A stretch of 64,000 nt of DNA. Source: Escherichia phage FV3. Positions within the stretch are counted from its first letter, which is position 1, and every line of letters begins with the position of its first letter. A program made the translations under genes and the position numbers. The stretch lies in sequence record NC_019517.1; one strand, written 5' to 3'. Under the pieces are notes generated by a model. The model ran no database searches. It saw only the letters and a list, made by a program, of their open reading frames with translations, and had not been told where the DNA came from. Below, one piece after another: positions 1-64,000 of the stretch.

Positions 1-114
1 TGAAAGCTCTTGTCTGAGAACTGTTAAAACGTGCGCCCAAGAAAACGCTGCACTTGGAATCTACCACAAACGGAAAAGATCAACAAAAAGCTCTCCAAGG
101 AAGACTAAAAAGTC

Positions 115-144
115 TTGACAAAAGTGTTATTAATCTGATATTAT
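115..144 (+). promoter_or_regulatory. sigma70-like promoter (TTGACA, 18-nt spacer, TATTAT)
   Basis: TTGACA at 115-120 and TATTAT at 139-144, ~35 nt upstream of the first ORF start. Confidence 0.45.
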
Positions 145-177
145 CGTTCAGATATTTATAAACCAGGAGAACTAGAT

Positions 178-486
178 ATGCTTAAAATTTTTATTGTTGA
201 AGATAAAGATATTGTCCAGTTGTATGCAAACGAGAATCATAAAGGTATGATCCTGAAGAAGGCAAGCAACCTTCATGAAAACACAATTCAACCTGGTGAT
301 GTAATTAAGATCTCTGGTTATCTGATACCAGACTCCTTGATGAAAATAACTCATCATTGGGGTTCCAATCCGTTCCTTTTTGAAAAGTATTGGGATGTTG
401 AGTCACTTATTGCAGAAAGTGATGATGCATTCCATTACAGCATCCAACCATCTTGCAGAATAACTAACAGGAGGGTCTTTGAGTAG
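178..486 (+). CDS. hypothetical protein
   Basis: 102-aa ORF with ATG start and AGGAGA-like RBS upstream. Confidence 0.5.
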   Translation: MLKIFIVEDKDIVQLYANENHKGMILKKASNLHENTIQPGDVIKISGYLIPDSLMKITHHWGSNPFLFEKYWDVESLIAESDDAFHYSIQPSCRITNRRVFE

Positions 487-1618
487 AGAATATCCACTTA
501 TTGAGTCCATAGATTGTCTTGCCGATCTTCTTGAACCTGACGCTATAGTCTATTATGACTTCGATCAGGTTGCATATCAAGCTGCAGCAAGTTGTGAAAA
601 AAGGACAATTGAGGTAACACATAAAGCCTCCGGACGTAAGAAGGTGTTCAAAACACGAACAGAGTTTTGGGGGAGGCAGAAGAACGCAGTTGGCGGTTGG
701 TTAAAGGCCGAGAACACCAACCGTGAAGCTGCATGTAAAAAAGCTGGCAAGGAGTTTATTCCGTGGACACGTGAAGATTTCGATGTCTTGGATATCCAAA
801 CCCCTGATCCTGTAGAGAACTGCTTGCACACAATTAAGTGTAAAGCTAACGCAGTCCTTAACTATCTTGGTATTCCTGAAGATCGGTGCGTAGGAGTGCT
901 TGGAGGCACAGGTAATTTCAGACTAGATCTTCCCATGCCGGAACGATATAAAGCCAACCGTAACAATACTCTTCGACCACTGTTGCTTGAAGATGCAAGA
1001 CAGTATCTCCAAAAGCAGTATAACGCTCAGGTGATCAACGGTATTGAAGCTGACGACTGGTTAGCTATCCAGCAATTTGAAGGTTGGAACCACTACCAGA
1101 AAACAGGTAAGTTCAACAAGTTTATTATCTCTATAGATAAGGACCAGCGAACACTTCCTGGGCTTGTATTCGATCCGATGAGGAACGATAAAGGTGATTT
1201 TGTAAGAGAAACTCCTATGCTTATTGATAACGGTATGGGTAACATATTCATGAAACCAAACGGAGATGTTGGTGGGTATGGAATGTTGTTCTTCGGTTAT
1301 CAAATGCTATGTGGTGACTCAGCTGACAATATTAAGCCTTACCAAGGTCTTATTGGTAAAGGAAAGTTTGGAGATGCATCTGCATTCTCCTTGCTGTCTC
1401 AGTGCAGCACACCGAAGGAGATGTGGTTAGCAATCATTGATCAGTATAAAAAATGGTTTCCGAAAGGTGCCGTTAAGTATACTGATTTCAATGGTATTGA
1501 CCGTAGGATTTCCGTAGGTCAGTGGATGAGTATAATTTTCGACTGTTTGTATATGAAGCGATCATTCAATGACCAAACAAAACTTGTTAATGTTCTTAGA
1601 AATGTTGGAGCAATTTGA
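479..1618 (+). CDS. 5'-3' exonuclease / flap endonuclease (FEN family, T4 RNase H / T5 D15-like)
   Basis: 379-aa ORF with FEN-family motifs YKANR and GIEADDW; TTG start after AGGAGG RBS, exact start uncertain. Confidence 0.65.
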   Translation: MSREYPLIESIDCLADLLEPDAIVYYDFDQVAYQAAASCEKRTIEVTHKASGRKKVFKTRTEFWGRQKNAVGGWLKAENTNREAACKKAGKEFIPWTREDFDVLDIQTPDPVENCLHTIKCKANAVLNYLGIPEDRCVGVLGGTGNFRLDLPMPERYKANRNNTLRPLLLEDARQYLQKQYNAQVINGIEADDWLAIQQFEGWNHYQKTGKFNKFIISIDKDQRTLPGLVFDPMRNDKGDFVRETPMLIDNGMGNIFMKPNGDVGGYGMLFFGYQMLCGDSADNIKPYQGLIGKGKFGDASAFSLLSQCSTPKEMWLAIIDQYKKWFPKGAVKYTDFNGIDRRISVGQWMSIIFDCLYMKRSFNDQTKLVNVLRNVGAI

Positions 1619-1941
1619 TGACTAAAAACTCTGTAGATAATGCAATTATGGAAGCTGTTTTTGAGGATGACCATACAACAGGCACCATTAAAACAAAAAA
1701 TACATTTATTGTTGCCACAGGTATGTGGCGGTTGTATGAAGATGACACTATTGCATACATCTTGTATACTGATGATTACGCAGATGATCGTGTATGGTCT
1801 GCTGTTTTAAAAGAGGACTGTGAGCTGATCGAGGGTGAGCGGTTATGCATGTTTACCAGTGTGGAAACAGATGTTAAGCTTTGCTCTCTTGTGTTGTTCA
1901 AAGACAAAGCTTATGCCCCAGATGAAGAGGAAACAGTATGA
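1615..1941 (+). CDS. hypothetical protein
   Basis: 108-aa ORF, start overlaps upstream stop (ATGA). Confidence 0.5.
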   Translation: MMTKNSVDNAIMEAVFEDDHTTGTIKTKNTFIVATGMWRLYEDDTIAYILYTDDYADDRVWSAVLKEDCELIEGERLCMFTSVETDVKLCSLVLFKDKAYAPDEEETV

Positions 1942-2567
1942 GAGAAAGACTGCTGTCTATAGACCAGTCTCTTACCCACACGGCCTGCGTTGTATGGGAC
2001 GATGGTAGGCCTGTTCATAAGGTTGTGTTACGAACCCAAAGCTCGTCTGCAAAAGAGAAGAAACCAGGGACGGTTTCTTTTGCAACAGCTGCTGAGCGTA
2101 TTGACTGGATCTGCAAACAGGTTAGATATTATATCCACACGCACCACGTTGACACCGTGGTCATGGAAGGGCTCTCCTTTGGATCGCGAGGAGATGCCAC
2201 ACGTGAACTGGCTGGGTTGTTTTACGGTCTTGAAGTTATGCTCTGGGATGCTTTAGCAGATTGTGAAAATGACGGCCTGTTTAAGGTCCACACAGTGACA
2301 CCAACAACTGCCAAAAAGTTTGCTCGTAGTCATCTTCCTGAAGAACTTGCTTTTGAGGAGAAGAAAAAGCTTGACAAAAAGACGGGTAAAGAGCATACTG
2401 TGAAGAAGCCTGTTACGATGGATAAAAAGTTGATGGTTAAGGCCTGTGAAGTATCTGAACCTGGGTTCCTAGATGGGATCAATTTGGTACAAGGTAAGGC
2501 CGATCTCGCAGATGCTTATTGGATAGGCAGGGCGCATCTGGAGGGATTATCGCAAAGCGTAAAATAA
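1938..2567 (+). CDS. RuvC-like Holliday junction resolvase (RNase H fold)
   Basis: 209-aa ORF; N-terminal SIDQS...TG..VW, central VVMEGLSFGSRGD and C-terminal ADLADAYWIG acidic motifs typical of RuvC-type resolvases. Confidence 0.55.
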   Translation: MRERLLSIDQSLTHTACVVWDDGRPVHKVVLRTQSSSAKEKKPGTVSFATAAERIDWICKQVRYYIHTHHVDTVVMEGLSFGSRGDATRELAGLFYGLEVMLWDALADCENDGLFKVHTVTPTTAKKFARSHLPEELAFEEKKKLDKKTGKEHTVKKPVTMDKKLMVKACEVSEPGFLDGINLVQGKADLADAYWIGRAHLEGLSQSVK

Positions 2568-3094
2568 GAAAGAAAGCTGTCAAAGCCCCCGTTCATAACG
2601 GGTGGCTAAAAGATTCTAAGGATATAGCCAACTTTCGGAAAGAATTGTCAGAAGAGCAGGATGGTCTTGATCCGATCTTGTGCGAACCACTTCGTAAGCC
2701 TTGTTTAGATCATGATCATCTGACTGGTCGTTGCAGGGGTGTTTTGTCCCAATGCACTAATACCTTTGAGGGGTATGTGCTTAAATACTGGATGAAATAC
2801 TGTAACGAGTATACAGATTGCAGTTTATCAGAGGCGTTGCGCCGGATGGCTGACTATCTGGAGAAAGACTACAGCGACTTCCCGCTCCACAAAAACTACA
2901 GGGACGATATGACAAAGTTCTTGAGGAGATGCTCTAAAGCTACGATTATTGCACGGGCAGAATCGGATCTCGATCTTGTCATTAATTCAGAGTACACCAA
3001 GCATGAGGCTATTGAGGCCTACATGCAGGAGTTTATAAAGAAAACTGAGGAGAGAGATTTCTATGGAGACGAAAAAGGTATTCAATCCTTGTGA
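2519..3094 (+). CDS. recombination endonuclease VII-like (T4 gp49 family)
   Basis: CLDHDHLTGRCRGVLSQCTN matches the endonuclease VII zinc/His-Me motif; no in-frame ATG, TTG start at 2519 overlaps upstream gene by 49 nt. Confidence 0.6.
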   Translation: MDRQGASGGIIAKRKIRKKAVKAPVHNGWLKDSKDIANFRKELSEEQDGLDPILCEPLRKPCLDHDHLTGRCRGVLSQCTNTFEGYVLKYWMKYCNEYTDCSLSEALRRMADYLEKDYSDFPLHKNYRDDMTKFLRRCSKATIIARAESDLDLVINSEYTKHEAIEAYMQEFIKKTEERDFYGDEKGIQSL

Positions 3095-3284
3095 TTCAGT
3101 TCTGATCAGGATGAAATACCGTAACTGGAAAGGTGTTGTTGCAGATCGCTGCGTTACTGAGCCTAGTTTATGGTTTGGCTCTACAGATTATCATAAAGAA
3201 GATCAGTGGTTGATGCATGCATTTGATGTAGACAAGGGCGAATATCGTGACTTCGCTTTAAAAGACATTCTTCAGTTTTACTAA
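3063..3284 (+). CDS. hypothetical protein
   Basis: 73-aa ORF, ATG with GAGGAGAGAG RBS. Confidence 0.45.
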   Translation: METKKVFNPCDSVLIRMKYRNWKGVVADRCVTEPSLWFGSTDYHKEDQWLMHAFDVDKGEYRDFALKDILQFY

Positions 3285-3296
3285 GGAATCTTAACG

Positions 3297-4280
3297 ATGA
3301 TGACAAAGTTAACTCTTGAGCAAATTTTAACACTAAAGCAACAGGGATACACCAATAGACAAATTGCTCGTGAATTTCTAGGTCGTGAGTCACGTGAGAG
3401 CTGGATCCGGCTACAGCTTAAACGTGCACAAGAGAATATGTCAGAGATTGTAGGAGAGGCAACGGAGCGCTTCCTTGAAGAACACAAAGGTGCTAAAGTT
3501 TGGGTGTATGATACAGAGACATCCCCAACAAACGGCTGGTTCTTTGGGCATTATAAGACCAACATTCAAACCTGCGGTATTGAAATTATGCCCTATATGC
3601 TAACTTTCGCAGGTAAATGGTTAGACAGCCCCAGTGTGGTTGACTGTGCTCTTCCTGATTACAAAATGTGGGGCGAGGATATCCACAACGATCTTGAGCT
3701 GATTCAAGATTTGTGGTATTATCTGGATAAATGTGATGTAGCAGTAGCACACAACTCTGGTTTTGACTGTGGGTGGGCCAACCAACGATTTGCATTTCAC
3801 GGTTTGCCGCCAACAAGCCCATACAAAGAGGTTGACACCCTCAAGATGATTAAAAAGGCATTCCGTTTGAATGCAAACACGTTAGAGTATGCATGTAAAT
3901 ACTTCCAACTGGCCCGACAGAAACTAATTGACCACACATTTGAAATGTGGATCAAGTGTGTTCATGGTGATCTTGAGGCGTTTAAACAGATGCGGGAGTA
4001 TAATGTTGGGGACATCTTGTCTCTGGAAGGCCTATATTTGCTGGCGCGTCCGTTTGCTAAGCAGCACCCCAACATGTCGTTGTACTACCAAGATGAGGAG
4101 TCAAAAGTTCGTTGCCCACGTTGTGGTGGAGAACACCTTCACGAGGAAGAGGCTTTGGCGTATACTCAACTGAGTGCATTTAAAACCTACCGCTGCGAAG
4201 GTTGTGGATCTGTTGTTCGTGATCGTAACAACATCCGTACCCGAGAAGAGATGAAAAACACCCTGATTCAGATAATCTGA
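3297..4280 (+). CDS. DnaQ-like 3'-5' exonuclease with N-terminal HTH and C-terminal zinc ribbon
   Basis: 327-aa ORF; HTH-like LKQQGYTNRQIAREF, exo motifs VYDTETS, AHNSGFDCGW, YNVGDIL, C-terminal CPRC...CEGC. Confidence 0.5.
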   Translation: MMTKLTLEQILTLKQQGYTNRQIAREFLGRESRESWIRLQLKRAQENMSEIVGEATERFLEEHKGAKVWVYDTETSPTNGWFFGHYKTNIQTCGIEIMPYMLTFAGKWLDSPSVVDCALPDYKMWGEDIHNDLELIQDLWYYLDKCDVAVAHNSGFDCGWANQRFAFHGLPPTSPYKEVDTLKMIKKAFRLNANTLEYACKYFQLARQKLIDHTFEMWIKCVHGDLEAFKQMREYNVGDILSLEGLYLLARPFAKQHPNMSLYYQDEESKVRCPRCGGEHLHEEEALAYTQLSAFKTYRCEGCGSVVRDRNNIRTREEMKNTLIQII

Positions 4281-4287
4281 CAAGTAG

Positions 4288-4310
4288 AGGGAGGCTTGCG
4301 CCTCCCTTTT
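4288..4310 (+). terminator. intrinsic terminator
   Basis: AGGGAGGC-TTGC-GCCTCCCT hairpin followed by TTTT. Confidence 0.5.
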
Positions 4311-4325
4311 CATTTTGGAGGCACC

Positions 4326-5132
4326 TTGAGCAAGAAAGAGTCCAACGACAAATATTACACAGACCCTGAGTATGCAGAATATCTTGTTGGTAAAGTAAAA
4401 GTTAGGTATGGGAATTGTGCATACGTTGAGCCTTCTGCTGGAAAGGGTTCTTTTTCAAAACTATTTTCAGAGATACTGTCGTACGATTTGGTACCAGATC
4501 CTGAATTTGAAGGCCCAACACCGTGTATTAAGGCAAACTTCTTAGAGGTGTACCCTAAGGCTGATGTCTTCATAGGTAATCCTCCATTCGGCAAAAATTC
4601 GTCTTTAGCTTGCAAGTTCTTTAACCACTGTGCATCATTGCTAGAGCCTGGCGGGGCTATAGCCTTCATCTTGCCACGGACATTTGAAAAAATATTTTTT
4701 GCAAACAAGCTGGACATGTCAATGCACCTTATCTACAGCGAAAGGTGCCCCAAGAACTCGTTTTTACTTAACGACAAACCTTATGACGTGCCATGTGTTT
4801 TCCAAATTTGGGAGAAAAAGGTGTGCAATAGGGATCCTGTAGAGATTGGGGAGAATAAGTTATTTTCTTTTAGCACACCAGATGACTACGACTTCTGCAT
4901 AAGACGTGTTGGGTATAATGCTGGAAAAGTATTGGGGGAGGATGACCCAAAATCTGAAGAATCAACATATTTCATAAAATCTTTAGTTGATGGTGTTGAC
5001 AGAGTGTTTGCTGAATGCTATTCTTCTTTTCAAGAAGAAGCAGGTAAGACTGCTGGAATGAAGAGTATAGGCAAGAAAGAACTACAATACATTTTGGAGA
5101 CTAGGTATGATCAAAAGTATAGACTTGACTAA
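4326..5132 (+). CDS. N6-adenine DNA methyltransferase (motif I then NPPF)
   Basis: EPSAGKGSF (motif I) and IGNPPFGK (motif IV); no in-frame ATG before the motifs, proposed TTG start at 4326 after GGAGG RBS. Confidence 0.6.
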   Translation: MSKKESNDKYYTDPEYAEYLVGKVKVRYGNCAYVEPSAGKGSFSKLFSEILSYDLVPDPEFEGPTPCIKANFLEVYPKADVFIGNPPFGKNSSLACKFFNHCASLLEPGGAIAFILPRTFEKIFFANKLDMSMHLIYSERCPKNSFLLNDKPYDVPCVFQIWEKKVCNRDPVEIGENKLFSFSTPDDYDFCIRRVGYNAGKVLGEDDPKSEESTYFIKSLVDGVDRVFAECYSSFQEEAGKTAGMKSIGKKELQYILETRYDQKYRLD

Positions 5133-5565
5133 AGAGCTTACTGATGCAAAGGCTTTTGGTGAGACAGCCGTGCAAAGGGGACAGGCTATGGGGCTGGCAC
5201 TACCTTTTGTCTTAAAAGAGCATTTTACAGATTTTCAGCTTATCCGGGGCGAAAAGGGGATGCTTATTCTGGAACATAAGCTGAGTAAGAAACGTTATAA
5301 AGTTGTTTTTAATTCTAAAGCTCCAACAAAACTTGGATTCAGAACTTACAATCTCAACCCTTCCTATACTAAGGGTGTTGGAAGAGTTGAACAGCAGCAT
5401 CTCAGTGCTAGAGCTTCTTTAGCCCCTTTGATGCTAAATTTCTCAGGTGTGGCTTTGGGATACCTGGATAAGAAAAGAGTTCTTCATGTTCGTTTTACAG
5501 ACTTTGTAACGCTTTTAGCTAACAACGAAGTAGATGAAAAGGGACGTGTAAAAACAAACTTCTAA
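5107..5565 (+). CDS. hypothetical protein
   Basis: 152-aa ORF. Confidence 0.45.
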   Translation: MIKSIDLTKELTDAKAFGETAVQRGQAMGLALPFVLKEHFTDFQLIRGEKGMLILEHKLSKKRYKVVFNSKAPTKLGFRTYNLNPSYTKGVGRVEQQHLSARASLAPLMLNFSGVALGYLDKKRVLHVRFTDFVTLLANNEVDEKGRVKTNF

Positions 5566-5580
5566 TAACGTGCAGTATGA

Positions 5581-5784
5581 TTGGAGACCGCAATGACACC
5601 AGAGTTAACAATTCCAGACAGCTTTTCAGAAAACTTTATCCCAGAAATGATGAATAAGATGCGATCATTGCTTGATCAGATTGAGGAGGCTGTTTGGGAA
5701 GACGATGCCGTAGTAGCTAACGAACTGGTAGATAAGTGTAAAAGTATTATTGATGCAGTTGAAGAATACCACGGAGGTTTTTAA
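5581..5784 (+). CDS. hypothetical acidic protein
   Basis: 67-aa ORF, ATG, stop overlaps next start. Confidence 0.4.
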   Translation: METAMTPELTIPDSFSENFIPEMMNKMRSLLDQIEEAVWEDDAVVANELVDKCKSIIDAVEEYHGGF

Positions 5785-6386
5785 TGGATATTATTGTTCT
5801 TAATGCTCCACCAAGTTCTGGAAAAGACCATATCGCAGATCTTTTGTTGGAAGCCATTCCAAACTCGCATCACCGCGAGGTAAAGGAAATGCTATTCAGT
5901 GTGGCAATTAAGGCAGCTGGTATTTCACCACAGTTGTGGAATGCACTCTATGATCGCCGCTACAAAGAAGAACCGTGCCCGTTCTTAATGATAGACGGCA
6001 AGCATGTTTCTCCGCGAGAATGGATGATCCATTGTAGTGAAAATCTGATCAAACCTATCTTTGGTGAAGATGCTTTCGGTAAGGCCGCAGTCGCATCCTT
6101 GAAGAAAGATTTCCCTGAAGGTAAAGGGGTTGTTGTTTACTCCGATGGTGGCTTCAAAGAGGAGCTGGCATGCCTTGGCGAGTACGCATCCATCACAGGT
6201 GGCGATCTTCTACTGTTCCGTATCCACCGTGAAGGATATGATTGGGGAAATGATTCCAGAACTTACCTTAGCCTAGAGAAGAACGGGATAAAAGGTATTG
6301 AGTTTGATGTTGTTAACCCAGAGGGAGCTCCTTGGGAGTGCGCATCTGAGATTGTGTGCAAGTATATTGATGCTAAAGAGGGCTGA
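5784..6386 (+). CDS. deoxynucleoside monophosphate kinase (phage dNMP kinase-like)
   Basis: 200-aa ORF, N-terminal P-loop IIVLNAPPSSGKDHIADLL resembling T4 gp1-type kinases. Confidence 0.6.
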   Translation: MDIIVLNAPPSSGKDHIADLLLEAIPNSHHREVKEMLFSVAIKAAGISPQLWNALYDRRYKEEPCPFLMIDGKHVSPREWMIHCSENLIKPIFGEDAFGKAAVASLKKDFPEGKGVVVYSDGGFKEELACLGEYASITGGDLLLFRIHREGYDWGNDSRTYLSLEKNGIKGIEFDVVNPEGAPWECASEIVCKYIDAKEG

Positions 6387-6391
6387 GAACA

Positions 6392-6985
6392 ATGCTGATC
6401 GGAATTGATGTAGATTTAACACTGGTAGACTCAGGAACAGCATGGTGGGAGTGGCTAGAGCGTTTATATGGTCCAGCCAGCAAGACAGTCGCTAAACCTT
6501 CTAACGGACTGATGTATTACGATCTGTCAAAGTATTGGCCTGATCGCCCCAAAGAAAACATCATAGGGCCTTTTGATTTCTGGAGTGACCCGTTCCTCTA
6601 CGACTTTCTTAAGCCTGAAGAGGGGGCTATTGAGGTTATGAAAGATTTGGTGGCTCGTGGTCACAAGCTTGCATTTATCTCTGTATGCAAGAAAGGTCAC
6701 CTTGCATCTAAATCAAGGTTCTTAAAGCGTTGGACCAGCGATTTTATGGATCTTGACGATCACACCCAGGGTCACGGCTTCTACGCCACACATTTCAAAG
6801 GTAATGTGGCTGTAGATGTTATAATTGACGACAGGCATGAATACCTGAACCAATTCGCTTCACGCCCTGAAGTTATTAAAATCTTAAAAGACACTCCTTA
6901 TGAGCAATTCGAGGAGTTGAAGGTTAGTGTTGACTATACCGCTAACAGCTGGTATAAAATAGGGAAGTTTTTAGAAGGTATTTGA
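6392..6985 (+). CDS. HAD-superfamily 5'(3')-deoxyribonucleotidase-like
   Basis: 197-aa ORF, N-terminal HAD motif I GIDVDLT. Confidence 0.45.
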   Translation: MLIGIDVDLTLVDSGTAWWEWLERLYGPASKTVAKPSNGLMYYDLSKYWPDRPKENIIGPFDFWSDPFLYDFLKPEEGAIEVMKDLVARGHKLAFISVCKKGHLASKSRFLKRWTSDFMDLDDHTQGHGFYATHFKGNVAVDVIIDDRHEYLNQFASRPEVIKILKDTPYEQFEELKVSVDYTANSWYKIGKFLEGI

Positions 6986-6986
6986 A

Positions 6987-7187
6987 ATGGGCAGATGTTC
7001 TAAAGGTGGCGATCCTGTAGTCAGATACGGTGACTGGCTAGAGGTGTATGATCTGGGTGGTAAGCTGGTGTACGCCTCTAGGATCACCCAAGATATGTGC
7101 TCCGATATGTTTAACAGATACCTTGCATTTAAGGCCAACATAAACCCAGACGAAATTTCCAAAATTAAAACAAGGAGAGCTAAATAA
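6987..7187 (+). CDS. hypothetical protein
   Basis: 66-aa ORF. Confidence 0.4.
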   Translation: MGRCSKGGDPVVRYGDWLEVYDLGGKLVYASRITQDMCSDMFNRYLAFKANINPDEISKIKTRRAK

Positions 7188-8170
7188 TGCTAAAACTGTG
7201 CACTGCAAAGATTATTGCCGACAGCATTTCCGAGAAAGGTAAGCGTATCACTACTTTTGAGCTAGAATATCCTCGAATTATTCACTCAGAGCTTATGACA
7301 CATCGAATGTTCAGCCGAAACGCTATGTCTTCTCGTGCAGTACCTGTCAGCAAGATGCTGCAGCAAATTGTGGAGAATCCGGCAATGCCAGTTCGCTTCG
7401 GTGTAAATAAGCGAGGAATGGAAGATGGAGGGGAACACGATCAAAAGATCCGTGTAGAATACACTGACATGGAGATGACCCCTGAAGAGTTTTGGAAAGA
7501 AGCTGCAAAAAACGCCGCTTGGCATGCAGAGAAGTTCGCCCTTGCTGGTTACCATAAGCAAGTATGTAACCGCTTAGTAGAGCCGTTTCAGCGCATGAAA
7601 ACAGTTGTAACAAGCACCGAGTGGAATAATTTTTTCCACCTGCGTTGCTGGCACGATGCGGATCCTACGATTCAGATGTTGGCTAATTGCATGCAGGATG
7701 CTATTATGAATAGCACTCCTGAAATCCTTAAACCGGGTCAATGGCACACCCCATATGTAGAGCATGTTTATTTGGACGGAGAGTTTAACTACGCTGTACG
7801 TGACACAGAAGGAAAGCTCTGCATTCTCGATACTAAAGAAGCTCTGTCTATTAGTGCTAGTTGCTGTGCACAAGTATCTTATCGAAATATTGACAGCACG
7901 TTTGAAAAGGCAGACAGTGTTGCTAAAAAATTGATTGGTGGGGATCGTATTCATGCAAGCCCTTACGAGCATCAGGCAACACCTATGGATCACGATAACG
8001 CAATGGAACGTTTAAACTACTACCTGTCTTCATGTGAAATCACACAGGACAGCTGTGTTTGGCAGGAAGGTGTAACCCATCAAGACCGCGACGGTAAATT
8101 CTGGTCTGCCAACTTTTGTGGGTGGGTTCAGCACAGACAGCTGCTTAATAACCACTTCATGAAAGGTTAA
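7187..8170 (+). CDS. thyX: flavin-dependent thymidylate synthase ThyX
   Basis: 327-aa ORF with ThyX signature THRMFSRNAMSSR (RHR-x7-S-x-R type, first Arg replaced); RBS AGGAGAG. Confidence 0.7.
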   Translation: MLKLCTAKIIADSISEKGKRITTFELEYPRIIHSELMTHRMFSRNAMSSRAVPVSKMLQQIVENPAMPVRFGVNKRGMEDGGEHDQKIRVEYTDMEMTPEEFWKEAAKNAAWHAEKFALAGYHKQVCNRLVEPFQRMKTVVTSTEWNNFFHLRCWHDADPTIQMLANCMQDAIMNSTPEILKPGQWHTPYVEHVYLDGEFNYAVRDTEGKLCILDTKEALSISASCCAQVSYRNIDSTFEKADSVAKKLIGGDRIHASPYEHQATPMDHDNAMERLNYYLSSCEITQDSCVWQEGVTHQDRDGKFWSANFCGWVQHRQLLNNHFMKG

Positions 8171-8171
8171 T

Positions 8172-8196
8172 CCTATCGCAGCGATAGGTAACTTTT
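8172..8196 (+). terminator. hairpin terminator after thyX
   Basis: CCTATCGC-A-GCGATAGG followed by TAACTTTT. Confidence 0.4.
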
Positions 8197-8199
8197 GTG

Positions 8200-8228
8200 T
8201 TGACTAATAGTATTAGATAATCTATAAT
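8200..8228 (+). promoter_or_regulatory. sigma70-like promoter (TTGACT-17-TATAAT)
   Basis: TTGACT 8200-8205, TATAAT 8223-8228. Confidence 0.5.
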
Positions 8229-8229
8229 A

Positions 8230-8730
8230 ATGGCTCACTTTGTTGGTGAGCCAGAAATGGAGACAGATATGAGTAATGTTATGATTCCTAAAAAGACATT
8301 TATTTCAGTTACTTTAGATTTCCTATCTACTGTTCCCGGGTTTAACGTTCGCACACGAAACGGTCTCCGAGCTGCACTCTTTGCTGTAGGGTTTGATTTA
8401 AAAAATATTGATGTTCTTCGTGGAAAAAACGTTAGATGCAAAAATAAGCCAACCCATTATCGAAAGGCAGATGTATTTGCTGGTGTCATGCGTGCAGACT
8501 TTAGATACCCGCAGATGTATAACGGTGTAGATATTTTAGATGTAGATAAAGCACCCGGTGAGGCAATGCTTGTTCAAGATCTTCCGTATGATATCCCCGT
8601 AGAAGATCGTGTTAATGTGAGAAAGTATACAAAACAATCTGAAAAGGCTGAAGATATTCATATTGTTGATGAACCTTTCAATTTTGAAGATCTGCATCGC
8701 CTGGAAAAATTATTCGGTATTGAAAGCTAA
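8230..8730 (+). CDS. hypothetical protein
   Basis: 166-aa ORF. Confidence 0.5.
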   Translation: MAHFVGEPEMETDMSNVMIPKKTFISVTLDFLSTVPGFNVRTRNGLRAALFAVGFDLKNIDVLRGKNVRCKNKPTHYRKADVFAGVMRADFRYPQMYNGVDILDVDKAPGEAMLVQDLPYDIPVEDRVNVRKYTKQSEKAEDIHIVDEPFNFEDLHRLEKLFGIES

Positions 8731-8740
8731 GGTGGTGAAG

Positions 8741-8971
8741 ATGAGTCATAACTCCAAGTGGAAGGATCTTGGTTTTGCAAGTCGGGCAGAGTATGTTGGT
8801 TGGCTTTGGTTCAACGGTCTGACAAACGATATTAAAATGTATGATGATGTTTATTATGATGAATATACAGGTAAAATTATAAATATCTCTGTAGAAGAGG
8901 ATACTTTTATCCAACAAGACACTGATACCTGCCTTGATAAATACGTTGATGAAGTGGAGGAAGCAAATTGA
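8741..8971 (+). CDS. hypothetical protein
   Basis: ATG at 8741 after GGTGGTGAAG RBS; 76 aa, ends overlapping nrdA start. Confidence 0.4.
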   Translation: MSHNSKWKDLGFASRAEYVGWLWFNGLTNDIKMYDDVYYDEYTGKIINISVEEDTFIQQDTDTCLDKYVDEVEEAN

Positions 8972-11283
8972 TCACCAAGGTAATTAAAAGCAACGGATGT
9001 GAAGTGGCATTCGATCCAGAACGTTTAAATAAGGCAGCTATTTTCGGTGACGACGGTAACGGCAATTGGTCACATATTGCACTTGATGCATACAAACGGC
9101 TGTATGATGGGTGTACAACCAAAGAAGTTAACCAAGCTATCATAGACTCCTGTGTTAGCCGTAAAGACGAAGCTCATTCTCGTATGGCTGGTCGTGTTCT
9201 TATCGGTCAGATTTATAAAGAGGCTTTTGGAGGATTTACAAAGATCCCTTCCTTACCCTCATTTTACAATACCATGGTTGATAAAGGGTATTGGGAGGAT
9301 ATGGGTTATAGCTTTACCGAGTTAAACACTTTAGACGCTGTTATTGATCACAGTAAAGATCTCGGTTATGGCTATGCAGTCCTTAAACAGTTTCGCGACA
9401 AATATGGGATCAAGGATACTCTTAAAGACACCCTGTTTGAATCTCCCCAGATGATGTTTATGGGGATAGCAATGGCTGTCATGAAGAATATGCCGAAAGA
9501 ACGTCGTATCAACGATGTTGTAAAATTATACACTTATCTGTCGGACTTGAAGATTAATGCCCCGACACCGTACTTAAACGGTCTACGCACAGGTAAGACA
9601 GGGTATGCATCTTGTTGCGTAATAAAAGCTGACGATACAGCAAAATCTATTGGTGTGGCACGTGAAGTTGCGTACACAATGACGGTTAACCAAGCAGGTA
9701 TTGGCTACTATCTATCATCAAGATCTGCAGGTGATGGTGTTCGTGGTAACACTATTAAACATATGGGCAAGCTTCCATATTATCGAGGCATTGATGCTGG
9801 GGTTAAGGAGAATAGACAACAATCACGCGGAGGTTCGGCAACGGTATCATTCCTTGCGCTAGATCCCCAGATTGATGAACTGATCCGTTTGAGAAACCCT
9901 ATGACTGTTGCTTCAAAAAGAATCAACACTATGGACTACTCTATAGGTATTAATAGATCATTTATCAACCGTGTGGCTAAGAATTTAGATTGGATGCTTG
10001 TTTCTTATAAGCACGCACCTCAACTGCACGAGGGTATCTTCACCATGTCTATGGATGAGTTTGATGCAGAGGTTGATCGTATCGCTAAAGATGACAGCAT
10101 TCCTAAAACATGGATCCGTGCTAGAGACCTTGCTGTTGAACTGATCACGCAGCGTACCGAGGTAGGCAGGCTGTATGTGTACTGGACAGATGAGATGAAT
10201 AGGCATACACCTTTTAAAGATGTAATCTATTCAAGTAATCTGTGTGCAGAGATAGCCCTTCCGACAAAAGGCTATTCAGATATGCGTAATATCTTCAAGT
10301 ACGATGCTGATGATGGTGAGGTTGCATTGTGCTTCCTATCATCCCTTGTAGCTGGAAGGGTTACCCCAGAGGAGTATGAGGATGTTGCATACTACACTGT
10401 GCTTATGATTGACAATGTTATGGAAATCATGACATATCCGTATGAAAATATGGAGAGCACTGTTAAAAAACGCAGATCCATCGGGGTTGGCCTTACCAAT
10501 ATTGCACATTTTATTGCCAGCCACAAGGTTGCTTACGGGTCTCCTGAAAGTAAACAGCTTGTTCACGATCTTGCAGAGCTTCACAGCTACAGCTTGCATA
10601 AGGCAAGTTTACGATTGGCAAAAGAGCGTGGTGTCTGCGAGTGGATGCATAAAACAAAATACCCAGAGGGTTGGTTACCAATCGACACTTATAACAAAGA
10701 GGTCGATAGTGTGGTGAAAGATCCTTCTCTTAAGCAGGATTGGGAAGGGTTACGTAAAGAAATTATTGAAAACGGTGGACTACGTAATAGCGTTCTTGAA
10801 GCATATATGCCTAATGAAAGCTCCTCGTTGGCAACAAACACAACTAACGGGGTTTATCCTGTCCGTGAGCACATTATCTTTAAAAAGTCGCCACAAGGAC
10901 AGGTGCTGTTTATCGTTCCTGAATATGATGAACTGAAAGAGTATTATACCTCGGCTTGGGACGTTGATACTAACGACATGATTGATATGTATGCTGTGAT
11001 TCAAAAATTCACAGGACAGGCAATCAGTGCTGACCTATATATTGATTACACCAAGTTGAAAGATGGTAAAATTTCAATGAAGGAGCAGCTTGGGTATCTT
11101 ATCCGTGCTACTAAATTCGGGATGAAGACATGGTATTACTTAAACTCTCGGGTTGGTGCTGGTGACTCTTTGACAGAGGAGCTTCACGCGAAGAAACAGG
11201 CTGAAGATGAAACCAGAAAGAACTATCCTTTGATTGCAGATAGTTCAGTTGAAGATCCGTATTGCGAAAGTTGTGCACTGTAA
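8968..11283 (+). CDS. nrdA: ribonucleotide reductase class I large subunit
   Basis: 771-aa ORF; N-terminal ATP-cone (VIKSNGCEVAFDPERL), active-site NLCAEIALP, C-terminal Cys pair. Confidence 0.9.
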   Translation: MITKVIKSNGCEVAFDPERLNKAAIFGDDGNGNWSHIALDAYKRLYDGCTTKEVNQAIIDSCVSRKDEAHSRMAGRVLIGQIYKEAFGGFTKIPSLPSFYNTMVDKGYWEDMGYSFTELNTLDAVIDHSKDLGYGYAVLKQFRDKYGIKDTLKDTLFESPQMMFMGIAMAVMKNMPKERRINDVVKLYTYLSDLKINAPTPYLNGLRTGKTGYASCCVIKADDTAKSIGVAREVAYTMTVNQAGIGYYLSSRSAGDGVRGNTIKHMGKLPYYRGIDAGVKENRQQSRGGSATVSFLALDPQIDELIRLRNPMTVASKRINTMDYSIGINRSFINRVAKNLDWMLVSYKHAPQLHEGIFTMSMDEFDAEVDRIAKDDSIPKTWIRARDLAVELITQRTEVGRLYVYWTDEMNRHTPFKDVIYSSNLCAEIALPTKGYSDMRNIFKYDADDGEVALCFLSSLVAGRVTPEEYEDVAYYTVLMIDNVMEIMTYPYENMESTVKKRRSIGVGLTNIAHFIASHKVAYGSPESKQLVHDLAELHSYSLHKASLRLAKERGVCEWMHKTKYPEGWLPIDTYNKEVDSVVKDPSLKQDWEGLRKEIIENGGLRNSVLEAYMPNESSSLATNTTNGVYPVREHIIFKKSPQGQVLFIVPEYDELKEYYTSAWDVDTNDMIDMYAVIQKFTGQAISADLYIDYTKLKDGKISMKEQLGYLIRATKFGMKTWYYLNSRVGAGDSLTEELHAKKQAEDETRKNYPLIADSSVEDPYCESCAL

Positions 11284-11290
11284 TTTAAAA

Positions 11291-11310
11291 GGGGCTTCGG
11301 CCCCATTTTA
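11291..11310 (+). terminator. intrinsic terminator
   Basis: GGGGC-TTCG-GCCCC followed by ATTTTA. Confidence 0.5.
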
Positions 11311-11321
11311 GAGGTAGAATA

Positions 11322-12410
11322 ATGTCCGTATTTAATACTGAGAACACTGCTCATAAAACTGGTGATTATCCGCTGTTTCTAGGACAGCAGATGGGGATGT
11401 ACGACTCTATTAACAAAAAGTATCCACAGCTGTTTGAACTATACAAAAAACAAAAAGAACAAGATTGGGCAGAGGACGAAGTAGATTTGTCACAGTCTAT
11501 TTCTGATTTCGTAACATGCTCAAAGTCAACTTACGATGTGATGGTGCAGACACTGATGTGGCAATGGGAGGCAGACAGTGTTGCAGCAAGATCTATCATT
11601 TGTCTGTTTTCACCATTTATCACCAACAGTGAGCTTTTCACCTTGTTGATGAAGCAGTCTGAGATTGAGGTTCTTCATGCACTAACTTACTCAGAGATTG
11701 TTAGACAATGCCTTCCTAATGCTCGCGAGATTATAGAAGAGATTCAGGAAAACCAGAACGTGCTGAGCAGATCTGGAATTATTGTCAAATATATGCAAGA
11801 GCTTGAGGTTATTGGTGCAAAATACCGACTGGATCCTTCCAGTGTTGAAGAAGATGTTGTACGGAAATGTATCCTTAGAGCACTTTTTGCACTTTTAGCG
11901 CTAGAAAGTATTGAGTTTATTGCAAGTTTTGCATGTACGTTCGCAGTAGCTGAGCAAGGTATTTTTGTTCAAGTGGCACAACTTGTTCAAAAAATTATGC
12001 TTGATGAAATGCTGCATTCGAAAGGTGATTTTGCTATCATCGATATCCTGCTTGATGATCCTGCATGGGAGCAAAGCTTCCTTGAGATTAAGGGTGAGTT
12101 AAAAGAAATTCTTGACGAAGTGCGGACCAAGGAGTACGGTTGGAGTGACTATATTTTCAGCGAAGGAAGAGCAATTATAGGTCTTAACTCACCATTACTT
12201 AAAGAATGGGTTGACTATAACTGCTCACCGATTTATGATTACTACAACATCGACAAAGACTTTGTGCCGCCAACAAAAGACCCGCTACCGTTTATGCAGG
12301 TGTGGATGAAACCTTCACTGCAACAGACGGCTAACCAGGAAATGTCTAACACTGACTACCGCGTCAACACAACTGTTAACGACGCTGAAGAAGAAATTTG
12401 GGAGTTTTAA
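11322..12410 (+). CDS. nrdB: ribonucleotide reductase class I small subunit
   Basis: 362-aa ORF directly after nrdA; ferritin-like protein with conserved acidic/His ligands. Confidence 0.8.
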   Translation: MSVFNTENTAHKTGDYPLFLGQQMGMYDSINKKYPQLFELYKKQKEQDWAEDEVDLSQSISDFVTCSKSTYDVMVQTLMWQWEADSVAARSIICLFSPFITNSELFTLLMKQSEIEVLHALTYSEIVRQCLPNAREIIEEIQENQNVLSRSGIIVKYMQELEVIGAKYRLDPSSVEEDVVRKCILRALFALLALESIEFIASFACTFAVAEQGIFVQVAQLVQKIMLDEMLHSKGDFAIIDILLDDPAWEQSFLEIKGELKEILDEVRTKEYGWSDYIFSEGRAIIGLNSPLLKEWVDYNCSPIYDYYNIDKDFVPPTKDPLPFMQVWMKPSLQQTANQEMSNTDYRVNTTVNDAEEEIWEF

Positions 12411-12413
12411 TAT

Positions 12414-12692
12414 ATGAGCTGCGAAAAATCTTTTTTCATCATCATTTACGGTAAGGATAACTGCCCACATTGTGTAAGAGCAAAAGAATTTGCAGTCAGT
12501 AAAGGCATACCTTTCGTATACAAGACGCTAGGTGAAGGATACACAAAAGAAGAGCTTATCGAGAAGTGTAGCCCATTTGTTCCCAGAACGTTGCCTCAGA
12601 TCTTCTTGGAAAGCAACCTTGACAGTATCCACATAGGTGGTGCTGACGATTTCATCTCTTTTGTTAAGAATGGTTTTGGAGAGAAAAAGTGA
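12414..12692 (+). CDS. glutaredoxin-like protein (phage NrdC-type)
   Basis: 92-aa ORF with CPHC active site and C-terminal PQIF...IGGADDF typical of glutaredoxins. Confidence 0.7.
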   Translation: MSCEKSFFIIIYGKDNCPHCVRAKEFAVSKGIPFVYKTLGEGYTKEELIEKCSPFVPRTLPQIFLESNLDSIHIGGADDFISFVKNGFGEKK

Positions 12693-13549
12693 AAGTTGTA
12701 AAACGGGACGGTAGAGAAGAGTTTTATAACGGAATTAAGGTGATCAAGGCGGCAGAGTCCGCCTTACTTGAGTCTGGACATACTGAAGAAGAAGCTTACC
12801 GGATTGCCTGTGCGGTTAATGAAGTTGTTGCCAACAATCTGCCAACTGACCAGTGCACGATCTCTGTAAAAAATATCCATATCCTTGTTGAAGATGCTCT
12901 TATGGATATGGGTTTAAAATGTGCAGCCAGAGAATACATCCAGTATAGACAGACAAGAGATAATAACAGAGAGGCAGGTGGAAAACTGCTTGCCGATATT
13001 AGTGGCTTCTTGGATCGTACTTGTGATGAATTTACAAAAGAAAACGCAAATAAGCCTACTAATCATGTACACACTCATCGTGACCTGCTTGCAGGAATCC
13101 TTAGCAAACATCTTGCATCAACACAGATCCTGCCAGACCGTGTCTCAGAAGAGCACAACAAAGGCTTCATCCATGTGCATGATCTTGACTACCTGATCAG
13201 TCCGTTAACAAACTGTTGTTTGGTGAATTATCCGGATATGCTGGAAAACGGATTCAACATTGGCAACGCCCATGTCAGTAAGCCGAAGTCAATAGGGGTT
13301 GCAACAACAATCCTTAGCCAAATCTCTAGTGCAGTAGCTAGTGCTCAATATGGCGGTCAGACCATGAGTCATATTGATCATTATTTGGCACAGTATGCTG
13401 AAGCAACTTATGAGAAGAACCTTAAATTTTGTCAGGAACATTGGTTGCCAGATGCTGAGACTGTTGCAATGCAAATGACAGATAAAGACGTGTTTGATAG
13501 TATGCAAACTTTGCTCTACCAAATCAATACGTTAACTTCTGTCAACGGT
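12689..13549 (+). CDS. nrdD: anaerobic ribonucleoside-triphosphate reductase, exon 1
   Basis: N-terminal ATP-cone (VVKRDGREEFY); reading frame stops 1 codon past proposed 5' splice site; exon ends in T. Confidence 0.75.
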
Positions 13550-14347
13550 TAACAAACTGGCCGTTGTAAAACTCTCCTAACCTCATAAGAGGGGTCGGTA
13601 AATCCGGCTAACGGGGAACGCTAAGGCGAAAGCTATGCCAATCCCGTGACTAGTTCTTACAGGAGTTGGAACGGTTGTAACGACTAACGAAAGGCAGAGA
13701 TGCTTGACAAACATTTCTGAACCGAGTAGTGTAGGGGTTAGTTGAAATACTAACTTCGAAAGGGAGAGACTCTATGAAAAAGATCATTCTTAATGGTGAA
13801 GAATCGAACTACGTGATTGATGAGGTGGGAAACGTATACGGAAAACGTGGAATGCTGCACCCCATATTGTGGGGAGGTTATGGAAAAGGTAACAAGCATG
13901 TTAAACGCCGCTATATGTATTCTTTCAACCACAAAGGTAAGAAGATTCGAATCCAAACTTCAAGGGTTGTTGCCTTGTATTGTTTGCCAGATGTCCCAGA
14001 AGACCCTGAAAACTGGGAAGTGAATCATAAAGATGGCAATACATTGAATGATCATCCGTCTAACCTAGAGTGGGTTTTGCCGGAAGATAATAAGAGACAT
14101 GCTTTCCGAACAGGGCTTTGTCCAGGCAAGTGCTACAGGAAAGTGCAGGCATACCAAGGGAAAACCTTGGTGGGTGAATATCCTTCACTCTATGCCTGTG
14201 CAAAAGCCTTAAATTTGAACGTAGGGAACGTCCATAGGGCTATCGAAGGAAATGCCGAAGGTAAGCATCTCACAATAAAGGGTTATTATCTTATTGAAGT
14301 AGAGTAAGAGATAGTCTGGCCCTGTGGAAACACAGGGGTGGAGACAG
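13550..14347 (+). mobile_element. group I intron in nrdD with 5' catalytic core and 3' HNH homing-endonuclease ORF
   Basis: Intervening ~0.8 kb between two NrdD halves; 13550-13773 is non-coding with group I-like elements (AATCCGGCTAACGGGGAACG, TAACGACTAACG R-like); 3' boundary uncertain by ~10 nt. Confidence 0.6.
13774..14307 (+). CDS. HNH homing endonuclease (intron-encoded)
   Basis: 177-aa ORF with VNHKDGNTLNDHPSNLEW HNH motif; RBS AGGGAGAG. Confidence 0.8.
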   Translation: MKKIILNGEESNYVIDEVGNVYGKRGMLHPILWGGYGKGNKHVKRRYMYSFNHKGKKIRIQTSRVVALYCLPDVPEDPENWEVNHKDGNTLNDHPSNLEWVLPEDNKRHAFRTGLCPGKCYRKVQAYQGKTLVGEYPSLYACAKALNLNVGNVHRAIEGNAEGKHLTIKGYYLIEVE

Positions 14348-15607
14348 CAGACTCCATTCATCACATTAAGTTTAGGGCTGGATACTTCGGTCTTTGGTAG
14401 AATGATTACCAAAAACTACTTGAAAGTTCACAAAATGGGTCTTGGTGAAGAACGGATCACACCTGTGTTCCCTAAAGTGCTGTTCTTCTTAGAGGAGGGT
14501 GTCAACATGAACCCTGGGGATCCTAACTACAATTTGAAACGATTGGCCCTAGAATGCTCTGCAGAGCGGATTTATCCTGACTTTGTTTCTGTTCCGCTAA
14601 ATCGTAAAGTGACAGGTTCAACAGACGGCAAAGTAACAAGCATGGGATGTAGGTCGTTCCTTGGCAAATACGTTACCCCGGAGGGTGATGAAAAATACCT
14701 TGGCAGATTCAACTTGGGTGTTGTTAGCCTTAACCTACCAATGATTGCGGCAAAAGCTAAGACGGAAGGTATTGATTTCTTTGCAGTTCTTGACGAATAC
14801 TTGGATCTTGCATACGAGGCTCACCTTGTAAGGGTTAACCGTCTAAAAGGAACAAAGGCAGGGCAGAACCCTATCATGTGGTGTGAAGGAGCTCTTGCTC
14901 GCCTGGATCCTGAAGAGAGTATCGATAAACTCTTCTATGACGGGTACGCTTCCATCAGTATTGGGTATATTGGTGTGTATGAAACCTGTCAGATTTTGGG
15001 CAGAGAGGGTGACAAGGCTTTAGCTCTTGGAATCCTTCAGCACATGAAAGATGCTTGTGATCGATATAAGAAGGAAAGTGGACTAGCATTTAGCTTGTAC
15101 GGCACACCTTCTGAGAGTTTATGCTATAAAGCTGCAACCTGTCTGGATCGTGAATACCCAGAAGTGTTGAAGCACGAGCATGAATACCTCACCAACAGTT
15201 TCCATCAGCCGGTATGGATCAATAGCTCGCCTTTTGATAAGTGGAAGTATGAGGAAGGTTTTGCTATGATCTCCTCTGGTGGCAACATTGGGGACATAGA
15301 GACACCGAATCTGAAAAACAACTTAGATGCTTTAGAAGCTCTTGTTGATTTCGGATATAAACATATTATGTATTTTGGTATTAACCAGCCTGTGGATAAA
15401 TGTCTTAAGTGTGGATTCTCTGGCGAGTTCAGTGCAACAGCTAAAGGCTTTGTATGCCCAGAGTGTGGAAACCATGAAGAAGGAACGATCAGTGTGATCA
15501 GACGCGTATCCGGGTATCTGTCCAGTCCAAACTCCCGCCCTTACAATAAGGGTAAGCAAGCTGAGGTTATAGAACGGGTTAAGCACTACGGAAGTTGTGG
15601 TTGCTGA
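14348..15607 (+). CDS. nrdD: anaerobic ribonucleoside-triphosphate reductase, exon 2
   Basis: Frame open from 14315; C-terminal zinc ribbon CLKCG...CPECG and glycyl-radical motif RVSGYL. Confidence 0.8.
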   Translation, partial: QTPFITLSLGLDTSVFGRMITKNYLKVHKMGLGEERITPVFPKVLFFLEEGVNMNPGDPNYNLKRLALECSAERIYPDFVSVPLNRKVTGSTDGKVTSMGCRSFLGKYVTPEGDEKYLGRFNLGVVSLNLPMIAAKAKTEGIDFFAVLDEYLDLAYEAHLVRVNRLKGTKAGQNPIMWCEGALARLDPEESIDKLFYDGYASISIGYIGVYETCQILGREGDKALALGILQHMKDACDRYKKESGLAFSLYGTPSESLCYKAATCLDREYPEVLKHEHEYLTNSFHQPVWINSSPFDKWKYEEGFAMISSGGNIGDIETPNLKNNLDALEALVDFGYKHIMYFGINQPVDKCLKCGFSGEFSATAKGFVCPECGNHEEGTISVIRRVSGYLSSPNSRPYNKGKQAEVIERVKHYGSCGC

Positions 15608-15619
15608 TACTTGACAAAA

Positions 15620-15635
15620 GCCACAAGGATGTGGC
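15620..15635 (+). promoter_or_regulatory. intercistronic stem-loop (copy 1 of 2)
   Basis: GCCACA-AGGA-TGTGGC hairpin just after nrdD stop; paralogous hairpin with compensatory changes at 22578-22594. Confidence 0.4.
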
Positions 15636-15670
15636 ATATTGTTGTCACACAGTAAACTAGGAGGTGCAGT

Positions 15671-15787
15671 ATGTCTACAGGTATTTATAAAATTTGCAAG
15701 TGTGGTTGTCATTGCAATCTTCGTTGGTGTAAGGCACTGGACGATTTTATTTGGCATTGTCCTAAATGCGACGCGGAGTATGTATGA
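15671..15787 (+). CDS. small Cys-rich protein (38 aa), putative zinc-binding
   Basis: ATG after AGGAGG RBS; MSTGIYKICKCGCHCNLRWCKALDDFIWHCPKCDAEYV; stop overlaps nrdG ATG (ATGA). Confidence 0.4.
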   Translation: MSTGIYKICKCGCHCNLRWCKALDDFIWHCPKCDAEYV

Positions 15788-16257
15788 ATATTGCCGGGTA
15801 TACAGAGATATCTTACACCGAGGGACCAGGTATTAGGACAGCTTTGTGGGTATCTGGGTGCCCACACGCTTGTCCTGGTTGCTTTAATCAAGCATTTTGG
15901 TCAAAAGATAAAGGAAGAGTGTTCACCGAAGAAGATTTGCAGAAAATTTTGTCGGATTTAGACAATGAATCTGTATGCGGTATTTCTTTACTAGGTGGAG
16001 AGCCTTTGGCTACTTATAATGAGCCAGGTATTATTGACCTTATGAGGAGAATTAAGGAAAAGTTTGGTGACAAGAAAACTATTCTTGTGTATACTGGGTT
16101 CACATTTGAGCATATCTCTAGTGATGTTCTTAAACTGGCTGATATCGTCATTGATGGAAAGTATGTAAAAGATTTACCAACCAAGAAACCATTCCGAGGC
16201 AGCGATAACCAAAGAATGTTTAAAAAGGTAGCAGGAGGTTGGGTTCAGGTTGACTAA
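15784..16257 (+). CDS. nrdG: anaerobic RNR activating protein (radical SAM)
   Basis: CPHACPGC cluster near N-terminus; ATG at 15784 chosen (ORF track start 15766). Confidence 0.8.
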   Translation: MNIAGYTEISYTEGPGIRTALWVSGCPHACPGCFNQAFWSKDKGRVFTEEDLQKILSDLDNESVCGISLLGGEPLATYNEPGIIDLMRRIKEKFGDKKTILVYTGFTFEHISSDVLKLADIVIDGKYVKDLPTKKPFRGSDNQRMFKKVAGGWVQVD

Positions 16258-16260
16258 TTG

Positions 16261-16290
16261 TTGACAAAGTCTTGTTAAGTTGGTTATAAT
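16261..16290 (+). promoter_or_regulatory. sigma70-like promoter (TTGACA-18-TATAAT)
   Basis: TTGACA 16261-16266, TATAAT 16285-16290. Confidence 0.55.
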
Positions 16291-16319
16291 TAGCGTAATG
16301 AAAGCAGAGGAGGTGCCAA

Positions 16320-16433
16320 ATGGCTAAAAAGGCCTTGAAGAAGGCGTACAAAAAAGAGATTGCGCTTGAGCTTAAGAAAAAACACAAGCGTGAAAAGAAA
16401 CATCATGAGGATGAAGAGGGGGTGCAACAGTGA
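16320..16433 (+). CDS. small lysine-rich basic protein (37 aa)
   Basis: ATG after AGAGGAGG RBS; MAKKALKKAYKKEIALELKKKHKREKKHHEDEEGVQQ; stop overlaps GTG of next ORF. Confidence 0.35.
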   Translation: MAKKALKKAYKKEIALELKKKHKREKKHHEDEEGVQQ

Positions 16434-16780
16434 CACAAGAACGTATCGATTTGGCTAATAAGTTTGTAGATCTCATTTTGCCACGGTTAGTTACTCAACA
16501 TGCGGACGCTATTTCTACTAATCTTGATGGCTTACGCCTGATGCTAAATCGCACAGATGACCCTCGTATCCGGGCTGATTTAGAAGCCTCTGCCAACAAA
16601 CTGGAAAAGTTCTTGCAAGTAGACACGCAAGAAGCCTTACACAAGATTATGGTGGAAGGTTTCTCTAAAGAATTTACCATTAAAGAGCTTAAGGAGCTGA
16701 TCCACCAAGAAGAGATGAATATCCGAGTTCAGGCTGTTGCAAGCAGCATGGAAGCGGCTATTGAAAAACTATTGCAGTAA
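16430..16780 (+). CDS. hypothetical protein
   Basis: 116-aa ORF, GTG start coupled to upstream micro-ORF. Confidence 0.45.
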   Translation: MTQERIDLANKFVDLILPRLVTQHADAISTNLDGLRLMLNRTDDPRIRADLEASANKLEKFLQVDTQEALHKIMVEGFSKEFTIKELKELIHQEEMNIRVQAVASSMEAAIEKLLQ

Positions 16781-16818
16781 AAGTACTTGGCACATCTCAA
16801 TCTGAAAGGAGTCCCAAC

Positions 16819-17607
16819 ATGGGTCGAGCTAAAGAAACAAAACGCATGCGTGATGAAGCTAGAGAGGCTCGCAAATCTGATCGCCTGCGTAAGGCTGCTG
16901 AAAAATTTGCTGACGAACGAGAGCACACCGCTCCAGCTCTCCGACCAATGAATAAAAAGCAGCAAAAGTATCTTGATTATCTAGGGTCGCGTAAGATTAT
17001 CATTGTAAACGGTGTGTTTGGATCCGGTAAGACATTCATGGCATCTGCATATGCAGGTGATCTTCTGCGCAAGAACGAGATTGATAAGATCATTGTTGCA
17101 CGTCCTTACGTTCAGACAGGAAAGACTTCAGGATTTAAACCTGGAAATGCAATGCAGAAACTGTGGCCCTATCTTCGAAGCATGATGGACACTATTTGTC
17201 GTCGTGTTGGCAAAGGTGCTTTTGCAGCAATGCTTGGGGACGGTCAGAACAGCCGTATCGAGATTTGTGAGGTTGAAAGCATTCGTGGTCGTAGTTTTGA
17301 TGAACGATGCTTTGTCCTTATTGATGAAGCACAGCAAACTAACCCTGAAGAAATGTTGTCAATTATCACAAGGATCTCTGATCAGGCCACCCTTGTAATT
17401 ATGGGCGATAACAGCCAACGTGACATCCCTGGTAAATCTGGCCTTGCATGGGTGACAGATTTCTTTACTCGTCATCCAGATCCTGAGGTTGGAATGATTA
17501 GCTTTGATAGTCCAGACGATGTCGTTCGTTCCGGGCTGGGTCGTCAGATTGCACTCAATCTTATTGAGGATCGTGCAAATCATATTTGGACTCCTGTTTC
17601 CGAGTAA
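16819..17607 (+). CDS. phoH: PhoH-like ATPase
   Basis: 262-aa ORF; Walker A GVFGSGKTF with PhoH-like context; RBS AAAGGAG. Confidence 0.85.
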   Translation: MGRAKETKRMRDEAREARKSDRLRKAAEKFADEREHTAPALRPMNKKQQKYLDYLGSRKIIIVNGVFGSGKTFMASAYAGDLLRKNEIDKIIVARPYVQTGKTSGFKPGNAMQKLWPYLRSMMDTICRRVGKGAFAAMLGDGQNSRIEICEVESIRGRSFDERCFVLIDEAQQTNPEEMLSIITRISDQATLVIMGDNSQRDIPGKSGLAWVTDFFTRHPDPEVGMISFDSPDDVVRSGLGRQIALNLIEDRANHIWTPVSE

Positions 17608-17612
17608 TACAG

Positions 17613-17640
17613 AAGGGTGGTTATTCCACCCTTAAATATC
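17613..17640 (+). terminator. hairpin, weak terminator
   Basis: AAGGGTGG-TTATT-CCACCCTT after phoH; weak T-tract. Confidence 0.3.
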
Positions 17641-17651
17641 TAAAACAGTTG

Positions 17652-17680
17652 TTGACAAACAGGTGAGCTTTAGATATTAT
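17652..17680 (+). promoter_or_regulatory. sigma70-like promoter (TTGACA-17-TATTAT)
   Basis: TTGACA 17652-17657, TATTAT 17675-17680. Confidence 0.45.
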
Positions 17681-18022
17681 TATTGGACAAAACAAGGAGA
17701 AGGACACAGTATGGCTACAATACAAGAGAGACTGAATAAAATATACTGCCTGTTTGTCTATAACGGTGAGACAATTTTGGCAAATAAGGGATCCAAGAGT
17801 GTGTGGACCAAGGACAGTGGTGGTAACATAATCAACTTAGCGTTGCTACGTGAGCGCAGACACAGATTCTTTATCGAGTCTCGGATTATTGAAAGCAGCA
17901 CCTGCTACAGAACAGGCGATAAAGTAATTGTTGACAATGATACGTGGTATGTGGTAGACTGGCAATCATTGAGCTGTGATGCTTCTGACAATCGTAAGTA
18001 TTCTATAGTGATTGCTAAATAA
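17663..18022 (+). CDS. hypothetical protein
   Basis: 119-aa ORF; alternative ATG at 17711 after AAGGAGAAGG. Confidence 0.4.
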   Translation: MSFRYYYWTKQGEGHSMATIQERLNKIYCLFVYNGETILANKGSKSVWTKDSGGNIINLALLRERRHRFFIESRIIESSTCYRTGDKVIVDNDTWYVVDWQSLSCDASDNRKYSIVIAK

Positions 18023-18082
18023 AGGTAAATGTGAATCAGGTTTAAATAAATAGCTTTCAACTTCCAATATTAAGGATTTCTC

Positions 18083-19132
18083 ATGAATTTAACACCTCGC
18101 AGCACCATGGTACACGGCATGAAAGAAAAACAGAACGGTTTCGAACCTATGAGTAACAAAATGTTTGGTATGCCTGGTGGTATTATGGAAACATACAGCT
18201 ACCCAACACCTGTTGTTGACCACGTTCTTTATATCGACGATTTGGACGACCTACAAGATCATATGTCTCGTCTACAGACGATCCGTATGGCTCAGCCAGA
18301 AGAAAGTATCCGTGTAATCATTAACAGCCCTGGTGGTTGCGTTCACATTGCTATGGCGTATTTGCAGGCATTCCGCGAGTCTCAGGCAAGCGTTGTTGTA
18401 CACGCTGAAGGGATGTGCTGTTCAGCAGGAACAATCTTATGGCTAGGTTGCAAAGAACGAACTGTGGCTCCGGACACAGAATTTATGTTCCACTATTATC
18501 AAGGTGGCACTTATGGTAACGGCGTGAACATGAATACCCAGGTCAACTACTGGAAGAAACGTTTTGAACGCCTGATCGAAAAATACTACGGTGGGGTGTT
18601 AACAGAAGATGAGATCGCATCCATCACAGCTGGCGGTGAAGTGTGGTTAGATGGAGAAGAGCTGGCATCTAGAACTGGTGCTATCATTCTGGACGATGAA
18701 AACATTCAGCGCATTCAGAATGGACAGAAACCGAAAAAGCTTTTGGCAAAAAGTGATGAAGAAGGTGTGCTAGGCGAAGCAGGCCTGCCAGAGATTCACC
18801 AATGCACATCTTTGGACGAGCTGGTTCATGCTGTTGAGTCTGCAAAAGAAAATGGTATGAAAGGTGATGTTCACACTGTGTTCCTGAATCTGCAGATGGA
18901 GAGTGGTGAGACCGTTAAGATTGCACTGGGTGAGATTACCTCGGAAGATCTGCAGCGATTCTCTGTGGTAGAGCTTCAGGACATTTTGTCCCAATTGAAA
19001 ACTACCCTGAACGGAGGTGAAGAAGTTCAGGTGAAAGATAAGACTCGCAAGCGTCTGGTGGACAATATTATTAAAACAGCAAAAGAGCTCAATGAAAAAA
19101 TCCTGGGCGCAGGAATTGTCGAAGAAGCTTAA
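18083..19132 (+). CDS. ClpP-like serine peptidase (S14 family) with C-terminal extension
   Basis: INSPGG, GMCCSAGT (catalytic Ser) and MFHYYQ (His) motifs; ~150-aa acidic C-terminal extension. Confidence 0.65.
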   Translation: MNLTPRSTMVHGMKEKQNGFEPMSNKMFGMPGGIMETYSYPTPVVDHVLYIDDLDDLQDHMSRLQTIRMAQPEESIRVIINSPGGCVHIAMAYLQAFRESQASVVVHAEGMCCSAGTILWLGCKERTVAPDTEFMFHYYQGGTYGNGVNMNTQVNYWKKRFERLIEKYYGGVLTEDEIASITAGGEVWLDGEELASRTGAIILDDENIQRIQNGQKPKKLLAKSDEEGVLGEAGLPEIHQCTSLDELVHAVESAKENGMKGDVHTVFLNLQMESGETVKIALGEITSEDLQRFSVVELQDILSQLKTTLNGGEEVQVKDKTRKRLVDNIIKTAKELNEKILGAGIVEEA

Positions 19133-19145
19133 ACATTAATTCTAA

Positions 19146-19168
19146 AGCCCTCTTCGGAGGGCTTTTAT
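19146..19168 (+). terminator. intrinsic terminator
   Basis: AGCCCTC-TTCG-GAGGGCT followed by TTTAT. Confidence 0.5.
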
Positions 19169-19183
19169 GATCTGGAGATTTGC

Positions 19184-19717
19184 ATGACTTGTGCTAGAAA
19201 ACCTGATGAACAACGTAACGCTTACGACGAGTATGTGACACCGGAGTGGTGTGCAGAAGGGCTGTATGACCTTATTCCGTTCCCAGAAGACTGGACCTAC
19301 TTAGAGCCTTGCAGGAATAGCGCTTCAGGTGTGTTCTACTCCCGTATGCCGTTAGGATCTGCATGGGGAGAAATTCAAGAAGGTGTTGACTATCTGAATA
19401 CAGAATACAACCATGTTGACTGTATTATCACCAACCCGCCGTACAGCCTGGCTCGTGAGTTTGTGGACAAGGCGTTGAAAGATGCCGACGTAGTTATTAT
19501 GCTTTTGCGTCTTAATTTTCTGGAAAGCAAGACCAGATTTGAATGGTGGCTTGATAATGCACCTACCACTGTGATCACAATATCTAAGCGTCCGTCATTC
19601 CAATCCAATGGTAGAACGGATGGGCAGGCATATGCCTATTTTGTATGGGACAAGAAAAACCGTCTAGGCTTGCCGCCATTTATGTGGTTGGCACCACCAG
19701 AGGCAGACTTGAAATGA
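19184..19717 (+). CDS. DNA methyltransferase (NPPY motif), probable N6-adenine
   Basis: 177-aa ORF with DCIITNPPYSLAREF. Confidence 0.5.
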   Translation: MTCARKPDEQRNAYDEYVTPEWCAEGLYDLIPFPEDWTYLEPCRNSASGVFYSRMPLGSAWGEIQEGVDYLNTEYNHVDCIITNPPYSLAREFVDKALKDADVVIMLLRLNFLESKTRFEWWLDNAPTTVITISKRPSFQSNGRTDGQAYAYFVWDKKNRLGLPPFMWLAPPEADLK

Positions 19718-19998
19718 AAATAAGTGCTAAGGACAAGTTGCACCAGTTAGCGCTAAAACGTCCTGTAACGCTTCCTGACGAGCTTAACTCTATTTATGAT
19801 GCGATTGTAGGGGAGATACAAAATAAAGCGTTAGCAGGCTTTCTGGGATGCGGATTTTCGATAAATCTTCCATCGCACCTCTCAGACTACTTCCCACACA
19901 TCGTTGGGGATTTGAGGGCAGGAGGTCTGCAGGTGGATGTTGTTGGCATCTCTCCGGAGAAAAATAACACGGTTGCCTACTTGACAGTAACCTGGTAG
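19714..19998 (+). CDS. hypothetical protein
   Basis: ATG at 19714 overlapping upstream stop (ATGA); 94 aa. Confidence 0.4.
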   Translation: MKISAKDKLHQLALKRPVTLPDELNSIYDAIVGEIQNKALAGFLGCGFSINLPSHLSDYFPHIVGDLRAGGLQVDVVGISPEKNNTVAYLTVTW

Positions 19999-20026
19999 TG
20001 GTGTATTTTGTTTTCAACAAGAGGGG

Positions 20027-20275
20027 GTGTCATCTATGTACAAGTCATTTTCAATCTACTCAAGACAGGCAAAACACTACACGGAGATTCTGATCACTCA
20101 GAAAAAGTCTGTAGAAGGTGAGTGGGAATATCATCATAAAATGTTGCGTCCAGACTGGGTTTTTGATAGACTTATTGCTATGATTCCTCTTGGAGAAGTA
20201 TACCCTCTGACAGGTCATAGGGATGCTTGGGATTTAATTGATTACATAGATTCATTTAAGGAGCCTGGTGTATGA
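20027..20275 (+). CDS. hypothetical protein
   Basis: 82-aa ORF. Confidence 0.45.
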   Translation: MSSMYKSFSIYSRQAKHYTEILITQKKSVEGEWEYHHKMLRPDWVFDRLIAMIPLGEVYPLTGHRDAWDLIDYIDSFKEPGV

Positions 20276-20670
20276 AGATTGAGATCACTAAAGAAGGTAA
20301 GAAAGTGTCTGGCGATTATGCAACAGTAATTCGGGATGTAATGTTTGAAGTAACCCAGATTGGTACGTCTAAGGTTGGTCAAACGGTAAGTGTGCAAGGT
20401 AATATTGCCACAGGTGAAAAGATAATCATTGTGATCAAAGGACAAGACCCTGTGGAAGGAACAGTGGGCCGAGGAGGCTACCTGTGCATTTCTGAAGAAC
20501 CGCGTATGCTGGTTGCTGATGACTCCACAGGTAAAAAGCGGGTATGTAACACGGACGAGGTGATGATTATCTATCCAGTCAACCCAGATGATCCGGCAAC
20601 ATGGATTGTGGGAAATGAAATCTTCTCTTTAGAAGAGTTATCCTTCCCAGCTCCGCGCTCTGTTCAGTAA
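20272..20670 (+). CDS. hypothetical protein (possible small acidic family member)
   Basis: 132-aa ORF starting MKIEIT. Confidence 0.45.
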   Translation: MKIEITKEGKKVSGDYATVIRDVMFEVTQIGTSKVGQTVSVQGNIATGEKIIIVIKGQDPVEGTVGRGGYLCISEEPRMLVADDSTGKKRVCNTDEVMIIYPVNPDDPATWIVGNEIFSLEELSFPAPRSVQ

Positions 20671-20709
20671 TAATTTATCTTACCAGGGACGGTAGAAGTA
20701 GGAGGTAGC

Positions 20710-20943
20710 ATGAAAGTTAAATTTCTTACAGATTTAGGGTACCCTTCCTTGGTTGACTGCGTTGGTAAAATTGTGGAAGCAAAACGACTATCTGCAAACG
20801 ATAATGTTGTCATGGTTAAGGGAAAAGATTTACTATCTGCAGGTGCAGAGTCTGGCAGGATCTCTCCTGACTATACGTATTACCTGTCTTTAAGTAATCT
20901 ACCAGAACGAGGCGGCAAAGGCCTTGAAGTTGTGGAGGAGTGA
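20710..20943 (+). CDS. small acidic protein, MKVK family
   Basis: 77 aa; MKVKFL... ending LEVVEE; RBS GGAGG. Confidence 0.5.
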   Translation: MKVKFLTDLGYPSLVDCVGKIVEAKRLSANDNVVMVKGKDLLSAGAESGRISPDYTYYLSLSNLPERGGKGLEVVEE

Positions 20944-21467
20944 CAGGTATGCTGCTAGTTGATTGGAAAGATTTTTATGGCGATAAAGACCCGAAAGCCT
21001 TTATATATAAACCTTGGAGATACTCAGAGAGTCAAATTGCTGCAATAAACCTTACAGCAAAGCGCCGAAAAATTATCGAAAGTAAATACAGGTACGCTCA
21101 GCTAGTGGCTGGTGTTTCTCCACAGGTAGAGAGTTTTGTGCTTAAACTGTACGAAAAGTTTATGAGTTACGATCTGTCATTCGTGAAGGTGGGTGAGGAT
21201 TTATCCCCTGGTAACAACGTAACACGTTGGAAAGTTTCATGCGACAAAAAACTTCCGGTAAGTATTGAGGTGTGTCGATACTGGGGGTATCATGAGTGTG
21301 GCTTTTATGACTACCATGATGTAGAAATAAAGCCACGCAATCATCTAAGCGACCCAGAAAAAGATTACTTGAAGCATGTGATTCTTTCCATGTTTGGAGG
21401 GTATATCACAGAGAAAAATAGCGAAGACAGAATATCCTTTCTTAACAGTTTGAACCGGGAGATGTAG
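20940..21467 (+). CDS. hypothetical protein
   Basis: 175-aa ORF. Confidence 0.5.
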   Translation: MTGMLLVDWKDFYGDKDPKAFIYKPWRYSESQIAAINLTAKRRKIIESKYRYAQLVAGVSPQVESFVLKLYEKFMSYDLSFVKVGEDLSPGNNVTRWKVSCDKKLPVSIEVCRYWGYHECGFYDYHDVEIKPRNHLSDPEKDYLKHVILSMFGGYITEKNSEDRISFLNSLNREM

Positions 21468-21468
21468 T

Positions 21469-21705
21469 ATGACTATAGACACTGTGCTGGTTTGGTATTG
21501 CGCATTGACCTTTCTGACAATGGTTGTTTTAGCAACTCTTTGCATCATATCTTGTAGAAAAATTAAGTTTGACGACTTTATAACTATAATCACTGCCGCA
21601 CCTTTTTGGCCTGTTGTTCTCTTCATTGCGGTTATGTGCTTGGTGGATCACTGTAAAACCGTCAGGAAAATGAAGGAGGCAGATAAGAATGGTAACAGTG
21701 ACTGA
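21469..21705 (+). CDS. small membrane protein
   Basis: 78 aa with two hydrophobic segments. Confidence 0.45.
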   Translation: MTIDTVLVWYCALTFLTMVVLATLCIISCRKIKFDDFITIITAAPFWPVVLFIAVMCLVDHCKTVRKMKEADKNGNSD

Positions 21706-21907
21706 AACTGTTTATACTGTTCTTAGGGAGATTGCATTCTATACAGACCTTAGTTCAGTATCTTCATGGGAAAAGAGTGTGTATTTAAAATGGTGCGTGA
21801 AATTAGAGGGGACCTTCTAATGTTTCAAGCCATGTTTATTGAAATGCTCTCCGGAGTATTACTGCTGGTAGCCATTTTGGGTGGTGCGGCGCTAATGTAT
21901 AATTATC

Positions 21908-22111
21908 TTGAAAAAGGGGACAGTAATGACAAAAAATAAATCCTTAGAACAGGCTGAAAACCTTCTCCACGAGCTGGTAAAGGAGTGGAAAGTTGAATAC
22001 TCAGATTTTAATGCAAGAGAGGGGGAAGATTATTGGCCTACGGAGCGCTCAGAGGGAGAGTGGTATCAAGATTTCATAGAATGGTTATATCAGACGTGCG
22101 ATGAGGGGTGA
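21908..22111 (+). CDS. hypothetical acidic protein
   Basis: 67-aa ORF; likely ATG start at 21926. Confidence 0.4.
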   Translation: MKKGTVMTKNKSLEQAENLLHELVKEWKVEYSDFNAREGEDYWPTERSEGEWYQDFIEWLYQTCDEG

Positions 22112-22569
22112 CGATGTTTGTTAAATATGTAAAAACGTGCCTCAACAACCTTGGTAGAGAGCATTGGTACACCTTGCTTGAAAAAGGAGAAATTTTAACA
22201 AAATCTGGAAAGATAACTCTGATACCTTTGGATGATAAAGACCCGTCACTACTTGTCATAGATGATTACGTTACAGGTGTGTCGTACGAGGTCTCTGTGG
22301 AGAGGTTAATACGCAGATCTGGAGGGCCTTATGACCGAAGAGAGTATGTTTTCGATTCTGTTACAGAGAAGGAGGATCCGTCTCTAATGTTTAGGATGGT
22401 AATCAGGGATATGAAATCATCTATAAATAGGATTGTAAAGGACATTAAGGAGCCTTTTAGGGTAAAAGTTAAGAAGTTTTTTGATTCTAAGATTAACATA
22501 CTCGCCGTTGTGCTAGGCGTAATTCAACTTCTGTTAATTTTGCACTATCTTGAACTGTTGTTCAAGTAG
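22108..22569 (+). CDS. hypothetical protein with C-terminal TM segment
   Basis: 153-aa ORF. Confidence 0.5.
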   Translation: MTMFVKYVKTCLNNLGREHWYTLLEKGEILTKSGKITLIPLDDKDPSLLVIDDYVTGVSYEVSVERLIRRSGGPYDRREYVFDSVTEKEDPSLMFRMVIRDMKSSINRIVKDIKEPFRVKVKKFFDSKINILAVVLGVIQLLLILHYLELLFK

Positions 22570-22577
22570 TGTGCAAC

Positions 22578-22594
22578 AAGGCACAAAGGATGTG
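22578..22594 (+). promoter_or_regulatory. intercistronic stem-loop (copy 2 of 2)
   Basis: GGCACA-AAGGA-TGTGCC immediately after stop of 22108..22569; compensatory to 15620-15635. Confidence 0.4.
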
Positions 22595-22629
22595 CCATGA
22601 TTAAATAAACTAAGAAAGAGGTAGAGAGA

Positions 22630-22977
22630 ATGCCAAAGATTAAGTCGATATTAATGTGGGCAGCTGTTGTGGCTTTTGTAGGATACTGGACTTGGGAAAC
22701 TGAATTAAAAGATATCGGGTATACCAGTCTTGAGAGCAAGGCATGCATTGGCATAACCGATGCATTCAGGCAAAATGCTATGGATCACGAATGTGTCGAT
22801 GCAGATATAGATGAGAAACTGTCTAAGGACAAGGATTTTTACCATGGTCATGCCTTGCTTGATAGTGGTGACACTGTAGAATTCTGGTCGTGGTTCCGTG
22901 AAGATGGAACAATAAAGACAGCAGTAAAGATTTCCAACAAAGAGTTAATGCTGTTGCAGCAGAAGGAGGTGCAATGA
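22630..22977 (+). CDS. hypothetical protein with N-terminal TM/signal segment
   Basis: 115-aa ORF; RBS AAGAGGTAGAGAG. Confidence 0.5.
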   Translation: MPKIKSILMWAAVVAFVGYWTWETELKDIGYTSLESKACIGITDAFRQNAMDHECVDADIDEKLSKDKDFYHGHALLDSGDTVEFWSWFREDGTIKTAVKISNKELMLLQQKEVQ

Positions 22978-23261
22978 TCTGGATATCCTACACTGATGGC
23001 ACCATGCTGTATACTGCAGGTACTAGGTATGAAGTTCAGGAGGACGATAAAAAATTTATCGTAAAAACATTTGACAAGGACGAAAACCTTTTGTTAGAAT
23101 TGACTTACAAGGTTGGGGAGGTATCTAGCATCCAATTGGATTGCGGTCATAAAGATAACCCACTCAAGAAACCTGGGGTAGGTAAAGCTTCAGAAGAACG
23201 CCTGTCTCGTATTGCAGAAAGCGTTTCTGCACAAAAATCTAAGAAGGGGACTAGAAAATGA
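22974..23261 (+). CDS. hypothetical protein
   Basis: 95-aa ORF. Confidence 0.45.
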   Translation: MIWISYTDGTMLYTAGTRYEVQEDDKKFIVKTFDKDENLLLELTYKVGEVSSIQLDCGHKDNPLKKPGVGKASEERLSRIAESVSAQKSKKGTRK

Positions 23262-23452
23262 AAAACTTACGTTTTAACACTTATTACTACAACACTTTGA
23301 ATGATTTGTATTATATTATTCGAAGTAAAAGTCCTGAAACAGTCCTATTCTGCCGCGAACCTTTCAAAGGGGAGGAAGTAGAGTCTGAGATGAATGTTAG
23401 CCATATTACCTCTTTGTTGCTCTCAGGTGCAATGGAAGAAGCAATATTCTAA
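23258..23452 (+). CDS. hypothetical protein
   Basis: 64-aa ORF. Confidence 0.4.
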   Translation: MKNLRFNTYYYNTLNDLYYIIRSKSPETVLFCREPFKGEEVESEMNVSHITSLLLSGAMEEAIF

Positions 23453-23470
23453 ACCAGGCGGGAGGGTTTT

Positions 23471-23656
23471 ATGAAGCACTATTGCCTGTTTGGTAGGATG
23501 GGTGTAGAGTGTGATTGGGTTTTCTTAAAACTTGTCAGCATCCGAGAGTCAATCCCAGAGGAAGAGCAAGAAAGTGAGCTGATGTCATGGATCAGCTATT
23601 ACGGCAACACTTTCCGGTATGTCAAAATGGAAGGGCTGCCAAGCGAGGATGATTGA
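23471..23656 (+). CDS. hypothetical protein
   Basis: 61-aa ORF. Confidence 0.4.
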   Translation: MKHYCLFGRMGVECDWVFLKLVSIRESIPEEEQESELMSWISYYGNTFRYVKMEGLPSEDD

Positions 23657-23751
23657 TTATGATTGCATCAATATTAACGTTTATGGGTGGCGTGGCGGTC
23701 GGATTCATTATTTGCCTGTTTATAGTGATTATGTCTATGCGAGGCTGACTT

Positions 23752-24036
23752 ATGAAACTGTTCGAGTGGTTTAAAAAGTTTAAATACCGGGCCGTTGCTG
23801 TATCGAAATGGACTGTCCGCTGGGTGGACAATGATGGAACACAAATTCCAGGTGATCAGGATACCGGATACTGGGTTATGATGGAGAACGGATTTGGGAA
23901 AAGGAAGTTTAAATGTGTTGGTGCTCCTACCCTTTTAAATGTTAGAAGTGTGCCAGGGTACAGCACTCTGGTTGTTTGGGAGCTATCCGGTGTTCCTCCT
24001 GCCAATGTGCAATACTTGCCAAATTCAGAAAAATAA
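23752..24036 (+). CDS. hypothetical protein
   Basis: 94-aa ORF. Confidence 0.45.
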   Translation: MKLFEWFKKFKYRAVAVSKWTVRWVDNDGTQIPGDQDTGYWVMMENGFGKRKFKCVGAPTLLNVRSVPGYSTLVVWELSGVPPANVQYLPNSEK

Positions 24037-24048
24037 AAGGAGAAAATA

Positions 24049-24333
24049 ATGAGCAATGGTATTAGCAACAATGCTGCAGAGTTTAAAGTGATCTGTAAAG
24101 GCACTTATTGGATAGTGAAACAGAAGGTGTACCTATTCGGTTTCATACCGTTTTGGCAGAGATTTTGCTGGGGAGCTAACGAGCTTAAGAGATACGCCAC
24201 CAAGGCTATGGCACTTATTGGTATAGCTGAATACATTGCTGCCAGGGACAGAGAGGGGAAAACTTGTTACTACACTGCTGACGAGATTCGTAACAGTGTT
24301 TACGTTCCACAACCGCCCGATGGAGACCGCTGA
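24049..24333 (+). CDS. hypothetical protein
   Basis: 94-aa ORF; RBS AAGGAG. Confidence 0.45.
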   Translation: MSNGISNNAAEFKVICKGTYWIVKQKVYLFGFIPFWQRFCWGANELKRYATKAMALIGIAEYIAARDREGKTCYYTADEIRNSVYVPQPPDGDR

Positions 24334-24557
24334 TGAAAGTGAAAGTTTTAGATTCAAACTTCTATATTGGTCAAGAGCCTTTAGTTGGAAAAGTGTTTAC
24401 CGCTATCCCTAACGAAGATTATCCTGACCTTTTAAAAATAAAAGGGGAAGATCTTATTGCCGCTGGCGCGTCTCAGGAATGCTTTGACAGTCAGTGGGCC
24501 TACAACTTTGCCCTAGGGGAGGATGTGGAGATAGTGGAGGACGATTATGAAGGTTAA
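24333..24557 (+). CDS. small acidic protein, MKVK family
   Basis: 74 aa, MKVKVLDSNFYIGQ...; tandem paralog of next gene. Confidence 0.5.
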   Translation: MKVKVLDSNFYIGQEPLVGKVFTAIPNEDYPDLLKIKGEDLIAAGASQECFDSQWAYNFALGEDVEIVEDDYEG

Positions 24558-24801
24558 AATTCTTGACTCTAACGTCTACTTGGGACAATCATTCCTGAAG
24601 GGAAAGGTAGTACCTGCTGTATACTTCGAAGGGTTGCCGTGGGATGATCCTGTGCGGCAAAATCACAGCTATGTAGGCCACAATGTGGTGTTCATTTTGG
24701 GATCAGACCTGATCGCGGCTGGTGCTCCGGAATATTATTTCGGAGAGGACTCGTATTATGCCTTTGGGGTAGGGTCAGATGCAGATATTTTAGAGCCGTG
24801 A
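24547..24801 (+). CDS. small acidic protein, MKVK family
   Basis: 84 aa, MKVKILDSNVYLGQ... Confidence 0.5.
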   Translation: MKVKILDSNVYLGQSFLKGKVVPAVYFEGLPWDDPVRQNHSYVGHNVVFILGSDLIAAGAPEYYFGEDSYYAFGVGSDADILEP

Positions 24802-25212
24802 TTGGGGACTGTTGTGAAAAATAAACTGTTCAAAGTTACAATGAAAATTCGCGGAGCTTGGAGCGTAAAGCAAGGGCGTATCCCGGAATTTGAGAAAGAC
24901 TTCTACGTAGTCTCCACCTCTGAAGAGGCTGCATGCTGGCAGGCTGGCTATGCCTATGCAAGAACTTGGTACGAAGGGTACCAAACTGGGGGCTATGACG
25001 GAGAAATTGTCAGTAAGGGTGTGGAAGAAATTAATGTGTTGACAAGTGAAAAAGTTTTTGTTATAGTGCATCCTGATTCCAGAGTGAAGCATTACTGGAA
25101 TGCCAGAACAAAAACCTGGACACCATTTGCAGATTCTGCTACACCACTTTTAAACCAGAAAGCTCTTGACTCTGCCCCGAGCTACGGGGTTGTTGAAGAA
25201 AAAATAAGCTGA
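24802..25212 (+). CDS. hypothetical protein (paralog of 27016..27411)
   Basis: Shares HP.S...YW....WTP motif with 27016..27411; start uncertain (ATG at 24841). Confidence 0.45.
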   Translation: MGTVVKNKLFKVTMKIRGAWSVKQGRIPEFEKDFYVVSTSEEAACWQAGYAYARTWYEGYQTGGYDGEIVSKGVEEINVLTSEKVFVIVHPDSRVKHYWNARTKTWTPFADSATPLLNQKALDSAPSYGVVEEKIS

Positions 25213-25229
25213 AATAGTGGGGTACTTAC

Positions 25230-25520
25230 ATGATGGATTTAGTTTTGGATACTGATAACACCGAATCGTTTAAAAAAGATGGTGTAATAAGCATGGACCA
25301 ATCCTGCCATGCCAAGATTGACTCAAAATGGACCTACAAGTTTGACGGTGAGATCTTCGCAAATGATGAGAAGGTTGTGGATGCTGTAGCCATTTTAAAC
25401 GCTTTAGGGTATGACCCTGTGAACTCATTGATCAAGGATCCTGTTGAGTTTGCAGAGTATGTTCGTAAAATGGCAGATCTTGCAGTAGATATTTTAAAAA
25501 CTATCGACGACAAGCTGTAA
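25230..25520 (+). CDS. hypothetical acidic protein
   Basis: 96-aa ORF. Confidence 0.45.
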   Translation: MMDLVLDTDNTESFKKDGVISMDQSCHAKIDSKWTYKFDGEIFANDEKVVDAVAILNALGYDPVNSLIKDPVEFAEYVRKMADLAVDILKTIDDKL

Positions 25521-25526
25521 AAACTG

Positions 25527-25555
25527 TTGACACAACATTTGATCTTTAGTATCAT
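25527..25555 (+). promoter_or_regulatory. sigma70-like promoter (TTGACA-17-TATCAT) upstream of hpf-like gene
   Basis: TTGACA 25527-25532, TATCAT 25550-25555; followed by hairpin 25564-25584 and RBS AAGGAG. Confidence 0.5.
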
Positions 25556-25602
25556 TATTTCCAAAGAGGGTTTGGTTCCCTCTTCTTTAAAAGGAGCACG
25601 TT

Positions 25603-25920
25603 ATGCAGATTGAAATTACTGGCAACGTAGAGATCACTGAAGGTATGGTGTCTTTCATTTCCCACAAAATGTCCAAACTGGAGCGTTTGCACCCATCTGC
25701 CAACTATGCACGTGTGAGTGTAAAAGTTGAAAATGATCACCAGGAAGTTATGGCTTTTATTTTTGACAATTCTGGGAAAGAAGTTATCGCCAAAGCTAAA
25801 GGTAGCGATGCTTACGAGGCAACTGACCGTATGGTGGATGTTGCAGCACGCCAGTTGGCTAAATGCGGTGGAAAGAAAGGTAAGGGAAAAGGTAAAGTAA
25901 AGATTGACTTTTGGGATTGA
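25603..25920 (+). CDS. hpf: ribosome hibernation promoting factor homolog (HPF/RaiA/YfiA family)
   Basis: 105 aa; MQIEITGNVEITE...KLERL...VSVKVE...AKAKGSDAYEATDRMVDVAARQLAK aligns along its length with bacterial HPF as recalled; Lys/Gly-rich tail. Confidence 0.75.
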   Translation: MQIEITGNVEITEGMVSFISHKMSKLERLHPSANYARVSVKVENDHQEVMAFIFDNSGKEVIAKAKGSDAYEATDRMVDVAARQLAKCGGKKGKGKGKVKIDFWD

Positions 25921-26057
25921 GGTGCTACAATGAGTATGATTAAGAAATTAGTCCCAAATGTAGAGATTGCATGCTTTGAAATTATGTTTGCAATCGCAGT
26001 TGTAGTTAATGTGTTAGGTTACGACTATTAATATCAAATAATTGAGGAGACCTCTAA

Positions 26058-26327
26058 ATGAAAATTAAATTATTCAAAACTGAGCTGGCAGACAAAAACT
26101 GCGGACTGGTTGAAGGCATGATCGTTGAAGCACAACCAGTGGACTACATGAAGGTGGTTCGTGATGCTCTGGGTGAAGGTTTTGATCTGATGGAGCCAGC
26201 TCTGCGAGAAGATGTCATCGAGATGGCTAAAAAGCACACACCTGAAGGCTTGGTAGTGTTTGTTGCTCCAGGTAACGGAGAAGAGTTGATTGTAACTCCG
26301 GATGTGTATGAGGTTGTAGAGGAGTAA
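26058..26327 (+). CDS. small acidic protein, MKVK family
   Basis: 89 aa, MKIKLF... ending YEVVEE; RBS GAGGAGA. Confidence 0.5.
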   Translation: MKIKLFKTELADKNCGLVEGMIVEAQPVDYMKVVRDALGEGFDLMEPALREDVIEMAKKHTPEGLVVFVAPGNGEELIVTPDVYEVVEE

Positions 26328-26415
26328 TCTTGGGTTAGCCATACTTCCTCGACAAGAAAGGTTTGTAATTATTTGTGGGAAAGGAATCCCCATCTCTTAC
26401 CAGAGGTGATACTGT

Positions 26416-26679
26416 ATGATTGTTTATTTTAAAACTTCAGGTGGATACCCTGATTCTCAAAGCTTGATTGGAAAAACGTGCACAGCATACTCGCCTCTTG
26501 ATGATGAGGTAAGTGATACCCTACGAAATATGTATCGGATTGATCCACAAGAAGCTTTTGATCAGAACCTTGTATTTGTCAAGGGCTCAGACATGAAGTC
26601 TTTGGGGGCATTTCCTGAAGCAGATGATAATGCTGTTTATTCGTTTATGACCCCTTTTGAAGCTATGGTTGTTGGGTGA
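26416..26679 (+). CDS. small acidic protein (probable family member)
   Basis: 87-aa ORF. Confidence 0.45.
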   Translation: MIVYFKTSGGYPDSQSLIGKTCTAYSPLDDEVSDTLRNMYRIDPQEAFDQNLVFVKGSDMKSLGAFPEADDNAVYSFMTPFEAMVVG

Positions 26680-26683
26680 GAAT

Positions 26684-27016
26684 ATGAAAGTACGCTTTAT
26701 TGGTGAAACAATTCCTGTGCATCTCCGGTCGCCTGAGGATTCTGCAGATCTTGCATCTCAAAAGGCCAGAGGGTATGATAAGAAAGTAATCTCAACCGAT
26801 GTAGAGCTTGAGGCTACCAGTCTGCCTGACCCTGCTGCATTCTTTAATCATTATGGATACTATTTCAGCAATCTGATGAATATCGGTGAGCTTGTGTTTA
26901 TTAGTGGTGGAGAAATAGTTAGCAAGCTTGGCGGCGATCCGGATGTCTTTCATGAAACCTGCCCTTTTGCATTTGTGGTAGGTTCAGATGTGGAAGTTAT
27001 TGAGGAGGTGCGGTAA
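26684..27016 (+). CDS. small acidic protein (probable family member)
   Basis: ATG at 26684 (MKVRFIGE...), ends VEVIEEVR. Confidence 0.45.
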   Translation: MKVRFIGETIPVHLRSPEDSADLASQKARGYDKKVISTDVELEATSLPDPAAFFNHYGYYFSNLMNIGELVFISGGEIVSKLGGDPDVFHETCPFAFVVGSDVEVIEEVR

Positions 27017-27411
27017 TGGTAAGTCTATACCGTGTTGAGTATAGCTCAGATACTGTATACAACGTAAGAAGCAAAGATCGTAGCGACAGAGTGCAAGAAA
27101 TGTATGTTCTTGCCGACAGTCCGTTATCTGCAGCGTTTAAGGCAGGAGCTCTTGCATCTCGTTGGAAATTCGAGGGTGGATCTTTCTATGAAGAAACTCT
27201 TGAAGATTCTGTTGTTATTTCTTCTGTAGAGGTTTCAACTGACTACGAAGGGAAAAAGTTCGTAATGCGGCACCCACACAGCAACATTGCGTACTACTGG
27301 GATGTTCTGAACAACGAGTGGACTCCAGATCTTCAGAAGGCCACTGTTCTGACTCCGTTCTTGGCAGATAAGTTCCCACCAGAAGGTAATTTATCTGCAC
27401 TGTTTCAGTAA
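27016..27411 (+). CDS. hypothetical protein (paralog of 24802..25212)
   Basis: 131 aa; shared HPHSNIAYYW...WTP motif. Confidence 0.5.
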   Translation: MVSLYRVEYSSDTVYNVRSKDRSDRVQEMYVLADSPLSAAFKAGALASRWKFEGGSFYEETLEDSVVISSVEVSTDYEGKKFVMRHPHSNIAYYWDVLNNEWTPDLQKATVLTPFLADKFPPEGNLSALFQ

Positions 27412-27429
27412 TTTTATTCTACACAGGTG

Positions 27430-27458
27430 TTGACAACACCAACCCTGTGTGCAATAAT
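27430..27458 (+). promoter_or_regulatory. sigma70-like promoter (TTGACA-17-AATAAT)
   Basis: TTGACA 27430-27435; TGTGCAATAAT resembles an extended -10. Confidence 0.4.
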
Positions 27459-27487
27459 ACCTTCATCTTAACAAGACAGGAGACTGA

Positions 27488-27748
27488 TTGATGAAGATTA
27501 AATTGAAAAACCTTGAAATGGCAGAGGTTCAGGAAGGTGTTGATTTCCGCTCTAAAGATGGCGACATCTTAGAGGCGAATATCCCGACCTATAAGTTGAT
27601 TAAAGGTTTTGGCAACGTTCCTGAAGAGGATATTACAGACATTCTTATGATGTTGATCCTTGACGGGACCGTGTTTGTAGGTGAAGGTGAGAACGCTATT
27701 GCAATCCCAGGCCATTTTTATGAAGTAGTTGACGAAGAGGTGCTGTAA
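27488..27748 (+). CDS. small acidic protein, MKVK family
   Basis: 86 aa, MMKIKLKNLE... ending YEVVDEEVL. Confidence 0.5.
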   Translation: MMKIKLKNLEMAEVQEGVDFRSKDGDILEANIPTYKLIKGFGNVPEEDITDILMMLILDGTVFVGEGENAIAIPGHFYEVVDEEVL

Positions 27749-28099
27749 ATGAAAGTAGAGATCACAGGTTTTGATATGAATGTGGTTCCGGAAGATATTT
27801 TAGCTAAACTTCCGGAAGGTTTTGGTAACGGTGTTGTGGTGGATGCTGTCCCTCCTACCAAAGACATTCTGCTGCAGTATGGTGTAGCAGAGGAAGATGT
27901 CGATAAAGTTCTTACAATGATGGCAATAGACCGTGTTGTCGTTGTTAAAGGTCTTGAAGGTTTTGATGACGATCCTCTGATTATTCGTGGTGATGACTAT
28001 CGCATCATCGACAACGAAGGCCAAGAGTTCTACGAACCTTCTGCTGAAGATGTTCTTAACTTACTACTGGAAGCAGGCACCGAAGAGGAGGAAGAATAA
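27749..28099 (+). CDS. small acidic protein, MKVK family
   Basis: 116 aa, MKVEITGFDM..., poly-Glu C-terminus. Confidence 0.5.
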   Translation: MKVEITGFDMNVVPEDILAKLPEGFGNGVVVDAVPPTKDILLQYGVAEEDVDKVLTMMAIDRVVVVKGLEGFDDDPLIIRGDDYRIIDNEGQEFYEPSAEDVLNLLLEAGTEEEEE

Positions 28100-28428
28100 T
28101 GAAAATTGATCCGTTACTAAAGGCTCGTGCAGAAAAAGCATACACTATCAAGCTGACCTCTCTGGTCCCTACTTGTCATCCGGATGTAGGTTGGCCTGAA
28201 GGCCTGGTAGAGGGGACTGTAACAGCTGCATACCTTCCTAACATCAAATACCTCATGGAGATCTTGGAGATGGATGAGGAAACGGCAGAACAGTTCCAGT
28301 TAGACATGAAGCAAAGTGGGACTCTGGTTATTCACGGGTGGTATAATACTAAAGATGCAGAAGATCCCCTGGTAACTTCTAATCTGGCATATGAAATCTT
28401 AGGACCTTTGAACTTGGGGGAAGACTAA
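28099..28428 (+). CDS. hypothetical acidic protein
   Basis: 109-aa ORF, ATGA-coupled to neighbours. Confidence 0.45.
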   Translation: MKIDPLLKARAEKAYTIKLTSLVPTCHPDVGWPEGLVEGTVTAAYLPNIKYLMEILEMDEETAEQFQLDMKQSGTLVIHGWYNTKDAEDPLVTSNLAYEILGPLNLGED

Positions 28429-28715
28429 TGAAAGGTTTGGTTAAGATCAAGATTAAAGACACCAAGGGAGAACTCAGCCATTTTGGAATTAACGATGGTG
28501 ACGAGCTGATCGCCCACCTGCCTACCAAGGAAGTTGTAAGCAAAGCTGTTGCCGGAGAAGAAGATGCAATGCAGGCTGCAGGTGTGGATGAAAACTATGT
28601 AGCAATGTGTATGTGCCGAGATCAGGTTGTTCTGTATAAAGCGTATCGACCAAATGGAGCACCTGAGTGGCTTGTTTTCCGACCCGAAGGGTATGAAATT
28701 TTAGAGACGCTATGA
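28428..28715 (+). CDS. hypothetical protein
   Basis: 95-aa ORF. Confidence 0.45.
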   Translation: MKGLVKIKIKDTKGELSHFGINDGDELIAHLPTKEVVSKAVAGEEDAMQAAGVDENYVAMCMCRDQVVLYKAYRPNGAPEWLVFRPEGYEILETL

Positions 28716-28804
28716 TAAATCTTGCCAAGGTTGCAACGGCACTGTTAATTATTTGCTGGATAGTGACCTTGGCACTATGTCTTGTATTTCATTAAGGGGG
28801 CTGT

Positions 28805-29068
28805 ATGAACATCCTGATGTGGGTTGTGGCAGTGGCGTTTGTTGCGTGCCTCTCTTGTTGGGTTGCTGTGAGGATTTCTATAGCCACTCTTCGGAAATTA
28901 GGGTTCTCAGAGTGGGATATTAATATCCTCTCTTTTCGCAATGAGACGATCTCAGCTGCCTTACTGTGCAAGAAGTTCAAGTGGAAACCTTGGGAGGTCA
29001 TGAGCTATCTAAGAACAGGGGATATTCCTGAGAGATTTAAAAAAGTTCTTGACGGCGAAGATAAATGA
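28805..29068 (+). CDS. small membrane protein
   Basis: 87 aa with N-terminal TM segment. Confidence 0.45.
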   Translation: MNILMWVVAVAFVACLSCWVAVRISIATLRKLGFSEWDINILSFRNETISAALLCKKFKWKPWEVMSYLRTGDIPERFKKVLDGEDK

Positions 29069-29096
29069 TAGTATAGTTACTAACAAGAGGTGAGGA

Positions 29097-29237
29097 ATGA
29101 CTGATTTTACTGAAGCTTTAATGATGGCCTTATCCGTTTTAGCGCTATCTGTGTGTTTTGGGGCGTTATTCACATCTCTGGTTAAAGTTTTACATACCAT
29201 ATTATCACCCAAGGAGCACAGTAATGACGAAGATTGA
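29097..29237 (+). CDS. micro-ORF encoding 46-aa hydrophobic peptide
   Basis: ATG after GAGGTGAGGA RBS; single TM-like segment; not in ORF track (<60 aa). Confidence 0.35.
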   Translation: MTDFTEALMMALSVLALSVCFGALFTSLVKVLHTILSPKEHSNDED

Positions 29238-29475
29238 CTTAAATGCTGGAGACCATGTTGTTGTCAAATGCATCGGAGATTATCTTGGATTCACAATCGG
29301 CAATACTTACGAGGCGGTAGTGGCGAAGGTTTACCATGATAAAGTCCTCAGCCTTGTATTTGACTGTGATGATGACGGAGATGACCGCTACGTCTGTGAG
29401 GTGCTGGCTCGTGACGATAGTGAAGACCAGAAATTCCTGGTTACCGAACTGAACGGTATTTTTGTAGAACGTTAA
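29224..29475 (+). CDS. hypothetical acidic protein
   Basis: ATG at 29224 after AAGGAG RBS (ORF track start 29158). Confidence 0.45.
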   Translation: MTKIDLNAGDHVVVKCIGDYLGFTIGNTYEAVVAKVYHDKVLSLVFDCDDDGDDRYVCEVLARDDSEDQKFLVTELNGIFVER

Positions 29476-29503
29476 TTTAAAACAATATAAGGAGACTCTT
29501 ACT

Positions 29504-29809
29504 ATGGCTAAATCTAAAGTTGAACTGTTCACCTCTCTTCCTTCTGACACTGCAGAGCGTGATCGCCTCCGTAAAACAATTGAAGAGCTGGTAGAACTTC
29601 AGCTTCAGATTAAAGATCTGAAAGACGCTATCAAGGATATTATTCTTGTCGAGAAACAGGATCACCTGTATTCTCCTAAGTTTATCAAGTCCTTGGTGGC
29701 TACCGAATTCGATATCCGCTACGAGGCTGAAAAACGTCGAGCTAAAATCGAAGAAGAGGTTGAGCACATGTCTGAAGCAGACATTCTGTTCAAACGCTCT
29801 GCAGAATAA
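29504..29809 (+). CDS. hypothetical coiled-coil protein
   Basis: 101-aa ORF; RBS AAGGAGA. Confidence 0.5.
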   Translation: MAKSKVELFTSLPSDTAERDRLRKTIEELVELQLQIKDLKDAIKDIILVEKQDHLYSPKFIKSLVATEFDIRYEAEKRRAKIEEEVEHMSEADILFKRSAE

Positions 29810-29814
29810 CGACA

Positions 29815-29840
29815 AAGAGGGGTCTTGGCCCCTCTTTTTA
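29815..29840 (+). terminator. intrinsic terminator
   Basis: AGAGGGG-TCTTG-GCCCCTCT followed by TTTTTAC. Confidence 0.55.
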
Positions 29841-29862
29841 CTATCTATGAAGGAGATCAGAA

Positions 29863-30189
29863 ATGCTAATGCCGATTACTGTAAAAGAGCTAAATGAACG
29901 TGATGCAGGGGGCCTATGGCCTGCGCGGAAAATACGCTGCGTTTATATGAAAGAGAATCTTGAGCACCTTGATCAACAGATTGCGGTGGGGGATATTTTC
30001 GAAGTTTTCTATTCTAATCGCCGCAACTGGGAAACCATTCAACCTTCAGGTTTTGTTCTTGCCAAACTTGATACCGGAGAAGTGATTATCCCTGGGCTGG
30101 ATATTGTCTTCGAAATTATCCAGGAGTGGGATCCTGATAAGATTAAATATGAAGAGTTATTCGGTGAAGGTATTATCAAGCCTGTGTGA
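29863..30189 (+). CDS. hypothetical protein
   Basis: 108-aa ORF; RBS GAAGGAGA. Confidence 0.5.
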   Translation: MLMPITVKELNERDAGGLWPARKIRCVYMKENLEHLDQQIAVGDIFEVFYSNRRNWETIQPSGFVLAKLDTGEVIIPGLDIVFEIIQEWDPDKIKYEELFGEGIIKPV

Positions 30190-30497
30190 GGTGGATTATG
30201 TCTACAACGACAGCTAAATACTCCTATATGCCAGCAACCTCCGCAGAAATAGACTTCAGTTTCGATGTGTTTCCATTGTTTGAGATAGTCCTGGCATACC
30301 CAACAACTATATCTACTCCTGAATCACTTGTGCCTATTAAGTTGCAGAACGCTATGCATTCCATGCACTACAACAATAAATGCAGGCACAGATGGTGTCA
30401 GGACGAGGAAAAAGATCTAGATAGTTTGAAAGATTTTGACAATCACCTTTTGACCCCTTTCAGCTACTCTAACCTGGACAAGCCCTCATGGGTATAG
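30186..30497 (+). CDS. hypothetical protein
   Basis: 103-aa ORF. Confidence 0.45.
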   Translation: MRWIMSTTTAKYSYMPATSAEIDFSFDVFPLFEIVLAYPTTISTPESLVPIKLQNAMHSMHYNNKCRHRWCQDEEKDLDSLKDFDNHLLTPFSYSNLDKPSWV

Positions 30498-30522
30498 CAA
30501 AATATCAAATTTAAGGCACCTA

Positions 30523-30548
30523 GGACGCTCTGTGGCGTCCTTTTCTTT
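30523..30548 (+). terminator. intrinsic terminator
   Basis: GGACGC-TCTGTG-GCGTCC followed by TTTTCTTT. Confidence 0.55.
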
Positions 30549-30710
30549 ATCTGGTGCACGATTGCATACCTTGGGTAGTTAATCTCATTACAGAGCGTTT
30601 AATAGCGGCCTGTAAACAGATCTCTATTTCGAGCGTAGCGAGAACGCACGTCCGTTTTGACCCAAATCACCATACGCTCGGATTTTAACCAAACCCTCGC
30701 GGCGTTTCTG

Positions 30711-30739
30711 TTGACACATTACCGCTCCTGTGATAGTAT
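30711..30739 (+). promoter_or_regulatory. sigma70-like promoter (TTGACA-17-TAGTAT)
   Basis: TTGACA 30711-30716, TAGTAT 30734-30739. Confidence 0.4.
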
Positions 30740-30857
30740 CCTCACATAGTTTGTAGAATATGAAATACGCAATGAAAACATTATCTGAGGTTTTAGTGGT
30801 GATCCTGATGATCATTACGTCCATAGCAGTTGTTGCCGGAATACTCACGGGTGGAAC

Positions 30858-31046
30858 ATGACCAACACACATGCACCTAAAGAGACATCTGAAGAAGCGA
30901 CTATAGAGAAAAACTTCAATTCTGAGGATTCTTTATCTCCGTCTCAGGTAGATCCTGAGGCTGATGACCTGACGTGGGAAGACATCGTAGACATCTGGTT
31001 CTCTATCATGCCTGAGCACGAAGAGTTCAGAGGTGGGAGACTATGA
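30858..31046 (+). CDS. hypothetical acidic protein
   Basis: 62-aa ORF. Confidence 0.4.
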   Translation: MTNTHAPKETSEEATIEKNFNSEDSLSPSQVDPEADDLTWEDIVDIWFSIMPEHEEFRGGRL

Positions 31047-31165
31047 AGCACCGAGCCCACATAAGTTTATCATGCTAAAGCATGGCCTGAAGAGGCAAAC
31101 GTGCATAATTCCAGTGCATTGGAACGTATAACCCTGTTCACACTCTCATTTCCAGAGGAGATTTT

Positions 31166-31381
31166 ATGAAGATAGAAATATTTGGTGGAGCTGACAACAC
31201 TCGTGGCCTGATTTACCTTGAATTCGATGAATCATACCTGCCAGAGGTGTTAAATATAGACTCTGTTGCTGAGGCTTTGGGAGTAAACCCTAAAGAACTC
31301 CACTCTTGTGCTGAGATCGATGGTTGGGAAGAGACCATGAACATTGATTTCAGTGAAGTAGAGGATGAACCGCTGGACTGA
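31166..31381 (+). CDS. small acidic protein, MKVK family
   Basis: 71 aa, MKIEIFGGADNT...; last rightward gene before strand switch. Confidence 0.5.
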   Translation: MKIEIFGGADNTRGLIYLEFDESYLPEVLNIDSVAEALGVNPKELHSCAEIDGWEETMNIDFSEVEDEPLD

Positions 31382-31593
31382 CACACAATTAGCTGCCCGG
31401 CTAAAGTGCTGGAAGCACCTATAACACATCTTTCAACTAAATTTCCTACCACCACAATCACTTACCTCCCACACATGACTGTTTGCTTGTTTAGTGAGCA
31501 GTCATTCCTTGACATTCTTGCCTATCCTGATAAAATTAAGTTCTTCTCTTTTCTTTTACCGAGTAATTCGGGTTTTCTGTTCTCTTCGGTTTG

Positions 31594-31810
31594 AAGGGGT
31601 ATGGAGATACACCTGAGTGAACAGGGTGAACAACCGAACCTTTAGCTATGGCATTAGCATGGCGAAGCGGACGGGTGACGAAAGAGGGGCCGGAGGACAC
31701 CAGTCACTGCCATATGGTATATGGGTGATAACCTGAAGAGTCTGAATAAGTGTTTAAGTACCAGTCAGAGGAAAAGGTGAATGGTAGCCGAAGGGGGAGG
31801 GGGGTTTCTT
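31594..31810. other. G/purine-rich non-coding segment, candidate structured RNA
   Basis: No ORF >=60 aa on either strand; composition unlike flanking AT-rich DNA; ends in G-run GGGGGAGGGGGG; strand undetermined. Confidence 0.3.
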
Positions 31811-32589
31811 GTATCTTTAATTTGTATACTTTATATACACTTGTAAACCAATTCAATTAGAATATGGATACCACACAAAGTGGATAGAGGCAAATATTCC
31901 CTATTAAACTTGAATTATTTATAGAAAATACCACAACACTGCTTAAGTCTTTGATTTTACACACAAATATTACAAATATCCTGCCTCTATATTTAACATA
32001 CCTGTAACATATTCCATACTCTCCCTGATTGATCAATTCCCCAACTACATCCCCATATTTTCCCTTCCTGTACTACCCCTGCCCCGCCGGGAGTCCCGTC
32101 ATATCTGGCTTTCCAGCAAATATCACACCCACAAATATCATTGCCTGAAGAGGGTTTCATCCCATAATACCTGCCTTACCCGAAGAGCGCTTCATACACC
32201 ACGTAAATTTTTTAATTGACCTGCAATTTTCCTGCAGACCCACCCCCTGCCCAGCCGGAGAGGTTGGCTTTTCCCACACAGGCCTGAAGAGTCAGCCAGA
32301 AATATCTGAAGGGGGTCCAGTTCTACCACGATTTTGACCTGACCTACAGGAGCGCTGCCAGGCGGACGAAATGGGAATACTTCTCATTCTTATAACAATT
32401 CTCAAATATCGGGGCAGTGAGGCAAATTAATAGGCGAGGCCGTTCACACAGTGGCACAACATTTGCAAGCTATTTTGCGGGGGTGAATGAGAATACCTAT
32501 CATTGTGAGAATAGTTATCATTACGGGCAATTTAACATAATACCCATTATGCGCACCACTGGCGATACATACAGGGATTGATAACATGG

Positions 32590-33230
32590 GTTACTGTTTA
32601 CGCATATAACAATTGTATTTCTTATTATTTGTGGGGGATATAGTTAGCAACCAATAGATTAGTTATTAACCTGCGGACTTCTGACCGTCTAGACGTCCAA
32701 ACGCCCACACCACAAGGATTATACATACACTCCTGCATGTAAACAGGGCCGCAAAAATGCTACCATACCAGTTTGTAAATTTTCCATGCAGCACTTGACA
32801 AAGAGGAGAAAAACTTGTCTGACACACTGGACACCTTATACACCTTATACACTTTCGATACAATAACGATTGTTATTATTTCATGTTTCACTGTTCACGT
32901 ATAGATTGTTCCTGCATAGACTGTTTACGCCTGGATAGTTTACACCTTGACAGTTTACGCAGATATGATAAGCCATGACATTCGTTTGCATAGTTGCCTT
33001 ATTGTTACAGGTAAAACAATTACATTGTTAACTATTTCTTATCTTTCTCTTAGTCATCTAATGATTCCAGTCAGTATAGTTATGTACAGTAAACATTAGA
33101 CGACTAAATATTTCTCTGATTATAGTAACCTATCGTGACAATTTCTAACTGTTTACGAAAAATGTTGACACCTGGGCAGGTTTATGTTATGCAGTTTGTA
33201 CGAATAATTATTTTGTACAGGTATTGACTA
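32590..33230. repeat. iteron-like degenerate direct repeats (TGTTTACGC family) in non-coding strand-switch region
   Basis: CTGTTTACGC / TGTTCACG / GTTTACAC / AGTTTACGC / TGTTTACG / GTTTGTACG copies, densest 32889-32960; AT-rich; no convincing ORFs. Confidence 0.4.
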
Positions 33231-33605
33231 TTCCGTTATTCTGTGGTTGGAATAAATACTTTGCAGGCTATAGAATGGTGATCGTACGTGGATTCTGAGA
33301 TCTGTCGGCTATAGTTACACCCGATTTTTCACGTAGGACACGCTTTTTGGTTTGTGTAAGTGTATGACTTATAAGGGTTTTTAATTGTTGACAGTATACT
33401 GAAGATGTGCATCAGGTTAAATTTTGTGCAATAGCTGCATTACGTGCAATTTTGGGAGAGAAAACGGGTAAAAATAGCACCGCTACCACACAATGAAAGG
33501 TTATGCAATAGCTATTTTACATGTATATTTGTACAGTGTGCGGGATTGATGGCTCGTCAATTATTCCACTTGTCAGGTAGGGCCGTTTATGGTAGGAAAA
33601 GAGCA

Positions 33606-33633
33606 GACAAAAAGAAAGGGGCCTAAGCCCCCT
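33606..33633 (-). terminator. intrinsic terminator (leftward transcripts)
   Basis: GGGGGC-TTA-GGCCCC hairpin followed by U-run on minus strand, just after stop of 33647..33910. Confidence 0.45.
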
Positions 33634-33646
33634 TGATAATGTTGTA

Positions 33647-33910
33647 TTATTTGTTGCTCATCCAGTTTTCCCAAGCTGCCTGATAATCTGCCTCACTGCG
33701 GCGGATCTCTTCTTGTTCTTCAAGCCGGATCTCTTCTTCCAGGTACCCAAGGATATCGGATTTTTTGGTCTGGCGTAACATCCAATCATCTTTTTTACGA
33801 GTAAAGATCTTGTACGCTTTCTCGCAAACCTCTTTTTTACTACCTTTTTGGACTTCAAGAACTTTGTAGGCCATGTACTGAACTAGTTTGAGCTGATCAA
33901 GACGTTTCAT
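33647..33910 (-). CDS. hypothetical protein
   Basis: 87-aa ORF. Confidence 0.5.
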   Translation of the reverse strand: MKRLDQLKLVQYMAYKVLEVQKGSKKEVCEKAYKIFTRKKDDWMLRQTKKSDILGYLEEEIRLEEQEEIRRSEADYQAAWENWMSNK

Positions 33911-33973
33911 GATGTTTACCTCTTTATGGGGTTCTGGTTTGGTGTGGGCCTTTTGGCCCGTGTCATTATCTTA

Positions 33974-34246
33974 TTACTTGCGGCGGCAAAATTCAAGCGT
34001 TTTTAATTGATAATCTTCCTCAGCCTGGAGTACAACCGCCTCGATCATTTCGTTGGCATTGGTGAAGCCATACCCTTTAGCGAACTCATCCGCGCCACCT
34101 TCGTGATCATGTTCTGCGTTCATCGCTTCCACAAAATGGAATTCCAGGTTATTGAGATAAGGGCTTGATGTTCCGTCCTCTTTTTCGATGAGATCCCAAA
34201 TAGCATTAAAACGTGATTCGACTTCTTGGTTAATCCAGCTTGACAC
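33974..34246 (-). CDS. hypothetical acidic protein
   Basis: 90-aa ORF. Confidence 0.5.
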   Translation of the reverse strand: MSSWINQEVESRFNAIWDLIEKEDGTSSPYLNNLEFHFVEAMNAEHDHEGGADEFAKGYGFTNANEMIEAVVLQAEEDYQLKTLEFCRRK

Positions 34247-34586
34247 GGCGTTTTCCTCTCTTCTGGTTGTTGTGTGGGCACTTTTGCCCCTTCAAGGTAA
34301 ATGCTACCCCACCACCCGGCAGATGTCAACGGTTTTTATAGTTTTTTATATAACGGGCACCCCTGGTGATTGTCTCCCCCCGTCGCCAGGTGCCGCCCGT
34401 GAAACAAGTATAACAAAAAACAGGACCATTGCAAGCCCTGTTTATTATCTTAAAACCAGGTGCCAACCGTTTCCAATAGATCACTGACTATCAGGACAAT
34501 ACTGATCAGCACATACCTAACCATAAAGGGAAAGATCGCCAACATTGCCGCCACGATCCCCATGGTGATAATTATCTTTCTCATGA

Positions 34587-34871
34587 TTAACGGGTCACGT
34601 AAGTTTTCCCGTTTACTGTTATCGGCAGATCCTCCAGGTCTGGATCTTCTTTAAGGTCGCGAGCAAGCTCACCGCACCGGATGCCCTCGAATCCGTAGTA
34701 CTCTGTTGTGCCGTCCTGGAAAGTTTTTGCGGCAAGGCATAACCGATAAGTAACACCGATTTGATTGACGGCATGGATATCAGTTAGATCTACCTCTTTT
34801 GCCAGCTCTTTAGCCATTACAGGCGCATTAAGTCCAATAACCAGGGCAACCACTGCGATCATCTTTTTCAT
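34587..34871 (-). CDS. small secreted protein with signal peptide
   Basis: 94 aa; N-terminal MKKMIAVVALVIGLNAPVMA. Confidence 0.5.
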   Translation of the reverse strand: MKKMIAVVALVIGLNAPVMAKELAKEVDLTDIHAVNQIGVTYRLCLAAKTFQDGTTEYYGFEGIRCGELARDLKEDPDLEDLPITVNGKTYVTR

Positions 34872-34960
34872 GTTGTCTATCCTCTTTCTGCTGCGTTTAA
34901 GGCGGTTACCGCCGCCTGTTTATGCTTTGTTAGTTAATGGGGCGTACGGTATAGATTAAA

Positions 34961-35185
34961 CTATGCTGTACGCTCAACTATAACAACGGCTTGAGGGATC
35001 TCACCTTCCACCACTATCAAGGCTTTTTTCTGCGTGATAGATATCTTTACCCGCTTCAGCGTGGCGGTAAAATCTTTCATTTCGTCACGTGGTGTTTTAG
35101 TGCAATACCAGATCTCAGGCTTACCTATTTGCAAGCCGCGTAAAAATTCCGTTTTGCCTGTTTTGTTCGTGATCATTTGTTTCAC
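34961..35185 (-). CDS. hypothetical protein
   Basis: 74-aa ORF. Confidence 0.45.
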   Translation of the reverse strand: MKQMITNKTGKTEFLRGLQIGKPEIWYCTKTPRDEMKDFTATLKRVKISITQKKALIVVEGEIPQAVVIVERTA

Positions 35186-35363
35186 CTTACCCGATACCGT
35201 GGGAAGATAGGATCATGTTAGCCATAGTTGCAACCACTCCAACCGATAATGCCATGCCAACTACTACAACCGTGAAAATTTTTTCTAACATGATTCCACC
35301 CTCATTAATGGGCGTTGCCTTATTGCCCCGCCCTATGTCGTACACTTTTCTTCTGATCCTCTG

Positions 35364-35627
35364 TTAGCATACGATAGCGATCACGCCGCCACAAATAAAA
35401 GGTAAATCAAAACTGTCTAACTTGCAAGCTATTTTTAAACGAAAGGCAACATAAAAGAAAAGTTGCAAACAATCGATCATTGTGTTAGCTGTTGAAACGC
35501 TGCCAGCATTAAACACCACCCCGCCCACGGCGTTAAACGTTGCGTTACTCACGAAAGTGAAAAGGCAAGCGATCACGGTGGCGATCATAATGTTGCGTTT
35601 TGTCAATCTGTAAATGATGTTTTTCAT
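35364..35627 (-). CDS. small membrane protein
   Basis: 87 aa, two hydrophobic segments. Confidence 0.45.
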   Translation of the reverse strand: MKNIIYRLTKRNIMIATVIACLFTFVSNATFNAVGGVVFNAGSVSTANTMIDCLQLFFYVAFRLKIACKLDSFDLPFICGGVIAIVC

Positions 35628-35696
35628 TCTGTCATGTTGGCGGCATCATTGCCGCCCTACGAAATACATTCTACCCGATTTGTAATTGTTGTCAAA

Positions 35697-35921
35697 CTAA
35701 TTTTTACAAGGGATCAGTAAACTTCTTGCTACTGCTTCGCGTAGTCCTTGACTTTTTATCAGATCTATTGTTGCAGGATGGCAAGTAAAAGCCTTTGACC
35801 ATTTTTGATCCCCTGGTTTACGGGCAAAAATGTAAACTTCCCCGTCGATTTCATCCCAACGAGTATTGCTTGTTAGTTTTTTAAGCGCCATGATGATTTC
35901 CCTTTTAGTTGTGAGCGGCAC
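35697..35921 (-). CDS. hypothetical protein
   Basis: 74-aa ORF. Confidence 0.45.
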   Translation of the reverse strand: MPLTTKREIIMALKKLTSNTRWDEIDGEVYIFARKPGDQKWSKAFTCHPATIDLIKSQGLREAVARSLLIPCKN

Positions 35922-35966
35922 TATTGCCGCCCTATGTGATACATCTTAAACTAATTTAAAACGTTG

Positions 35967-36200
35967 TCAACACTTTTCAAAAAATTTTTCTGCCGTGATA
36001 TTCTTCCCGGTAGGGTTCGCTACTTTCAAAATTTTATCATGCACTGGACGCCCAAAAGAATAAGCGCCGTACACAGTGCACCAATAATCGCCGTCAGGCT
36101 GTACTATTACCGCCGCATAGGGTACGCCTTTTTCGTTTTTGCTGACAAAATAGATCACATTGCCATTAATAGCCTCAGCGCGTTTAATTTGTTCCATCAT
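35967..36200 (-). CDS. hypothetical protein
   Basis: 77-aa ORF. Confidence 0.45.
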   Translation of the reverse strand: MMEQIKRAEAINGNVIYFVSKNEKGVPYAAVIVQPDGDYWCTVYGAYSFGRPVHDKILKVANPTGKNITAEKFFEKC

Positions 36201-36266
36201 GATGATTCACCTATCTTTATTTTTTTTTCATAGTTTCAGGAGGGGCCTTTTTCGGCCCCGCCAGGC

Positions 36267-36566
36267 TTATTTATTGATGGCGTGCAGCGGGAAAGGTACG
36301 CCAGGTTGATAGATAACTTTTACAACCTCATCGGGGCAAAAGAAATTACAAAATTCACCCCGATAAGCTTCATCTTCTTTTAATTCTTCATCAACATACT
36401 TAAAAAAGTAGTCGATGCTTGGATAATCCTGGCCGGGATTATAGTCGACCATTGTCAGGACTAGTTCAAGATCGTTGCGCAGGATATGCATACCCGCTTT
36501 TAAGTATTTTGCTTCCATTTCTACTACATCGCCAACGGTAACAATAGCCATGATTTTAACTCCCAT
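36267..36566 (-). CDS. hypothetical protein
   Basis: 99-aa ORF. Confidence 0.5.
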   Translation of the reverse strand: MGVKIMAIVTVGDVVEMEAKYLKAGMHILRNDLELVLTMVDYNPGQDYPSIDYFFKYVDEELKEDEAYRGEFCNFFCPDEVVKVIYQPGVPFPLHAINK

Positions 36567-36777
36567 CTATCCGGTTAATGATTGGGGGGCCGCCCCCCCT
36601 GGCACGTCCTATTATCCATATTGTAGGGCTTGATGCAAGTACTTCTTTAAAAATTTTTAAGCGCCTTGGGGGCCGCTGTAGCGCTAAAATAACAAAGGCC
36701 ATGCAACCGCATAGACTTTATGTGATTATGTCGCTGCAGGCCCCGCCACGGGCCTTATTTTGCATCATTTGCCGGAA

Positions 36778-37083
36778 TTATCTGGAGAAAACATCGTTCA
36801 CAATAGCGATCACAATGCCGCCCACCTTGTCACGGTCAACAATGCACAAATCACCATAGATCATGTGGTAGTCTGGATGATCTTTCACGGAATAGTCAAT
36901 GAGTGTCTTCTTATCGTCCAGCTTTTTGACTTCCATGGTCATTGTAATGAATTGATCGTTAAAGGCACTATTGCGGAAGACCATTACCTGGCCGCCTTGA
37001 CATCCAGTGATCTCAACTTCCACGCCGTCTACGATCTGACCATCAAAGAAATAAAGATTATTGGCGGGTATAAACATGATCAT
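36778..37083 (-). CDS. hypothetical protein
   Basis: ATG at 37083 (MIMFIP...) after AAGGAG RBS. Confidence 0.5.
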   Translation of the reverse strand: MIMFIPANNLYFFDGQIVDGVEVEITGCQGGQVMVFRNSAFNDQFITMTMEVKKLDDKKTLIDYSVKDHPDYHMIYGDLCIVDRDKVGGIVIAIVNDVFSR

Positions 37084-37121
37084 TGCTCCTTTTTGCACTG
37101 ATTATTTTAACAGGGTTTAAA

Positions 37122-37170
37122 TTTACTTTATTGATGGCCCTGGAGTCAAGGCCATCTAAAAATAAACTTT
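37122..37170 (-). promoter_or_regulatory. repeat copy 1 of 3: promoter-like element with -35 inside a palindrome
   Basis: On minus strand GATGGCC-TTGACTCCAG-GGCCATC then 17 nt then TAAA(C/T)T; ~47-bp core near-identical at 40841-40888 and 41463-41510. Confidence 0.5.
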
Positions 37171-37369
37171 ACAGGCCTACAATATCTTTAATTCGTTTTA
37201 CTGCTGCCTCAGCGCCTTGAGGGTAAAAATTATGGTAACCAATCACGCGGGTAATACTGATCGCCGCCTGATGATCTTCATAATACCCCTTGAATATTTC
37301 TTGACCATCAACCAGCACAGCAATTTTTTCTTCTTTTTTGAAGTTAATAACGCGGATATTGTTGCTCAT
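37169..37369 (-). CDS. hypothetical protein
   Basis: 66-aa ORF. Confidence 0.4.
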   Translation of the reverse strand: MSNNIRVINFKKEEKIAVLVDGQEIFKGYYEDHQAAISITRVIGYHNFYPQGAEAAVKRIKDIVGL

Positions 37370-37516
37370 TTTGTTTCTCCTTTTGGAACTTTGTCTGTGT
37401 GGTGGGGAGTGTCTCCCCGTTGATTGTTATTATCCATATTTTTGACCGGGTTGCAACACCCCGGAAGAAAAATTTTTTGAAAAAAGTTAGGCCCCCAGGG
37501 ATCGGGGGCCGTTATC

Positions 37517-37636
37517 AGTTACTTACAGCGATAAAATACATCCCTACGCCTAACAATATTTCAAGGGCGATGATCTCAAGCCATACCATAACACGGCGCG
37601 CCTTATCGGTGCGGGGCTTATCCTTGGGTGTCATCG
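37517..37636 (-). CDS. micro-ORF encoding 39-aa hydrophobic peptide
   Basis: ATG after AGGGGGAG RBS; MTPKDKPRTDKARRVMVWLEIIALEILLGVGMYFIAVSN. Confidence 0.3.
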
Positions 37637-37654
37637 TCTCCCCCTTTCCTCCTG

Positions 37655-37876
37655 TTAGTAGTGACGTGGTTTACAATGGTCCCCAGGAGTACTATCGCCA
37701 CGCACATTACGAGAAAAATTATTTCTTCCGTTGTTCGGTCCATTATTATAAAAGTCCTCAAGATCAGGCCTAAAAGTAAATCCTTCGTTATTGAATCCAT
37801 CCCGCCAGGCGGCTGGCCTCAAATCTTCACTAAATGGATTAATTAACGTGGCATTATTTAAACGGCTGGCCCACAT
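37655..37876 (-). CDS. hypothetical Asn-rich protein
   Basis: ATG at 37876 after GAGAGG RBS; overlaps end of next gene, low confidence. Confidence 0.3.
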   Translation of the reverse strand: MWASRLNNATLINPFSEDLRPAAWRDGFNNEGFTFRPDLEDFYNNGPNNGRNNFSRNVRGDSTPGDHCKPRHY

Positions 37877-38225
37877 ATTTTCTATTCCTCTCAAATAGGC
37901 GATCCGCCTCAGTTAAACAAATCTCATGGGCGTGATCTCTGGTTTTAGCTTCATCGAAAACCTGTTGTGCAAGGCTGCAACGTAGGGAGACTGGAAGATC
38001 GCTATAATAGGCGTTAACAAACGTTTGAGCGTCGTACAGGTCTGAAAATACTTTACCCTTTCTATTATTCCCCTTGTCAACAATTGCAAGGATAACCAAT
38101 ACAATAGTTGCAACCACCCCCAGGAAAATAGATATAATAAACCATAAAAAGGCGGATCTCCCCATCTTGCCAGCGATCCAGGCGTTAAACAAGGCAACCA
38201 ATATAGCCAAAATAATAAATTCCAT
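37854..38225 (-). CDS. membrane protein
   Basis: ATG at 38225 (MEFIILAILV...) after AGAGG RBS; two TM segments. Confidence 0.5.
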   Translation of the reverse strand: MEFIILAILVALFNAWIAGKMGRSAFLWFIISIFLGVVATIVLVILAIVDKGNNRKGKVFSDLYDAQTFVNAYYSDLPVSLRCSLAQQVFDEAKTRDHAHEICLTEADRLFERNRKYVGQPFK

Positions 38226-38289
38226 TCTATGTACCTCTTTTACAGTTCTGATCAACAATAAGGCGGCAAATATGCCGCCTGTTACCTGA

Positions 38290-38670
38290 TTAAAAATTAT
38301 CGCCGTAAATCTTTCCGCTTTCTACCCATACCACCACGCGAGGCATACTATCCCACACGTCTTGTTTTAGATTGAGCGCGTGCAATTCTTCGGTGGTGCT
38401 CATACCGGGCACGGGCTGATTGTATACTGCAAAACGACCACCCGCATAATCATAGGCCAGGGTTAAATCACACTGGATCATCTTTTTGATCATGGCATTA
38501 AGCATGGCGTTAGCCGCATACTGATCACGTTTTAAAGGCAACTCTTTGATTAGTTTGCGATAGTTTTCGATATGGTCGCACACTGTTTCACGCGGAAGAT
38601 CTTTCATATCTTCACGGAATGTAACCAGGTTAAACATAACGGTGTCAATAGCCTTGGTAGTGTTTTTCAT
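38290..38670 (-). CDS. hypothetical protein
   Basis: 126-aa ORF. Confidence 0.5.
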   Translation of the reverse strand: MKNTTKAIDTVMFNLVTFREDMKDLPRETVCDHIENYRKLIKELPLKRDQYAANAMLNAMIKKMIQCDLTLAYDYAGGRFAVYNQPVPGMSTTEELHALNLKQDVWDSMPRVVVWVESGKIYGDNF

Positions 38671-38758
38671 GATTTTATCCTCTTTGTTTTGTGTGGGGCA
38701 AGACGTTTGCCCCTTGAGTTTTAATATAGCAGGTTTTTAGATTATTGCAACACTTTAT

Positions 38759-39382
38759 TTATGAAAAACTCATCTCCCCATATTCATCCACATCAAACCT
38801 CCAATCATTGGCCTCAATAAGGCCGATCAGGTTTTCGGTAGTGAACTGTTCTAGATAGGCCTCCTCCAGGTCTACGTAAACCTTGCGGGATAGCTCCCGT
38901 ACCGTCTCGGTGATCAGCTCTTCCAGGTCTTCCACTTTGTTTTCTTGTTTAGCGGTCAGATCTAGCCATGTGGTATCAATGTACCCGCTTACAGTGTTTT
39001 CATGGCTGTAATGGCTGTACTTGTCGCGTTCAATACTGGCGGATAGTTCGCCATCGTGCATTGTGCCGAACAAGTGACGAATTGATCTGAACTTGGTCAG
39101 GGCCTTGACTTTACGCAAGAATTTTTCTAAGTCTACATTTTCAGCACTGATCGATGCGCCATCGCCTTGACACCAAAAGCCGGACCAATGTACTTCGGTA
39201 TCTTCAAGGCCGTACTCTGGAAAAACTTGTTCTTTATAGTATTCAATTACATTTTCTGCGAAAAAATCATCCCCGCTGCGTTCTTCTCTTTCGCGGACCA
39301 TTTCAATGGCTTTTTCTTTTTGTTCGTCGGTCAGCACGTCGAAAGATAAATTGTAACCTGTGGTAATGTTAACGGTGGTCAT
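38759..39382 (-). CDS. hypothetical acidic protein
   Basis: 207-aa ORF with HWSGFWCQGDGASI motif; family not recognised. Confidence 0.5.
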   Translation of the reverse strand: MTTVNITTGYNLSFDVLTDEQKEKAIEMVREREERSGDDFFAENVIEYYKEQVFPEYGLEDTEVHWSGFWCQGDGASISAENVDLEKFLRKVKALTKFRSIRHLFGTMHDGELSASIERDKYSHYSHENTVSGYIDTTWLDLTAKQENKVEDLEELITETVRELSRKVYVDLEEAYLEQFTTENLIGLIEANDWRFDVDEYGEMSFS

Positions 39383-39410
39383 GATATTTTCTCCTGTTTT
39401 CTTTGTTAGT

Positions 39411-39468
39411 GGCGGGAAGTTTTCCCGCCTATGTTTTTAATTATACTTATTGAGATCTACTTGTCAAC
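39411..39468 (-). promoter_or_regulatory. sigma70-like promoter (TTGACA-17-TATAAT) followed by GGCGGGAA/TTCCCGCC palindrome
   Basis: Minus-strand TTGACA (plus 39463-39468) and TATAAT (plus 39440-39445); perfect palindrome 39411-39429 between promoter and RBS. Confidence 0.5.
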
Positions 39469-39717
39469 ACTATTTTTTAAATTATTGTGGCGCAAAATGT
39501 TTAAAATCTCCTCAACGTCATCAACACGGCGGCAATTTTTAAACGCTACCAATTGCCCCATGATTTTAATCACTGGGCGGCCTTGCCAGTGCCCCTGAAG
39601 AAAGCGCGCCTTGACTTTATCGGTGGAACTATCACGCCACCAAATAGCCTTGTTGTTGCAGTAGTAAAAATTATTCAGGATAACATCAACTTTATCAAAA
39701 TTTTTTAATTTACGCAT
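39457..39717 (-). CDS. hypothetical protein
   Basis: 86-aa ORF. Confidence 0.45.
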   Translation of the reverse strand: MRKLKNFDKVDVILNNFYYCNNKAIWWRDSSTDKVKARFLQGHWQGRPVIKIMGQLVAFKNCRRVDDVEEILNILRHNNLKNSVDK

Positions 39718-39936
39718 GGCGTTTACTCCTTTCTCTCTTTGATGTGGTTAGTATAGCTAACCTGTTGACGATGTCAATGATATTTTTAACGCCATAAAAC
39801 GGCCCTAGGCGATGCTTTCAGGTTAAAGGGGGGCGATTGCATAGGTGGGGGCCTTTTTGGCGCTTACAGGGCCAACCAGGGGCGCTATTCGTAGGATAGA
39901 AATAAAAAGCCCCGCACAATGGCGGGGCGTTGGTTG

Positions 39937-40158
39937 TTATTTGTCTTTATGGCGGTATCGTTCTGCCTGTCGTTCACGTTCCAAAAGTAGGCCGGGCAAT
40001 TTACGATCATAATGATTCCGCCAGATCTTCCCAAACCTTTTTGGCTTATTCAGTTTATTGTTGCGCTGTCGGCGTTCTGGCAGCTCTTCGGAATCATGAG
40101 GGCGCTTTACAATTTTCTCGAAATTAATTTTCATATATTCCCCCCTTGCTAACTTCAA
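39937..40158 (-). CDS. small basic protein
   Basis: 73 aa, Arg/Lys-rich. Confidence 0.4.
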   Translation of the reverse strand: MKLARGEYMKINFEKIVKRPHDSEELPERRQRNNKLNKPKRFGKIWRNHYDRKLPGLLLERERQAERYRHKDK

Positions 40159-40477
40159 TATTGGCCTGAATAGCCCGGATACGGCGCTTTATAACTTCCT
40201 GATCTGTGTGGTCGTATCCCCAAAAGTCTACAATTTTTGCGCCCCCCGCCTCCAGGCGGTATAGTGTTTCCTGCATTTTGTAAGCCGGGATCGGTCGCGG
40301 TGTTACTTGGTCGCCTTCTTTATTTTTATACTTTATAATATAATCTTCGTTATCGTTGAATGTCCAAAATGGATATTCTGCAAGGGCGGTACTTCCTCTT
40401 TCCTTTTTATCCTGGATCTTGTTTACAATTAAAGCCGTAGCAATAGCGCCAATAATAAAACTAGCCCCGCTGATCAT
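40124..40477 (-). CDS. membrane-anchored protein
   Basis: 117 aa with N-terminal TM segment. Confidence 0.45.
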   Translation of the reverse strand: MISGASFIIGAIATALIVNKIQDKKERGSTALAEYPFWTFNDNEDYIIKYKNKEGDQVTPRPIPAYKMQETLYRLEAGGAKIVDFWGYDHTDQEVIKRRIRAIQANIEVSKGGIYEN

Positions 40478-40553
40478 GTGTACTTTCTCCTTTCATGGTG
40501 TTAATAAATTATCTTTATAGATGGCCCTGCAACCAGGACCACCGAAAAAATAA

Positions 40554-40799
40554 CTATTTCACAATGCCTACAAAACAGATCCCGCCTTCACCTATGTAAG
40601 CAATATCGGTAACTTTATAATTTGTCAAGATCTGCTTATTTAGTTCATTAATAAAATCGGTCATTGCGTTGGTGTAGTTGTCTTCCATGTCTAGGGAATA
40701 ATCCCAGGCGTAGACCTTTTTACGCCCGAAGCCTTTTACCATGATACGGGCGCTTTTGGTGTTGGTGGGCGCATAATATTTTGTGATTAGTGCTGCCAT
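40554..40799 (-). CDS. hypothetical protein
   Basis: 81-aa ORF; RBS GAGGAG. Confidence 0.5.
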   Translation of the reverse strand: MAALITKYYAPTNTKSARIMVKGFGRKKVYAWDYSLDMEDNYTNAMTDFINELNKQILTNYKVTDIAYIGEGGICFVGIVK

Positions 40800-40840
40800 G
40801 GGTTTTAACTCCTCATTAGTTCAGTGTTAACAGTGTAAAG

Positions 40841-40888
40841 TTTACTTTATTGATGGCCCTGGAGTCAAGGCCATCTAAAAATAAATTT
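40841..40888 (-). promoter_or_regulatory. repeat copy 2 of 3: promoter-like element with palindrome
   Basis: Near-identical to 37122-37170; immediately upstream of 40554..40799. Confidence 0.5.
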
Positions 40889-41229
40889 TACTCGTTTTCT
40901 TCCAGCTCTGAAAGCTCTTCTTTCACTTCTTCCAGCTCTGTCTGCAATTCCTGGTATTCTTCATCGTCCTCAATATCCAGGCTGTCGATGTAGTCGCTAA
41001 ATCCGCAGCGGTAAGCGATAGGATCTAACTCCTTGAGGATACGCGACGGAAGAAAAGAAATGTTTCCGATCATAATTTCGCCGTAGATCTCGTCTAGCCA
41101 TTCATCATAGTTTTCGTCGTACTTGTCCTCGTCGATTTCAAAGTTATCGATCTTGTTCTCAAGGTCTGCGATCTGTTTTTTCAGCGCGGCGATCTGCATA
41201 GCTTTTTCTGCGGCGGTCATAGTAGTCAT
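40888..41229 (-). CDS. hypothetical acidic coiled-coil protein
   Basis: 113-aa ORF; RBS AAAAGGAGAAAA. Confidence 0.5.
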   Translation of the reverse strand: MTTMTAAEKAMQIAALKKQIADLENKIDNFEIDEDKYDENYDEWLDEIYGEIMIGNISFLPSRILKELDPIAYRCGFSDYIDSLDIEDDEEYQELQTELEEVKEELSELEENE

Positions 41230-41253
41230 GGTGTTTTCTCCTTTTTTGTGTTT

Positions 41254-41308
41254 TGGGAAGTTTTCCCGTTTACGTGTTTAAGTATACCGATTTAGGTTAG
41301 CTTGTCAA
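41254..41308 (-). promoter_or_regulatory. sigma70-like promoter (TTGACA-16-TATACT) followed by GGGAA/TTCCC palindrome
   Basis: Minus-strand TTGACA (plus 41303-41308), TATACT (plus 41281-41286); palindrome GGGAAGTTTTCCC 41254-41266. Confidence 0.45.
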
Positions 41309-41428
41309 TTAAAAATTTAAGAAAAATTTTGCAAAACTGTTGGCGCTACTCATTAACATTTGCGCCAGGATGTAACCGACAACGCAAACGATAATAGTTA
41401 CCTTTGTGTATTGGCGTGTAGTGCTCAT
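41309..41428 (-). CDS. micro-ORF encoding 39-aa hydrophobic peptide
   Basis: ATG at 41428 after AAGGGGG RBS; downstream of repeat copy 3. Confidence 0.35.
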   Translation of the reverse strand: MSTTRQYTKVTIIVCVVGYILAQMLMSSANSFAKFFLNF

Positions 41429-41462
41429 CTTAAAGCCCCCTTTTTCGCTTAGTTGAGACTAG

Positions 41463-41510
41463 TTTACTTTATTGATGGCCCTGGAGTCAAGGCCATCTAA
41501 AAATAAACTT
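41463..41510 (-). promoter_or_regulatory. repeat copy 3 of 3: promoter-like element with palindrome
   Basis: Near-identical to 37122-37170. Confidence 0.5.
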
Positions 41511-41913
41511 AATAAGTTTTCAGTACTTTCCCGTCCAACCTGTCAAGCTGGATCTCGATAGCTGCAGAAAATCTATTGTACACCACGTCGCCCATAGAAT
41601 CCAACCAATCTATGACGTTATATACCTGCTCTTTATTCTTACAGGTCCGGATCCGTTTCATGATGTAAGCCGGATCAATATTGGTACTCTCGTTGGTGTT
41701 CCCCTGTACCTGGTTTGCCGTATTAGTTACATCTTTAATGGCCTTTACCACCACCTGGAATGGCTTTAAGGTGCCTTTTGCGTTCATCTCACGCGCTTTT
41801 GCGGCGCGGTTGTTGTATGTTACACAACGGCGGCAAATGTTGATCAAATGCATGTCAATAATTTTTTCATCGTTTGCCAGCTCGTTCATGATGCGGCGTA
41901 CGTTCTTATTCAT
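41509..41913 (-). CDS. hypothetical protein
   Basis: 134-aa ORF. Confidence 0.5.
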   Translation of the reverse strand: MNKNVRRIMNELANDEKIIDMHLINICRRCVTYNNRAAKAREMNAKGTLKPFQVVVKAIKDVTNTANQVQGNTNESTNIDPAYIMKRIRTCKNKEQVYNVIDWLDSMGDVVYNRFSAAIEIQLDRLDGKVLKTY

Positions 41914-41933
41914 GATCTTTTTCCTTTATGTTG

Positions 41934-41989
41934 GCGGGAAACATTCCCGCCTTTTGTGCCCAGTTTACTTGAATTTTGCAGCGTGTCAA
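41934..41989 (-). promoter_or_regulatory. promoter-like element (TTGACA-..-TAAACT) followed by GGCGGGAA/TTCCCGCC palindrome
   Basis: Palindrome GGCGGGAAACATTCCCGCC 41934-41952; minus-strand TTGACA at plus 41984-41989. Confidence 0.4.
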
Positions 41990-41995
41990 CAATTT

Positions 41996-42394
41996 TTATT
42001 CGTGGGCGCATGTTACAATGTGCTTTTTATAGCCCAGGCGGTCAGCAAGTGCCGCCAAAAACTCTTCTTCGTAGATCCAGCCGTCGGCAGTGATCCCCAT
42101 AGCATTTAATGCGCTCTCAAGTGCTGCGTTGGCTTTATCATAACCGTGACCGCTCGCCTTGCCGCCAGTATAGCCGTACTTATTGTTCTTGTTGTCGTGT
42201 ATCCAAAAAACGCAGTAGTAAGTGTTCCCGCTGGCGGCGGCATAATACCGGATCTCAGCTACTTCGTGCAAATTATTGTCATCGTCCAGGCCCACCAGAT
42301 TATAGGCCTTGTAAAATCCACGATCACGGCGGCAGTTCTTGACATCAGAAAAAGAAAAGTCCGCATTATCAAAATTAAAGGTGGTGGTTTTCAT
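41996..42394 (-). CDS. hypothetical protein
   Basis: 132-aa ORF. Confidence 0.5.
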   Translation of the reverse strand: MKTTTFNFDNADFSFSDVKNCRRDRGFYKAYNLVGLDDDNNLHEVAEIRYYAAASGNTYYCVFWIHDNKNNKYGYTGGKASGHGYDKANAALESALNAMGITADGWIYEEEFLAALADRLGYKKHIVTCAHE

Positions 42395-42458
42395 GATTTT
42401 ATCCTCTCAGTGTCTTTTGTGCTTTTAGTGTATTTGGTGTCGGCCTATATGTCAATAC

Positions 42459-42656
42459 TTATTTTTTATTAAACCAGTGGTTGATCTGGCCTTTTGTCAG
42501 GGCGCAACGATTAAGCTGTTGCCGGGTATAGCTCTGACCGCGACGGAATTTATAAAGGCCTTGCCCGTTGTTGATGGTCACATCCACCTGGCAAATCATT
42601 TGATCGGTGACCACCTGGCGAGTGCTGCGACGTACTTTAATTCCGTAGGCGTTCAT
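42459..42656 (-). CDS. hypothetical basic protein
   Basis: 65 aa; RBS GAGAGG. Confidence 0.45.
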   Translation of the reverse strand: MNAYGIKVRRSTRQVVTDQMICQVDVTINNGQGLYKFRRGQSYTRQQLNRCALTKGQINHWFNKK

Positions 42657-42741
42657 GATTTTTTATCCTCTCTGTTAATTAGTGTGGTGTTGTTCACCTT
42701 GCGAGGATAAGAATAACAAAAACTGTCCGAGCTGTCAACCA

Positions 42742-42920
42742 CTAGTTAAAATTATTTTTTGGGTAGAATTCTCCAGCCGCCGCCCCTGCCAGGTTGACCA
42801 TCATTTTTTCGTACTCTTCTTTATGTTCCAACGCTTCCGCCATAGCCTTTTCAACCAGGGCGATAGCCTCAGCGTTATTAATAGCTACATTTTCCAGGGG
42901 GATCCTATTACCTTTCATTT
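42742..42920 (-). CDS. small protein (~58 aa)
   Basis: ATG at 42920 after GAGGAGG RBS; not in ORF track. Confidence 0.4.
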
Positions 42921-43083
42921 TTGTACCTCCTCTTCAATTGTTACCTATCCTATAACATAGGCCCACCAGGCTGGCCCCGCCAGGTTGCAGCGGTTAGCGC
43001 ATCAGGTTAGAATTTTTTTTTTTTTGAAAAGTGTTGACAGCGGCCCCGCCAGGTGGCACAATATACATATCGAAAGGACGGCA

Positions 43084-43290
43084 GGCACCGGTGACGGGGG
43101 AGACAACCACCGGGGATGGGCGCTGCATGAAATGAGAACGATTATCATTATCGTCTAAAAATTTATGCAAAAACTTCTTGCTTTCTTTGTCCTGTGTGAT
43201 ACTATAATAACAAGCCGGGGCAGTAGGGGCCGGGAGACAATCACCGGGGGTGCCCGTTATTCTGCAAACGAGAATGATTATCATTCAAAA
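43084..43290. repeat. imperfect ~70-bp direct repeat pair
   Basis: Both copies share GGGAGACAA(C/T)CACCGGGG and GAGAA(C/T)GATTATCATT. Confidence 0.4.
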
Positions 43291-43399
43291 TTCTAAATGA
43301 GAACTTTTCGCATTTCATAAATTTAGTTAGCATGCTAATTACCTACCGTGACAATTCTATATAAAATAATACCTCATAAAATATTCCCATATAGAAATT

Positions 43400-43600
43400 T
43401 TAAAAATCCATTTCTGAAAACGAAAAATCGCTTTCGTTCCCAAAAATTTTAGATCTGGTGCTGGACCAATTTCAAGAAAATCCGATTCAGAAAACGAAAA
43501 ACAGATCGAGTACCGAAAAATTTATCGAGAAAAATTTTCAGAAAATCCAATCTTTGAAATGAAAAACAGATCGAGTACTGAGAGAGATGTATCAAAACTT
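43400..43600. repeat. tandem imperfect direct repeats (~65-75 bp period, three copies)
   Basis: Units begin AAAATCC(A/G)(T/A)T..GAAA(A/T)(C/G)GAAAAA; two units also share CAGATCGAGTAC; further AAATCCATTTT motifs at 43750-43860. Confidence 0.45.
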
Positions 43601-43891
43601 ACTGATAATAATTAACTTATTGTCATAAAAGGCCGAAAGTAAGTTGGGAAAGTTCTGGTAGAAGGGTGAGAGTGTGTGCGGAAAATCTGGAACGGTGATT
43701 TGAAGTACGGTGCGAACGATAGGATGATCAGCACAGCTTATCGTGCCTGTCTTGAAAAAATCCATTTTAGTTTTCGATCCATTTTCTGATTTTCTAAGAA
43801 TTTTAAAATATCCGGCCAGGTAAAATATCAAAAGGAGGAAATCCATTTTAGAAATCCTCCTTATGTTTGATGTGCCAGGGATTTTCAAGTA

Positions 43892-44221
43892 TCAACTATC
43901 TTTGTTTTTAGGCTTGTACATGCGTAGAGGTATAGTTTTTATAACATTCCATCTCCCCAACCCTTCCCAGTTCCAGTTGTGGGCGTGATACCCAGTTATG
44001 CATGCACTGCTGGAGTGATCATAGGCATAGGAGAACGCTATGCGTAACAGATGAGGCCAGTCTTTCCACGGCTGTGGTCCGTAAGCCTTTCTCCAACACC
44101 GACACAAACTAAATGTCTCAAGAATAGGCAGGATAACAAATCCATACACCACCACCAAGATGATCAGCGCAATGATTGTCAGGAATACATACCCTGCAGT
44201 TGAAATGATGATCTCTGTCAT
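43892..44221 (-). CDS. membrane protein
   Basis: 109 aa, N-terminal TM segment. Confidence 0.5.
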   Translation of the reverse strand: MTEIIISTAGYVFLTIIALIILVVVYGFVILPILETFSLCRCWRKAYGPQPWKDWPHLLRIAFSYAYDHSSSACITGYHAHNWNWEGLGRWNVIKTIPLRMYKPKNKDS

Positions 44222-44421
44222 TTGTCATCCCCTTTACGAATATAGATGTGTGAGCCTGCCTGTATATAAATTTCTCGACCATCTTCTGCAAAAATATGGA
44301 ATACACGGTCACCTTCGTATTCAATACGGGATATCTTCATAACGGTCTTCCCACCCGGAATGCGGATCTCATCGCCTACAGCAATGTTCCATGCAGATTT
44401 AAGCTTAAACATCAGCACCAT
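44218..44421 (-). CDS. hypothetical protein
   Basis: 67-aa ORF. Confidence 0.45.
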   Translation of the reverse strand: MVLMFKLKSAWNIAVGDEIRIPGGKTVMKISRIEYEGDRVFHIFAEDGREIYIQAGSHIYIRKGDDK

Positions 44422-44650
44422 CCTTTGGTAGCTTGAACTCTGGCATAGCCATATACGCTACAACAGGGTTGTGATCAAAGTAGAACTGACCATTAATTAC
44501 CCCAGTTTTGTGCACATAGCCACCAGATCCTGCAAGAACAATCTCGCAAGCTCCGAAATCTACATTGCCATTCTTGTCAGCCATGGCTACGATATACTTT
44601 CCGAGAGGCATGTTTTCAACGCCGTCTACGAATGTCCACCCTTTGTTCAT
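44405..44650 (-). CDS. hypothetical protein
   Basis: 81-aa ORF. Confidence 0.45.
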   Translation of the reverse strand: MNKGWTFVDGVENMPLGKYIVAMADKNGNVDFGACEIVLAGSGGYVHKTGVINGQFYFDHNPVVAYMAMPEFKLPKDGADV

Positions 44651-44670
44651 ACTTTATCTCCTGCACTTTC

Positions 44671-45003
44671 TTAAGGTAACCAGTAAACAATCTCGCCTTT
44701 CAGCTTCATGTCGTTTCCAACATAAATTTCCCAGCCATCCATCTTAGCAACTGCAGGCCCAAAGTCATCAGCACCCCTTACTTCTTTCCAGGTACCGTAG
44801 TCAGGCTGCCAGATATAAAAACCGCCTTCCTTATCCCATGCACCTGCAACTACGCCCAGTAGACTGCCCATTGCAACAATGGTGGGCCGTGGGAATAATA
44901 CATCTACAGATGCGCCGCAATATCGGGTATCTTTTAAATTACAATCCCAAAAGATGTCTGCCAGTGTAGCGGCAATAGCTTTACGTCTTTCTAATGTTAC
45001 CAT
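44671..45003 (-). CDS. hypothetical protein
   Basis: 110-aa ORF. Confidence 0.5.
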   Translation of the reverse strand: MVTLERRKAIAATLADIFWDCNLKDTRYCGASVDVLFPRPTIVAMGSLLGVVAGAWDKEGGFYIWQPDYGTWKEVRGADDFGPAVAKMDGWEIYVGNDMKLKGEIVYWLP

Positions 45004-45010
45004 ATCATAC

Positions 45011-45202
45011 TCACTTGTTGTTAATAAGTTCTAAAACTTTCTGTCTTACTTTGTCAAGGTCTGTTGATTCAAAAACTGTGCGATATCCCCAACTTTGCCC
45101 ATAGGAGTGACTGCAATCCCCGTAGCACCATTGCTCAATTTGATAGTATTCAAGGAACGGGTGCTGTCTAACTATGATACCATCCCGGTTAAAAATTACC
45201 AT
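45011..45202 (-). CDS. hypothetical protein
   Basis: 63-aa ORF. Confidence 0.4.
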   Translation of the reverse strand: MVIFNRDGIIVRQHPFLEYYQIEQWCYGDCSHSYGQSWGYRTVFESTDLDKVRQKVLELINNK

Positions 45203-45265
45203 AATACATCGCTCTCTGTTAGTTTATGAGTATATTATACACTGCAGTTTTCAGATGTCAACCTC

Positions 45266-45517
45266 TTACAGATTGCTCCAGTACAATCGGCATTTACATT
45301 TTGGGCAATGAGGTTCTTTTATGTAATAACCGTCAGTCTTTGGAACACTTTTTGGTGCAGTTTTAATATTGTACCTGGTAAAACATCGGAAGCAGGTTAC
45401 CTCTCCGATCTGCTGATCGTTGATCCACTCGCCAGAGTAAAGCTCTTTCTTGTTTCTCATAATTCTCTCCCAAATCCTCTGCAATCTTATACCAAAATCT
45501 CCAGCCAGAAAGCACAC
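45266..45517 (-). CDS. small zinc-ribbon protein
   Basis: 83 aa; CFRC...CPKCKC. Confidence 0.45.
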   Translation of the reverse strand: MCFLAGDFGIRLQRIWERIMRNKKELYSGEWINDQQIGEVTCFRCFTRYNIKTAPKSVPKTDGYYIKEPHCPKCKCRLYWSNL

Positions 45518-45711
45518 GGGAACACTTTGAGGATTGAATCTTTACTTGGCTCGGAAGTTCTTTTTCCGTATGGTAGGTAGAAATACCCTCCTGCAGATTC
45601 GAATATAGCTCCTTCGGTTGTATCTACCACAGCAAGAATTAAGATTTTAGTCTCCACAGTGCTCTCCTCTCTTAGTTGTTGTGGAAACTATATCACCTCA
45701 GAAGATGGTCG

Positions 45712-46269
45712 TCAACACTTTTTGTACTCCACCACAATCACATCAATGTCTGTGGTGGCAAGATTAATGACGTCTTCCACGTGTTCCCACTTTAGACCAC
45801 CAATACCGCATCCGATTTTAGGAATGTAGAACGGTAATGACATACCTTTGAATACCTCGTTGACTCGCTCAAAGCCTTTCATGATTGAGAAGTATTCAGC
45901 ATTGGGCCCTGGGTAGAACTGGGTATACAGGTTGATTCCATATACGACCCTGTTCTTGGCAAAATGCTCCCAACAAGAAAACATGCCCAGCTTGTCTAGA
46001 TTACCATAAGCAGTCTCTTTGTCGGCTGCCAGTGCTTGAGGGAACTCACGGGCAATATCTTTCGCTATACCTGCACCCATTGTGTGAAAGCAGTTACAAC
46101 CGTGGATCATGTGGCCTGACCCTTTCTTGAAAATGGAGATTAGATCTCCACCTATAGTATCAATAATCACGGTATGCCAGCTCCTCTTCCGCAATTTCAA
46201 AAAACTCAGTCCAGCACTGTGGCATATTGGAGTTACCGAAGTGGCTTTCATAGTAAAGGTTCTCACCAC
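45712..46269 (-). CDS. macro-domain protein (ADP-ribose binding/processing)
   Basis: IIDTIGGDL...MIHGCNCFHTMGAGIAKDI and IPKIGCGIGGL match macro-domain Gly-rich motifs; N-terminus overlaps upstream ORF, start uncertain. Confidence 0.6.
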   Translation of the reverse strand: MVRTFTMKATSVTPICHSAGLSFLKLRKRSWHTVIIDTIGGDLISIFKKGSGHMIHGCNCFHTMGAGIAKDIAREFPQALAADKETAYGNLDKLGMFSCWEHFAKNRVVYGINLYTQFYPGPNAEYFSIMKGFERVNEVFKGMSLPFYIPKIGCGIGGLKWEHVEDVINLATTDIDVIVVEYKKC

Positions 46270-46585
46270 TCGGAAGATAGAAATCTGTTACCTCGTAGAA
46301 TCCACAATCGTCGCACTCACCTTCTTCAAACTTGGCCTCAACCTTGATACCGAGGAAGGTGAAAAGTTTATGGATATCTTCAGTTTCGAACTCCCAGTGA
46401 ATGTTGTTTTCCGCATCGGTGTAGAACTGGATCAGCAGACCATTGTCCAGTTTACCAAAATACTCTGTGAAGTAACTTCCTTCCCAGAAATCTTTATGAC
46501 AAATAATATCCATGCGTTTGCCCATAATAATGGTGTGAGCGTTTTGGGCATCGTCACGAATCAGTTTTGGCATTTCATAGGTCAT
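46160..46585 (-). CDS. hypothetical acidic protein
   Basis: 141-aa ORF. Confidence 0.45.
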   Translation of the reverse strand: MTYEMPKLIRDDAQNAHTIIMGKRMDIICHKDFWEGSYFTEYFGKLDNGLLIQFYTDAENNIHWEFETEDIHKLFTFLGIKVEAKFEEGECDDCGFYEVTDFYLPSGENLYYESHFGNSNMPQCWTEFFEIAEEELAYRDY

Positions 46586-46653
46586 CTTAGTTCTCCGGGT
46601 TCAACAGGTGGTGGCGCTATAGGAAGATCATAAAACATGGCTATCACATCCTC

Positions 46654-46851
46654 TTACACAGGAATTGCTTCAAATAGACCGTTATCTATACCGTCCTTCA
46701 GATAGAGATTATATTCTATGTCGGTATCTGTATAAAGGGCAGCATCCAGCATTCTATCTGTGAGTCCATCCATCGGGTGGAGAAACCACCACCCACGCCA
46801 GTCAAAGTAACAGCCTGGTGCATCTTCTCTTACACGTATTCGATAAATCAT
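46654..46851 (-). CDS. hypothetical protein
   Basis: 65-aa ORF. Confidence 0.4.
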   Translation of the reverse strand: MIYRIRVREDAPGCYFDWRGWWFLHPMDGLTDRMLDAALYTDTDIEYNLYLKDGIDNGLFEAIPV

Positions 46852-46947
46852 GGGCAGTGGCCTCCTGTTAGTTATACATCCCAGTTTTCTTCGTTCATCA
46901 CGTCCTCCCGTTCTATGAAGTTATAATTGCACACCTTTCAATCTGTG

Positions 46948-47364
46948 TCAACAGAAAACTTCAACAAATTCTTCCACAGTTTTAATGTCGTGGGAAAAAG
47001 GTTTACGGCTATAACGGGCAATAGCACTATCAACCATCGCCCGGTACTCCAAATCTTCAGAATATTTCATGAAGCATTGTAGCGTCTCTGGACAGATAGC
47101 TAAATAGCTCCACCACCCCTCTTCAGATTGGTAGTCGAATCCCATACTCTCCAACCATGAAGCATATACGCCTGCACCCTCAAGCCAGTGAGTATTTTCA
47201 TCCAGAAACTTGTTAATAGACATGTGAGCTTCTAAGCATTTATCCAGCTCTTTCCCGTTAACCAGCCACGCACTGACAGTGGCGCATCCAAGGTCCACAG
47301 ATTGAGTTGATAGATTGTATTGGTCATAGTTCTCAGGTTTAACAATGATATCTTCTAATGTCAT
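46948..47364 (-). CDS. hypothetical protein
   Basis: 138 aa; RBS AAGGAGA. Confidence 0.5.
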   Translation of the reverse strand: MTLEDIIVKPENYDQYNLSTQSVDLGCATVSAWLVNGKELDKCLEAHMSINKFLDENTHWLEGAGVYASWLESMGFDYQSEEGWWSYLAICPETLQCFMKYSEDLEYRAMVDSAIARYSRKPFSHDIKTVEEFVEVFC

Positions 47365-47382
47365 TTTTCAGATCTCCTTATA

Positions 47383-47411
47383 CAAAAATGCCCCACCCTT
47401 TCGGGCAGGGC
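47383..47411 (-). terminator. intrinsic terminator after SSB-like gene (repeat of 58383-58410)
   Basis: Minus-strand GCCCTGCCC-GAAA-GGGTGGGGC hairpin followed by U-run. Confidence 0.5.
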
Positions 47412-47426
47412 TATGTTAACTAGATG

Positions 47427-48653
47427 TTAAAAAGGAATGTCATCATCAAAGGCGTATTGTGCCGGATTCTGATCCATCGGGTCATCTCCGTCATCATCTA
47501 CAGGAGGGGCGTCTACAGTGTTTTGCTGTGGAGTGGCTTCCTGTTTGGCAGCTTGAGGTTCTTGATGCTCAGTAGTCCCCGCACCATTCTTGATCCAATC
47601 GTACAACGGTTCAGCAAGATTAGTCAAGACATCTTTTGCCTCTGCAGTAATTGCTGCTGCAAAATCATCAACTTTCGTTTTCTTGTCAATACGGCGACAA
47701 GCGTTCAATACCGCGTTACCAACACTGGCACCTACTTCATCTTCAGTCCGGTTGGTGGCTTGAGCGTACTCTTTCTTAAGCTCGATGGTGACCACGTGCA
47801 ATGTTTTAGCCACATCTAAAGGGCTGTCAATCTTAAACCCGCGATCCAGAATGATCTGCAACGCATTGATACTGTGCCCTGTCTCTACACCAATGGGGTC
47901 GTAAGAGGATTTACGCTTACCACCAGAACCTTGTGTACCGTTCTCTGCTTTAGGCGGGTAGGCCTTGAAGCCGCTGATAATATTCCCGGTGTCTTTGTCA
48001 ACAATAGCTGCAACACGACCGCCAACCACCAGGTCTTTAAGCTGCTCATCGGAGACAACCATAGCACCTTCGCCAATCTTGTGGTCATTGACAGTAACCA
48101 CGTTACCAACAATCTGAGTCACATCACCATAGATGCGTAAAACGTCCTGATTGGCATTCTGCTGAGGTTTCTGCTTTTGGCCTTGTGATTGTGTGCCTTG
48201 TTGCTGTTTTTGTTGCTGTGGAGCTGCTGGAGCCTCTCCTGCCCCCAGCTTAACCATTTTAGCCAATGAGCCTTTGTAGTAGGTCTTACCGTTATGCTCA
48301 TTTGCCTTTAAAGGGATATTTACGATCCATCCTGGCGTTACTGTTTCCCACTTGTCATCAATTTTAACAGAGACGGAATCTTGATGACCAGGTTTGAGCA
48401 ATTTATCACCCATGCTGATCCAAACTTCTTCACCACCTTGAAGTAGGTTATCAGAAGAATCCAGTTCAGAAATCAGTAAAGAGATGGTGTGACTGGACTC
48501 GATTTTCTTACCTTGCCACACAGTGGTTTTAATACCTGTTGTAGGATCAGCACCTTTGATAGGTTTGATGCTGACACGTTTAATCATGCCGTGAGCCAGT
48601 AAAACAGTTTCACGCGGATTCATCGGGTTGGCAAATTGTTGAATAACGCTCAT
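47427..48653 (-). CDS. single-stranded DNA-binding protein-like, C-terminal DDDIPF tail
   Basis: ATG at 48653 (MSVIQQ...) after AGGAGA RBS; Gln-rich linker; last six residues DDDIPF as in bacterial SSB. Confidence 0.6.
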   Translation of the reverse strand: MSVIQQFANPMNPRETVLLAHGMIKRVSIKPIKGADPTTGIKTTVWQGKKIESSHTISLLISELDSSDNLLQGGEEVWISMGDKLLKPGHQDSVSVKIDDKWETVTPGWIVNIPLKANEHNGKTYYKGSLAKMVKLGAGEAPAAPQQQKQQQGTQSQGQKQKPQQNANQDVLRIYGDVTQIVGNVVTVNDHKIGEGAMVVSDEQLKDLVVGGRVAAIVDKDTGNIISGFKAYPPKAENGTQGSGGKRKSSYDPIGVETGHSINALQIILDRGFKIDSPLDVAKTLHVVTIELKKEYAQATNRTEDEVGASVGNAVLNACRRIDKKTKVDDFAAAITAEAKDVLTNLAEPLYDWIKNGAGTTEHQEPQAAKQEATPQQNTVDAPPVDDDGDDPMDQNPAQYAFDDDIPF

Positions 48654-49018
48654 TATTTGTCTCCTTGTTCTTCGTTGGTGTTTGCTGTGTGTGCAAACCC
48701 TGCTTGAATTAATTTGTCCTGCACTTGAGCCAACAGGCCCATTGCAAAACTTGTCGTCCCAGAAAGGGCCATTAGCATATCTCGTTGCTGAGCTACCCAA
48801 CCTAAGGCATAATCCAAACGACGATATTTTTCTTCTTCGCGCAGAGCCTGAAATAATTGTTCAGCCTCTGGTTGTTGTGTGAGCTCCTGAAGTCTCCCCA
48901 TGAAAGAAGAGAGCACTAGCAGGAGAGACACCTGATCTTTGCTTAACCCTAAGAAAAATTCTTGAGGTTGTTCTTGCTCGTTCATCGCAACCGACGCTTG
49001 ATCGTTCATTTGTTCCAT
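48653..49018 (-). CDS. hypothetical acidic protein
   Basis: Probable start MEQMNDQ; stop overlaps SSB start (TAATG). Confidence 0.45.
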   Translation of the reverse strand: MEQMNDQASVAMNEQEQPQEFFLGLSKDQVSLLLVLSSFMGRLQELTQQPEAEQLFQALREEEKYRRLDYALGWVAQQRDMLMALSGTTSFAMGLLAQVQDKLIQAGFAHTANTNEEQGDK

Positions 49019-49100
49019 TATGGAATCTCCGATTTTATTTGAACAACATAAAGGAGACACCATTTTAGCATCTCCTTCTGTAAATTACAACAGATATTTG

Positions 49101-49346
49101 TTAGCCAATTACTTCGAAAGTACCCCAACTCCCGTTCAGCAGGCAGGTGATCGGATCACCATCATCATCAATTATTTCAAAGTTTTCAACATCCAGAATA
49201 TGGTCATCGAACACAATACTTTCGTCACCACCGCCAGAAACAACAGTGTATTCCTTACCTTGAGTCAAGTTTTGACACCCTTTGCCACCAAAACCCACTT
49301 CAACACAACGCACTTTCTGTCCTGCACGAGCAACTACTTCAGCCAT
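49101..49346 (-). CDS. hypothetical protein
   Basis: 81-aa ORF. Confidence 0.45.
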   Translation of the reverse strand: MAEVVARAGQKVRCVEVGFGGKGCQNLTQGKEYTVVSGGGDESIVFDDHILDVENFEIIDDDGDPITCLLNGSWGTFEVIG

Positions 49347-49363
49347 CTTAAGGTCTCCTGATA

Positions 49364-49666
49364 TTAATCGTCAAGTTCAAAATAGATTTTAACAGCTTCA
49401 TCAAAGATTGGAATCCCGATGTTGTTGATAAGCTGCCAAACTACCATATCTTTACCGGGATCTGGGAGAATGTCAACCTTTCTCCATGCACTGTAGACCC
49501 AGTTTGGACCACCTTCTGCGCTAATTGGAAGATTTTCACCAGCTTCCTGCAGATACTTATACAGCAAAAGATATTCTGGGTACTCTAGAACACTATCCTC
49601 TGTGGTATACAATAGTTCACGGTATACTTTCAGGAATCCTTCTGGTGTAATGTTTTCAGTCTTCAT
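49364..49666 (-). CDS. hypothetical protein
   Basis: ATG at 49666 (MKTENI...) after AGGAGA RBS. Confidence 0.45.
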   Translation of the reverse strand: MKTENITPEGFLKVYRELLYTTEDSVLEYPEYLLLYKYLQEAGENLPISAEGGPNWVYSAWRKVDILPDPGKDMVVWQLINNIGIPIFDEAVKIYFELDD

Positions 49667-50060
49667 TTGCTGCTTCTCCTGCATTCATCAGATCTGCCAT
49701 AGCGTCACCCACGAATAGGACAACCACGTCGTTGACAGCGTCAGCATCATCTTTATTAATGTTGCTGAATTTGGGGCACACTGCAATGACCATATATACC
49801 CCGTTGCCCAACTGAACAGTGCGTGTAGTGCACATCAGTGTGGTGTTTGTGCCTTCTTTAAAGGCAAATCCTTGCAGACGTTCTTCCAGAGAGTCGCCTG
49901 TTGATTTCAACAAGGCAAGATCGCCCAATGCGTAGGTAGTGTCCTCATAGGTCAGTCCAGAGGTCAGTGTTGCCTTTCCATCAGAAACTATAATAACCCC
50001 ATCGGCACCGTCAAGCTCAGAGGCTTCAAAGATATTGATATCCCAAATGTTTTTCATCAC
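49656..50060 (-). CDS. hypothetical protein
   Basis: 134-aa ORF. Confidence 0.5.
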   Translation of the reverse strand: MMKNIWDINIFEASELDGADGVIIVSDGKATLTSGLTYEDTTYALGDLALLKSTGDSLEERLQGFAFKEGTNTTLMCTTRTVQLGNGVYMVIAVCPKFSNINKDDADAVNDVVVLFVGDAMADLMNAGEAANED

Positions 50061-50389
50061 TCTGCCTCATCATCTAAGTAATCATCAAGAGAGGTGAAGA
50101 TTTCACCGAAGTATTCTAAGATTTCTAGCTCGCGTGTGGTGCAGCAAACATAATCTCCCTGGTCGTCCTTGATAGTAGCCTCTTTACCCAGCACATCCAC
50201 TTCAAATTCGTCGTTCAACAGGACGGCCCCTGTGTAAACTTTGTCAGCTGTGCAGTCCCGAAAAGCAGAGTCCTTTTCCAGATAGTCTGGCTTAACCTTG
50301 GCTTTAATTCGTTGATATTGTTTGGTCATTGCTGTGGTCCCCTTTCGTTTTGATAGGGCCATTATATTAGGCCCCATCACTGTTGTCAA
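50057..50389 (-). CDS. hypothetical protein (paralog of 50393..50647)
   Basis: Shares KxKP..L..D.AF(R/K)DCT motif with neighbour. Confidence 0.5.
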   Translation of the reverse strand: MTTVMGPNIMALSKRKGTTAMTKQYQRIKAKVKPDYLEKDSAFRDCTADKVYTGAVLLNDEFEVDVLGKEATIKDDQGDYVCCTTRELEILEYFGEIFTSLDDYLDDEAE

Positions 50390-50392
50390 GTA

Positions 50393-50647
50393 TTAATGTT
50401 CAGGTTTTACAAAAACTACTTCATTAACAGTGCACCAGACAGAGTCTCCTTCATCATCTTTAAAGGTAAGGCACTGGGCTGAGTTTTCCAGCTCATCAAT
50501 CTCTTCTTGTGATAAAGGGGCCCCTTCTTCCAGAAGGGCTTTTACCAGAGGGTTCTCACAAAACTCTGCTTCATAAATTGCACCGACTGTGCAATCCTTA
50601 AAAGCTCGGTCATTTGCAACGCATTCTGGCTTCAAAGTAATTTTCAT
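50393..50647 (-). CDS. hypothetical protein (paralog of 50057..50389)
   Basis: 84-aa ORF. Confidence 0.5.
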   Translation of the reverse strand: MKITLKPECVANDRAFKDCTVGAIYEAEFCENPLVKALLEEGAPLSQEEIDELENSAQCLTFKDDEGDSVWCTVNEVVFVKPEH

Positions 50648-50723
50648 CTTGGCAGTCTCCTTAGTTATTTAAAAATCAACGCTCTGTTTGTGTGAAGCAT
50701 CTTATATCCAATCTTACTTCTTG

Positions 50724-51122
50724 TCAATGGCTATTTTCAATCATCCACACAGGGTCGAGGTAAATTTGTTGGCGTTTTGCCCAATGACAAACTTCATTGT
50801 ACATCTGAATCTCTTTATCTGTCAATTCACGAATAGGCTCATCTATGCCCTCATTTTTGTGGTAATCCCAGTCGGCATCGATTTCCCACAACCATGACTT
50901 ATGATCTTCACGCTTACGCACACAGAAGTCCCCAGGACGGCCTGCCAGTGCATTTAAGAACTCGTTCTCCGCTCGCTCCTGGAGAATACTGAGGAGCAAA
51001 ACGTTGGAGCACGACCGTAAGATATGCTTCAGCTCACAATCATCAATCTCAACTTCAATACGTTGCTTGACTGTGTGGGTACCTTTTACTAACATTCTGC
51101 CTCCTCTAGACAAACTCTGCAA
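50724..51122 (-). CDS. hypothetical protein
   Basis: 132-aa ORF. Confidence 0.5.
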   Translation of the reverse strand: MQSLSRGGRMLVKGTHTVKQRIEVEIDDCELKHILRSCSNVLLLSILQERAENEFLNALAGRPGDFCVRKREDHKSWLWEIDADWDYHKNEGIDEPIRELTDKEIQMYNEVCHWAKRQQIYLDPVWMIENSH

Positions 51123-51300
51123 GGGTTGTGTTGTTCACTGCACCGCAGTAGATGGAATACCCCAACCCATTATGGTGCAGAAACCACGGCACACCTTGGT
51201 CATCCTTCACGTATACATCTCCATTTTCCGTAAAGGGCCAATACTCCTCTCCGATGGTAAAATACCTACTCATACCTTCAGCCAGATACTTTACTTTCAT
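51106..51300 (-). CDS. small protein, member of three-gene tandem paralog set
   Basis: 64 aa; shared VKDDQG.PWFL-type motif. Confidence 0.45.
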   Translation of the reverse strand: MKVKYLAEGMSRYFTIGEEYWPFTENGDVYVKDDQGVPWFLHHNGLGYSIYCGAVNNTTLAEFV

Positions 51301-51524
51301 AGATCCTCTTCAACAGCTACAAACTTGGCAAGTAGGGTGGTTCCATAGATATGATACTCACCATTTGCCAGATGGGAGATAAACCAGGCAACACCTTCCT
51401 CGTCTTCGATCATATTGTTCCTGCGATCCTTATCGTAGTAAACCTTGTAGACCTTACCTTCTTCAAAGAATGACAGGTCTGTCATCTTTTCTTCTACAAA
51501 CGTCGCTTTAACCAAAGTTGTCAT
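51297..51524 (-). CDS. small protein, member of three-gene tandem paralog set
   Basis: 75 aa; shared IEDEEGVAWFI motif. Confidence 0.45.
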   Translation of the reverse strand: MTTLVKATFVEEKMTDLSFFEEGKVYKVYYDKDRRNNMIEDEEGVAWFISHLANGEYHIYGTTLLAKFVAVEEDL

Positions 51525-51805
51525 TGATCTGCCTCCTTCTTGTTGAGCCGGAACACTGCAATAATAGCATTTCCAAGATGCAGTGTCAAATCATTTCCCA
51601 GATACCATAACATTCCACGGTCATCTTTAATGAAAGGGTAACAATCCGGTGCCTTCCAGACATTATACACTTTGCCGACCTGAAAGAAATCAGGCCCTGT
51701 TGGAATTTTAGTACCTGGCCACACTTGAGACACCTGAACGCACTCTACCTGCATAATAACAGGAATAGTCATGGAGGTAAATGTTTTTGTCGGTTCTACT
51801 ACCAT
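51521..51805 (-). CDS. small protein, member of three-gene tandem paralog set
   Basis: ATG at 51805 after GAGAGGAG RBS; IKDDRGMLWYL motif. Confidence 0.45.
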   Translation of the reverse strand: MVVEPTKTFTSMTIPVIMQVECVQVSQVWPGTKIPTGPDFFQVGKVYNVWKAPDCYPFIKDDRGMLWYLGNDLTLHLGNAIIAVFRLNKKEADQ

Positions 51806-51854
51806 AAAAGTCTCCTCTCTATCTAACAACACTTCCGTGTGTTGATAGTTTACA

Positions 51855-52208
51855 TTAGTGACAATCGCCCCAGTTACGACCACACAAGTATTCACCTGTG
51901 ATCTGGAACGGAACGCCCATCATTTTAGAAGCTTGCCAGAAGCAATGCACCACCATTTCGCCCACAGGGCTCCAGATAAGTTCAAGCTTTCCGTCCTCGT
52001 TCAAGATAGGATCGTATACCGTATTTCCATCCTTGTCAACCACTTCGTTTCCGTCCTCATCCTTGCGTGCCTTTTTGTACTTATGACCGTCGAACACATG
52101 AAGTTTGGCCTCCTGCTCTGCCTTAAATGCTTCCAGTTCTTCGATTGTGTCGAAGGTGTACACAGTCTTATACTTCGGTGTGTCAGGTACTTGAAGTTGG
52201 TACTCATC
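51855..52208 (-). CDS. DNA polymerase (family A), exon 2
   Basis: Begins DEYQLQV (motif C continuation) and ends GRNWGDCH, matching the T7 gp5 C-terminus (DEIQVG...GPNWAICH) as recalled. Confidence 0.75.
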   Translation of the reverse strand, partial: DEYQLQVPDTPKYKTVYTFDTIEELEAFKAEQEAKLHVFDGHKYKKARKDEDGNEVVDKDGNTVYDPILNEDGKLELIWSPVGEMVVHCFWQASKMMGVPFQITGEYLCGRNWGDCH

Positions 52209-53050
52209 CAACAGTTCAGGTAGGTCGTTAAGCTACCCCGCACCATTACGTGCATAGCCATACAGTTTCCCGTATGGATCGGACTATCTCACTGCCTTGT
52301 TACCAAGGCACCTCTCATTTCGACCGCACTTGCTGGCCTACTCTACTCGCTTCTTCACACCAAACTATGTTGGAGCTATGCTTTCGATAGTCTCTGAACG
52401 TTACTACCAGGTGTAGTTTTTAGAGATATGTTTCCACTGTCTTCTTTGCTTTATGGCCCTGACCGTTTCATAAGGATACCCAAGATCCCTAATCTCACAT
52501 TGTCGTAGACCGCTCTGTAACAGTTCGCAAATCTCAATTACCTCATCCTCGGTCAGCACAGCATTGGCATTATACTCGCCGACTGGCCTTACTCTGAGGT
52601 CATTATCGTAGGCGTGTTTGATATTTCCACCAGGGGTGGTCCACTCCAGGTTCCAGTATGCATTGTTGTACTTATTTCCATCCTTATGGTTCACCCATGT
52701 GAGCCTTTCAGGATCAGGGTTTGATACAAAGCATTCGGCAACTAAGTGGTGGACACCTTTTGTGTACTGCTTCCCCTCTATGAACATGGTCACGCAAAGG
52801 TAACCTCGACCATTATCAAAACAAAACATTGTTGTATGATCACGTTTCGATAAAGGTATTGTTCCATCATCAAACACGGTATACCCGTGATAATCAGCTG
52901 ATCTAGCCATTTTAACTACACCCCTTTAGTCTTCGCTGCGGATTAGCATATTGAGCTTTTACCATGTTTAGGTGTAAAAGTCAACTTAGCCTTCCCGTCA
53001 ATTAAAGAGGTTTTCGACGTGCATCACTGCACGAAGCCACAATGTTATTT
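52209..53050 (-). mobile_element. group I intron with HNH homing-endonuclease ORF, inserted in DNA polymerase motif C
   Basis: Exon 1 ends ...YYH with T before the intron and an immediate stop; intron ends in G before GAT GAG; 5' part has AATTGACGGGAAGGC (Tetrahymena AAUUGCGGGAAAGG-like), 3' part has GTTCAGAGACTATCG and GAGATAGTCCGATCC (R/S-like P7 elements). Confidence 0.8.
52404..52910 (-). CDS. HNH homing endonuclease (intron-encoded)
   Basis: 168 aa; WVNHKDGNKYNNAYWNLEW; paralogous to the nrdD intron endonuclease. Confidence 0.8.
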   Translation of the reverse strand: MARSADYHGYTVFDDGTIPLSKRDHTTMFCFDNGRGYLCVTMFIEGKQYTKGVHHLVAECFVSNPDPERLTWVNHKDGNKYNNAYWNLEWTTPGGNIKHAYDNDLRVRPVGEYNANAVLTEDEVIEICELLQSGLRQCEIRDLGYPYETVRAIKQRRQWKHISKNYTW

Positions 53051-55474
53051 ATGGTAATAAATAATACGACGAACACCTTCATCGTACCACCCACGCTTCA
53101 CCATTTGGTGGTGCATGAGTATCCCAACTAAATCACACAACGATGCACCGCCATTTTGTTGGTATGCATTAAGTAAAGAGTGTTTAGATCGGGTCCAGAT
53201 GGCATGACCATCAAAAGAGTAGATAAACTTCTTACCAGTTGCTTCCCAGAATTTCTCCAGATCCTCTTTACGCCCCTTAAGACCGGGGTTGGCATCCCAA
53301 AGCGCATCGATTACCCTTTGCCCCAACTCTGGAGAGATATCCAGCATGTCTGCAACTTTATCTTTTTGTGCCCCGTACATAACCCCATACGTGATAGGTT
53401 TACCGTCGTTACGAGACACCTCTCTGCCTGCTACTTTTGTATATGCCTCAGCATTGTTTTGGTGTGCGTCCCCGTTACTTACAACATCATAATACAGGCC
53501 GTTGTCAAACTCAAAGGCACCCCAAGCCCCGATAAGCTGCTCTAAGTTAGACCCGTCAATACCGATCTCAAAGTATCCTGGAGGAACACCCCACAGACTA
53601 CGCATCTCTTTACCCATAACCACTTTAGGAGATGGTTTAGGCATGTTTGCACAAATACTGTGTTTCTGTCTGGAAGTGTTTGTTAATCCAGAACTTTTAG
53701 CAGGAAGCTTATGGTCAATCTTCAAACGTGGGTGATTAAGAAGACCAGTATCAACCTTATCCTCCTTGATTGGATCAAGTACCGATCTACGGTTTCGCAA
53801 TGATAACCACAAAACGATATCTTTAGCCATCTCTCCGTTCAATTTTTCAAGATTAGGGCATAGGTGCCCAAACGTGTCTTTCAGTTGTGGAGAGGTAATA
53901 AGTGCTCTGGCCTTTCTACGTATCTTCCCAAACACTTCCTTTTTAACCCTTTCTGAGTTAGGGAAGCTTCGGAACTTATGCACAGTTGTCTGAAACTTGG
54001 CATCAGTTTTGTTCCAGAAGTTGATAATTAGGTCACAATACTCTGACTCCAAAAGCTCGTCCATATATGCATATACTCGTGCATCAACATCTGCATCAGG
54101 TAAAGCTTTCTTCTTGCTGTCTTTAGTTACATCCTTAGTTCTCCACATTGTTGGGAGCCAACCAGCACTGATCAGGTATCTCTTAATATCGTCCTGGTTG
54201 CTGATCTTCATAGGTATCTTGCAGTCAGGCATCCGCTTCTGCTGTAGATCACTTATTGCCTGGTCCATTAGCTCTTTAGGTAAAGGATGTGGTGTAGAGG
54301 TCCCTTTAATATACCCCCTTAAGAAATCAGCCATCTTATCGGGATCTTTGCAGCCCATCTCTTCACACCATTTTATCCCCATTTTGCTGACATCCCCTGT
54401 GGAGGTAAATGCTCGCTTAGGAGGAGCTTTGAACTCTAAAGCGCTCATGTCCACAGGATAGCCAAGCTTGTCTTTTAACCATTTCCAACCATTATTGGAG
54501 ATTGTCCCATCCTGGTTAAACGGCTTTTCAGGGAACTTAGGCCGCTGAGACATTGATAACTCTTTTAAAGGAAGTTGTGGTTCAACACGATCAGCGATCT
54601 CTTTCATCCACGCATCGCAGCGGTCACGTAAAGCAATAGCCCCATCTATGTCGAAATACACACCCTGTCGAGCCTGCAGCTCCATCAGGAAATGCTGCAG
54701 CATGCCTCGGCGTAATGCATTCTTCCAGGTAATCTTCTTGAATCCTTTAGGCTTCTCTTTGGCAGGGTCATACATAAAGTTCTGCATGTCAGATTTGCCG
54801 TAGAATACACCTTTTGATTCCGCTACCAACTCTTTCCAGAGCAACTCCTGGATGATAACGTCCTCGAACACACGATCCACATATTTCCACAGCGGAAGCT
54901 CACGCCAGTCATCGATTTGAACTTTCTGGTTACCAAGGGCGTAGCCCCATGCCATAAGGCCATGAGGCCCAACAGGCTGCATTTTCTTGGTAACTGGATT
55001 AAATACTGCGTCCGGACAACCTTTTGGCAAAGGTCGGTCAGGCCACAAGATTCGACTCATAGCCAACGTATCAAACAGATTAACCTGGTGGTCGTTGATA
55101 GTTCCCATACATTTAGGGTCACGGAACATATCAAAATGAACACCGGATAATCTTTCCATCAGCATAAAGTCATAGCTGTAGCAGTTATGGCAGTTCAAAG
55201 CTGTAGGTGACCAGTCTGAGTTACCTGTAAGCCAACCTTCCAACTCTGAAAAATCTGCTATGCGAACATCAAAATCTGTATAAAGGGTCTTCTTTGCCAG
55301 GATGAAGTTCTTAGCCTTCTCTACATCCTCTTCAGAGTAGTGTGTGCGGTCATTTAGAGGAAGGAACAGCATAAAACGGTTCTTATTCAACTCTTTAAAC
55401 AAACCGCAGTGATAATAAAGATCTGGGTCTTCCAGCAAGCCAGAGGCCTCAAAATCGAACGACCACATGCTCAT
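53051..55474 (-). CDS. DNA polymerase (family A), exon 1 (3'-5' exonuclease and polymerase motifs A/B)
   Basis: Exo I FDFEASG; motif A GIDGSNLEQL; motif B RNDGKPITYGVMYG; FDGHAIWTRSKHSLLNAYQQNGGASLCDL parallels T7 gp5; frame stops one codon after H of the HDE motif. Confidence 0.85.
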
Positions 55475-55532
55475 ATACAGTTCTCCTTAAAGGGGAGGCG
55501 GTTGTACTACCCCTCCCACTCTTGGTTAAACA

Positions 55533-57596
55533 TTAAAAAGGTGTTTCGTCGTCTTCAAAACCGGGGACGTGGTTAGAGGACGGATCATCATACTGAGGAT
55601 CTTCCTGCGTGTCAACTGGGGTAACAGTAGGAGTTACAACCTTATCAGCCACAACCTTACCCATGGGGGTTTCCACAACTGCATGATCCTGATCCTCAAA
55701 CATAGCCTGAGGTCTCCAAACAACCTCCCCACCTTCTCCGTCTGTAAACATCTGCATTTCTTTATCCCAATACCAATTGCTGGCATCGTGGAACTTGCCT
55801 GTGTGAGGATCCATAACCAAAGTGTCCGCAATACCTAACGTTTTTGCTGGGCGGTTTTTAAGACCTACTAGACGGACACGTCCACGGGAACGATCCACCA
55901 TCTCTTCTGCCTCTACCCCAACAACTACCCAGCTAAGTTGCTCCAATCCGGCGCTACCACGAAGGTTCTCTTTTCGTACAGGATACCAGAAAGGCAACGG
56001 ATTCCCATCCTTATCCTTAGGAGGTATAATCTCTGTGCGCTTCAGGTGAGCAATAACCAAGATAAACACATTAAACTGCTTACAGAACGCAGCTAGTTGA
56101 GTCATAGCCATGTCAAGTTCTTTGCGCTCATCCTTAACATTAAGCCCTGAAATCACCATGGACAGGTGATCCAGCACAATGTAACGGCAGTGATACAGGC
56201 ACACCATTTGTTTAAGCTTAGTGATCAGCTCATCCACAGGGATGGAGCCGAAATGCTTGAACACTTTGATTTTTCCGGCCTTGGCCCAAGATTGATGAAT
56301 CTCAGCGTGCTCCTGGTCGGTCAGGAACTGACTGGGGTCTTCAACAAACTCTTTAACATCAAACCCCAACTGGTTAGCGTATAGAGAGTTGATTGCTTCC
56401 TCCGGATCCTCTTCAAGGTGAATCAGGCACAGGCGATCATCCTCTTCATAATCATCAGCTTTAGGGCATGTTGGATCCATCAAGTATCTTGCAATGCAGT
56501 GCTCCAGCTTCTTGGCTACAGTTGTTTTACCACCGCCAGATGGGCCTGTCAGCATCATCAAGGTGCCTTTGTGGAGTCCTTTCAGCATCTTCTGCAGTTT
56601 AGGGAACTCTGCGCTGATATCTACGCCATTGGAAGTCTTCTTACGAAGGGATTCAATAGAGAAGTCTTCTAAATCAGATACAGCATCAGGCACATATTTG
56701 ACTGGGTGACGGAACATGTTGACAATATCTTCCAGCTTTTTAGCCTTCAGCATGTCACGGATATCTTTTACACCATCAGGGTCGTTTACCTCACCTGGGT
56801 ATTCCACGTGGTAAACGTTATCAGCCATCAAAAATGCTGCGATATTATGTGTGGCTTCAACACCTTTGATAACGTGTTTTTGCTTCTCTATCTCGTTAGC
56901 TGCATCGTTGTCCATTGCAAGGACTACTGTTCCATAGCTACGGATAAATTTCTCATTGTTCGCAAAAGTGTCTACGGCGTTTGCACACCCGCAGTTAATT
57001 CCAACAAAAGGTAGGCAGGGTTTTCCTGCCAGATCGCCGCCGTTGATAACTGCATCGATCCCATCCTGAACTTCTTTAGCCCACTGCTTCACCTTTGCGG
57101 GGGCTTTAGCATTGGTGAGAATACTTTTTACTTGTATCTGATATGCAGCCTGCCATGCTGCAATAACATCTCCTTCCCCCTCACAAACGTTAATCTGCTT
57201 GCGGTTGTTGGAAGATGCACACAGCTTTTGACCAAACATCTGGGAGTTGGCCTTTACTATGCCAACAACCGAGAAATGGCCCCTTTGCTCTTTAGGGATT
57301 GTCCAGTCACGCTTTTTAAAGCCAGATAGATTACCGTAGCGGTCATAATACGGGAAGTAGGTGGCAGTAACAGTTACACCATCCTCTTGAGATAGCGATG
57401 ATCGTACACCAAAATATTGTGCAGCCATCAGTCCAATATTTTGTTGTGGAACAGGGACAATTTTAGTATTTTCTAAAACAGTCTCTACAGTTTCAACTTC
57501 TTTTTCATCACGATAGTCTCGTTTCACACTTCCCCCACTTTTATATTTGGTTGCTTTCGGGTTTGGCTCACCGAAACGGTTGTATGCAGATGCCAT
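55533..57596 (-). CDS. primase-helicase (T7 gp4-like)
   Basis: TOPRIM-like CEGEGDVIAAW; Walker A MMLTGPSGGGKTT; DnaB-family helicase region; acidic C-terminus ending DDETPF; ATG at 57596. Confidence 0.8.
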   Translation of the reverse strand: MASAYNRFGEPNPKATKYKSGGSVKRDYRDEKEVETVETVLENTKIVPVPQQNIGLMAAQYFGVRSSLSQEDGVTVTATYFPYYDRYGNLSGFKKRDWTIPKEQRGHFSVVGIVKANSQMFGQKLCASSNNRKQINVCEGEGDVIAAWQAAYQIQVKSILTNAKAPAKVKQWAKEVQDGIDAVINGGDLAGKPCLPFVGINCGCANAVDTFANNEKFIRSYGTVVLAMDNDAANEIEKQKHVIKGVEATHNIAAFLMADNVYHVEYPGEVNDPDGVKDIRDMLKAKKLEDIVNMFRHPVKYVPDAVSDLEDFSIESLRKKTSNGVDISAEFPKLQKMLKGLHKGTLMMLTGPSGGGKTTVAKKLEHCIARYLMDPTCPKADDYEEDDRLCLIHLEEDPEEAINSLYANQLGFDVKEFVEDPSQFLTDQEHAEIHQSWAKAGKIKVFKHFGSIPVDELITKLKQMVCLYHCRYIVLDHLSMVISGLNVKDERKELDMAMTQLAAFCKQFNVFILVIAHLKRTEIIPPKDKDGNPLPFWYPVRKENLRGSAGLEQLSWVVVGVEAEEMVDRSRGRVRLVGLKNRPAKTLGIADTLVMDPHTGKFHDASNWYWDKEMQMFTDGEGGEVVWRPQAMFEDQDHAVVETPMGKVVADKVVTPTVTPVDTQEDPQYDDPSSNHVPGFEDDETPF

Positions 57597-57600
57597 GAAT

Positions 57601-58362
57601 TTACTGCCCATTAATTCTGCTCCTTACTGCAGGCTCGTTTGCTAAGAATACAGCTTTAGCCCAGCCACGTGGTGTAAGGCTTCGAATCATCTTCGTCCTT
57701 GCACTCTTTCCACCTAGCTTAGCGTGTTGCATAGAATAACCACTGACCGCATCCACTATTTGCGGGACAGGTTTTGTGGCTGGGATTATAAAGCCATTGC
57801 CTATCCAACCGCAAGTTATTTTTGGGTAGGCATCACGTGGAGCTATAAATTCAGGAAACCACGGGTTTACATCATCTTCTGGTAAATAACCGCCATAATC
57901 CGAAGGATGAAAACGATAATCAGGTTTACGCCACAGCGTTGACATAACCCCTACAGGGTTCTCTACATGCCACGGGCAATCATAAATCTCTCCCAACTCT
58001 TCTGCAACCCGAGCATCTTTTACAGCATTAATTTGGATCAGAGGGTCTTTAGCCAGCTTTTTCTTAAAATGTGCAGCACCTGATACCGCCAAATGCGTGC
58101 ACGGAGGAAACGCAAGAATAAAGTCTGGAGCAGGATACATGCAAAAAGTTTCCTGAGGGAACCACGGATCAATCCAATAATCCACATAGTGAATATTGGG
58201 GTGATCGGTTATCACCTCCGCATAACTGCCGTGGTCAGCACCTTCTGCATTAAAGCACAGGCACAGATACCCAGCTTTTGCCCAGTCAATGACTGCACCA
58301 CCAGACCCATCAAATAGACTCCACACAACACCTTTGTGGTGGTGTTCTTTGTAGATAAATTT
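57601..58362 (-). CDS. minimal C5-cytosine methyltransferase-like protein (no obvious target-recognition domain)
   Basis: Motif I-like LFDGSGG, motif IV-like FPPCTHLAVSGA (PC), motif VI-like WHVENPVG; ~254 aa; TTG start at 58362 after AGGAGA RBS. Confidence 0.45.
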   Translation of the reverse strand, partial: KFIYKEHHHKGVVWSLFDGSGGAVIDWAKAGYLCLCFNAEGADHGSYAEVITDHPNIHYVDYWIDPWFPQETFCMYPAPDFILAFPPCTHLAVSGAAHFKKKLAKDPLIQINAVKDARVAEELGEIYDCPWHVENPVGVMSTLWRKPDYRFHPSDYGGYLPEDDVNPWFPEFIAPRDAYPKITCGWIGNGFIIPATKPVPQIVDAVSGYSMQHAKLGGKSARTKMIRSLTPRGWAKAVFLANEPAVRSRINGQ

Positions 58363-58382
58363 CAATTTGCTGTCTCCTAATG

Positions 58383-58410
58383 CAAAAAGCCCCACCCTTT
58401 CGGGCAGGGC
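58383..58410 (-). terminator. intrinsic terminator (repeat of 47383-47411)
   Basis: Same GCCCTGCCC-GAAA-GGGTGGGGC hairpin plus U-run, after stop of 58417..58899. Confidence 0.5.
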
Positions 58411-58416
58411 CTAGTG

Positions 58417-58899
58417 TTAAACCCGGATACCTATTGTATACTCAGTAGATACCAATGTCAAATCTAAATTTAAAATTTCTTGCATCTCATAGTATGCGTC
58501 CAGGGTGAGATACATTTCCCCATCCTTTTCCACATACTTGTCAAGGTGTTTGAGGCACTTTGGATAACTATCAAGAGCCGCCTTTAAGCACTCAAACTCT
58601 GTGCTGTTGATAAATCCTTCCATCTTGGCTACCCGTTCTGGGGTAACGATAGCACTGTAGTGAGATTTAGCTTCCTGAATGCAATGGGTCCAAGCATCGA
58701 CTTTCTCTTCGAAAAGTCCGAAGAACTTCTTCTTGGTGAGCTTCAGATTCTTTAAGTGCTTAAGCACTCGGTTGCCGATCACAGACACATCACGAAACTT
58801 AAGGATCACTTTGTCAATATCCTCGCGGCCTATTTTCACAAAGCAAGCCTCACACATTTCAGGAGAGGCATAGCCTACCTTCCACATAAAATCTGACAT
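58417..58899 (-). CDS. hypothetical protein
   Basis: 160-aa ORF. Confidence 0.5.
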   Translation of the reverse strand: MSDFMWKVGYASPEMCEACFVKIGREDIDKVILKFRDVSVIGNRVLKHLKNLKLTKKKFFGLFEEKVDAWTHCIQEAKSHYSAIVTPERVAKMEGFINSTEFECLKAALDSYPKCLKHLDKYVEKDGEMYLTLDAYYEMQEILNLDLTLVSTEYTIGIRV

Positions 58900-58911
58900 A
58901 ACACTCTCCCC

Positions 58912-59310
58912 TTATTCCTGAAAAGCAACGATATCATATGAACTTGCAGACGAGCCTGGTGAAGAGTGACTCCAGTCTAGGTCATCAGAGTAGTCGGCAT
59001 ACTGTGCACCACTCCTCAGTTTGTATTTTACCCACTTACCTGGCGCAGGGTTTTCACCACCTTCCCATGCTTCCCAGCCTTCTGGCAAACCGTTGTCTTG
59101 AGAGTAGTCGTCCACCTCACTAATAATCTTAGGGTTTGGCACCAAGATTCCTGCTGGTTCTTCCTTCTTAGCAAGTGTCCACACAATGTATGTGTCTGAA
59201 CAGGAACATGTCAGTAAAGTATACCCACTGTTCAGAACTTCTGCAAGCTCTTTTTCAGCATCTTCCAATTTGGTTAAGTGGTATTGGATAATCTTCACAT
59301 CTGTAATCAT
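58912..59310 (-). CDS. hypothetical protein
   Basis: 132-aa ORF. Confidence 0.5.
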   Translation of the reverse strand: MITDVKIIQYHLTKLEDAEKELAEVLNSGYTLLTCSCSDTYIVWTLAKKEEPAGILVPNPKIISEVDDYSQDNGLPEGWEAWEGGENPAPGKWVKYKLRSGAQYADYSDDLDWSHSSPGSSASSYDIVAFQE

Positions 59311-59612
59311 TAGAAGCCCCCTACTTCTTCAGCAAATGCTGCTGCTGTTGTCGCTGCATCCAGATATGATTCTAATTCACGGGCTGCACGTTTGTAAATC
59401 GAGTGTCGCAGATTGTTTGGTAGTTGATGAAAGTCCACCTCTTCTCCGTTGTGGTAGACATGTAAATCGGTAATTTGTCTAAATCCATAATAATCAACAT
59501 CAGAATCACGGCACTCCGGATCTGGCAACTGGACAACTGCCTGAGCCTCTACAGTGAGCATATCGTCAAGTTCGAAATCGATTTCAAAAGTGTATGGTTT
59601 ATAACGCTTCAT
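59310..59612 (-). CDS. hypothetical protein
   Basis: 100-aa ORF. Confidence 0.5.
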   Translation of the reverse strand: MKRYKPYTFEIDFELDDMLTVEAQAVVQLPDPECRDSDVDYYGFRQITDLHVYHNGEEVDFHQLPNNLRHSIYKRAARELESYLDAATTAAAFAEEVGGF

Positions 59613-59671
59613 TATTCGGTGTTCTCCTTATCTTGTGTGGAGAGTAGACCTCCCCTTCAATGTTTTAAATA

Positions 59672-61015
59672 TTACTCTAAATCTTCTTCTGAGTCAAACT
59701 TATCTTTCACAACCAAGTTCGGGGCAAGTTTATAATAGCGAAAGCCCCCGCCACCGTGCCAGTTTACAGATTTAGAAATACCACTTTGATCTTCGCCATC
59801 GATCACTTTTTGCAAGCGCGGGATGATATGGGTATGACAATGATCACCTAGCTCGACCGAAATCCAACGTCTTTTCATCTTGTGAGCTACAGCAGCAGTA
59901 GTTCCTGAACCGCCGAACGAATCCAAGACTAAATCCCCTTCTCGCGTACACATTTCGAAAATCCGCTTTAAAAGCGCTTCGGGTTTTTTCCCATTTTTGA
60001 AACTAACGCCTCCTTCATTTGCTATTCCATTCCAACTAATGTCAGTCCAAACATCAGTTATTAGTTCAGCAGGCTGCATCTCACCGTCAATTTCCAAAAG
60101 CCTATTAGAGTAAAATACCATTTGCCTGCCATTTACAATATAAAAGCCTTCGACATCCTCATTTGGATGTACATAAACCTTATCCCTATCTTTCTTTGAC
60201 TTCTCGATAGTTTCTTTTCTCTTTATCTTAGCACCACCGCCAATTGCAACGGATTGAAATACACGTTCTGCATTATCAATTGCAAATTGTGCTAATTCAT
60301 CATCAAATGTATCAGGCAGTTTTTTCTTGGCCTCTTTTGTATCTTTATAGCCATTGGCCTTTGCAAACGCATCGGCAATACCGCACCACGTCCAACTTTT
60401 ATAATGGTCATCCGGGTTTAATAGATATTTGTTATATCCCGTATCATATCCTTTAGGTATATAGATTTTGTTAAGCGGCTTCTTGGTACGATCTTTTGCA
60501 TATACAAGCAAAAAGTTTGCTGTGGAGAAAACTGTAGTTCCTGTTGCCTTAAAGCCCGAAGGACAGTTTGTGGTCATCGATATGGTATTTAACTGATTTG
60601 CACGACCAAAAATCTCGTCCATCAAAACTTTTAAATAAGCCATTTCGCAGTCATCTAAGTGAACAAATATTACTCCATCATCGCTTAGCAGATTACGAAT
60701 TATTTCTAACCTGTCCCGCATTAAGCCCAGCCAAATGGAGTGCTCCAGGCTATCATCGTAGTGCTCAAAATCCCTTCCGGTATTGAATGGCGGGTCTATG
60801 TAAACACACTTCACTTTGCCTGCATACTCTTGCTCTAGTGCCTTCAATGCCAGTAAGTTATCGCCAAAAATCAGTTTATTATCAAAAATATCGTTTTCGG
60901 TCACCTTTTTACTGGCGTGATAAGACTTGCTCGTGTCTTCTAACAAAATGCACGGATCTAACTTTTTTCGCTCGTTTTTGCCTGTCCAGGTAAGCTCTAA
61001 TTTGGTTTTGCTCAT
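59672..61015 (-). CDS. DNA methyltransferase, N6-adenine/N4-cytosine beta class (Type III Mod-like)
   Basis: LIFGDNLLALKAL, VKCVYIDPPFNTG (DPPF), C-terminal VLDSFGGSGTT (motif I); ATG at 61015 after GGGGAGAG RBS. Confidence 0.7.
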   Translation of the reverse strand: MSKTKLELTWTGKNERKKLDPCILLEDTSKSYHASKKVTENDIFDNKLIFGDNLLALKALEQEYAGKVKCVYIDPPFNTGRDFEHYDDSLEHSIWLGLMRDRLEIIRNLLSDDGVIFVHLDDCEMAYLKVLMDEIFGRANQLNTISMTTNCPSGFKATGTTVFSTANFLLVYAKDRTKKPLNKIYIPKGYDTGYNKYLLNPDDHYKSWTWCGIADAFAKANGYKDTKEAKKKLPDTFDDELAQFAIDNAERVFQSVAIGGGAKIKRKETIEKSKKDRDKVYVHPNEDVEGFYIVNGRQMVFYSNRLLEIDGEMQPAELITDVWTDISWNGIANEGGVSFKNGKKPEALLKRIFEMCTREGDLVLDSFGGSGTTAAVAHKMKRRWISVELGDHCHTHIIPRLQKVIDGEDQSGISKSVNWHGGGGFRYYKLAPNLVVKDKFDSEEDLE

Positions 61016-61079
61016 CGTTTGGTGCTCTCCCCAGTTTTGTGGGGAGGAGTTCCTCCCCTTTATACTCACGTCTTACTAA

Positions 61080-61418
61080 CTACTGAAGATCTTCAGAGTC
61101 AAGCTCAAAAAGAATCAAACTGTGCATGTTTGCAGAGAGCTCAACACACTCCGCAACGATAAGGGTCTGATAGTAAGGTTCAGCACCCTCGATGTCTTCG
61201 TTAAAATCCACAACAAGGTAGTCACCTTTGTTAAAGGTGTATTTGTCAGATGTAAACGCAAACCCTGCCCAGTCCCCTACAGGGTCTTTATCGATCACCT
61301 TTGTTAGCAGGAGGTCTTTTTCACGAGATCTTTTAGTAAAATCGTGAATCACAACAGCCTTCTCTTCAGGATTTGGATTGCCACACACGTAGTTAACTAT
61401 ATTTCTCCACAAACTCAT
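61080..61418 (-). CDS. hypothetical protein
   Basis: 112-aa ORF. Confidence 0.5.
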   Translation of the reverse strand: MSLWRNIVNYVCGNPNPEEKAVVIHDFTKRSREKDLLLTKVIDKDPVGDWAGFAFTSDKYTFNKGDYLVVDFNEDIEGAEPYYQTLIVAECVELSANMHSLILFELDSEDLQ

Positions 61419-62785
61419 ACGTCCCCCTTTTCCACTCTAGTTTCAAAATCTTTCCTGACTTTCTCGTCTAAGCCAGGGAAAGTTGTATTATAAAACTCTA
61501 CGACTCGCGGGTCAACAATAATATCCACCTCTCTTAATGGACGCAACAAGTTTATTCCTTGTATCGTCTTAACCCGACTCAAGGCAACATACGTCATTCC
61601 GGGAGAGAAAGCTCCGTTCTTTCCGAGGTCCAGGTTGTAACAATCTAGCGTAAGTCCTTGACTTTTATGCGATGTTACTGCGTACCCCGATTTCAAAGGG
61701 AGTTGCTCATAAGACCCGATCACAACCCTCTCTATGAACTTCTCCATCTTCCTTTCGGCAATATTGTACCTCTGGGAAGGTTTGTACTCGTTATTCTCCC
61801 ACAATCTCGGCTCAATTTCGACCTGTGTCCCGTCTTCTAGCTCAACTACCACGGATTTGGTCTTGAATTTTACCACTGTGGCACGTGTCCCGTTGACATA
61901 ATACGGAACTTTGTGAGTAGGGTCAACATCGTTTGAGGTTATCATAACCTTCATCCCTATCTTCAGCCTCATTTCCTGCTCCACAGGCAGTGTGGAAGGG
62001 AACTTGCCCTTCATTTTACCAATGTAGGTCTTCTCTGGGGCCTTGATGGCATCATAGAAACGTCTGTTCACCTCCTCTGCTTGCTTATTGGTGGCACAGA
62101 TGGTCAAGGCATCTGTTGGAACACCGCCATGATAGCAACGAGTGTTAAGCTCTGCTACAACCTCTTTTATGCGACGACCTTCACGAACACAGTTCAACAT
62201 TGTGGCGAAGCGAACAGATTCCTGACGGAACTGGTCTACTAAGGCTATATTGTGAAGATTAAGATCCTCCCAAGATTCTGTATAGCAACACAGATCTGTG
62301 TGGTAGAAGTTGAAGTAGGCTTCTTTCTCCATGGAAGAGACAACTGGAGGTGCTTGGTAGAAATCTCCAAACAATAATACCTGAATGCCTCCGAAAGGTT
62401 TGTCATTTTTCCGAAGAAAGCGGAGTTTTCTGTCCATCTCTATGAACTTGTCAGCACGGATCATGGAGATTTCATCGATAATTAGGATGGTAAATGCCTT
62501 GCTTTTCAGAGGCTTTGCTGTTTTTGCCCTTATTGCTGTCCAGTCTGACTCCATGCTCACACCTGCGGCAAGATCGAAAGTTCGGTGCGCTGTTGCTCCA
62601 TTAACGTTTAAAGCGGCTACCCCTGTCGGGGCAACCGTTATGCAAGAGTCTCCATACATGGACTGGATCATGTTGATAAGATATGTCTTCCCGGTTCCAC
62701 CCGGTCCACTTACGAAGACATTCTCACCACTCATAATTGCAACAAGGGCAGCATCTGTGCCTACATCGTACTGCCCTTTTTCCAT
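61415..62785 (-). CDS. Dda/RecD-like SF1 DNA helicase
   Basis: Walker A VSGPGGTGKT, Walker B IIDEISM, motif YAVTSHKSQGLTLD, C-terminal SH3-like region. Confidence 0.75.
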   Translation of the reverse strand: MEKGQYDVGTDAALVAIMSGENVFVSGPGGTGKTYLINMIQSMYGDSCITVAPTGVAALNVNGATAHRTFDLAAGVSMESDWTAIRAKTAKPLKSKAFTILIIDEISMIRADKFIEMDRKLRFLRKNDKPFGGIQVLLFGDFYQAPPVVSSMEKEAYFNFYHTDLCCYTESWEDLNLHNIALVDQFRQESVRFATMLNCVREGRRIKEVVAELNTRCYHGGVPTDALTICATNKQAEEVNRRFYDAIKAPEKTYIGKMKGKFPSTLPVEQEMRLKIGMKVMITSNDVDPTHKVPYYVNGTRATVVKFKTKSVVVELEDGTQVEIEPRLWENNEYKPSQRYNIAERKMEKFIERVVIGSYEQLPLKSGYAVTSHKSQGLTLDCYNLDLGKNGAFSPGMTYVALSRVKTIQGINLLRPLREVDIIVDPRVVEFYNTTFPGLDEKVRKDFETRVEKGDV

Positions 62786-63990
62786 TACGCCTCCTCGTAG
62801 ATAATGTCGATAGTGTTGCCGTCGCGGTCAACCACGTACTCGATTGGGTCTCCATCTTTGCGCGATTCTGGAGCTACTACGATTTCGTAGCGGCATGCAC
62901 GGCACTTAGCGCTGTTGTGTTGGTAAGGTACACTGACTACATCGGCAGGGTCAACCATAACCGTCATCACAGTGCCGTAGCTCTTTGCATACTCTTTGCT
63001 GGCACAGTGCAGGCCATAAGAGCATGCAGCTTCCGGATCATCCTCTACAAAGTTACGAGGCATGGATACAAAAGCTCCCTGGTATTGTGGGACTTTACCA
63101 CTGTGCCAATCCACCCACTTGTCGCCGTTAAACTGAACCCCTTTGTAGCAAATGATTCGACCATCTTCTGCAACCTGAATGTCGTTTGCCTGCATAAAAT
63201 CGTAGAGCATGTTTACAGATTTTGCAGACGGATTGCGTAACAGGCGAACTAGGAATTTCACATAGCGGTCATCCAGTGTTCCATCTGCATAATCTTTCTC
63301 AATTTTCTTTGCAATGGTAGATCGCATCTCTACACCGTAGTAGTAGAGCTTACCATCTTTCATGATCAGGTTGTCTGCCAGTGTAGTGAACTCATTCTTG
63401 CGTTCCAGCCAGATAAGGATTTCACCAATTGCCTCGTCATATTCCTGAACAGAGATATGGTCGAAGACTTTCTGGTAAACTTCCTCACTTTCGCTACGGC
63501 GAATTTCAAAAATACCTTCGTTGCAGGTGATCTGGAGGAGTTCTCCGCAAATAACTACCAAAGGCTCGATGCTTCGAGTCTGCTGCTGAGACACACTGCT
63601 CACCACCTCCAGCACCGGGTCTTTGACTTCTACCGAAGGTTCTTCTGACTTAACTGCTACCCCAGTGAACCCCACACCGTGAACAACACACAGTGGGTAT
63701 ACCACGCCCCAACGTTTAACGGAACCTTCGCCTAAGTCTAAGATCATGGCGTACTTACCGTTATCTTCCAGCCCATATCGAAATAAACGGGCCTCTTCAC
63801 GGGTTTCAAAATCCTCACGGGTGTAGCAGACGCTGTCACGGTCAGGATCGAACAACTCTGGAGCACCCACTGCCAGTGTCCAGGTTGTGTCACCTTTCTC
63901 AATGGCGCATGTGAAACCTTTCTTCTCAAGTTCTGCACGGCGGTCTCGTGCTTCTTTACGGGTTTTGAAATGTTCGTAGATGAAAATCAT
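62785..63990 (-). CDS. hypothetical protein with N-terminal tandem ~35-aa repeats
   Basis: 401-aa ORF; two N-terminal repeats (FKTRKEARDRRAELEKKGF... / FETREEARLFRYGLEDNGK...). Confidence 0.5.
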   Translation of the reverse strand: MIFIYEHFKTRKEARDRRAELEKKGFTCAIEKGDTTWTLAVGAPELFDPDRDSVCYTREDFETREEARLFRYGLEDNGKYAMILDLGEGSVKRWGVVYPLCVVHGVGFTGVAVKSEEPSVEVKDPVLEVVSSVSQQQTRSIEPLVVICGELLQITCNEGIFEIRRSESEEVYQKVFDHISVQEYDEAIGEILIWLERKNEFTTLADNLIMKDGKLYYYGVEMRSTIAKKIEKDYADGTLDDRYVKFLVRLLRNPSAKSVNMLYDFMQANDIQVAEDGRIICYKGVQFNGDKWVDWHSGKVPQYQGAFVSMPRNFVEDDPEAACSYGLHCASKEYAKSYGTVMTVMVDPADVVSVPYQHNSAKCRACRYEIVVAPESRKDGDPIEYVVDRDGNTIDIIYEEA

Positions 63991-64000
63991 CTTGGTCTCC

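What the first reader, a model, noticed from the sequence alone, without database searches (positions are those of the whole stretch)
37122..41510. Three near-identical ~47-bp elements with a promoter -35 hexamer embedded in a palindrome
TTTACTTTATTGATGGCCCTGGAGTCAAGGCCATCTAAAAATAAA(C/T)TT occurs at 37122-37170, 40841-40888 and 41463-41510, each immediately upstream of a leftward gene. On the transcribed strand each reads GATGGCC-TTGACTCCAG-GGCCATC, then 17 nt, then TAAA(C/T)T. That is a -35-like TTGACT centred in the loop of a 7-bp inverted repeat with a -10-like hexamer at correct spacing. Exact conservation among diverged flanks suggests a shared operator for a dimeric regulator or a selected DNA/RNA structure.
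Basis: seen in the sequence. Interest (0 to 1): 0.55.

Follow-up and report, generated by a model that had tools for sequence, protein, structure and literature searches.

The report
Repeated intergenic RNA hairpin in coliphage
Four copies of a ~50-nt sequence between small early genes of an rV5-like E. coli phage encode one two-tier RNA hairpin that evolution preserves on the transcribed strand. It is a promoter/stem-loop cassette of the kind known to shuffle genes in T4-like phages, not a promoter with a protein operator.

Summary
The 24-nt core occurs exactly three times (0 expected by chance), and there is a fourth, diverged copy at 40507-40555. The window is an rV5-like phage (Vequintavirus). 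A complete rV5 genome has exactly these four copies, all in the leftward early ORFan block.

Each copy starts at the stop codon of the upstream gene. In the leftward mRNA it folds into a 10-bp AU-rich lower stem, a 2x3 internal loop, a 10-bp GC-rich upper stem and a tetraloop (about -25 kcal/mol).

Across 22 genomes the helix is 98.3% paired on the transcribed strand and 85.2% on the complement. All upper-stem changes are Watson-Crick/G.U switches, and four lower-stem pairs change on both sides. The stems are 6-10 times more conserved than the flanks, while the loop is hypervariable. The fourth copy keeps the helix but has no TTGAC.

So an RNA structure is the selected feature, not an operator. 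It has no U tract, and gene D depends on read-through of the promoter-less copy, so it is not an efficient terminator. My best guess is an intercistronic processing or stability signal like the T7 RNase III sites.

The TTGACT-N18-TAAAYT promoter (18 nt spacing, not 17) is plausible but unproven. The copies also recombine, through gene conversion and recurrent loss of a 620-bp cassette. The closest known kind is the PeSL.

The parts
41461..41509 (-). The stop codon of the upstream ORF (41509-41511) overlaps its first base.
   Evidence: 83.6 bits
40839..40887 (-). The upstream stop codon at 40888-40890 abuts it.
   Evidence: (82.8 bits)
40507..40555 (-). Copy c405: diverged fourth copy. It has the same fold (GGUGGUCCUG-GUUG-CAGGGCCAUC), maintained by G.U pairs. 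It has no TTGAC. The upstream stop codon UAG (40554-40556) overlaps the stem.
   Evidence: -24.6 kcal/mol on the - strand against -10.4 on the + strand; 74.7 bits
37120..37168 (-). The upstream stop codon at 37169-37171 abuts it.
   Evidence: 85 bits
40839..40868 (-). Putative sigma70 promoter inside c408: TTGACT-N18-TAAACT, with the -35 hexamer spanning the top of the upper stem and the loop. Equivalent sites are 41461-41490 (c414) and 37120-37149 (c37, TAAATT).
   Evidence: 9/12 match, spacer 18. Predicted as a promoter by PhagePromoter in MT682716. There is no experimental evidence.
40888..41460 (-). Cassette between c414 and c408: a 39-aa membrane ORF (41309-41428), a near-consensus promoter with a hairpin (41255-41308), and the 113-aa ORF B (40888-41229). 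The cassette is missing from three relatives, which carry a hybrid c414/c408 junction instead.
41281..41308 (-). Conventional early promoter TTGACA-N16-TATACT, followed by a GC hairpin. It drives the operon B-c408-C-c405-D.
   Evidence: (D5). Its rV5 orthologue is annotated as P192.
40554..40799 (-). ORF C (81 aa), flanked by c408 and c405.
   Evidence: no Pfam family
40124..40477 (-). ORF D (117 aa). Its RBS starts about 12 nt after c405 and there is no promoter in between, so its expression requires read-through of c405.
39909..39928 (-). Canonical intrinsic terminator (GC stem followed by UUUUUAUUU) that ends the operon. It shows what a real terminator looks like in this phage.
41509..41913 (-). 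ORF A (134 aa), upstream of c414.
37169..37369 (-). 66-aa ORF upstream of c37. The ORF downstream of c37 is 36778-37077 (99 aa).

Best explanation
The three near-identical 47-bp repeats and a fourth diverged copy form a Vequintavirus-specific family of intercistronic elements in the leftward early ORFan block.

Shown:
- In the leftward transcript each copy forms a ~49-nt two-tier hairpin that begins at the stop codon of the upstream gene. It consists of a 10-bp AU-rich lower stem, a 2x3 internal loop, a 10-bp GC-rich upper stem and a tetraloop.
- Selection preserves this RNA helix. It does not preserve the loop sequence or the DNA palindrome.
- The copies are substrates for homologous recombination. 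This shows up as gene conversion between neighbouring copies and as recurrent deletion of the 620-bp cassette between two copies.

Inferred:
- The hairpin acts after transcription on polycistronic early mRNAs, as an intercistronic processing or stability signal.
- The most likely form is a host RNase III site of the T7 type, about 22 bp of interrupted helix. Cleavage there would uncouple neighbouring cistrons and leave a protective 3' hairpin on the upstream message.
- It is not a terminator or an operator.
- The three canonical copies may also fire as modest sigma70 promoters (TTGACT-N18-TAAAYT). That would make them PeSL-type composite cassettes.

Sub-confidences: RNA helix is the selected feature 0.9; not an efficient terminator 0.75; recombination substrate 0.9; RNase III specifically 0.35; promoter active in canonical copies 0.45.
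For: - Fold: all four copies adopt the same fold on the - strand, at about -25 kcal/mol with z-scores of -4.2 to -6.2. The + strand of the diverged copy reaches only -10.4 kcal/mol (z -0.7).
- Pairing: in 32 distinct cores from 22 genomes, 98.3% of cells pair on the transcribed strand. The upper helix is 100% paired and its four variable pairs all switch between Watson-Crick and G.U. Four lower-stem pairs change on both sides. No shuffle out of 500 reaches the observed pairing or covariation, and slid controls give 35-57%. The complement strand pairs at 85.2%, and the same four upper-stem pairs become mismatches there.
- Energy: 48 of 48 distinct variants fold better on the transcribed strand.
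- Constraint: pairwise diversity per site is 0.011-0.015 in the stems and internal loop, 0.223 in the loop, and 0.08-0.12 in the flanks.
- c405 has no -35 yet is conserved in all 22 sampled genomes.
- One orthologue has loop and internal-loop insertions that keep the helix but stretch the -35/-10 spacer to 20 nt.
- No U tract follows the hairpin on either strand, and the terminator scan does not flag it. Gene D has no promoter other than read-through of c405, and the operon ends at a canonical terminator.
- The geometry matches the T7 R1 intergenic hairpin. RNase III accommodates about 22 bp (PMC6212723).
- Recombination: hybrid junctions occur in ECP32, ime and an IMG/VR contig, on different flank haplotypes. 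c414 and c408 share their loop variant in 11 of 18 genomes against 5.3 expected (p=0.003).
Against: - There are no transcript data for any rV5-like phage, so processing, stabilisation, attenuation and promoter activity are all untested.
- RNase III sequence preferences could not be scored, because the matrix is not available here.
- The genome has only four copies among about 75 small early genes. That is few for a general processing signal.
- A C-to-U mutation bias on the sense strand would by itself enrich G.U pairs. The strand-asymmetry test rests on about seven independent upper-stem events.
- The outer three pairs of the lower stem are often mismatched in c408.
- TTGAC and TAAAYT are invariant in almost all canonical copies, which is also what a functional promoter predicts.
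- PeSL stem-loops were reported to terminate efficiently in a reporter assay (PMC2839356).
Confidence: 0.5

Rival explanations
1. Classical PeSL. The element is above all a sigma70 early promoter fused to a transcription terminator or attenuator. The stem-loop stops transcription coming from upstream, and the embedded promoter restarts it for the downstream ORFan, so each gene cassette is insulated.
For: - All sequence features of a PeSL are present in the three canonical copies: a stop codon in an AT-rich tract, a stem-loop overlapping the -35 box, -35/-10 hexamers, and an SD plus ATG (for the definition).
- TTGAC and TAAAYT are conserved in 61 of 62 canonical copies.
- PhagePromoter predicts a promoter, and Murica annotators called c405 and c37 terminators.
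- Another probable promoter in the window uses the same -10 hexamer, TAAACT (41989).
- TH18 has an analogous element with the -10 hexamer in a hairpin loop.
- A PeSL stem-loop reduced reporter expression as strongly as rrnB T1 (PMC2839356).
Against: - No U tract follows the hairpin; the 3' flank is A-rich.
- c405 lacks a promoter, yet gene D has no other promoter. Efficient termination at c405 would silence gene D.
- The promoter match is marginal: 9/12 with an 18-nt spacer. Half of such matches are expected by chance in this region.
- Promoter function does not explain why the 18-nt 'spacer' is almost invariant.
Confidence: 0.25
2. The element is a promoter whose -35 lies inside a DNA palindrome that serves as the operator for a dimeric, phage- or host-encoded DNA-binding regulator.
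For: The three canonical copies have a perfect 7-bp inverted repeat, GATGGCC/GGCCATC, around TTGACT. The four copies cluster in a 4.4-kb region, which could define a small regulon.
Against: - Substitutions degrade the DNA palindrome but always keep RNA pairing on one strand.
- Conservation extends over a second, AU-rich helix with compensatory changes, which an operator does not need.
- The centre of the 'operator' is the most variable part.
- c405 has two half-site mismatches and no promoter to regulate.
Confidence: 0.05
3. The element is a selfish or neutral recombination linker. The repeats would be remnants of cassette insertion, kept identical by gene conversion, with no regulatory role.
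For: - c414 and c408 evolve in concert.
- Cassette loss has recurred in at least two, and probably three, backgrounds.
- There are only four copies, all among ORFans.
- One copy in phage Gotham has lost its 3' arm without the phage being lost.
Against: - c405 is too diverged from the other copies to be homogenised with them, yet it keeps the fold through wobble and compensatory changes across 22 genomes.
- Pairing is strand-specific.
- Gene conversion alone would not leave the loop free to vary while freezing the stems.
Confidence: 0.07
4. The element is a single-stranded DNA hairpin on the non-template strand. It would be extruded during replication or transcription and used as a priming, nicking or N4-like hairpin-promoter signal.
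For: G.T wobble pairs are also tolerated in DNA hairpins, so the strand asymmetry does not formally exclude ssDNA.
Against: The position, exactly between a stop codon and the next RBS in co-oriented operons, is what an mRNA element predicts. Nothing examined in the window or the relatives pointed to an N4-type polymerase, although this was not searched for specifically.
Confidence: 0.03

Closest known systems
PeSLs (promoter-early stem-loops) of T4-like phages RB49/phi1, T4/PST and KVP40/nt-1 (Arbiol et al. 2010, PMC2839356; Comeau et al. 2014, PMC4122927)
   Same: - Repeated ~50-100-bp intergenic composites in ORFan-rich early regions.
- The stop codon lies in an AT-rich tract.
- A stable stem-loop that may overlap the -35 box, with G-T pairs noted in the stems.
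- Sigma70-like hexamers, followed by an SD and ATG.
- Recombination between copies deletes or inserts ORFan cassettes.
- rV5 early ORFs even have RB49 homologues.
   Different: - Found in a different subfamily (Vequintavirinae). No report of this was found in the literature I could search.
- The promoter match is weaker: 9/12 with N18, against near-consensus with N17.
- The stem-loop is a 22-bp two-tier helix without a U tract, and context indicates it is read through.
- One copy has the helix but no promoter.
- There are only four copies.
- Strand-specific covariation here shows the stem-loop is selected as RNA, which was not analysed for PeSLs.
Intercistronic RNase III processing sites of the phage T7 early operon (R0.3, R0.5, R1, R1.1, R1.3)
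   Same: - Hairpins in the short gaps between co-transcribed early genes of a coliphage.
- A lower stem, internal loop, ~9-10-bp GC-rich upper stem and small loop. The centroid fold of T7 R1 has a 2x3 internal loop and a tetraloop.
- About two helical turns in total, matching the ~22-bp RNase III footprint.
- The copies resemble one another.
- In T7 a minor E. coli promoter (C, at 3113) lies within the R1 hairpin region.
   Different: Cleavage has not been demonstrated here. There is no sequence homology to the T7 sites. RNase III pair preferences were not testable. There are four sites in one 4.4-kb stretch, not one after every gene of the operon.
REP/BIME elements of E. coli
   Same: Repeated imperfect palindromes placed just after stop codons inside operons. 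They act as RNA 3' stabilisers and as recombination hot-spots (from my own knowledge).
   Different: REPs are ~35 nt, occur in hundreds of host copies, have a different consensus and carry no promoter hexamers.
Rho-independent terminators
   Same: A GC-rich hairpin directly after a gene. Murica annotators labelled two of the copies 'terminator'.
   Different: There is no 3' U tract on either strand. U-rich sequence precedes the stem and A-rich sequence follows it. The element lies inside an operon that has its own canonical terminator.

Membership tests
PeSL (promoter-early stem-loop cassette) | Repeated motif in the intergenic space between an upstream stop codon (in an AT-rich tract) and the SD/ATG of the next gene, within an ORFan-rich early (hyperplastic) region | tested here: met
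   All four copies start within -2 to +1 nt of a stop codon and end 29-43 nt before the next start codon. The flanking genes have no Pfam family.
PeSL (promoter-early stem-loop cassette) | Stable stem-loop in one of five positions relative to the promoter, including overlapping the -35 box | tested here: met
   The hairpin folds at about -25 kcal/mol with z-scores of -4 to -6. TTGACT spans the top of the stem and the loop. Definition from PMC2839356, section 14.
PeSL (promoter-early stem-loop cassette) | Sigma70-like -35/-10 hexamers close to consensus, with about 17-nt spacing | tested here: inconclusive
   The canonical copies have TTGACT-N18-TAAAYT, a 9/12 match at the threshold of the scan. 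c405 has no acceptable -35.
PeSL (promoter-early stem-loop cassette) | Recombination between copies produces indels of the intervening ORFan(s) among close relatives | tested here: met
   ECP32, ime and IMG/VR contig L009 lack the cassette between c414 and c408 and carry hybrid junctions. Concerted evolution between c414 and c408, p=0.003.
PeSL (promoter-early stem-loop cassette) | Demonstrated promoter activity, and terminator/attenuator activity of the stem-loop | not testable with these tools
   This needs reporter fusions or transcript mapping. Context argues against efficient termination.
E. coli RNase III processing site (T7 type) | About 20-22 bp of mostly continuous intramolecular dsRNA, often with an internal loop between two stems | tested here: met
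   10 + 10 bp with a 2x3 internal loop. Same layout as the T7 R1 fold. The ~22-bp footprint is from PMC6212723.
E. coli RNase III processing site (T7 type) | Base-pair preferences and anti-determinants in the proximal, middle and distal boxes around the cleavage site | not testable with these tools
   The preference matrix is only in a figure and a supplement that are not held.
E. coli RNase III processing site (T7 type) | rnc-dependent cleavage in vivo or in vitro | not testable with these tools
   No transcriptome data for rV5-like phages were found.
Intrinsic (Rho-independent) terminator | GC-rich hairpin immediately followed by a U-rich tract | tested here: not met
   The hairpin is followed by AAUAAAGUAAA on the - strand and UAAAAAUAAA on the + strand. 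The terminator scan does not list it on either strand, although it does find the genuine terminator at 39928-39909.
Sigma70 promoter with palindromic operator | Half-site symmetry conserved at the DNA level, that is, equally on both strands | tested here: not met
   All four variable upper-stem pairs stay paired on the transcribed strand and become mismatches on the complement.
Any Rfam family | Match to a curated covariance model | tested here: not met
   The best overlapping match is 23.1 bits (E=3.4) to rhtB, whose gathering score is 55.

The most novel reading that the evidence does not exclude
The element is a true dual-use signal. As DNA, the loop and 3' arm form a sigma70 promoter. As RNA in read-through transcripts, the same bases form an RNase III-type processing hairpin. 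Transcript re-initiation and cleavage of upstream messages would then be coupled at one 49-nt module, which also acts as a portable recombination linker for ORFan cassettes. The related '-10 hexamer in the loop' elements of TH18 would be a sister design. Together they would make hexamer-in-hairpin cassettes a general feature of Vequintavirinae early regions.
Probability: 0.15. Interest if true: 0.55.

Novelty: new member of a known kind. Interest (0 to 1): 0.3.

Why it matters
It would extend PeSL-type cassettes beyond the T4-like phages. These are small promoter/stem-loop modules that insulate ORFan genes and let phages gain and lose them by homologous recombination. Vequintaviruses are a widely used group of therapeutic and biocontrol coliphages.

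It also supplies a kind of evidence I did not find in the PeSL papers: the stem-loop is selected as RNA on the transcribed strand, and at least here it is unlikely to be a simple terminator.

On the practical side, public records annotate these sites in contradictory ways (promoter in one, terminator in another, nothing in others). The repeats also explain a recurrent 620-bp deletion polymorphism among sequenced isolates.

Tried and rejected
- Rfam scan of 34-46 kb at a permissive threshold: nothing relevant.
- Anchored pattern scan of IMG/VR: 15 loci, of which only the Vequintavirus contigs carry the element; the rest are chance hits.
- Metagenome scan via the 81-aa neighbour gene: only 4 loci.
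- Search for diverged homologues in other genera. Gene D is restricted to Vequintavirus. The distant homologues of gene C are in unrelated phages. Phage TH18, which belongs to Vequintavirinae but not to Vequintavirus, has no hit with the covariance model.
- No further copies in the 64-kb window or in the whole rV5 genome.
- The rV5 paper's promoter and terminator tables do not contain the element.
- The T7 RefSeq record carries no RNase III site features. The site positions therefore come from memory and were checked only against the intergenic gaps.
- The RNase III pair-preference matrix is unavailable, so no sequence-rule score could be computed.
- The intrinsic-terminator reading was rejected: there is no U tract, and read-through is required.
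- The operator reading was rejected because of the strand asymmetry.
- A ToxI-like decoy RNA (phage PhiTE, PMC3475682) was considered and dropped. Those are tandem 36-nt repeats, not dispersed hairpins.
- Technical slips that were corrected: a first regex caught only the c405 class, and two translations were off by one base (fixed).

Full report
1. THE OBSERVATION

The 24-nt core GATGGCCCTGGAGTCAAGGCCATC occurs three times on the + strand, at 37133, 40852 and 41474. None of 100 dinucleotide-preserving shuffles contains a match.

The repeat finder adds a fourth, 60%-identical copy at 40509-40571. A covariance model built from the four copies finds exactly these four in the 64-kb window with filters off. 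The next best hit has E about 1.

The hexamer spacing is 18 nt, not 17. I call the copies c414, c408, c405 (the diverged one) and c37.

2. GENOMIC CONTEXT

The window is an rV5-like phage of the genus Vequintavirus, 96% identical to vB_EcoM_SYGMH1 over 6.5 kb. The region is the leftward early block of small genes. All six genes flanking the copies lack any Pfam family above cutoff.

BLAST finds the element in 119 phage records, all Vequintavirus-like, typically at three places each. The complete rV5 genome has exactly four model hits, all between 110.8 and 115.2 kb.

The flanking gene D occurs only in this genus. TH18, a phage that belongs to Vequintavirinae but not to Vequintavirus, has no hit. 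Rfam has no matching family.

Published and deposited annotation is inconsistent:
- The rV5 genome paper lists 33 promoters and 20 terminators, but neither arm of this element appears in its Table S4 (PMC3606486).
- The rV5 and EdH4 records annotate nothing there.
- Gotham labels the canonical copies 'promoter, predicted by PhagePromoter'.
- Murica labels c405 and c37 as 45-nt 'terminator' features.

3. ANATOMY

On the - strand, which is the sense strand of all neighbouring genes, every copy begins within -2 to +1 nt of the stop codon of the upstream ORF. Every copy ends 29-43 nt before the next start codon.

As RNA, all four copies adopt one fold:
- a 10-bp AU-rich lower stem;
- a 2x3 internal loop;
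- a 10-bp GC-rich upper stem (GAUGGCCUUG/CAGGGCCAUC);
- a tetraloop.

The fold has about -25 kcal/mol and z-scores of -4.2 to -6.2. TTGACT spans the last three pairs of the upper stem and the first three loop bases. TAAAYT is the 3' end of the lower stem.

The diverged copy reads GGUGGUCCUG-GUUG-CAGGGCCAUC. The helix survives through two extra G.U pairs, and the -35-like hexamer is gone. On the + strand this copy folds at only -10.4 kcal/mol (z -0.7).

4. COMPARATIVE TEST

I collected the region from 22 genomes and extracted 84 copies.

Pair counts on the 32 distinct co-linear 49-nt cores:
- On the transcribed strand 98.3% of cells are standard pairs.
- The upper helix is 100% paired. Its four variable pairs all switch only between Watson-Crick and G.U.
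- The lower helix is 96.6% paired. Four of its pairs change on both sides, for example U-A to C-G and A-U to U-A.
- No shuffle out of 500 reaches the observed pairing or covariation score. Slid registers give 35-57%.
- On the complementary strand the same structure is 85.2% paired, and those four upper-stem pairs become mismatches.

All 48 distinct 56-nt variants fold better on the transcribed strand. Class means are -21.6 to -24.7 kcal/mol, against -9.7 to -16.7.

Pairwise diversity per site among orthologous copies:
- upper stem 0.013;
- inner lower stem 0.011;
- internal loop 0.015;
- tetraloop 0.223;
- upstream coding sequence 0.081;
- downstream sequence 0.117.

A caveat applies. A C-to-U bias on the sense strand would by itself favour G.U pairs. 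The upper-stem argument rests on about seven independent transitions, all of which preserve pairing, and no transversions. Taken together with the lower-stem double changes and the 6-10-fold excess conservation of the stems, I consider an RNA-level helix established. The only formal alternative is a non-template-strand ssDNA hairpin.

5. WHAT IT IS NOT

It is not an operator. The DNA palindrome degrades where the RNA helix does not, a second AU helix co-varies, and the centre of the 'operator' is the most variable part.

It is not an intrinsic terminator. The hairpin is followed by AAUAAAGUAAA, and by UAAAAAUAAA on the other strand. The terminator scan ignores it but does find the canonical terminator at 39928-39909.

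The context is the operon P(41308, TTGACA-N16-TATACT)-B-c408-C-c405-D-...-T(39928). The RBS of gene D starts about 12 nt after c405, with no promoter in between. D can therefore only be expressed by read-through of c405.

6. THE PROMOTER QUESTION

TTGACT-N18-TAAAYT is a 9/12 match at the scan threshold. The region yields 49 such matches against 25.8 expected by chance. The obvious early promoters score 10-12/12 with 16-17-nt spacers.

In favour of a promoter:
- TTGAC and TAAAYT are kept in 61 of 62 canonical copies, and the variable loop positions are hexamer position 6 and the first spacer base.
- Another probable promoter, at 41989, uses TAAACT as its -10 hexamer.
- PhagePromoter predicts these sites.

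Against a promoter:
- c405 has none.
- One c414 orthologue (L019) has insertions that give a 20-nt spacer with an intact helix.
- Promoter function cannot explain the invariance of the 18-nt 'spacer'.

I put the probability of promoter activity in the canonical copies at about 0.45. It is not the feature that explains the conservation.

7. LIKELY MECHANISM

The selected object is about 22 bp of interrupted dsRNA, placed exactly between cistrons of co-transcribed early genes and read through by RNA polymerase. That is the architecture of the T7 early-operon RNase III sites.

Folding the T7 gene 0.7-gene 1 gap (site R1; the site position is from memory and is consistent with the gene gaps) gives an interrupted lower stem, a 2x3 internal loop, a 9-bp upper stem and a tetraloop. 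The T7 record places the minor E. coli promoter C inside that region. E. coli RNase III accommodates about 22 bp (PMC6212723).

I therefore favour an intercistronic processing or stability signal. RNase III specifically gets about 0.35; a 3'-exonuclease barrier or an attenuator are the other possible forms. The RNase III pair-preference matrix was not available, so sequence rules are untested.

8. RECOMBINATION

ECP32, ime and an IMG/VR contig lack the ~620-bp cassette between c414 and c408. That cassette holds a 39-aa membrane ORF, a consensus promoter with a hairpin, and the 113-aa ORF B. These genomes carry a hybrid element with the c414 left flank and the c408 right flank, and the flanking haplotypes differ among the three.

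c414 and c408 share their loop variant in 11 of 18 genomes against 5.3 expected (p=0.003). c37, which lies 3.7 kb away, does not show this.

9. COMPARISON WITH WHAT IS KNOWN

PeSLs of T4-like phages are defined as repeated intergenic composites with these parts: a stop codon in an AT-rich tract, sigma70 hexamers, and a stable stem-loop in one of five positions, explicitly including overlap with the -35 box. G-T pairs are noted in the stems. An SD and ATG follow. Recombination between PeSLs deletes and inserts ORFans (PMC2839356 section 14; PMC4122927).

The canonical copies meet every sequence-level criterion. The differences are:
- the phage lineage (no paper links PeSLs with rV5);
- the weaker promoter;
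- the two-tier helix that lacks a U tract and is read through;
- the promoter-less fourth copy.

The window also contains consensus-promoter-then-hairpin repeats (families D3 and D5). TH18 has repeats with the -10 hexamer inside a hairpin loop. PeSL-like designs therefore seem general in this subfamily.

10. VERDICT

The element is a new member of a known kind (PeSL-type cassette), with useful evidence on what its stem-loop is. Interest is modest.

Noticed in passing
window 43394-43581: Three direct repeats of ~49-71 nt, spaced 74 and 65 nt apart, in a stretch without convincing ORFs (family D2). TH18 has an analogous triplet at L037 13953-14165 (family D2), and the rV5 paper's map shows a 'non-coding' box. 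They look like iterons and could mark a replication origin or a regulatory region.
   Followed up: no
window 35635-35695, 35910-35970, 39414-39467, 41255-41308: Two repeat families (D3 and D5). On the - strand each is a near-consensus TTGACA-N16-TATAAT promoter followed about 10 nt later by a GC hairpin such as GGCGGGAAAACUUCCCGCC. This matches the PeSL subclass with the stem-loop downstream of the -10 box.
   Followed up: partly
L037 (phage TH18, ON075799) 16312-16393, 19374-19455, 20546-20627: A Vequintavirinae phage outside Vequintavirus has its own repeated composite: TTGACT-N16-TAGAAT, with the -10 hexamer in the loop of an 8-bp inverted repeat (ATGCCGTG/CACGGCAT). A diverged copy keeps the hairpin through compensatory changes.
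   Followed up: partly
GenBank MG0656xx records (for example MG065662, MG065644): About 17-21 records named 'Campylobacter phage' (host C. jejuni, several flagged UNVERIFIED) are 93-95% identical to E. coli rV5-like phages over this region. This probably reflects contamination or mislabelling.
   Followed up: no
L030 (Murica KT001917) 3482-3526 and 6869-6913; L002 (Gotham MT682716) 5532-5561 and 9275-9304: The same element family is annotated as 'terminator' in one record and as 'promoter' in another. It is left unannotated in rV5 and EdH4.
   Followed up: yes
L002 4890-4943; L019 4277-4337; L020 4959-5018: Natural variants. Gotham's c414 has a 5-nt deletion that removes most of the 3' arm, leaving -8.9 kcal/mol. 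A metagenome genome has a 5-nt loop and an enlarged internal loop, giving a 20-nt hexamer spacer. Another has an extra G in the 3' arm. They are useful as natural mutants.
   Followed up: partly
window 47385-47411 and 58384-58410: A 27-nt sequence, AAAA(T/A)GCCCCACCCTTTCGGGCAGGGC, occurs twice, 11 kb apart, at 96% identity (family D9). It looks like a shared hairpin or terminator.
   Followed up: no
L036 (T7 NC_001604) 3101-3170: The annotated minor E. coli promoter C (3113) lies within the hairpin predicted for the gene 0.7-gene 1 gap, where the R1 RNase III site maps. This is a precedent for a host promoter overlapping a processing hairpin.
   Followed up: partly
window 41962-41989 (- strand): The probable promoter upstream of ORF A reads TTGACA-N16-TAAACT, so it uses the same unusual -10 hexamer as the element.
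   Followed up: no

Follow-up and report, generated by a model that had tools for sequence, protein, structure and literature searches.

We found that the palindromes preceding leftward early genes in the 64,000-nucleotide stretch of Escherichia phage FV3 analyzed here (NC_019517.1, "the window"), a Vequintavirus genome (rV5-like coliphage), belong to cassettes that share one anatomy, are repeated, hold the hairpin at a fixed offset from the -10 box, are present in multiple phage lineages, and coincide with recombination junctions. Our current hypothesis, held with slightly better than even confidence, is that each palindrome supplies the stem-loop of a small, repeated PeSL-type (promoter-early stem-loop) cassette that regulates an early gene. 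In the most likely role suggested by the sequence, the hairpin would cap the mRNA 5' end, act on read-through RNA as a barrier or attenuator, and offer homology for cassette exchange. The window contains ten cassettes, which in order consist of AT-rich upstream sequence, a near-consensus sigma-70 promoter, a G-rich/C-rich hairpin, an A/C-rich, U-poor leader, an SD, and the start codon of a small gene without known function. Nine cassette genes were checked, and all matched only unknown-function PHROG families.

The three repeats named in the preliminary description, GGCGGGAAGTTTTCCCGCC, GGGAAGTTTTCCC, and GGCGGGAAACATTCCCGCC, are all present. The first lies exactly where reported (39411-39429), whereas the other two were misplaced by 1 nt and are located at 41255-41267 (not 41254-41266) and 41933-41951 (not 41934-41952). 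Described as perfect palindromes, they are inverted repeats with an asymmetric 3-nt center and arms of 8, 5, and 8 bp (39411, 41255, and 41933, respectively). The pattern GGGAANNNTTCCC (GGGAA-N3-TTCCC) has three copies in the window as compared to 0.04 expected, and none of 100 shuffles contained three. The reported order of minus-strand promoter, repeat, and RBS is true for all three, with SD and ATG 19-28 nt past each hairpin, and each hairpin starts 10-13 nt past the -10 box of a near-consensus minus-strand sigma-70 promoter. What had gone unnoticed is that each palindrome is a single component of a PeSL-type cassette (promoter, hairpin, RBS) that is repeated and horizontally exchanged.

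Cassette M39467 (39380..39467, minus strand) has a 12/12 consensus promoter (39467..39440, TTGACA-16-TATAAT; -35 at 39467-39462, -10 at 39445-39440), followed by a 10-nt gap (TAAAAACATA), the hairpin (39429-39411), an A/C-rich leader, an SD (AGGAG, 39395-39391), and the ATG (39382) of a 207-aa gene of unknown function (38759-39382). The minus-strand hairpin, GGCGGGAA-AAC-UUCCCGCC, has 8 bp and a 3-nt loop, folds within the predicted 5' UTR at -14.6 kcal/mol (z = -3.8), and is followed on the sense strand by ACUAACAA, which lacks a U-tract. Cassette M41989 (41911..41989, minus strand) combines a 10/12 promoter (41989..41962, TTGACA-16-TAAACT; -35 at 41989-41984, -10 at 41967-41962) with a 10-nt gap (GGGCACAAAA), an 8-bp hairpin (GGCGGGAA-UGU-UUCCCGCC, 41951-41933; -14.6 kcal/mol, z = -3.5 in the predicted 5' UTR), an SD (AAGGA, 41926-41922), and the ATG (41913) of a 134-aa gene (41509-41913). 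The third, M41308 (41227..41308, minus strand), is a paralogue of M39467 (78-79% identity, ~93 nt) with an 11/12 promoter (41308..41281, TTGACA-16-TATACT; -35 at 41308-41303, -10 at 41286-41281), a 13-nt gap, a weak hairpin (41267-41255), an SD (AGGAG, 41242-41238), and the ATG (41229) of a 113-aa gene (40888-41229). Its 5-bp hairpin, GGGAA-AAC-UUCCC, is marginal (-4 to -5.5 kcal/mol, centroid -5.5, z = -0.7), comparable to shuffled sequence, and just as weak in 8/8 relatives checked; it resembles a GGCGGGAA hairpin that has decayed.

Similar GC palindromes were also reported before other leftward genes at 38689-38707, 37389-37403, and 35646-35663. These exist, but 6-15 nt away, at 38695-38713, 37404-37418, and 35639-35656, and additional hairpins lie at 35913-35932, 36584-36599, 34276-34289, and 59639-59655. 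The corresponding minus-strand cassettes are M38750 (38668..38750, TTGCAA-16-TATATT, hairpin GGGGCAA-ACGUC-UUGCCCC at 38713-38695, ATG 38670), M37456 (37367..37456, TTGCAA-16-GATAAT, GGGGAG-ACA-CUCCCC at 37418-37404, ATG 37369), M36640 (36549..36638, TTGCAT-16-GATAAT with the -10 at 36616-36611, G7-CGG-C6 at 36599-36584), M35970 (35889..35970, TTGACA-16-TAAGAT, gap GTATCACATA, GGGCGGCA-AUAG-UGCCGCUC at 35932-35913, ATG 35891 of a 64-aa gene), M35695 (35625..35695, TTGACA-16-TAGAAT, GGCGGCA-AUGA-UGCCGCC at 35656-35639), M34329 (rV5 P168; 34244..34329, TTGACA-17-TAGCAT, GGGCA-AAAG-UGCCC at 34289-34276, GTG 34246), and an outlying cassette (59610..59697, TTGACT-17-TAATAT, GGGGAG-GUCUA-CUCUCC with one G.U pair at 59655-59639, ATG 59612). 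M35695 repeats M35970 in direct orientation (72% over 61 nt, 275 bp apart), which places the 64-aa gene between the two.

The position of the hairpin is nearly constant. Each hairpin in the window begins 9-13 nt past the -10 hexamer, and across 23 cassettes from four phage genomes the distance is 10.8 ± 1.3 nt (range 9-14), the distance to the ATG likewise varying little (22 ± 3.9 nt). When modules were counted strictly (promoter, SD, and ORF, with a hairpin of -6 kcal/mol or lower at an offset of 9-14), 4/13 in the window carried a hairpin as compared to a 0.4% shuffled rate; the corresponding counts were 8/14 in KKE7M, 5/10 and 4/5 in two jumbo phages, and 1/23 in RB49. Positions 7 and 8 past the -10 box are a pyrimidine and a purine, respectively, in 21/25 cassettes, and the predicted +1..+14 region is 78% purine. 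Host RNA polymerase would start at this conserved pyrimidine-purine step, 7-8 nt past the -10 box. Because of this predicted start, the hairpin would lie at ~+3 to +7 of the transcript, upstream of an unpaired SD, and would be transcribed from its own promoter as a 5'-proximal stem-loop with a single-stranded 5' overhang of 2-6 nt. It should be noted that the constant spacing could stem from shared ancestry and cassette compaction, which counts against a functional reading.

The hairpin dominates the folding of the predicted 5' UTRs (z = -3.2 to -3.8 in 6/10), and the SD is unpaired in 9/10. The exception is M37456 (window:37355-37422), where both the MFE and the centroid pair UUCC with GGAG and the AAGGAG core is predicted to be sequestered. 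The stems vary among cassettes (GGCGGGAA, GGCGGCA, GGGGCAA, GGGGAG, G7), and a non-homologous replacement of M35970 in relatives carries its own hairpin, GGGGGCAACAAGCCCC, also 11 nt past the -10 box. At M38750, relatives have the loop in either orientation (ACGTC versus GACGT), and the stem is variable and remodelled (GGGGCGAG/CTTGCCCC). These comparisons indicate that hairpin structure is maintained while sequence changes. Stem-breaking single substitutions do persist in relatives (L007 and L003 at M39467; L003/L004 at M34329), and sense-strand G.U (8) versus A.C (4) oppositions showed no significant strand bias. The expectation that a hairpin would form on every transcript is supported in that the geometry would place the hairpins 5'-proximal, but it is overstated, as they are absent at the early promoters 39777, 42455, 42738, 45261, 45715, 50389, 50727, and 51589. 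Since about half of the equally strong, consensus early promoters lack one, the hairpin is dispensable.

On its own mRNA, the hairpin may act as a 5'-terminal stem-loop that makes the 5' end less accessible to RppH and to the RNase E 5' sensor, which would yield longer-lived early mRNAs while the ribosome site stays free. Secondary structure at the 5' end stabilizes E. coli mRNA because RppH and RNase E require single-stranded 5' ends (PMC3997798), and T4 infection speeds up host mRNA decay via RNase E/G (PMC3014915); rV5 gp11 is a reported homologue of T4 Srd. The ompA and papA 5' UTR stem-loops, described as mRNA stabilizers (Emory, Bouvet and Belasco 1992, as cited in PMC3997798), and the T4 gene 32 leader are similar in that a simple hairpin whose sequence matters little lies a few nucleotides from the 5' end, precedes a ribosome site that stays accessible, and should impede RppH as well as RNase E attack that depends on the 5' end. 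They differ in that the 5' end here is predicted, the 2-6 nt overhang is borderline for protection, and the hairpin is a repeated mobile module on ~10 short mRNAs instead of belonging to a single gene. Two unpaired 5' nucleotides suffice for RppH and RNase E, which prefer three or more (PMC8833179), so that protection would be partial at best with the predicted overhang. That RNase E easily scans past a simple stem-loop (PMC9943677) also counts against 5' capping. On read-through RNA from an upstream cassette, the same hairpin would lie just 3' of the stop codon and could serve as a 3' decay barrier or weak attenuator.

The last point touches on a reading that we regard as unlikely but worth weighing, in which the hairpin is a sense-strand terminator or attenuator that stops or reduces transcription from upstream cassettes and, in part, from its own very strong promoter; by attenuating transcription, it would insulate each gene and avoid over-expression. 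This is the role proposed for PeSL stem-loops. The sole experiment on this nearest known family, which also speaks against our preferred explanation, showed that a PeSL stem-loop placed between promoter and lacZ cut expression about as much as the strong rrnB T1 terminator, and cloning of native PeSL promoters failed because they were too strong (PMC2839356). The hairpins also share a GC-rich 5-9 bp stem, a 3-5 nt loop, and an intergenic location with Rho-independent terminators, the phage EdH4 homologue of 41933-41951 is annotated as a putative terminator, in 6/9 cassettes between 34 and 42 kb no further structure separates the upstream stop codon from the following gene, and the Gn-loop-Cn polarity is identical to that of RB49 PeSLs. 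However, a U-tract is missing past the stem (mean of 1.26 U in the next 8 nt over 23 cassettes from four phage genomes), the leaders being A/C-rich, and, with the hairpin located past the predicted start site of its own cassette, efficient termination would silence a gene that has a consensus promoter and a strong SD. The stem-loop is also placed differently elsewhere, mostly inside the promoter in RB49 and just upstream of it in PST. Canonical intrinsic terminators occur separately in the same region, at 37490..37510 (minus strand, rV5 t181; GGCCCCCGAUCCCUGGGGGCC then UAACUUUUUU on the sense strand) and at 33616-33634, 36699-36714, 38261-38280, and 39909-39928. Those at 37510-37490 and 36714-36699 lie upstream of the M37456 and M36640 hairpins in the same spacers, and a terminator-like hairpin with a T-rich tail (34443-34418) does so for M34329. 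The U-tract terminators are a class distinct from the cassette hairpins.

The preliminary description had further proposed that the hairpins could be plus-strand intrinsic terminators that halt rightward read-through into the leftward early operons, each being followed by a T-run. A usable run is present only at 41933-41951, the sole cassette hairpin with TTTT directly past the stem (position 41952 starts TTTTGTGCCC); at 39430 (TATGTTTTTA) the run is displaced by 4 nt, at 41268 (GTTTACGTGTTT) there is none, and most cassettes lack one (CTACGAAATAC, CTATGTGATAC, TGGCACGTCC, CTTCAAGGTAA), plus-strand tails averaging 3.2 T in 8 nt over 23 cassettes from four phage genomes. A lenient scan did return plus-strand terminator-like structures at 39411, 41933, 38695, and 37400, and according to the rV5 paper a bidirectional terminator was expected, but not found, at the point of convergence of plus- and minus-strand units. 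That convergence point (~30.5-33.6 kb) is nevertheless 6-8 kb away and is followed by several other hairpins, and the T-richness at 39430 and 41952 is simply the minus-strand promoter's A-rich initial transcribed region. In relatives, the region has no annotated plus-strand gene, and plus-strand promoter-like matches in it reach at most 10/12 consensus positions; between 33.6 and 64 kb there are neither plus-strand genes nor strong plus-strand promoters. That 24/25 cassettes are G-first on the minus (sense) strand speaks for selection on this strand, and plus-strand termination as the general role is very improbable.

The cassette design, sometimes nearly identical in sequence, was also found in phi92-like phages (Stephanstirmvirinae), jumbo coliphages, and one Pectobacterium Certrevirus. 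A 469-bp unit made up of a gene and a cassette (40841-41309) has 96.8% identity to Justusliebigvirus KKE7M, with its junctions in a -35 box at one end and a -10 box at the opposite end, and M35970 with its 64-aa gene is 87-90% identical to the same phage. Homology with other Vequintavirus genomes stops at the M35970 -35 box; junctions with relatives fall at TTGACA (35965 and 39772), where indels among Vequintavirus genomes also break, and the window's cassettes form dispersed direct-repeat families. These patterns indicate that cassettes are exchanged between unrelated phages, with the conserved 60-90 nt cassette possibly providing homology for gene-cassette insertion, deletion, and exchange. 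Exchange could even be all there is, with the hairpin kept, without an RNA function of its own, as exchange homology or a crossover site of a mobile or recombinogenic cassette. Indel and inter-lineage transfer junctions do lie inside cassettes, the M34329 hairpin of relative L008 is replaced by one of the M38750 type, the M38750 loop is inverted among relatives, one RB49 mini-circle crossover maps inside the loop of a stem-loop, and the hairpin is optional. Yet every resolved junction is in a -35 or -10 box and none in a hairpin, non-homologous cassettes retain a hairpin of different sequence at the same offset, and the G-first polarity and U-poor flank point to strand-specific selection, all of which makes an exchange-only role improbable.

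Sequence conservation of stem and apex beyond structural need raises the alternative of a site for a trans-acting factor, either a DNA operator for early shut-off or an RNA tag, comparable to lambda boxB or HK022 put, by which early transcripts would be singled out for antitermination, stabilization, or timed destruction. The sequences GGCGGGAA(A)-loop-(T)TTCCCGCC and GAAATGGTTC recur in Vequintavirus, Justusliebigvirus, Phapecoctavirus, Certrevirus, and jumbo phages, and the site would overlap +3 to +22, a classic operator position. We consider such a factor quite improbable, as one genome has at least five unrelated stem sequences at this same position, loops are variable or inverted, and the lineages sharing cassettes are different subfamilies or genera whose early regions have almost no detectable DNA similarity outside the cassettes; recent cassette transfer would also account for the sequence identity. 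Like lambda nut/boxB and HK022 put, the cassettes place an RNA hairpin just past early promoters, but neither the boxA that lambda nut requires along with N protein nor the two-stem, ~70-nt fold of put was seen in them, and Rfam gave no match.

Among known systems, the cassettes resemble the PeSLs of the T4-like phages RB49/phi1, PST, and nt-1 (PMC2839356; Comeau et al. 2014, PMC4122927), which flank orphan genes and mediate shuffling (Arbiol et al. 2010, PMC2839356), and would be a variant with the hairpin past the predicted start site. Shared features are the AT-rich upstream sequence, near-consensus sigma-70 promoter ('GTTGACA'), stable Gn-loop-Cn, and SD and ATG of a small orphan gene, as well as many dispersed copies in the most variable early region and indel or replacement junctions inside cassettes. 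In contrast to PeSL phages, the phage here belongs to the Vequintavirinae, with the design common to Stephanstirmvirinae and jumbo coliphages, and the hairpin lies 9-13 nt past the -10 box. Morons (Hendrix et al.) are likewise self-contained promoter-gene(-terminator) units added to phage genomes but lack a conserved flanking cassette as the exchange vehicle. A 63-nt minus-strand repeat in the window (37122..37184, 40841..40903, 41463..41525, and a degenerate copy at 40509-40571) fits the described PeSL subclass in which the stem-loop overlaps the -35: in the copy at 37122..37184, the -35 (TTGACT) sits in the loop of a hairpin with GATGGCC/GGCCATC arms, ahead of a -10 (TAAATT). The copy at 40841..40903 forms the downstream junction of the 469-bp unit that KKE7M also has, the homology stopping at its -10.

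The preliminary description of this sequence reported perfect palindromes between minus-strand promoters and the ribosome-binding sites of leftward genes. The inverted repeat at 39411-39429 is present exactly where it was placed, and the other two exist one base away from their first assignment, at 41255-41267 and 41933-41951. All three are inverted repeats rather than strictly perfect palindromes; the arms measure 8, 5, and 8 bp, respectively, and the 3-nt center is asymmetric. The sequence GGGAANNNTTCCC occurs three times in the window versus 0.04 expected from shuffles. The good minus-strand promoter claimed ahead of each repeat was confirmed as a near-consensus sigma-70 sequence (12/12, 11/12, and 10/12 positions, respectively). 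The same promoters were already predicted in the rV5 paper through their homologues P185, P192, and P194, and the three hairpins are not among the entries of that paper's terminator list. Three similar palindromes described ahead of other leftward genes also exist, 6 to 15 nt from where they had been put. The palindrome observation is real and non-random.

Ten minus-strand cassettes were found in the window, with -35 boxes at 34329, 35695, 35970, 36638, 37456, 38750, 39467, 41308, 41989, and 59697, and each is named here by an M followed by its -35 position. All share one layout. An AT-rich stretch precedes a box resembling TTGACA, which is separated from the -10 box by a spacer, in most cases of 16 bp; a GC hairpin, G-rich in its 5' arm, follows after 9 to 13 nt, and an A/C-rich leader then leads to a Shine-Dalgarno (SD) sequence and the start codon. 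The promoters have the form TTGACA-16/17-TAnnnT, match 10 to 12 of 12 positions, and carry AAAAATAGTG, AAATTTTTAA, or ATAAAAATTG just upstream, while the SD and ATG lie 11 to 34 nt past the hairpin. The genes driven by the cassettes encode 64 to 207 aa; for the nine that were checked, PHROG matches were only to families of unknown function and Pfam gave nothing above threshold. The EdH4 and rV5 annotations depict the region as a continuous run of small genes, all leftward and labeled "hypothetical" (ORFs 164-238 in rV5). The stretch 38700-42000 is 90 to 97.6% identical to 121 phage records, nearly all from rV5-like coliphages (genus Vequintavirus). Indels among these relatives are concentrated at 33.6-36.8 kb, and large differences are located there, at 39.76 kb, and at 42.8 kb. 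An apparent 1.6-kb size difference in megablast was discarded as an artefact, as a 63-nt repeat had joined separate pieces.

The placement of the hairpin exceeds chance. Among strict modules, defined by a promoter of at least 10/12, an SD, and an ORF of at least 30 codons, 4 of 13 in the window have a hairpin of -6 kcal/mol or lower starting 9 to 14 nt past the -10 box, compared with 0.4% when the downstream sequence was shuffled. Across 23 cassettes from four phage genomes, the hairpin begins 10.8 ± 1.3 nt past the -10 box and lies 22 ± 3.9 nt from the ATG. A pyrimidine-purine step is present at positions 7-8 past the -10 box in 21 of 25 cassettes, purines make up 78% of the 14 bases predicted to be transcribed first (25 cassettes), and the 5' arm is G-rich in 24 of 25 cassettes pooled across the four genomes.

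Folding of the predicted 5' UTRs returned the hairpin as the dominant structure. Its energy is -8 to -13 kcal/mol in 7 of the 10 window cassettes, and the weaker three are M34329 (-6.8 kcal/mol), M41308 (about -4 kcal/mol), and M36640, the cassette with its -35 at 36638 (z = -0.2). For six of the ten 5' UTRs, the z-score lies between -3.2 and -3.8; the hairpin at 41255, which belongs to M41308 (z = -0.7), and three others are weak or compositionally trivial. The SD is unpaired in 9 of the 10 folds, which argues against translational repression. The case is weaker for M37456, where a predicted UUCC-GGAG pairing in both the MFE and centroid structures sequesters the core of the AAGGAG site. Two other roles were set aside as unlikely. 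Hairpin promoters of the N4 type do not fit a consensus sigma-70 promoter directly upstream, and we know of no virion RNA polymerase in the rV5-like phage group. For RNase III sites, stems of 5 to 9 bp are far too short.

Termination was weighed on both strands. The preliminary description had proposed that a T-run after each stem on the plus strand could stop rightward read-through. An adjoining T-run (TTTT) was found only for 41933-41951, and there is no evidence for rightward transcription at that site, so plus-strand termination does not stand as a general role. For the sense strand, a terminator or attenuator role has been proposed for the promoter-early stem-loop (PeSL) cassettes of T4-like phages from one lacZ assay (PMC2839356). 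On read-through RNA, the hairpins described here would fall just beyond the upstream stop codon, where they might serve as a 3' barrier or as an attenuator. Efficient termination is, however, disfavored by the missing U-tract, by the location of the hairpin past the cassette's own predicted start site, and by the co-existence of true terminators with the cassette hairpins. Whereas the GC hairpin of an intrinsic terminator runs directly into a U-tract of the transcribed strand, the cassettes have 0 to 3 U in the next 8 nt of the sense strand (1.26 on average over the 23 cassettes from four phage genomes). The interval 33.6-42 kb holds 17 of the 40 strong hairpins in the window, and these fall into two classes, terminators with sense-strand U-tracts and promoter-proximal hairpins without one. 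The former lie at 33634, 36714, 37510, 38280, and 39928; four of the five match t164, t177, t181, and t184 of the rV5 terminator table, in which no entry was found for 39928. Three spacers hold both a promoter-proximal hairpin and a separate terminator or terminator-like hairpin. If our reading is right, genome annotations naming these hairpins terminators may be wrong.

Because the hairpin lies downstream of the predicted start site, it would head the cassette's own mRNA, and the 5'-proximal hairpin first put forward in the preliminary description is a reasonable model. Emory et al. reportedly found in 1992 that a stabilizing stem-loop must lie no more than about 2 to 4 nt from the mRNA 5' end. 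Here, the overhang predicted by promoter geometry is 2 to 6 nt versus that threshold of about 2 to 4 nt, and the varied stems are consistent with a stabilizer in which the stem sequence is unimportant. Literature searches turned up neither a start-site map nor a transcriptome for any Vequintavirus, phi92-like, or PBECO4-like phage. In E. coli, 5' secondary structure stabilizes mRNA, as RppH and RNase E require single-stranded 5' ends (PMC3997798). Since scanning by RNase E is not blocked by a simple hairpin (PMC9943677), any protection must depend on the overhang being short, in keeping with the tight spacing. With a predicted overhang of 2 to 6 nt, protection would be partial at best, as two unpaired 5' nucleotides already permit attack (PMC8833179). 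T4 speeds RNase E/G-dependent decay of host mRNA (PMC3014915) and rV5 gp11 has been reported as a homologue of T4 Srd, and thus a need to shield phage mRNAs is plausible by analogy. Such cassettes would provide a concrete, testable example of natural 5' stem-loops employed serially to shape mRNA fate during host take-over, and they could serve as compact expression parts for engineering.

A more specific role is conceivable. The hairpin (GGSGGGRAA-loop-TTYCCCSCC, apex GAAAUGGUUC) could be a sequence-specific tag common to at least four enterobacterial phage lineages, or the crossover site of a dedicated mechanism for cross-family cassette exchange; we consider this improbable. A tag would be read by a common host or phage factor in the early-gene cassettes of large virulent phages, for instance so that early transcripts are singled out for antitermination, for selective protection at a time when phage-boosted RNase E attacks host mRNA, or for timed shut-off. 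A wobble-pair strand test on 38 distinct hairpins (8 sense G.U versus 4 A.C) was not significant, and therefore favors neither RNA strand and does not speak against a role as DNA.

Comparison of eight Vequintavirus genomes revealed that both 8-bp stems are nearly invariant. Uncompensated stem breaks are few (M39467 in L007 and L003, M34329 in L003/L004), and some stems have been remodeled, with GGGGCAA/TTGCCCC versus GGGGCGAG/CTTGCCCC and G6/C6 versus GGGGGC/GCCTCC; in L008, an M38750-type sequence takes the place of the M34329 hairpin. The relatives lend modest support for conservation of the structure, short of formal covariation proof, with few informative changes at the 90 to 97% identity of the orthologues; covariation on the paralogous cassettes, which were chosen for having hairpins, would be circular. 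Exact M38750 flanks gave no matches in an IMG/VR harvest of orthologues. A degenerate pattern of promoter plus GGCGGGAA matched at least 120 IMG/VR loci, about the hand-estimated chance number, and only the multi-match contigs L031, L066, L068, and L079 look real. Rfam 15 returned no match for the entire window at gathering thresholds and, for 33.5-42.5 kb at E <= 1, one chance-level match (E = 0.21) and nothing relevant. Separately, the M38750 loop (38695-38713 and its orthologues in L001-L008) reads ACGTC or GACGT, both orientations occurring on an identical stem, which suggests inversion of the palindrome center or template switching.

The closest known system is the PeSL of phages RB49/phi1, in which an AT-rich region and a sigma-70-like early promoter are combined with a Gn-loop-Cn stem-loop and the SD/ATG. 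PeSLs, which border orphan genes in hyperplastic regions, mediate shuffling and give rise to mini-circles (PMC2839356; PMC4122927). The window cassettes likewise begin AT-rich with promoters of 10 to 12 of 12, carry a stable Gn-loop-Cn stem-loop beside the promoter, and close with an SD and the start codon of a small orphan gene, here too in a region that is hyperplastic. Indel or replacement junctions also fall within them (35965, 39772, and a unit shared with the Justusliebigvirus KKE7M at -35/-10). They differ in that a PeSL stem-loop lies upstream of, in, or just past the promoter, before the start, whereas here it lies 9 to 13 nt past the -10 box, beyond the predicted +1. In the RB49 hyperplastic region, stem-loops are mostly between -35 and -10 (e.g., TTGACA-GGGGATCACGTATCCCC-TATACT) or over the -10, and only 1 of 23 modules has a hairpin past it. 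Blastn of the window against this region gave only one 200-nt match, which is unrelated, and no RB49 homologue of the 90-aa gene was among the matches listed at E <= 1e-5. PeSLs have been described in T4-like myoviruses, and we found no description of them outside these phages in the literature. As the window is from a Vequintavirus, its cassettes are "PeSL-like" and not members as originally defined.

BLAST with one cassette revealed matches in KKE7M (Stephanstirmvirinae) and a 348-kb jumbo phage, in both cases within arrays of small unknown genes. In KKE7M, 11 of 18 promoters are followed by a hairpin stronger than -6 kcal/mol starting 9 to 14 nt past the -10 box, for example GGCGGGAAATGGTTTCCCGCC, which is present in several copies. 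A typical cassette of two jumbo phages reads TTGCAA/TTGACA-16-TATAAT, then GTTTTACATCAAG, then GGGGAGAAATGGTTCTCCCC. Many Justusliebigvirus and Phapecoctavirus records contain similar cassettes, at 3 to 7 places in each genome, and two were found in a Pectobacterium Certrevirus. A 469-bp unit at 40841-41309 shows 96.8% identity to KKE7M (PQ356295, 4010-4477); it consists of a promoter, a weak hairpin, a 113-aa gene, and the promoter element that comes next. The identity starts at the -35 of M41308 and stops at the -10 of a 63-nt promoter element, and thus exactly one gene with flanking promoter pieces is common to both phages. As judged by sequence comparison, the unit indicates a recent inter-family cassette transfer. 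The stretch 35649-35970, unique to the window among Vequintavirus genomes, is 87% identical to KKE7M. The broader picture suggested by these data is that of a PeSL-like cassette with a transcribed hairpin that several families of large virulent phages have in common and exchange with one another. If correct, unrelated families of large virulent coliphages would have a common plug-in expression unit for orphan early genes, made of a strong host-type promoter, a 5' hairpin, and a ribosome site, which would explain how genes move between families with expression signals intact and would extend the PeSL idea beyond T4-like phages. No new principle is involved, as each component is already known separately.

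Junctions with relatives fall at cassette elements, with the caveat that the intergenic spacers are made almost wholly of such elements. At 35965, homology with all relatives ends at TTGACA, past which they have another -10, another hairpin (GGGGGCAACAAGCCCC, also 11 nt past the -10), and another gene. At 39772, phage MiataMamis carries an insertion of 587 nt, each junction of which has TTGACA. Direct-repeat analysis recovered cassette families, with M39467 and M41308 being 78 to 79% identical from -35 to ATG and M35695 and M35970, 275 bp apart, flanking a 64-aa gene. The segment 35242-35965, which contains these two tandem paralogous cassettes around the 64-aa gene, is a replacement with respect to each of the eight Vequintavirus genomes compared, its 722 nt corresponding to 388 to 805 nt in those genomes.

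In each lineage, roughly one promoter in two lacks the hairpin. Some hairpin-less early promoters (L009:2116 and L011:474 and 3322 in the jumbo phages; 39777, 42455, and 45261 in the window) resemble precise hairpin deletions from cassettes that are similar in other respects, reading …ACATCAA|CTAC… versus …ACATCAAG[hairpin]ACTAAC….

The 63-nt repeat is located at 37122-37184, 40841-40903, and 41463-41525, with a degenerate copy at 40509-40571 and a 98% identical element in KKE7M. A 35-nt core is identical in three copies versus 0 expected. On the minus strand, its -35 (TTGACT) sits within the loop of a GATGGCC/GGCCATC hairpin and is followed by a -10 of TAAACT/TAAATT, a placement that fits a described PeSL subclass.

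Three other elements were observed in the window. On the minus strand at 58384-58461, the strong promoter TTGACA-17-TACAAT (rV5 P231) is followed about 21 nt past the -10 by a canonical terminator, also strong, of GGCCCTGCCCGAAAGGGTGGGGCT and then TTTTT (rV5 t232), ahead of the next SD; a twin hairpin is present at 47390-47411, and the element could produce a ~48-nt RNA or serve as an attenuator. The region at about 30500-33600 corresponds by coordinate mapping to a "non-coding" region between converging plus- and minus-strand units of the rV5 map. It had no Rfam match at gathering thresholds and contains a local repeat (33419-33454 / 33496-33531) as well as plus-strand promoter-like sites at 30711 and 31509 (the latter TTGACA-16-TAAAAT with TG). 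Finally, at 43410-43475 on the minus strand, a promoter-like TTGAAA-18-TAAAAT leads immediately into a long AT-rich 17-pair hairpin (AUUUUUGGGAACGAAAGCGAUUUUUCGUUUUCAGAAAU), which is unlike the GC hairpins of the cassettes.

Follow-up and report, generated by a model that had tools for sequence, protein, structure and literature searches.

The gap of about 0.9 kb that separates two leftward gene clusters in the 64-kb window (the whole stretch of DNA analysed here), whose source is an rV5-like (Vequintavirus) myophage, is a genuine and strongly conserved non-coding region, and it is probably either a replication origin or a regulatory RNA locus. The initial annotation had proposed a second regulatory or replication region, or a small-RNA locus, and this proposal finds partial support, in that the region has the appearance of a regulatory or replication region provided with promoter-proximal RNAs. 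As a tentative reading, possible though short of probable, the gap would be a replication origin of the iteron type that is activated by transcription and gated by a dimeric protein binding to DNA, be it the host Fur or a protein of the phage.

Between positions 42960 and 43890 there is no conserved open reading frame, and full-length matches to the region occur in 112 phage records. In an alignment of eight Vequintavirus genomes, the gap is near-invariant with the exception of a fast-evolving internal spacer at 43585..43755, marked by indels of 1-2 nt. Specifically, invariant columns make up 74-94% at 43000-43550 and 72-84% at 43750-43850, and 34-50% in the spacer. No other non-coding stretch examined in these genomes is better conserved and, as judged from the alignment, the region is under strong purifying selection. 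Moreover, the architecture of the gap recurs in Seunavirus, Mydovirus, Certrevirus and Phapecoctavirus. In the first three genera a promoter and hairpin come first, then the palindrome array and AT-rich tandem units built on a CGATCGAGAACC core, and finally short repeats and leftward genes; Phapecoctavirus keeps the order of parts seen in the Vequintavirinae genera, but carries other repeat units at the position of the tandem units. In terms of sequence, one architecture is thus common to two phage subfamilies. A search of the literature found no report of an origin, a small RNA or a Fur box in rV5-like phages, and the rV5 genome paper draws only a "non-coding" box that is possibly, but not surely, this gap (PMC3606486). 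At the left edge, the promoter region of the left-hand leftward gene cluster lies at about 42960-43000, and a T13 homopolymer tract (43013..43025) stands between this cluster and the first rightward promoter; over the eight Vequintavirus genomes the run comprises 7-15 T, part of which is replaced by 1-4 A in three of them.

It is hardly credible that the predicted minus-strand ORFs 42994..43284 and 43592..43888 are small genes coding for proteins. The window keeps both frames open, ORFs are annotated here in some GenBank records, and the first ORF matches phrog_14993; this match, however, shows no more than that the ORF was also called by other annotators, on DNA that is almost identical. In relatives the frames are broken: 42994..43284 is frameshifted in three of seven, and 43592..43888 has lost its start codon or suffered a frameshift or an early stop in five of seven, its frame being still open in WM and YN3. 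Substitutions are spread evenly over the three codon positions (12/12/13 and 44/36/47 in the two ORFs) with no excess at the third, the annotated ORFs differ in position between records, and isim and phita32 annotate none inside the gap. The earlier statement that no convincing ORF is present is therefore borne out and, in practical terms, ORF calls in the gap should cease in annotation.

The left part of the gap is built from two modules of about 90 nt that can be aligned along their whole length. The imperfect direct repeat pair of about 70 bp noticed at the outset is present and exceeds chance, and it can be redefined as two units, in each of which a promoter of the sigma-70 type, pointing right, is followed by a GC-rich 5' hairpin whose conserved loop is GAGACAAYCACC and then by a 19-bp palindrome of the AATGAGAATnATTCTCATT family, a candidate operator. 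The shared element GGGAGACAA(C/T)CACCGGGG lies at 43098-43115 and 43232-43249, with a third copy, carrying one mismatch, at 34361-34378 on the minus strand (three matches against 0.02 expected, a number reached in 0 of 100 shuffles), and GAGAA(C/T)GATTATCATT follows at 43134-43149 and 43270-43285. The activity of the two promoters is predicted from consensus and conservation. P1 (43034..43062, plus strand) has TTGACA, a 17-nt spacer and CACAAT, with a TG before the -10 box and 10 of 12 consensus matches, and is oriented rightward, against the flanking genes; its -35 box is invariant in the eight relatives and its -10 box varies at one position (CACAAT/CAAAAT). P2 (43178..43208, plus strand) has TTGCTT, a 16-nt spacer and TACTAT with an upstream TG, or, in an alternative reading, a perfect TATAAT at a spacing of 19 nt. 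It scores under the threshold of the consensus promoter scan, is near-invariant in relatives (positions 43195 and 43199 vary) and is homologous to the promoter that precedes the same hairpin element in other genera.

Hairpin copy 1 (43076..43126, plus strand) begins about 14 nt past the P1 -10 box, with GC-rich stems and the loop GGGAGACAACCACC; it folds with a minimum free energy (MFE) of -26.4 kcal/mol (z -2.5), and in phita32 it carries two C-to-T changes, each of which yields a G.U pair. Copy 2 (43212..43259, plus strand), with GGGCA/UGCCC and CCGG/CCGG stems and the loop GAGACAATCA, is the copy kept across genera, and taken alone it folds no better than shuffled sequences (z -0.3). Copy 3 (34335..34412, minus strand) lies about 9 kb from the gap, follows a promoter-like TTGCAA, 17-nt spacer and TATACT, and has a CCUGG/CCAGG stem in place of CCGG/CCGG (-27.2 kcal/mol, z -3.5); it is followed by another promoter, with TTGACA and TAGCAT separated by 17 nt, and by the leftward gene 33974..34246. 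The element is found 5-14 nt past a sigma-70 -10 box in all copies and all genera, the loop is better conserved than the stems, and the inner stem varies with pairing kept (CCGG/CCGG, CCUGG/CCAGG, GCG/CGC, UCG/CGA and G.U variants). In a cross-genus alignment of copy-2-type elements from genera other than Vequintavirus, 95.8% pairing is seen in the lower stem, one of whose pairs is AU in four, GC in three, GU in two and something else in three sequences. Covariation in this alignment is nevertheless weak, with one covarying pair and a score reached by 119 of 500 shuffles, and RNAalifold gives no consensus structure on the mixed hairpin alignment. Where Vequintavirus has copy 1, the sister genera have another promoter-driven RNA, for which a consensus structure with three covarying pairs is found. 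No intrinsic terminator follows copy 1 or copy 2, and within the window no site complementary to the loop was found beyond the hairpin elements themselves. A scan of the loop pattern against 185,579 bacterial and archaeal genomes gave matches spread over unrelated phyla, and it is uninformative because about 280 chance matches are expected. A G-quadruplex was considered for copy 2, which has four G-runs, and was dropped because these runs are, by eye, not conserved in other genera.

Each hairpin is followed by a palindrome. Candidate operator O1 (43131..43152, AATGAGAACGATTATCATT) overlaps the Fur-consensus match GAGAACGATTATCATTATC and is near-invariant in the eight relatives, with only 43141 varying (A/G). 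Candidate operator O2 (43264..43288, AACGAGAATGATTATCATT) contains two overlapping Fur-consensus matches of 14/19 and 15/19; its GAGAATGATTATCATT is identical in four aligned genomes (Vequintavirus, Mydovirus, Seunavirus and Phapecoctavirus), and other relatives have variants such as GAGAATGATTCTCATT or GATAATGATTATCATT. As a probe for IMG/VR, this 16-mer proved too unspecific, matching at least 120 unrelated contigs. A degenerate candidate, O3 (43296..43314, AATGAGAACTTTTCGCATT), comes 29 bp after O2, and 29 bp from start to start is the prevailing period in the palindrome arrays of related phages, which hold 1-5 copies. The GAGAAYGATTATCATT motif pointed out by the initial annotation is present, and can now be described as half of a Fur-box-like 19-bp palindrome whose family is also represented at 32370..32522, in another non-coding stretch, by AATGGGAATACTTCTCATT, AATGAGAATACCTATCATT and TGTGAGAATAGTTATCATT. 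With up to three mismatches allowed, the window has five sites of this family against 0.07 expected, all of them in these two non-coding regions. The two halves of the palindromes deviate independently, which therefore points to the behaviour of a protein site and not of an RNA helix.

The box of enterobacterial Fur has the consensus GATAATGATAATCATTATC, with a 7-1-7 core TGATAATnATTATCA. When the window is scored with this consensus, the two best matches in 64 kb are 43134-43152 (17/19) and 43270-43288 (15/19); Markov simulations give 0.33 sites per window at 15/19, 0.07 at 16/19 and about 0.4 at 15/19 or better. Both sites combine the 19-bp match with 7-1-7 dyad symmetry and would on these grounds be putative Fur boxes. 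The likeness extends to the TGAGAATnATTATCA dyad in the gap and to a perfect TGATAATGATTATCA in phage 4MG, and the hosts are all Enterobacterales except for one record assigned to Acinetobacter, probably by mistake. In contrast to Fur boxes, the phage family favours G over T at half-site position 6 (70 cases against 31), and its arrays have a 29-bp period and not a 6-bp hexamer register. The position differs as well: Fur usually acts over promoters, whereas the palindromes follow the starts and -10 boxes of P1 and P2 at a distance of about 70 nt and do not overlap the -35, the -10 or the start. The end of O1 is 26-29 bp upstream of the P2 -35 box, and the only overlap of this kind is that of O3 with a weak minus-strand promoter-like site (43318-43290). 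In addition, a GTAAA-N5-GTAAA direct repeat stands upstream of the homologous promoter in all non-Vequintavirus relatives, spaced as is usual for the sites of OmpR/PhoB-type regulators, of which CpxR is one.

Immediately beyond the promoters and palindromes, the DNA reaches its AT-rich and unstable minimum. In a stability scan of the 64 kb, the least stable 100-mer starts at 43312 and the least stable 50-mer at 43357 (-50.1; window mean -66.5, sd 3.9), and 43261-43660 is the most AT-rich 400 bp of the window (70% AT against 56.9%, sd 2.9); 43312..43411 is accordingly listed as a candidate DNA-unwinding element. Next come the three tandem units of about 65-75 bp of the earlier description, whose presence is confirmed at 43394-43442, 43468-43516 and 43533-43581, with spacings of 74 and 65 nt and 63-80% identity. 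As units of about 66 bp, U1-U3 (43386..43584) each carry an A/T tract, AAAATCC(A/G)WT and GAAAACGAAAAA, with the GATCGAGTAC core in U2 and U3. They are too degenerate for Tandem Repeats Finder, which reports only a 14-nt micro-repeat in the region. All four exact matches of AAAATCCRWTY in the 64 kb lie here (43403, 43477, 43542 and 43757), against 0.68 expected, and 0 of 100 shuffles reach four. The comparison of copy number with related phages, which had been proposed as a check, revealed homologous CGATCGAGAACC-core units in 3-6 copies in the other Vequintavirinae genera. As structured RNA the units can be ruled out, there being no excess stability and no strand asymmetry: of 21 units, 12 fold better as the minus strand (mean MFE -10.7 against -10.8 kcal/mol), and the 390-nt downstream plus-strand RNA folds no better than shuffles (z +0.85), which therefore argues that the units work as DNA. 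The exception is U1, whose minus strand in Vequintavirus forms a strong hairpin followed by a U-run (43447-43410, z -3.5 to -4.2). Beyond the spacer, a conserved right-hand repeat block (43756..43832) holds AAAATCCATTT, GATCCATTTTCTGA and AAAATATC, the last of them twice, 17 bp apart; other genera have analogous CCATTTCGA and AAATATC repeats.

The palindrome AGGAGGAAATCCATTTTAGAAATCCTCCT at 43833..43861, first seen as the end of the repeat series, is present but is not one more repeat: it is a bidirectional terminator-type hairpin, with an AGGAGGA/TCCTCCT stem flanked by T-rich tails, UUUUGAUAUUUU when the minus strand is read and UUAUGUUUG when the plus strand is read. Its folding z-score is close to -3.2 whichever strand is taken, and in slur16 the stem has a compensatory change from G:C to A:T (AGGAGA/TCTCCT). 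A stable stem-loop, a U-rich tail and pairing kept in relatives, the marks of an intrinsic terminator, are thus all found here; the promoter and terminator scan omits the hairpin because its 15-nt loop exceeds the typical length. By its sequence, it would end both the right-hand leftward operon and the rightward non-coding transcripts.

Taken together, these elements could act in cis to control an early, non-coding transcription unit that runs rightward. Host sigma-70 RNA polymerase would start at the tandem promoters P1 and P2, against the flanking genes, and each transcript would open with a GC-rich 5' hairpin that probably serves RNA stability or recognition by a protein. The transcripts would then cross one to three 19-bp palindromic operators, and a dimeric protein bound to these operators (a protein of the phage, or host Fur, to whose box they bear a close resemblance) would gate read-through. 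Transcription would enter the most easily melted DNA of the window, the three units of about 66 bp and the further short repeats would assemble replication proteins, and the terminator hairpin would close the unit. We infer both the role in replication and the kind of protein that would bind the palindromes. Repeated sites adjoining an AT-rich element, as expected of an iteron origin, are indeed found (palindromes at 43131, 43267 and 43296, three tandem units and the AT minimum at 43312-43411), and P1 and P2 are predicted to fire into the unwinding element, as in a transcription-activated origin. Several observations weigh against this origin. No initiator was identified among the ten flanking proteins, which match only PHROG families of unknown function, plus one macro-domain protein, and no convincing DnaA box (TTATNCACA) is seen by eye. 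No replication-type skew inversion is found, and skew analysis also failed to place an origin in the work of the rV5 authors (PMC3606486). The modules are not origin-specific, since palindromes are present at 32.4 kb as well and the hairpin stands ahead of ordinary genes at 34.4 kb; moreover, the palindromes are at about +70 from the starts and not over the promoters, and the covariation of the hairpin is weak.

The clearly structured RNA in the corresponding transcription unit of the sister genera also speaks against an origin, and favours a non-coding RNA locus, which is possible but rather doubtful. Here P1 and P2 would each make a small or long regulatory RNA whose functional part is the conserved loop, for example through protein binding or target pairing; the palindromes would be operators that make RNA synthesis conditional, and the AT-rich repeats would be the body or 3' part of the transcript, or unrelated to it. 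The constant position of the hairpin behind the -10 box, a loop that outdoes its stems in conservation and the pairing kept in the lower and inner stems are all in its favour, as is the finding that phiTE (Certrevirus, same subfamily) makes a functional non-coding RNA, pseudo-ToxI (PMC3475682). Against it stand the absence of a consensus fold, a covariation score within the range of shuffles, the unremarkable folding of copy 2 and of the downstream RNA, and the lack of a terminator behind either hairpin and of a complementary target in the window; besides, the strong conservation of the DNA-type motifs on the right side would be left unexplained. Rfam 15 has no family that matches: nothing in the window reaches the gathering thresholds, only noise at E>4 appears in 42900-43950, and nine related loci give nothing at E<=0.1. 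Searches for tRNAs found none, and neither ARAGORN nor Rfam bears out the "tRNA-Met" that OY978796 carries as an annotation on the homologous element. In a CRISPR array, direct repeats of 23-50 bp that are almost identical alternate regularly with unique spacers of about the same length; the units of the gap are 63-80% identical, about 66 bp long and contiguous, with no repeat-spacer regularity, and the sole match to CRISPR-repeat models (43889-43912, E=5.9) is at chance level and outside the repeats, in agreement with the initial view that this is not a CRISPR array.

Part of the same evidence could be read as a transcription-unit boundary, that is, a regulatory hub between two leftward early and middle operons, which we consider unlikely. 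Such a hub would hold one or more terminators for the right operon, the promoter for the left one and Fur-like sites for host factors, through which a virulent phage might read, or titrate, host regulators, and the main use of the rightward promoters would be to interfere with transcription or to act as divergent partners. Within the co-oriented block 34.6-64 kb, the best single G-C skew breakpoint falls at 43.3-43.7 kb; its sign is opposite to that expected of a bidirectional origin, and the signal, confounded by transcription, fits a transcription-unit boundary equally well. The terminator hairpin with its compensatory change, the minus-strand hairpin and U-run of U1, the Fur-consensus matches and the GTAAA-N5-GTAAA repeat of the relatives point in the same direction. 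A boundary, however, would need tens of bases and not 0.9 kb of near-invariant DNA; it leaves 3-6 copies of the conserved GATCGAGAACC core and several other repeat families unexplained, the units of other genera are not consistently terminator-like, and the sites per genome would seem few for a titration of Fur. A packaging (pac) recognition site for headful packaging is very improbable. Since rV5-like genomes are circularly permuted and terminally redundant (PMC3606486, PMC3475682), a pac site must exist somewhere, and several database records begin in or near the region (the first base of phiWec189, for example, corresponds to window position 43130). Yet the record starts are scattered and assembler breaks at an internal repeat explain them more simply, no terminase gene is adjacent, and promoters and operators are unexpected in a pac site.

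The rV5-like phages (Vequintavirinae and Phapecoctavirus) are among the most often isolated coliphages and are widely considered for therapy and biocontrol, and the gap provides a concrete candidate for an origin, for promoter-proximal phage RNAs and for a family of Fur-box-like operators. Should Fur or a phage mimic bind there, replication or RNA synthesis of a virulent phage would be coupled to the iron physiology of the host, a rare arrangement. A broader and decidedly speculative idea is that a virulent phage family has wired sites for global regulators of the host, Fur-type in all genera and CpxR-type in the sister genera, into a conserved promoter-hairpin module that controls a non-coding RNA, an origin or both. 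If true, the phage would read the iron and envelope-stress status of the host to time or throttle its own replication.

Among known systems, type III antitoxin RNAs are near-identical tandem repeats of about 36 nt, ToxI-like or beside a toxN-type gene. The pseudo-ToxI of phiTE, which is expressed during infection, is likewise an intergenic non-coding tandem repeat in a phage of the same subfamily. It differs, however, in its locus (phiTE_202/203, beside tRNA genes), in its near-identical 36-nt repeats as opposed to degenerate units of about 66 bp, and in sequence (score 18; shuffle mean 16, maximum 27), and a ToxI-like antitoxin mimic was rejected. The put RNAs of HK022 and other promoter-proximal leader hairpins resemble the modules in being conserved stem-loop RNAs right after early promoters, in several copies per genome, one of them ahead of a long operon, but two of the three hairpin copies of the present type precede no genes; a role in antitermination would be a pure analogy.

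The preferred reading, a transcription-activated origin of the iteron type, has its counterparts in other phages. In T4 ori(uvsY) and ori(34) and in the primary origin of T7, one or two promoters fire into adjoining, easily unwound AT-rich DNA, in a virulent phage and with no classical initiator gene nearby; the T7 origin, with phi1.1A/1.1B and an AT-rich region, even has two tandem promoters. The promoters of the gap differ in being of the host sigma-70 type and not MotA-dependent or of the T7-RNAP type, and its transcripts in opening with a conserved hairpin, with palindromes and iteron-like units interposed. Transcription-activated origins are primed from a persistent RNA-DNA hybrid. Iteron origins include lambda ori, an array of four 19-bp dyad-symmetric iterons bound by O beside an AT-rich stretch, P1 oriR, and T4 oriE, which combines an early transcript with iterons. 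Unlike in these, no initiator gene was recognised overlapping or adjoining the phage array, the palindromes recur at the second locus and the sequences are unrelated to known origins. The gap nevertheless shares with them 19-bp dyad-symmetric sites, here at a 29-bp spacing, set beside an AT-rich minimum and accompanied by further direct repeats, and a number of sites that varies between relatives of the phage.

The block, a ~0.9-kb non-coding region (window 42960-43890), is flanked on each side by a cluster of small leftward genes without known function; 42742..42918(-) borders it on the left and 43892..44221(-) on the right. A nucleotide search with a 1,051-base query around the block returned 202 matching phage records, 112 of which cover at least 80% of the query; the full-length matches are almost all rV5-like Escherichia phages (Vequintavirus), the best being PQ014731 with 97%. 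In more distant phages, namely Seunavirus GAP31, 4MG and PVP-SE1, Mydovirus, Certrevirus CR3 and POP18, and Phapecoctavirus anhysbys and phiWec181, the BLAST match is limited to window 43231-43314. Reading of their loci reveals that the complete block architecture is syntenic, each phage having a ~1-kb gap between leftward genes in which rightward promoters are followed, in this order, by a structured RNA-like element, a GAGACAA hairpin element, one to five palindromes, three to six AT-rich units with the core CGATCGAGAACC (other repeat units in Phapecoctavirus), a variable stretch, and short CCATTTCGA and AAATATC repeats. Some deposited genomes begin in or very near the block (phiWec189, locus L151, LC739538.1, whose base 1 is window 43130; PQ002170.1; ON602736.1; MG065644.1), and these starts are probably assembly breaks at an internal repeat. 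In one Salmonella phage record, 80 bp of the block bear the label 'attL'. In addition, a macro-domain protein of 185 aa (Pfam PF01661, E=1.7e-5; PHROG 335, named 'phosphatase') is the product of 45712-46269(-), 2 kb to the right.

In an alignment of eight Vequintavirus genomes (A2), invariant columns amount to 74-94% at 43000-43550 and to 72-84% at 43750-43850, and to only 34-50%, with 1-2-nt indels, in the spacer at ~43585-43755. Taking this spacer as an internal yardstick of relaxed evolution, the remainder of the block evolves under strong purifying selection, be it as DNA or as RNA. At the left edge, a 48-bp segment (A2 columns 49-96) is missing at window 42966, here and in phage WM, and is kept in YN3, rV5_ev147, WalterGehring and isim; its minus strand carries TTGCAA, a 17-nt spacer and TATAGG, that is, a candidate promoter of the left-hand gene cluster. 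GC-rich repeats with CCAGG, at 42962-43054, resemble the spacers that characterise the early promoters of this phage. The poly-T run at 43013-43025, between divergent promoters, is 7 to 15 T long in close relatives, three of which have 1-4 A in place of part of the run; it is possibly a slippage-prone or UP-element-like tract.

All the elements named by the initial annotation are found in the block. Its '70-bp direct repeat pair' is a real repeat, which can be refined into two copies of one promoter-hairpin-palindrome module; the shared 18-mer GGGAGACAAYCACCGGGG lies at 43098 and 43232, and the shared motif GAGAAYGATTATCATT at 43134 and 43270. In module 1, the predicted rightward sigma-70-type promoter P1 (43034-43062; TTGACA, 17-nt spacer, CACAAT; score 10/12), whose -35 is invariant in A2 and whose -10 varies at one position, is followed by a GC-rich hairpin (copy 1, 43076-43126) and by the palindrome AATGAGAACGATTATCATT (43131-43149). 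In module 2, a second such promoter, P2 (43178-43208; TTGCTT...TACTAT/TATAAT), precedes hairpin copy 2 (43212-43259) and two palindromes (43267-43285 and 43296-43314). A third GGGAGACAAYCACCGGGG, with one mismatch, occurs on the minus strand at 34361 (three matches in all, with 0.02 expected), within a third copy of the GAGACAATCACC hairpin at 34335-34412(-), which has its own promoter (TTGCAA, 17-nt spacer, TATACT) and no palindrome. Directly 3' of copy 3 stand a second consensus promoter (TTGACA, 17-nt spacer, TAGCAT) and then an ordinary gene, 33974..34246(-), so that the hairpin probably serves as mRNA leader, too.

In all copies collected from the window, GenBank loci and 21 IMG/VR loci (the latter all on 37-152-kb contigs), the hairpin element starts 5-14 nt past a -10 box and is therefore the presumed 5' end of a transcript. 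Compared with shuffled sequences, copies 1 and 3 fold better (z -2.5 and -3.5, respectively) and copy 2 no better (z -0.3). In the comparison across genera, 95.8% of the six-pair lower stem is paired, and one of its positions is AU in 4 cases, GC in 3, GU in 2 and unpaired in 3; inner-stem variation preserves pairing (CCGG/CCGG, CCUGG/CCAGG, GCG/CGC, UCG/CGA, with G.U variants in phita32 and in the related locus L147), in a register that drifts from lineage to lineage. RNAalifold gave no consensus structure on the mixed hairpin alignment, and the covariation score was equalled or exceeded in 119 of 500 shuffles; on the whole, the comparison is suggestive of a real RNA structure. The loop GAGACAAWCACC is better conserved than the stems, which suggests that a protein or a partner nucleic acid recognises it. 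No partner sequence was found within the window, and in bacterial genomes the loop pattern gives chance-level scatter only. In Klebsiella phage K45PH128C2 (OY978796.1, locus L002:1420-1573), the GenBank record has a tRNA-Ile and a tRNA-Met as minus-strand features, the latter exactly covering the hairpin/palindrome element; neither ARAGORN nor Rfam detects a tRNA there, and the annotation is probably misplaced.

The palindromes share the consensus AATGAGAATnATTCTCATT, derived from 51 distinct sites in 21 related loci. Five sites with at most three mismatches occur in the window (expected 0.07), all in two non-coding regions, the block and 32370-32522; in the arrays of relatives, one to five sites follow each other with a start-to-start spacing of mostly 29 bp. 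The two halves deviate independently, and position 6 of the half-site is G in 70 and T in 31 cases, which often gives G/A oppositions that would break an RNA helix. Hence, the palindromes behave as DNA sites for a dimeric protein, the candidates being host Fur or a phage protein. Their resemblance to the enterobacterial Fur box GATAATGATAATCATTATC is close: 43134-43152 and 43270-43288 match it at 17/19 and 15/19 positions, the two best matches of the whole window (simulation gives ~0.4 sites of at least 15/19 per window), and in phage 4MG the 7-1-7 core is perfect (TGATAATGATTATCA). However, the family prefers G where Fur prefers T and, unlike classical Fur operators, the palindromes lie ~70 nt downstream of the start sites and not over the promoters. 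Convincing ORFs are also lacking over a second long stretch, 31600-33640 (especially 32370-32522 and 32118-32145), where the rightward gene block runs into the leftward one. In AT content this stretch ranks second in the window, and it holds three palindromes of this family as well as two CAAATATCA repeats resembling those at the block's right end.

The least stable DNA of the window comes directly after the palindromes: the least stable 50-mer starts at 43357 (-50.1 vs a mean of -66.5, sd 3.9), and AT content at 43261-43660 reaches 70% vs 56.9% (sd 2.9). The three tandem units of the initial annotation follow at 43394-43581; they measure ~66 bp, with 63-80% identity and spacings of 74 and 65 nt. 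Each consists of an A/T tract, AAAATCC(A/G)WT and GAAAACGAAAAA; GATCGAGTAC, present in two of the three, is a core conserved in other Vequintavirinae genera, and all four exact AAAATCCRWTY matches of the 64-kb window fall inside the block (expected 0.68). The units do not resemble structured RNA: the plus-strand transcript of 389 nt shows no excess stability over shuffles (z +0.85), and 21 units from seven phages lack a strand preference (the minus strand folds better in 12; mean MFE -10.7 vs -10.8 kcal/mol). The exception is the first unit, U1, of Vequintavirus, in which the minus strand has a hairpin of 17 pairs and, after it, a U-run (z -3.5 to -4.2). Past the variable spacer, a conserved stretch contains AAAATCCATTT, GATCCATTTT and, twice, AAAATATC. 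The terminal palindrome, 43833-43861 (z ~ -3.2), closes the block as a hairpin whose tails are T-rich on either strand and in which slur16 has A:T for G:C, a compensatory change; it can be read as a bidirectional terminator, for the right-hand operon and for rightward non-coding transcripts.

In the sister genera, the position of hairpin copy 1 is held by a different promoter-driven element, CGCCACCCCACGGCGAAAAGGCGGGGCUAAC...GGAAGGUGGAUCGCCGGUAG, almost invariant from GAP31 (L004:1321-1405) to its homologues in loci L002, L003, L125-L130, L132, L133, L139, L142, L143 and L148. RNAalifold gives it a consensus structure in which three pairs covary, and CCACC may form a pseudoknot with GGUGG. The element does not occur in the window, has no Rfam match and looks like an undescribed structured phage RNA. 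In all non-Vequintavirus relatives, a GTAAA-N5-GTAAA direct repeat, absent in the window, immediately precedes the -35 of the hairpin-driving promoter (L004:1419-1433, with syntenic equivalents in 20+ related loci); its form is that of the consensus for CpxR-type response-regulator sites.

The non-coding character initially attributed to the block holds, since its ORFs are disrupted in relatives and substitutions have no codon-position bias. Specifically, 43592..43888(-) has lost its start codon or contains frameshifts or early stops in five of seven relatives, 42994..43284(-) is frameshifted in three of seven, and substitutions are near-even over codon positions (12/12/13 and 44/36/47). GenBank ORF positions in the gap differ between records, two of which annotate none, and the PHROG match of 42994..43284(-) merely reflects such inconsistent annotations on near-identical DNA. 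A coding function is extremely improbable, and a pac site, a shade less so, is likewise unlikely.

Among the remaining readings, which are not mutually exclusive, we tentatively favour a transcription-activated, iteron-type origin gated by a palindrome-binding protein, as the ordered parts match the logic of known phage origins. The promoters would fire against the surrounding genes; then a regular array of dyad-symmetric sites would allow the palindrome-binding protein to gate firing, ahead of the local minimum of duplex stability and of direct repeats with a conserved core. Against an origin, no initiator gene is found among the flanking genes, hairpin and palindrome modules are present at other places in the genome as well, and the best G-C skew breakpoint within the co-oriented 34.6-64 kb, at 43.3-43.7 kb, has the wrong sign and fits a transcription-unit boundary just as well. 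A non-coding RNA locus, possible and ranked next, draws on the promoter-proximal hairpin and on the structured RNA that sister genera carry in the place of copy 1. Rather doubtful is a boundary and regulatory hub with host-factor sites, which accounts for the terminators and the skew breakpoint but leaves 0.9 kb of constrained repeats unexplained. Within the uniformly leftward gene block 34600-64000, the G-C skew slope changes exactly at 43.3-43.7 kb, from -0.029 per base to -0.057, and keto skew changes sign near 41.8 kb, which suggests that the two gene clusters differ in transcription history or class.

The block is a real feature, unexplained in the literature searched, where no origin, small RNA or Fur-type site is described in rV5-like phages. 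The rV5 genome paper shows a 'non-coding' box without ORFs, possibly but not certainly this gap, and its skew analysis did not reveal an origin (PMC3606486). No Rfam family matches the block, and the pseudo-ToxI RNA of phiTE, from the same subfamily, differs in locus and is unrelated in sequence. The block belongs to a familiar class, that of cis-acting phage control or origin regions, in a combination of parts that appears to be undescribed. T4 oriE has both an early transcript and iterons. In T4 ori(uvsY) and ori(34), and in the T7 primary origin, promoters are followed by an unwinding element, as promoters precede unstable DNA in the block; in lambda ori, an array of 19-bp dyad iterons lies beside AT-rich DNA, similarly to the dyad-symmetric array described here.
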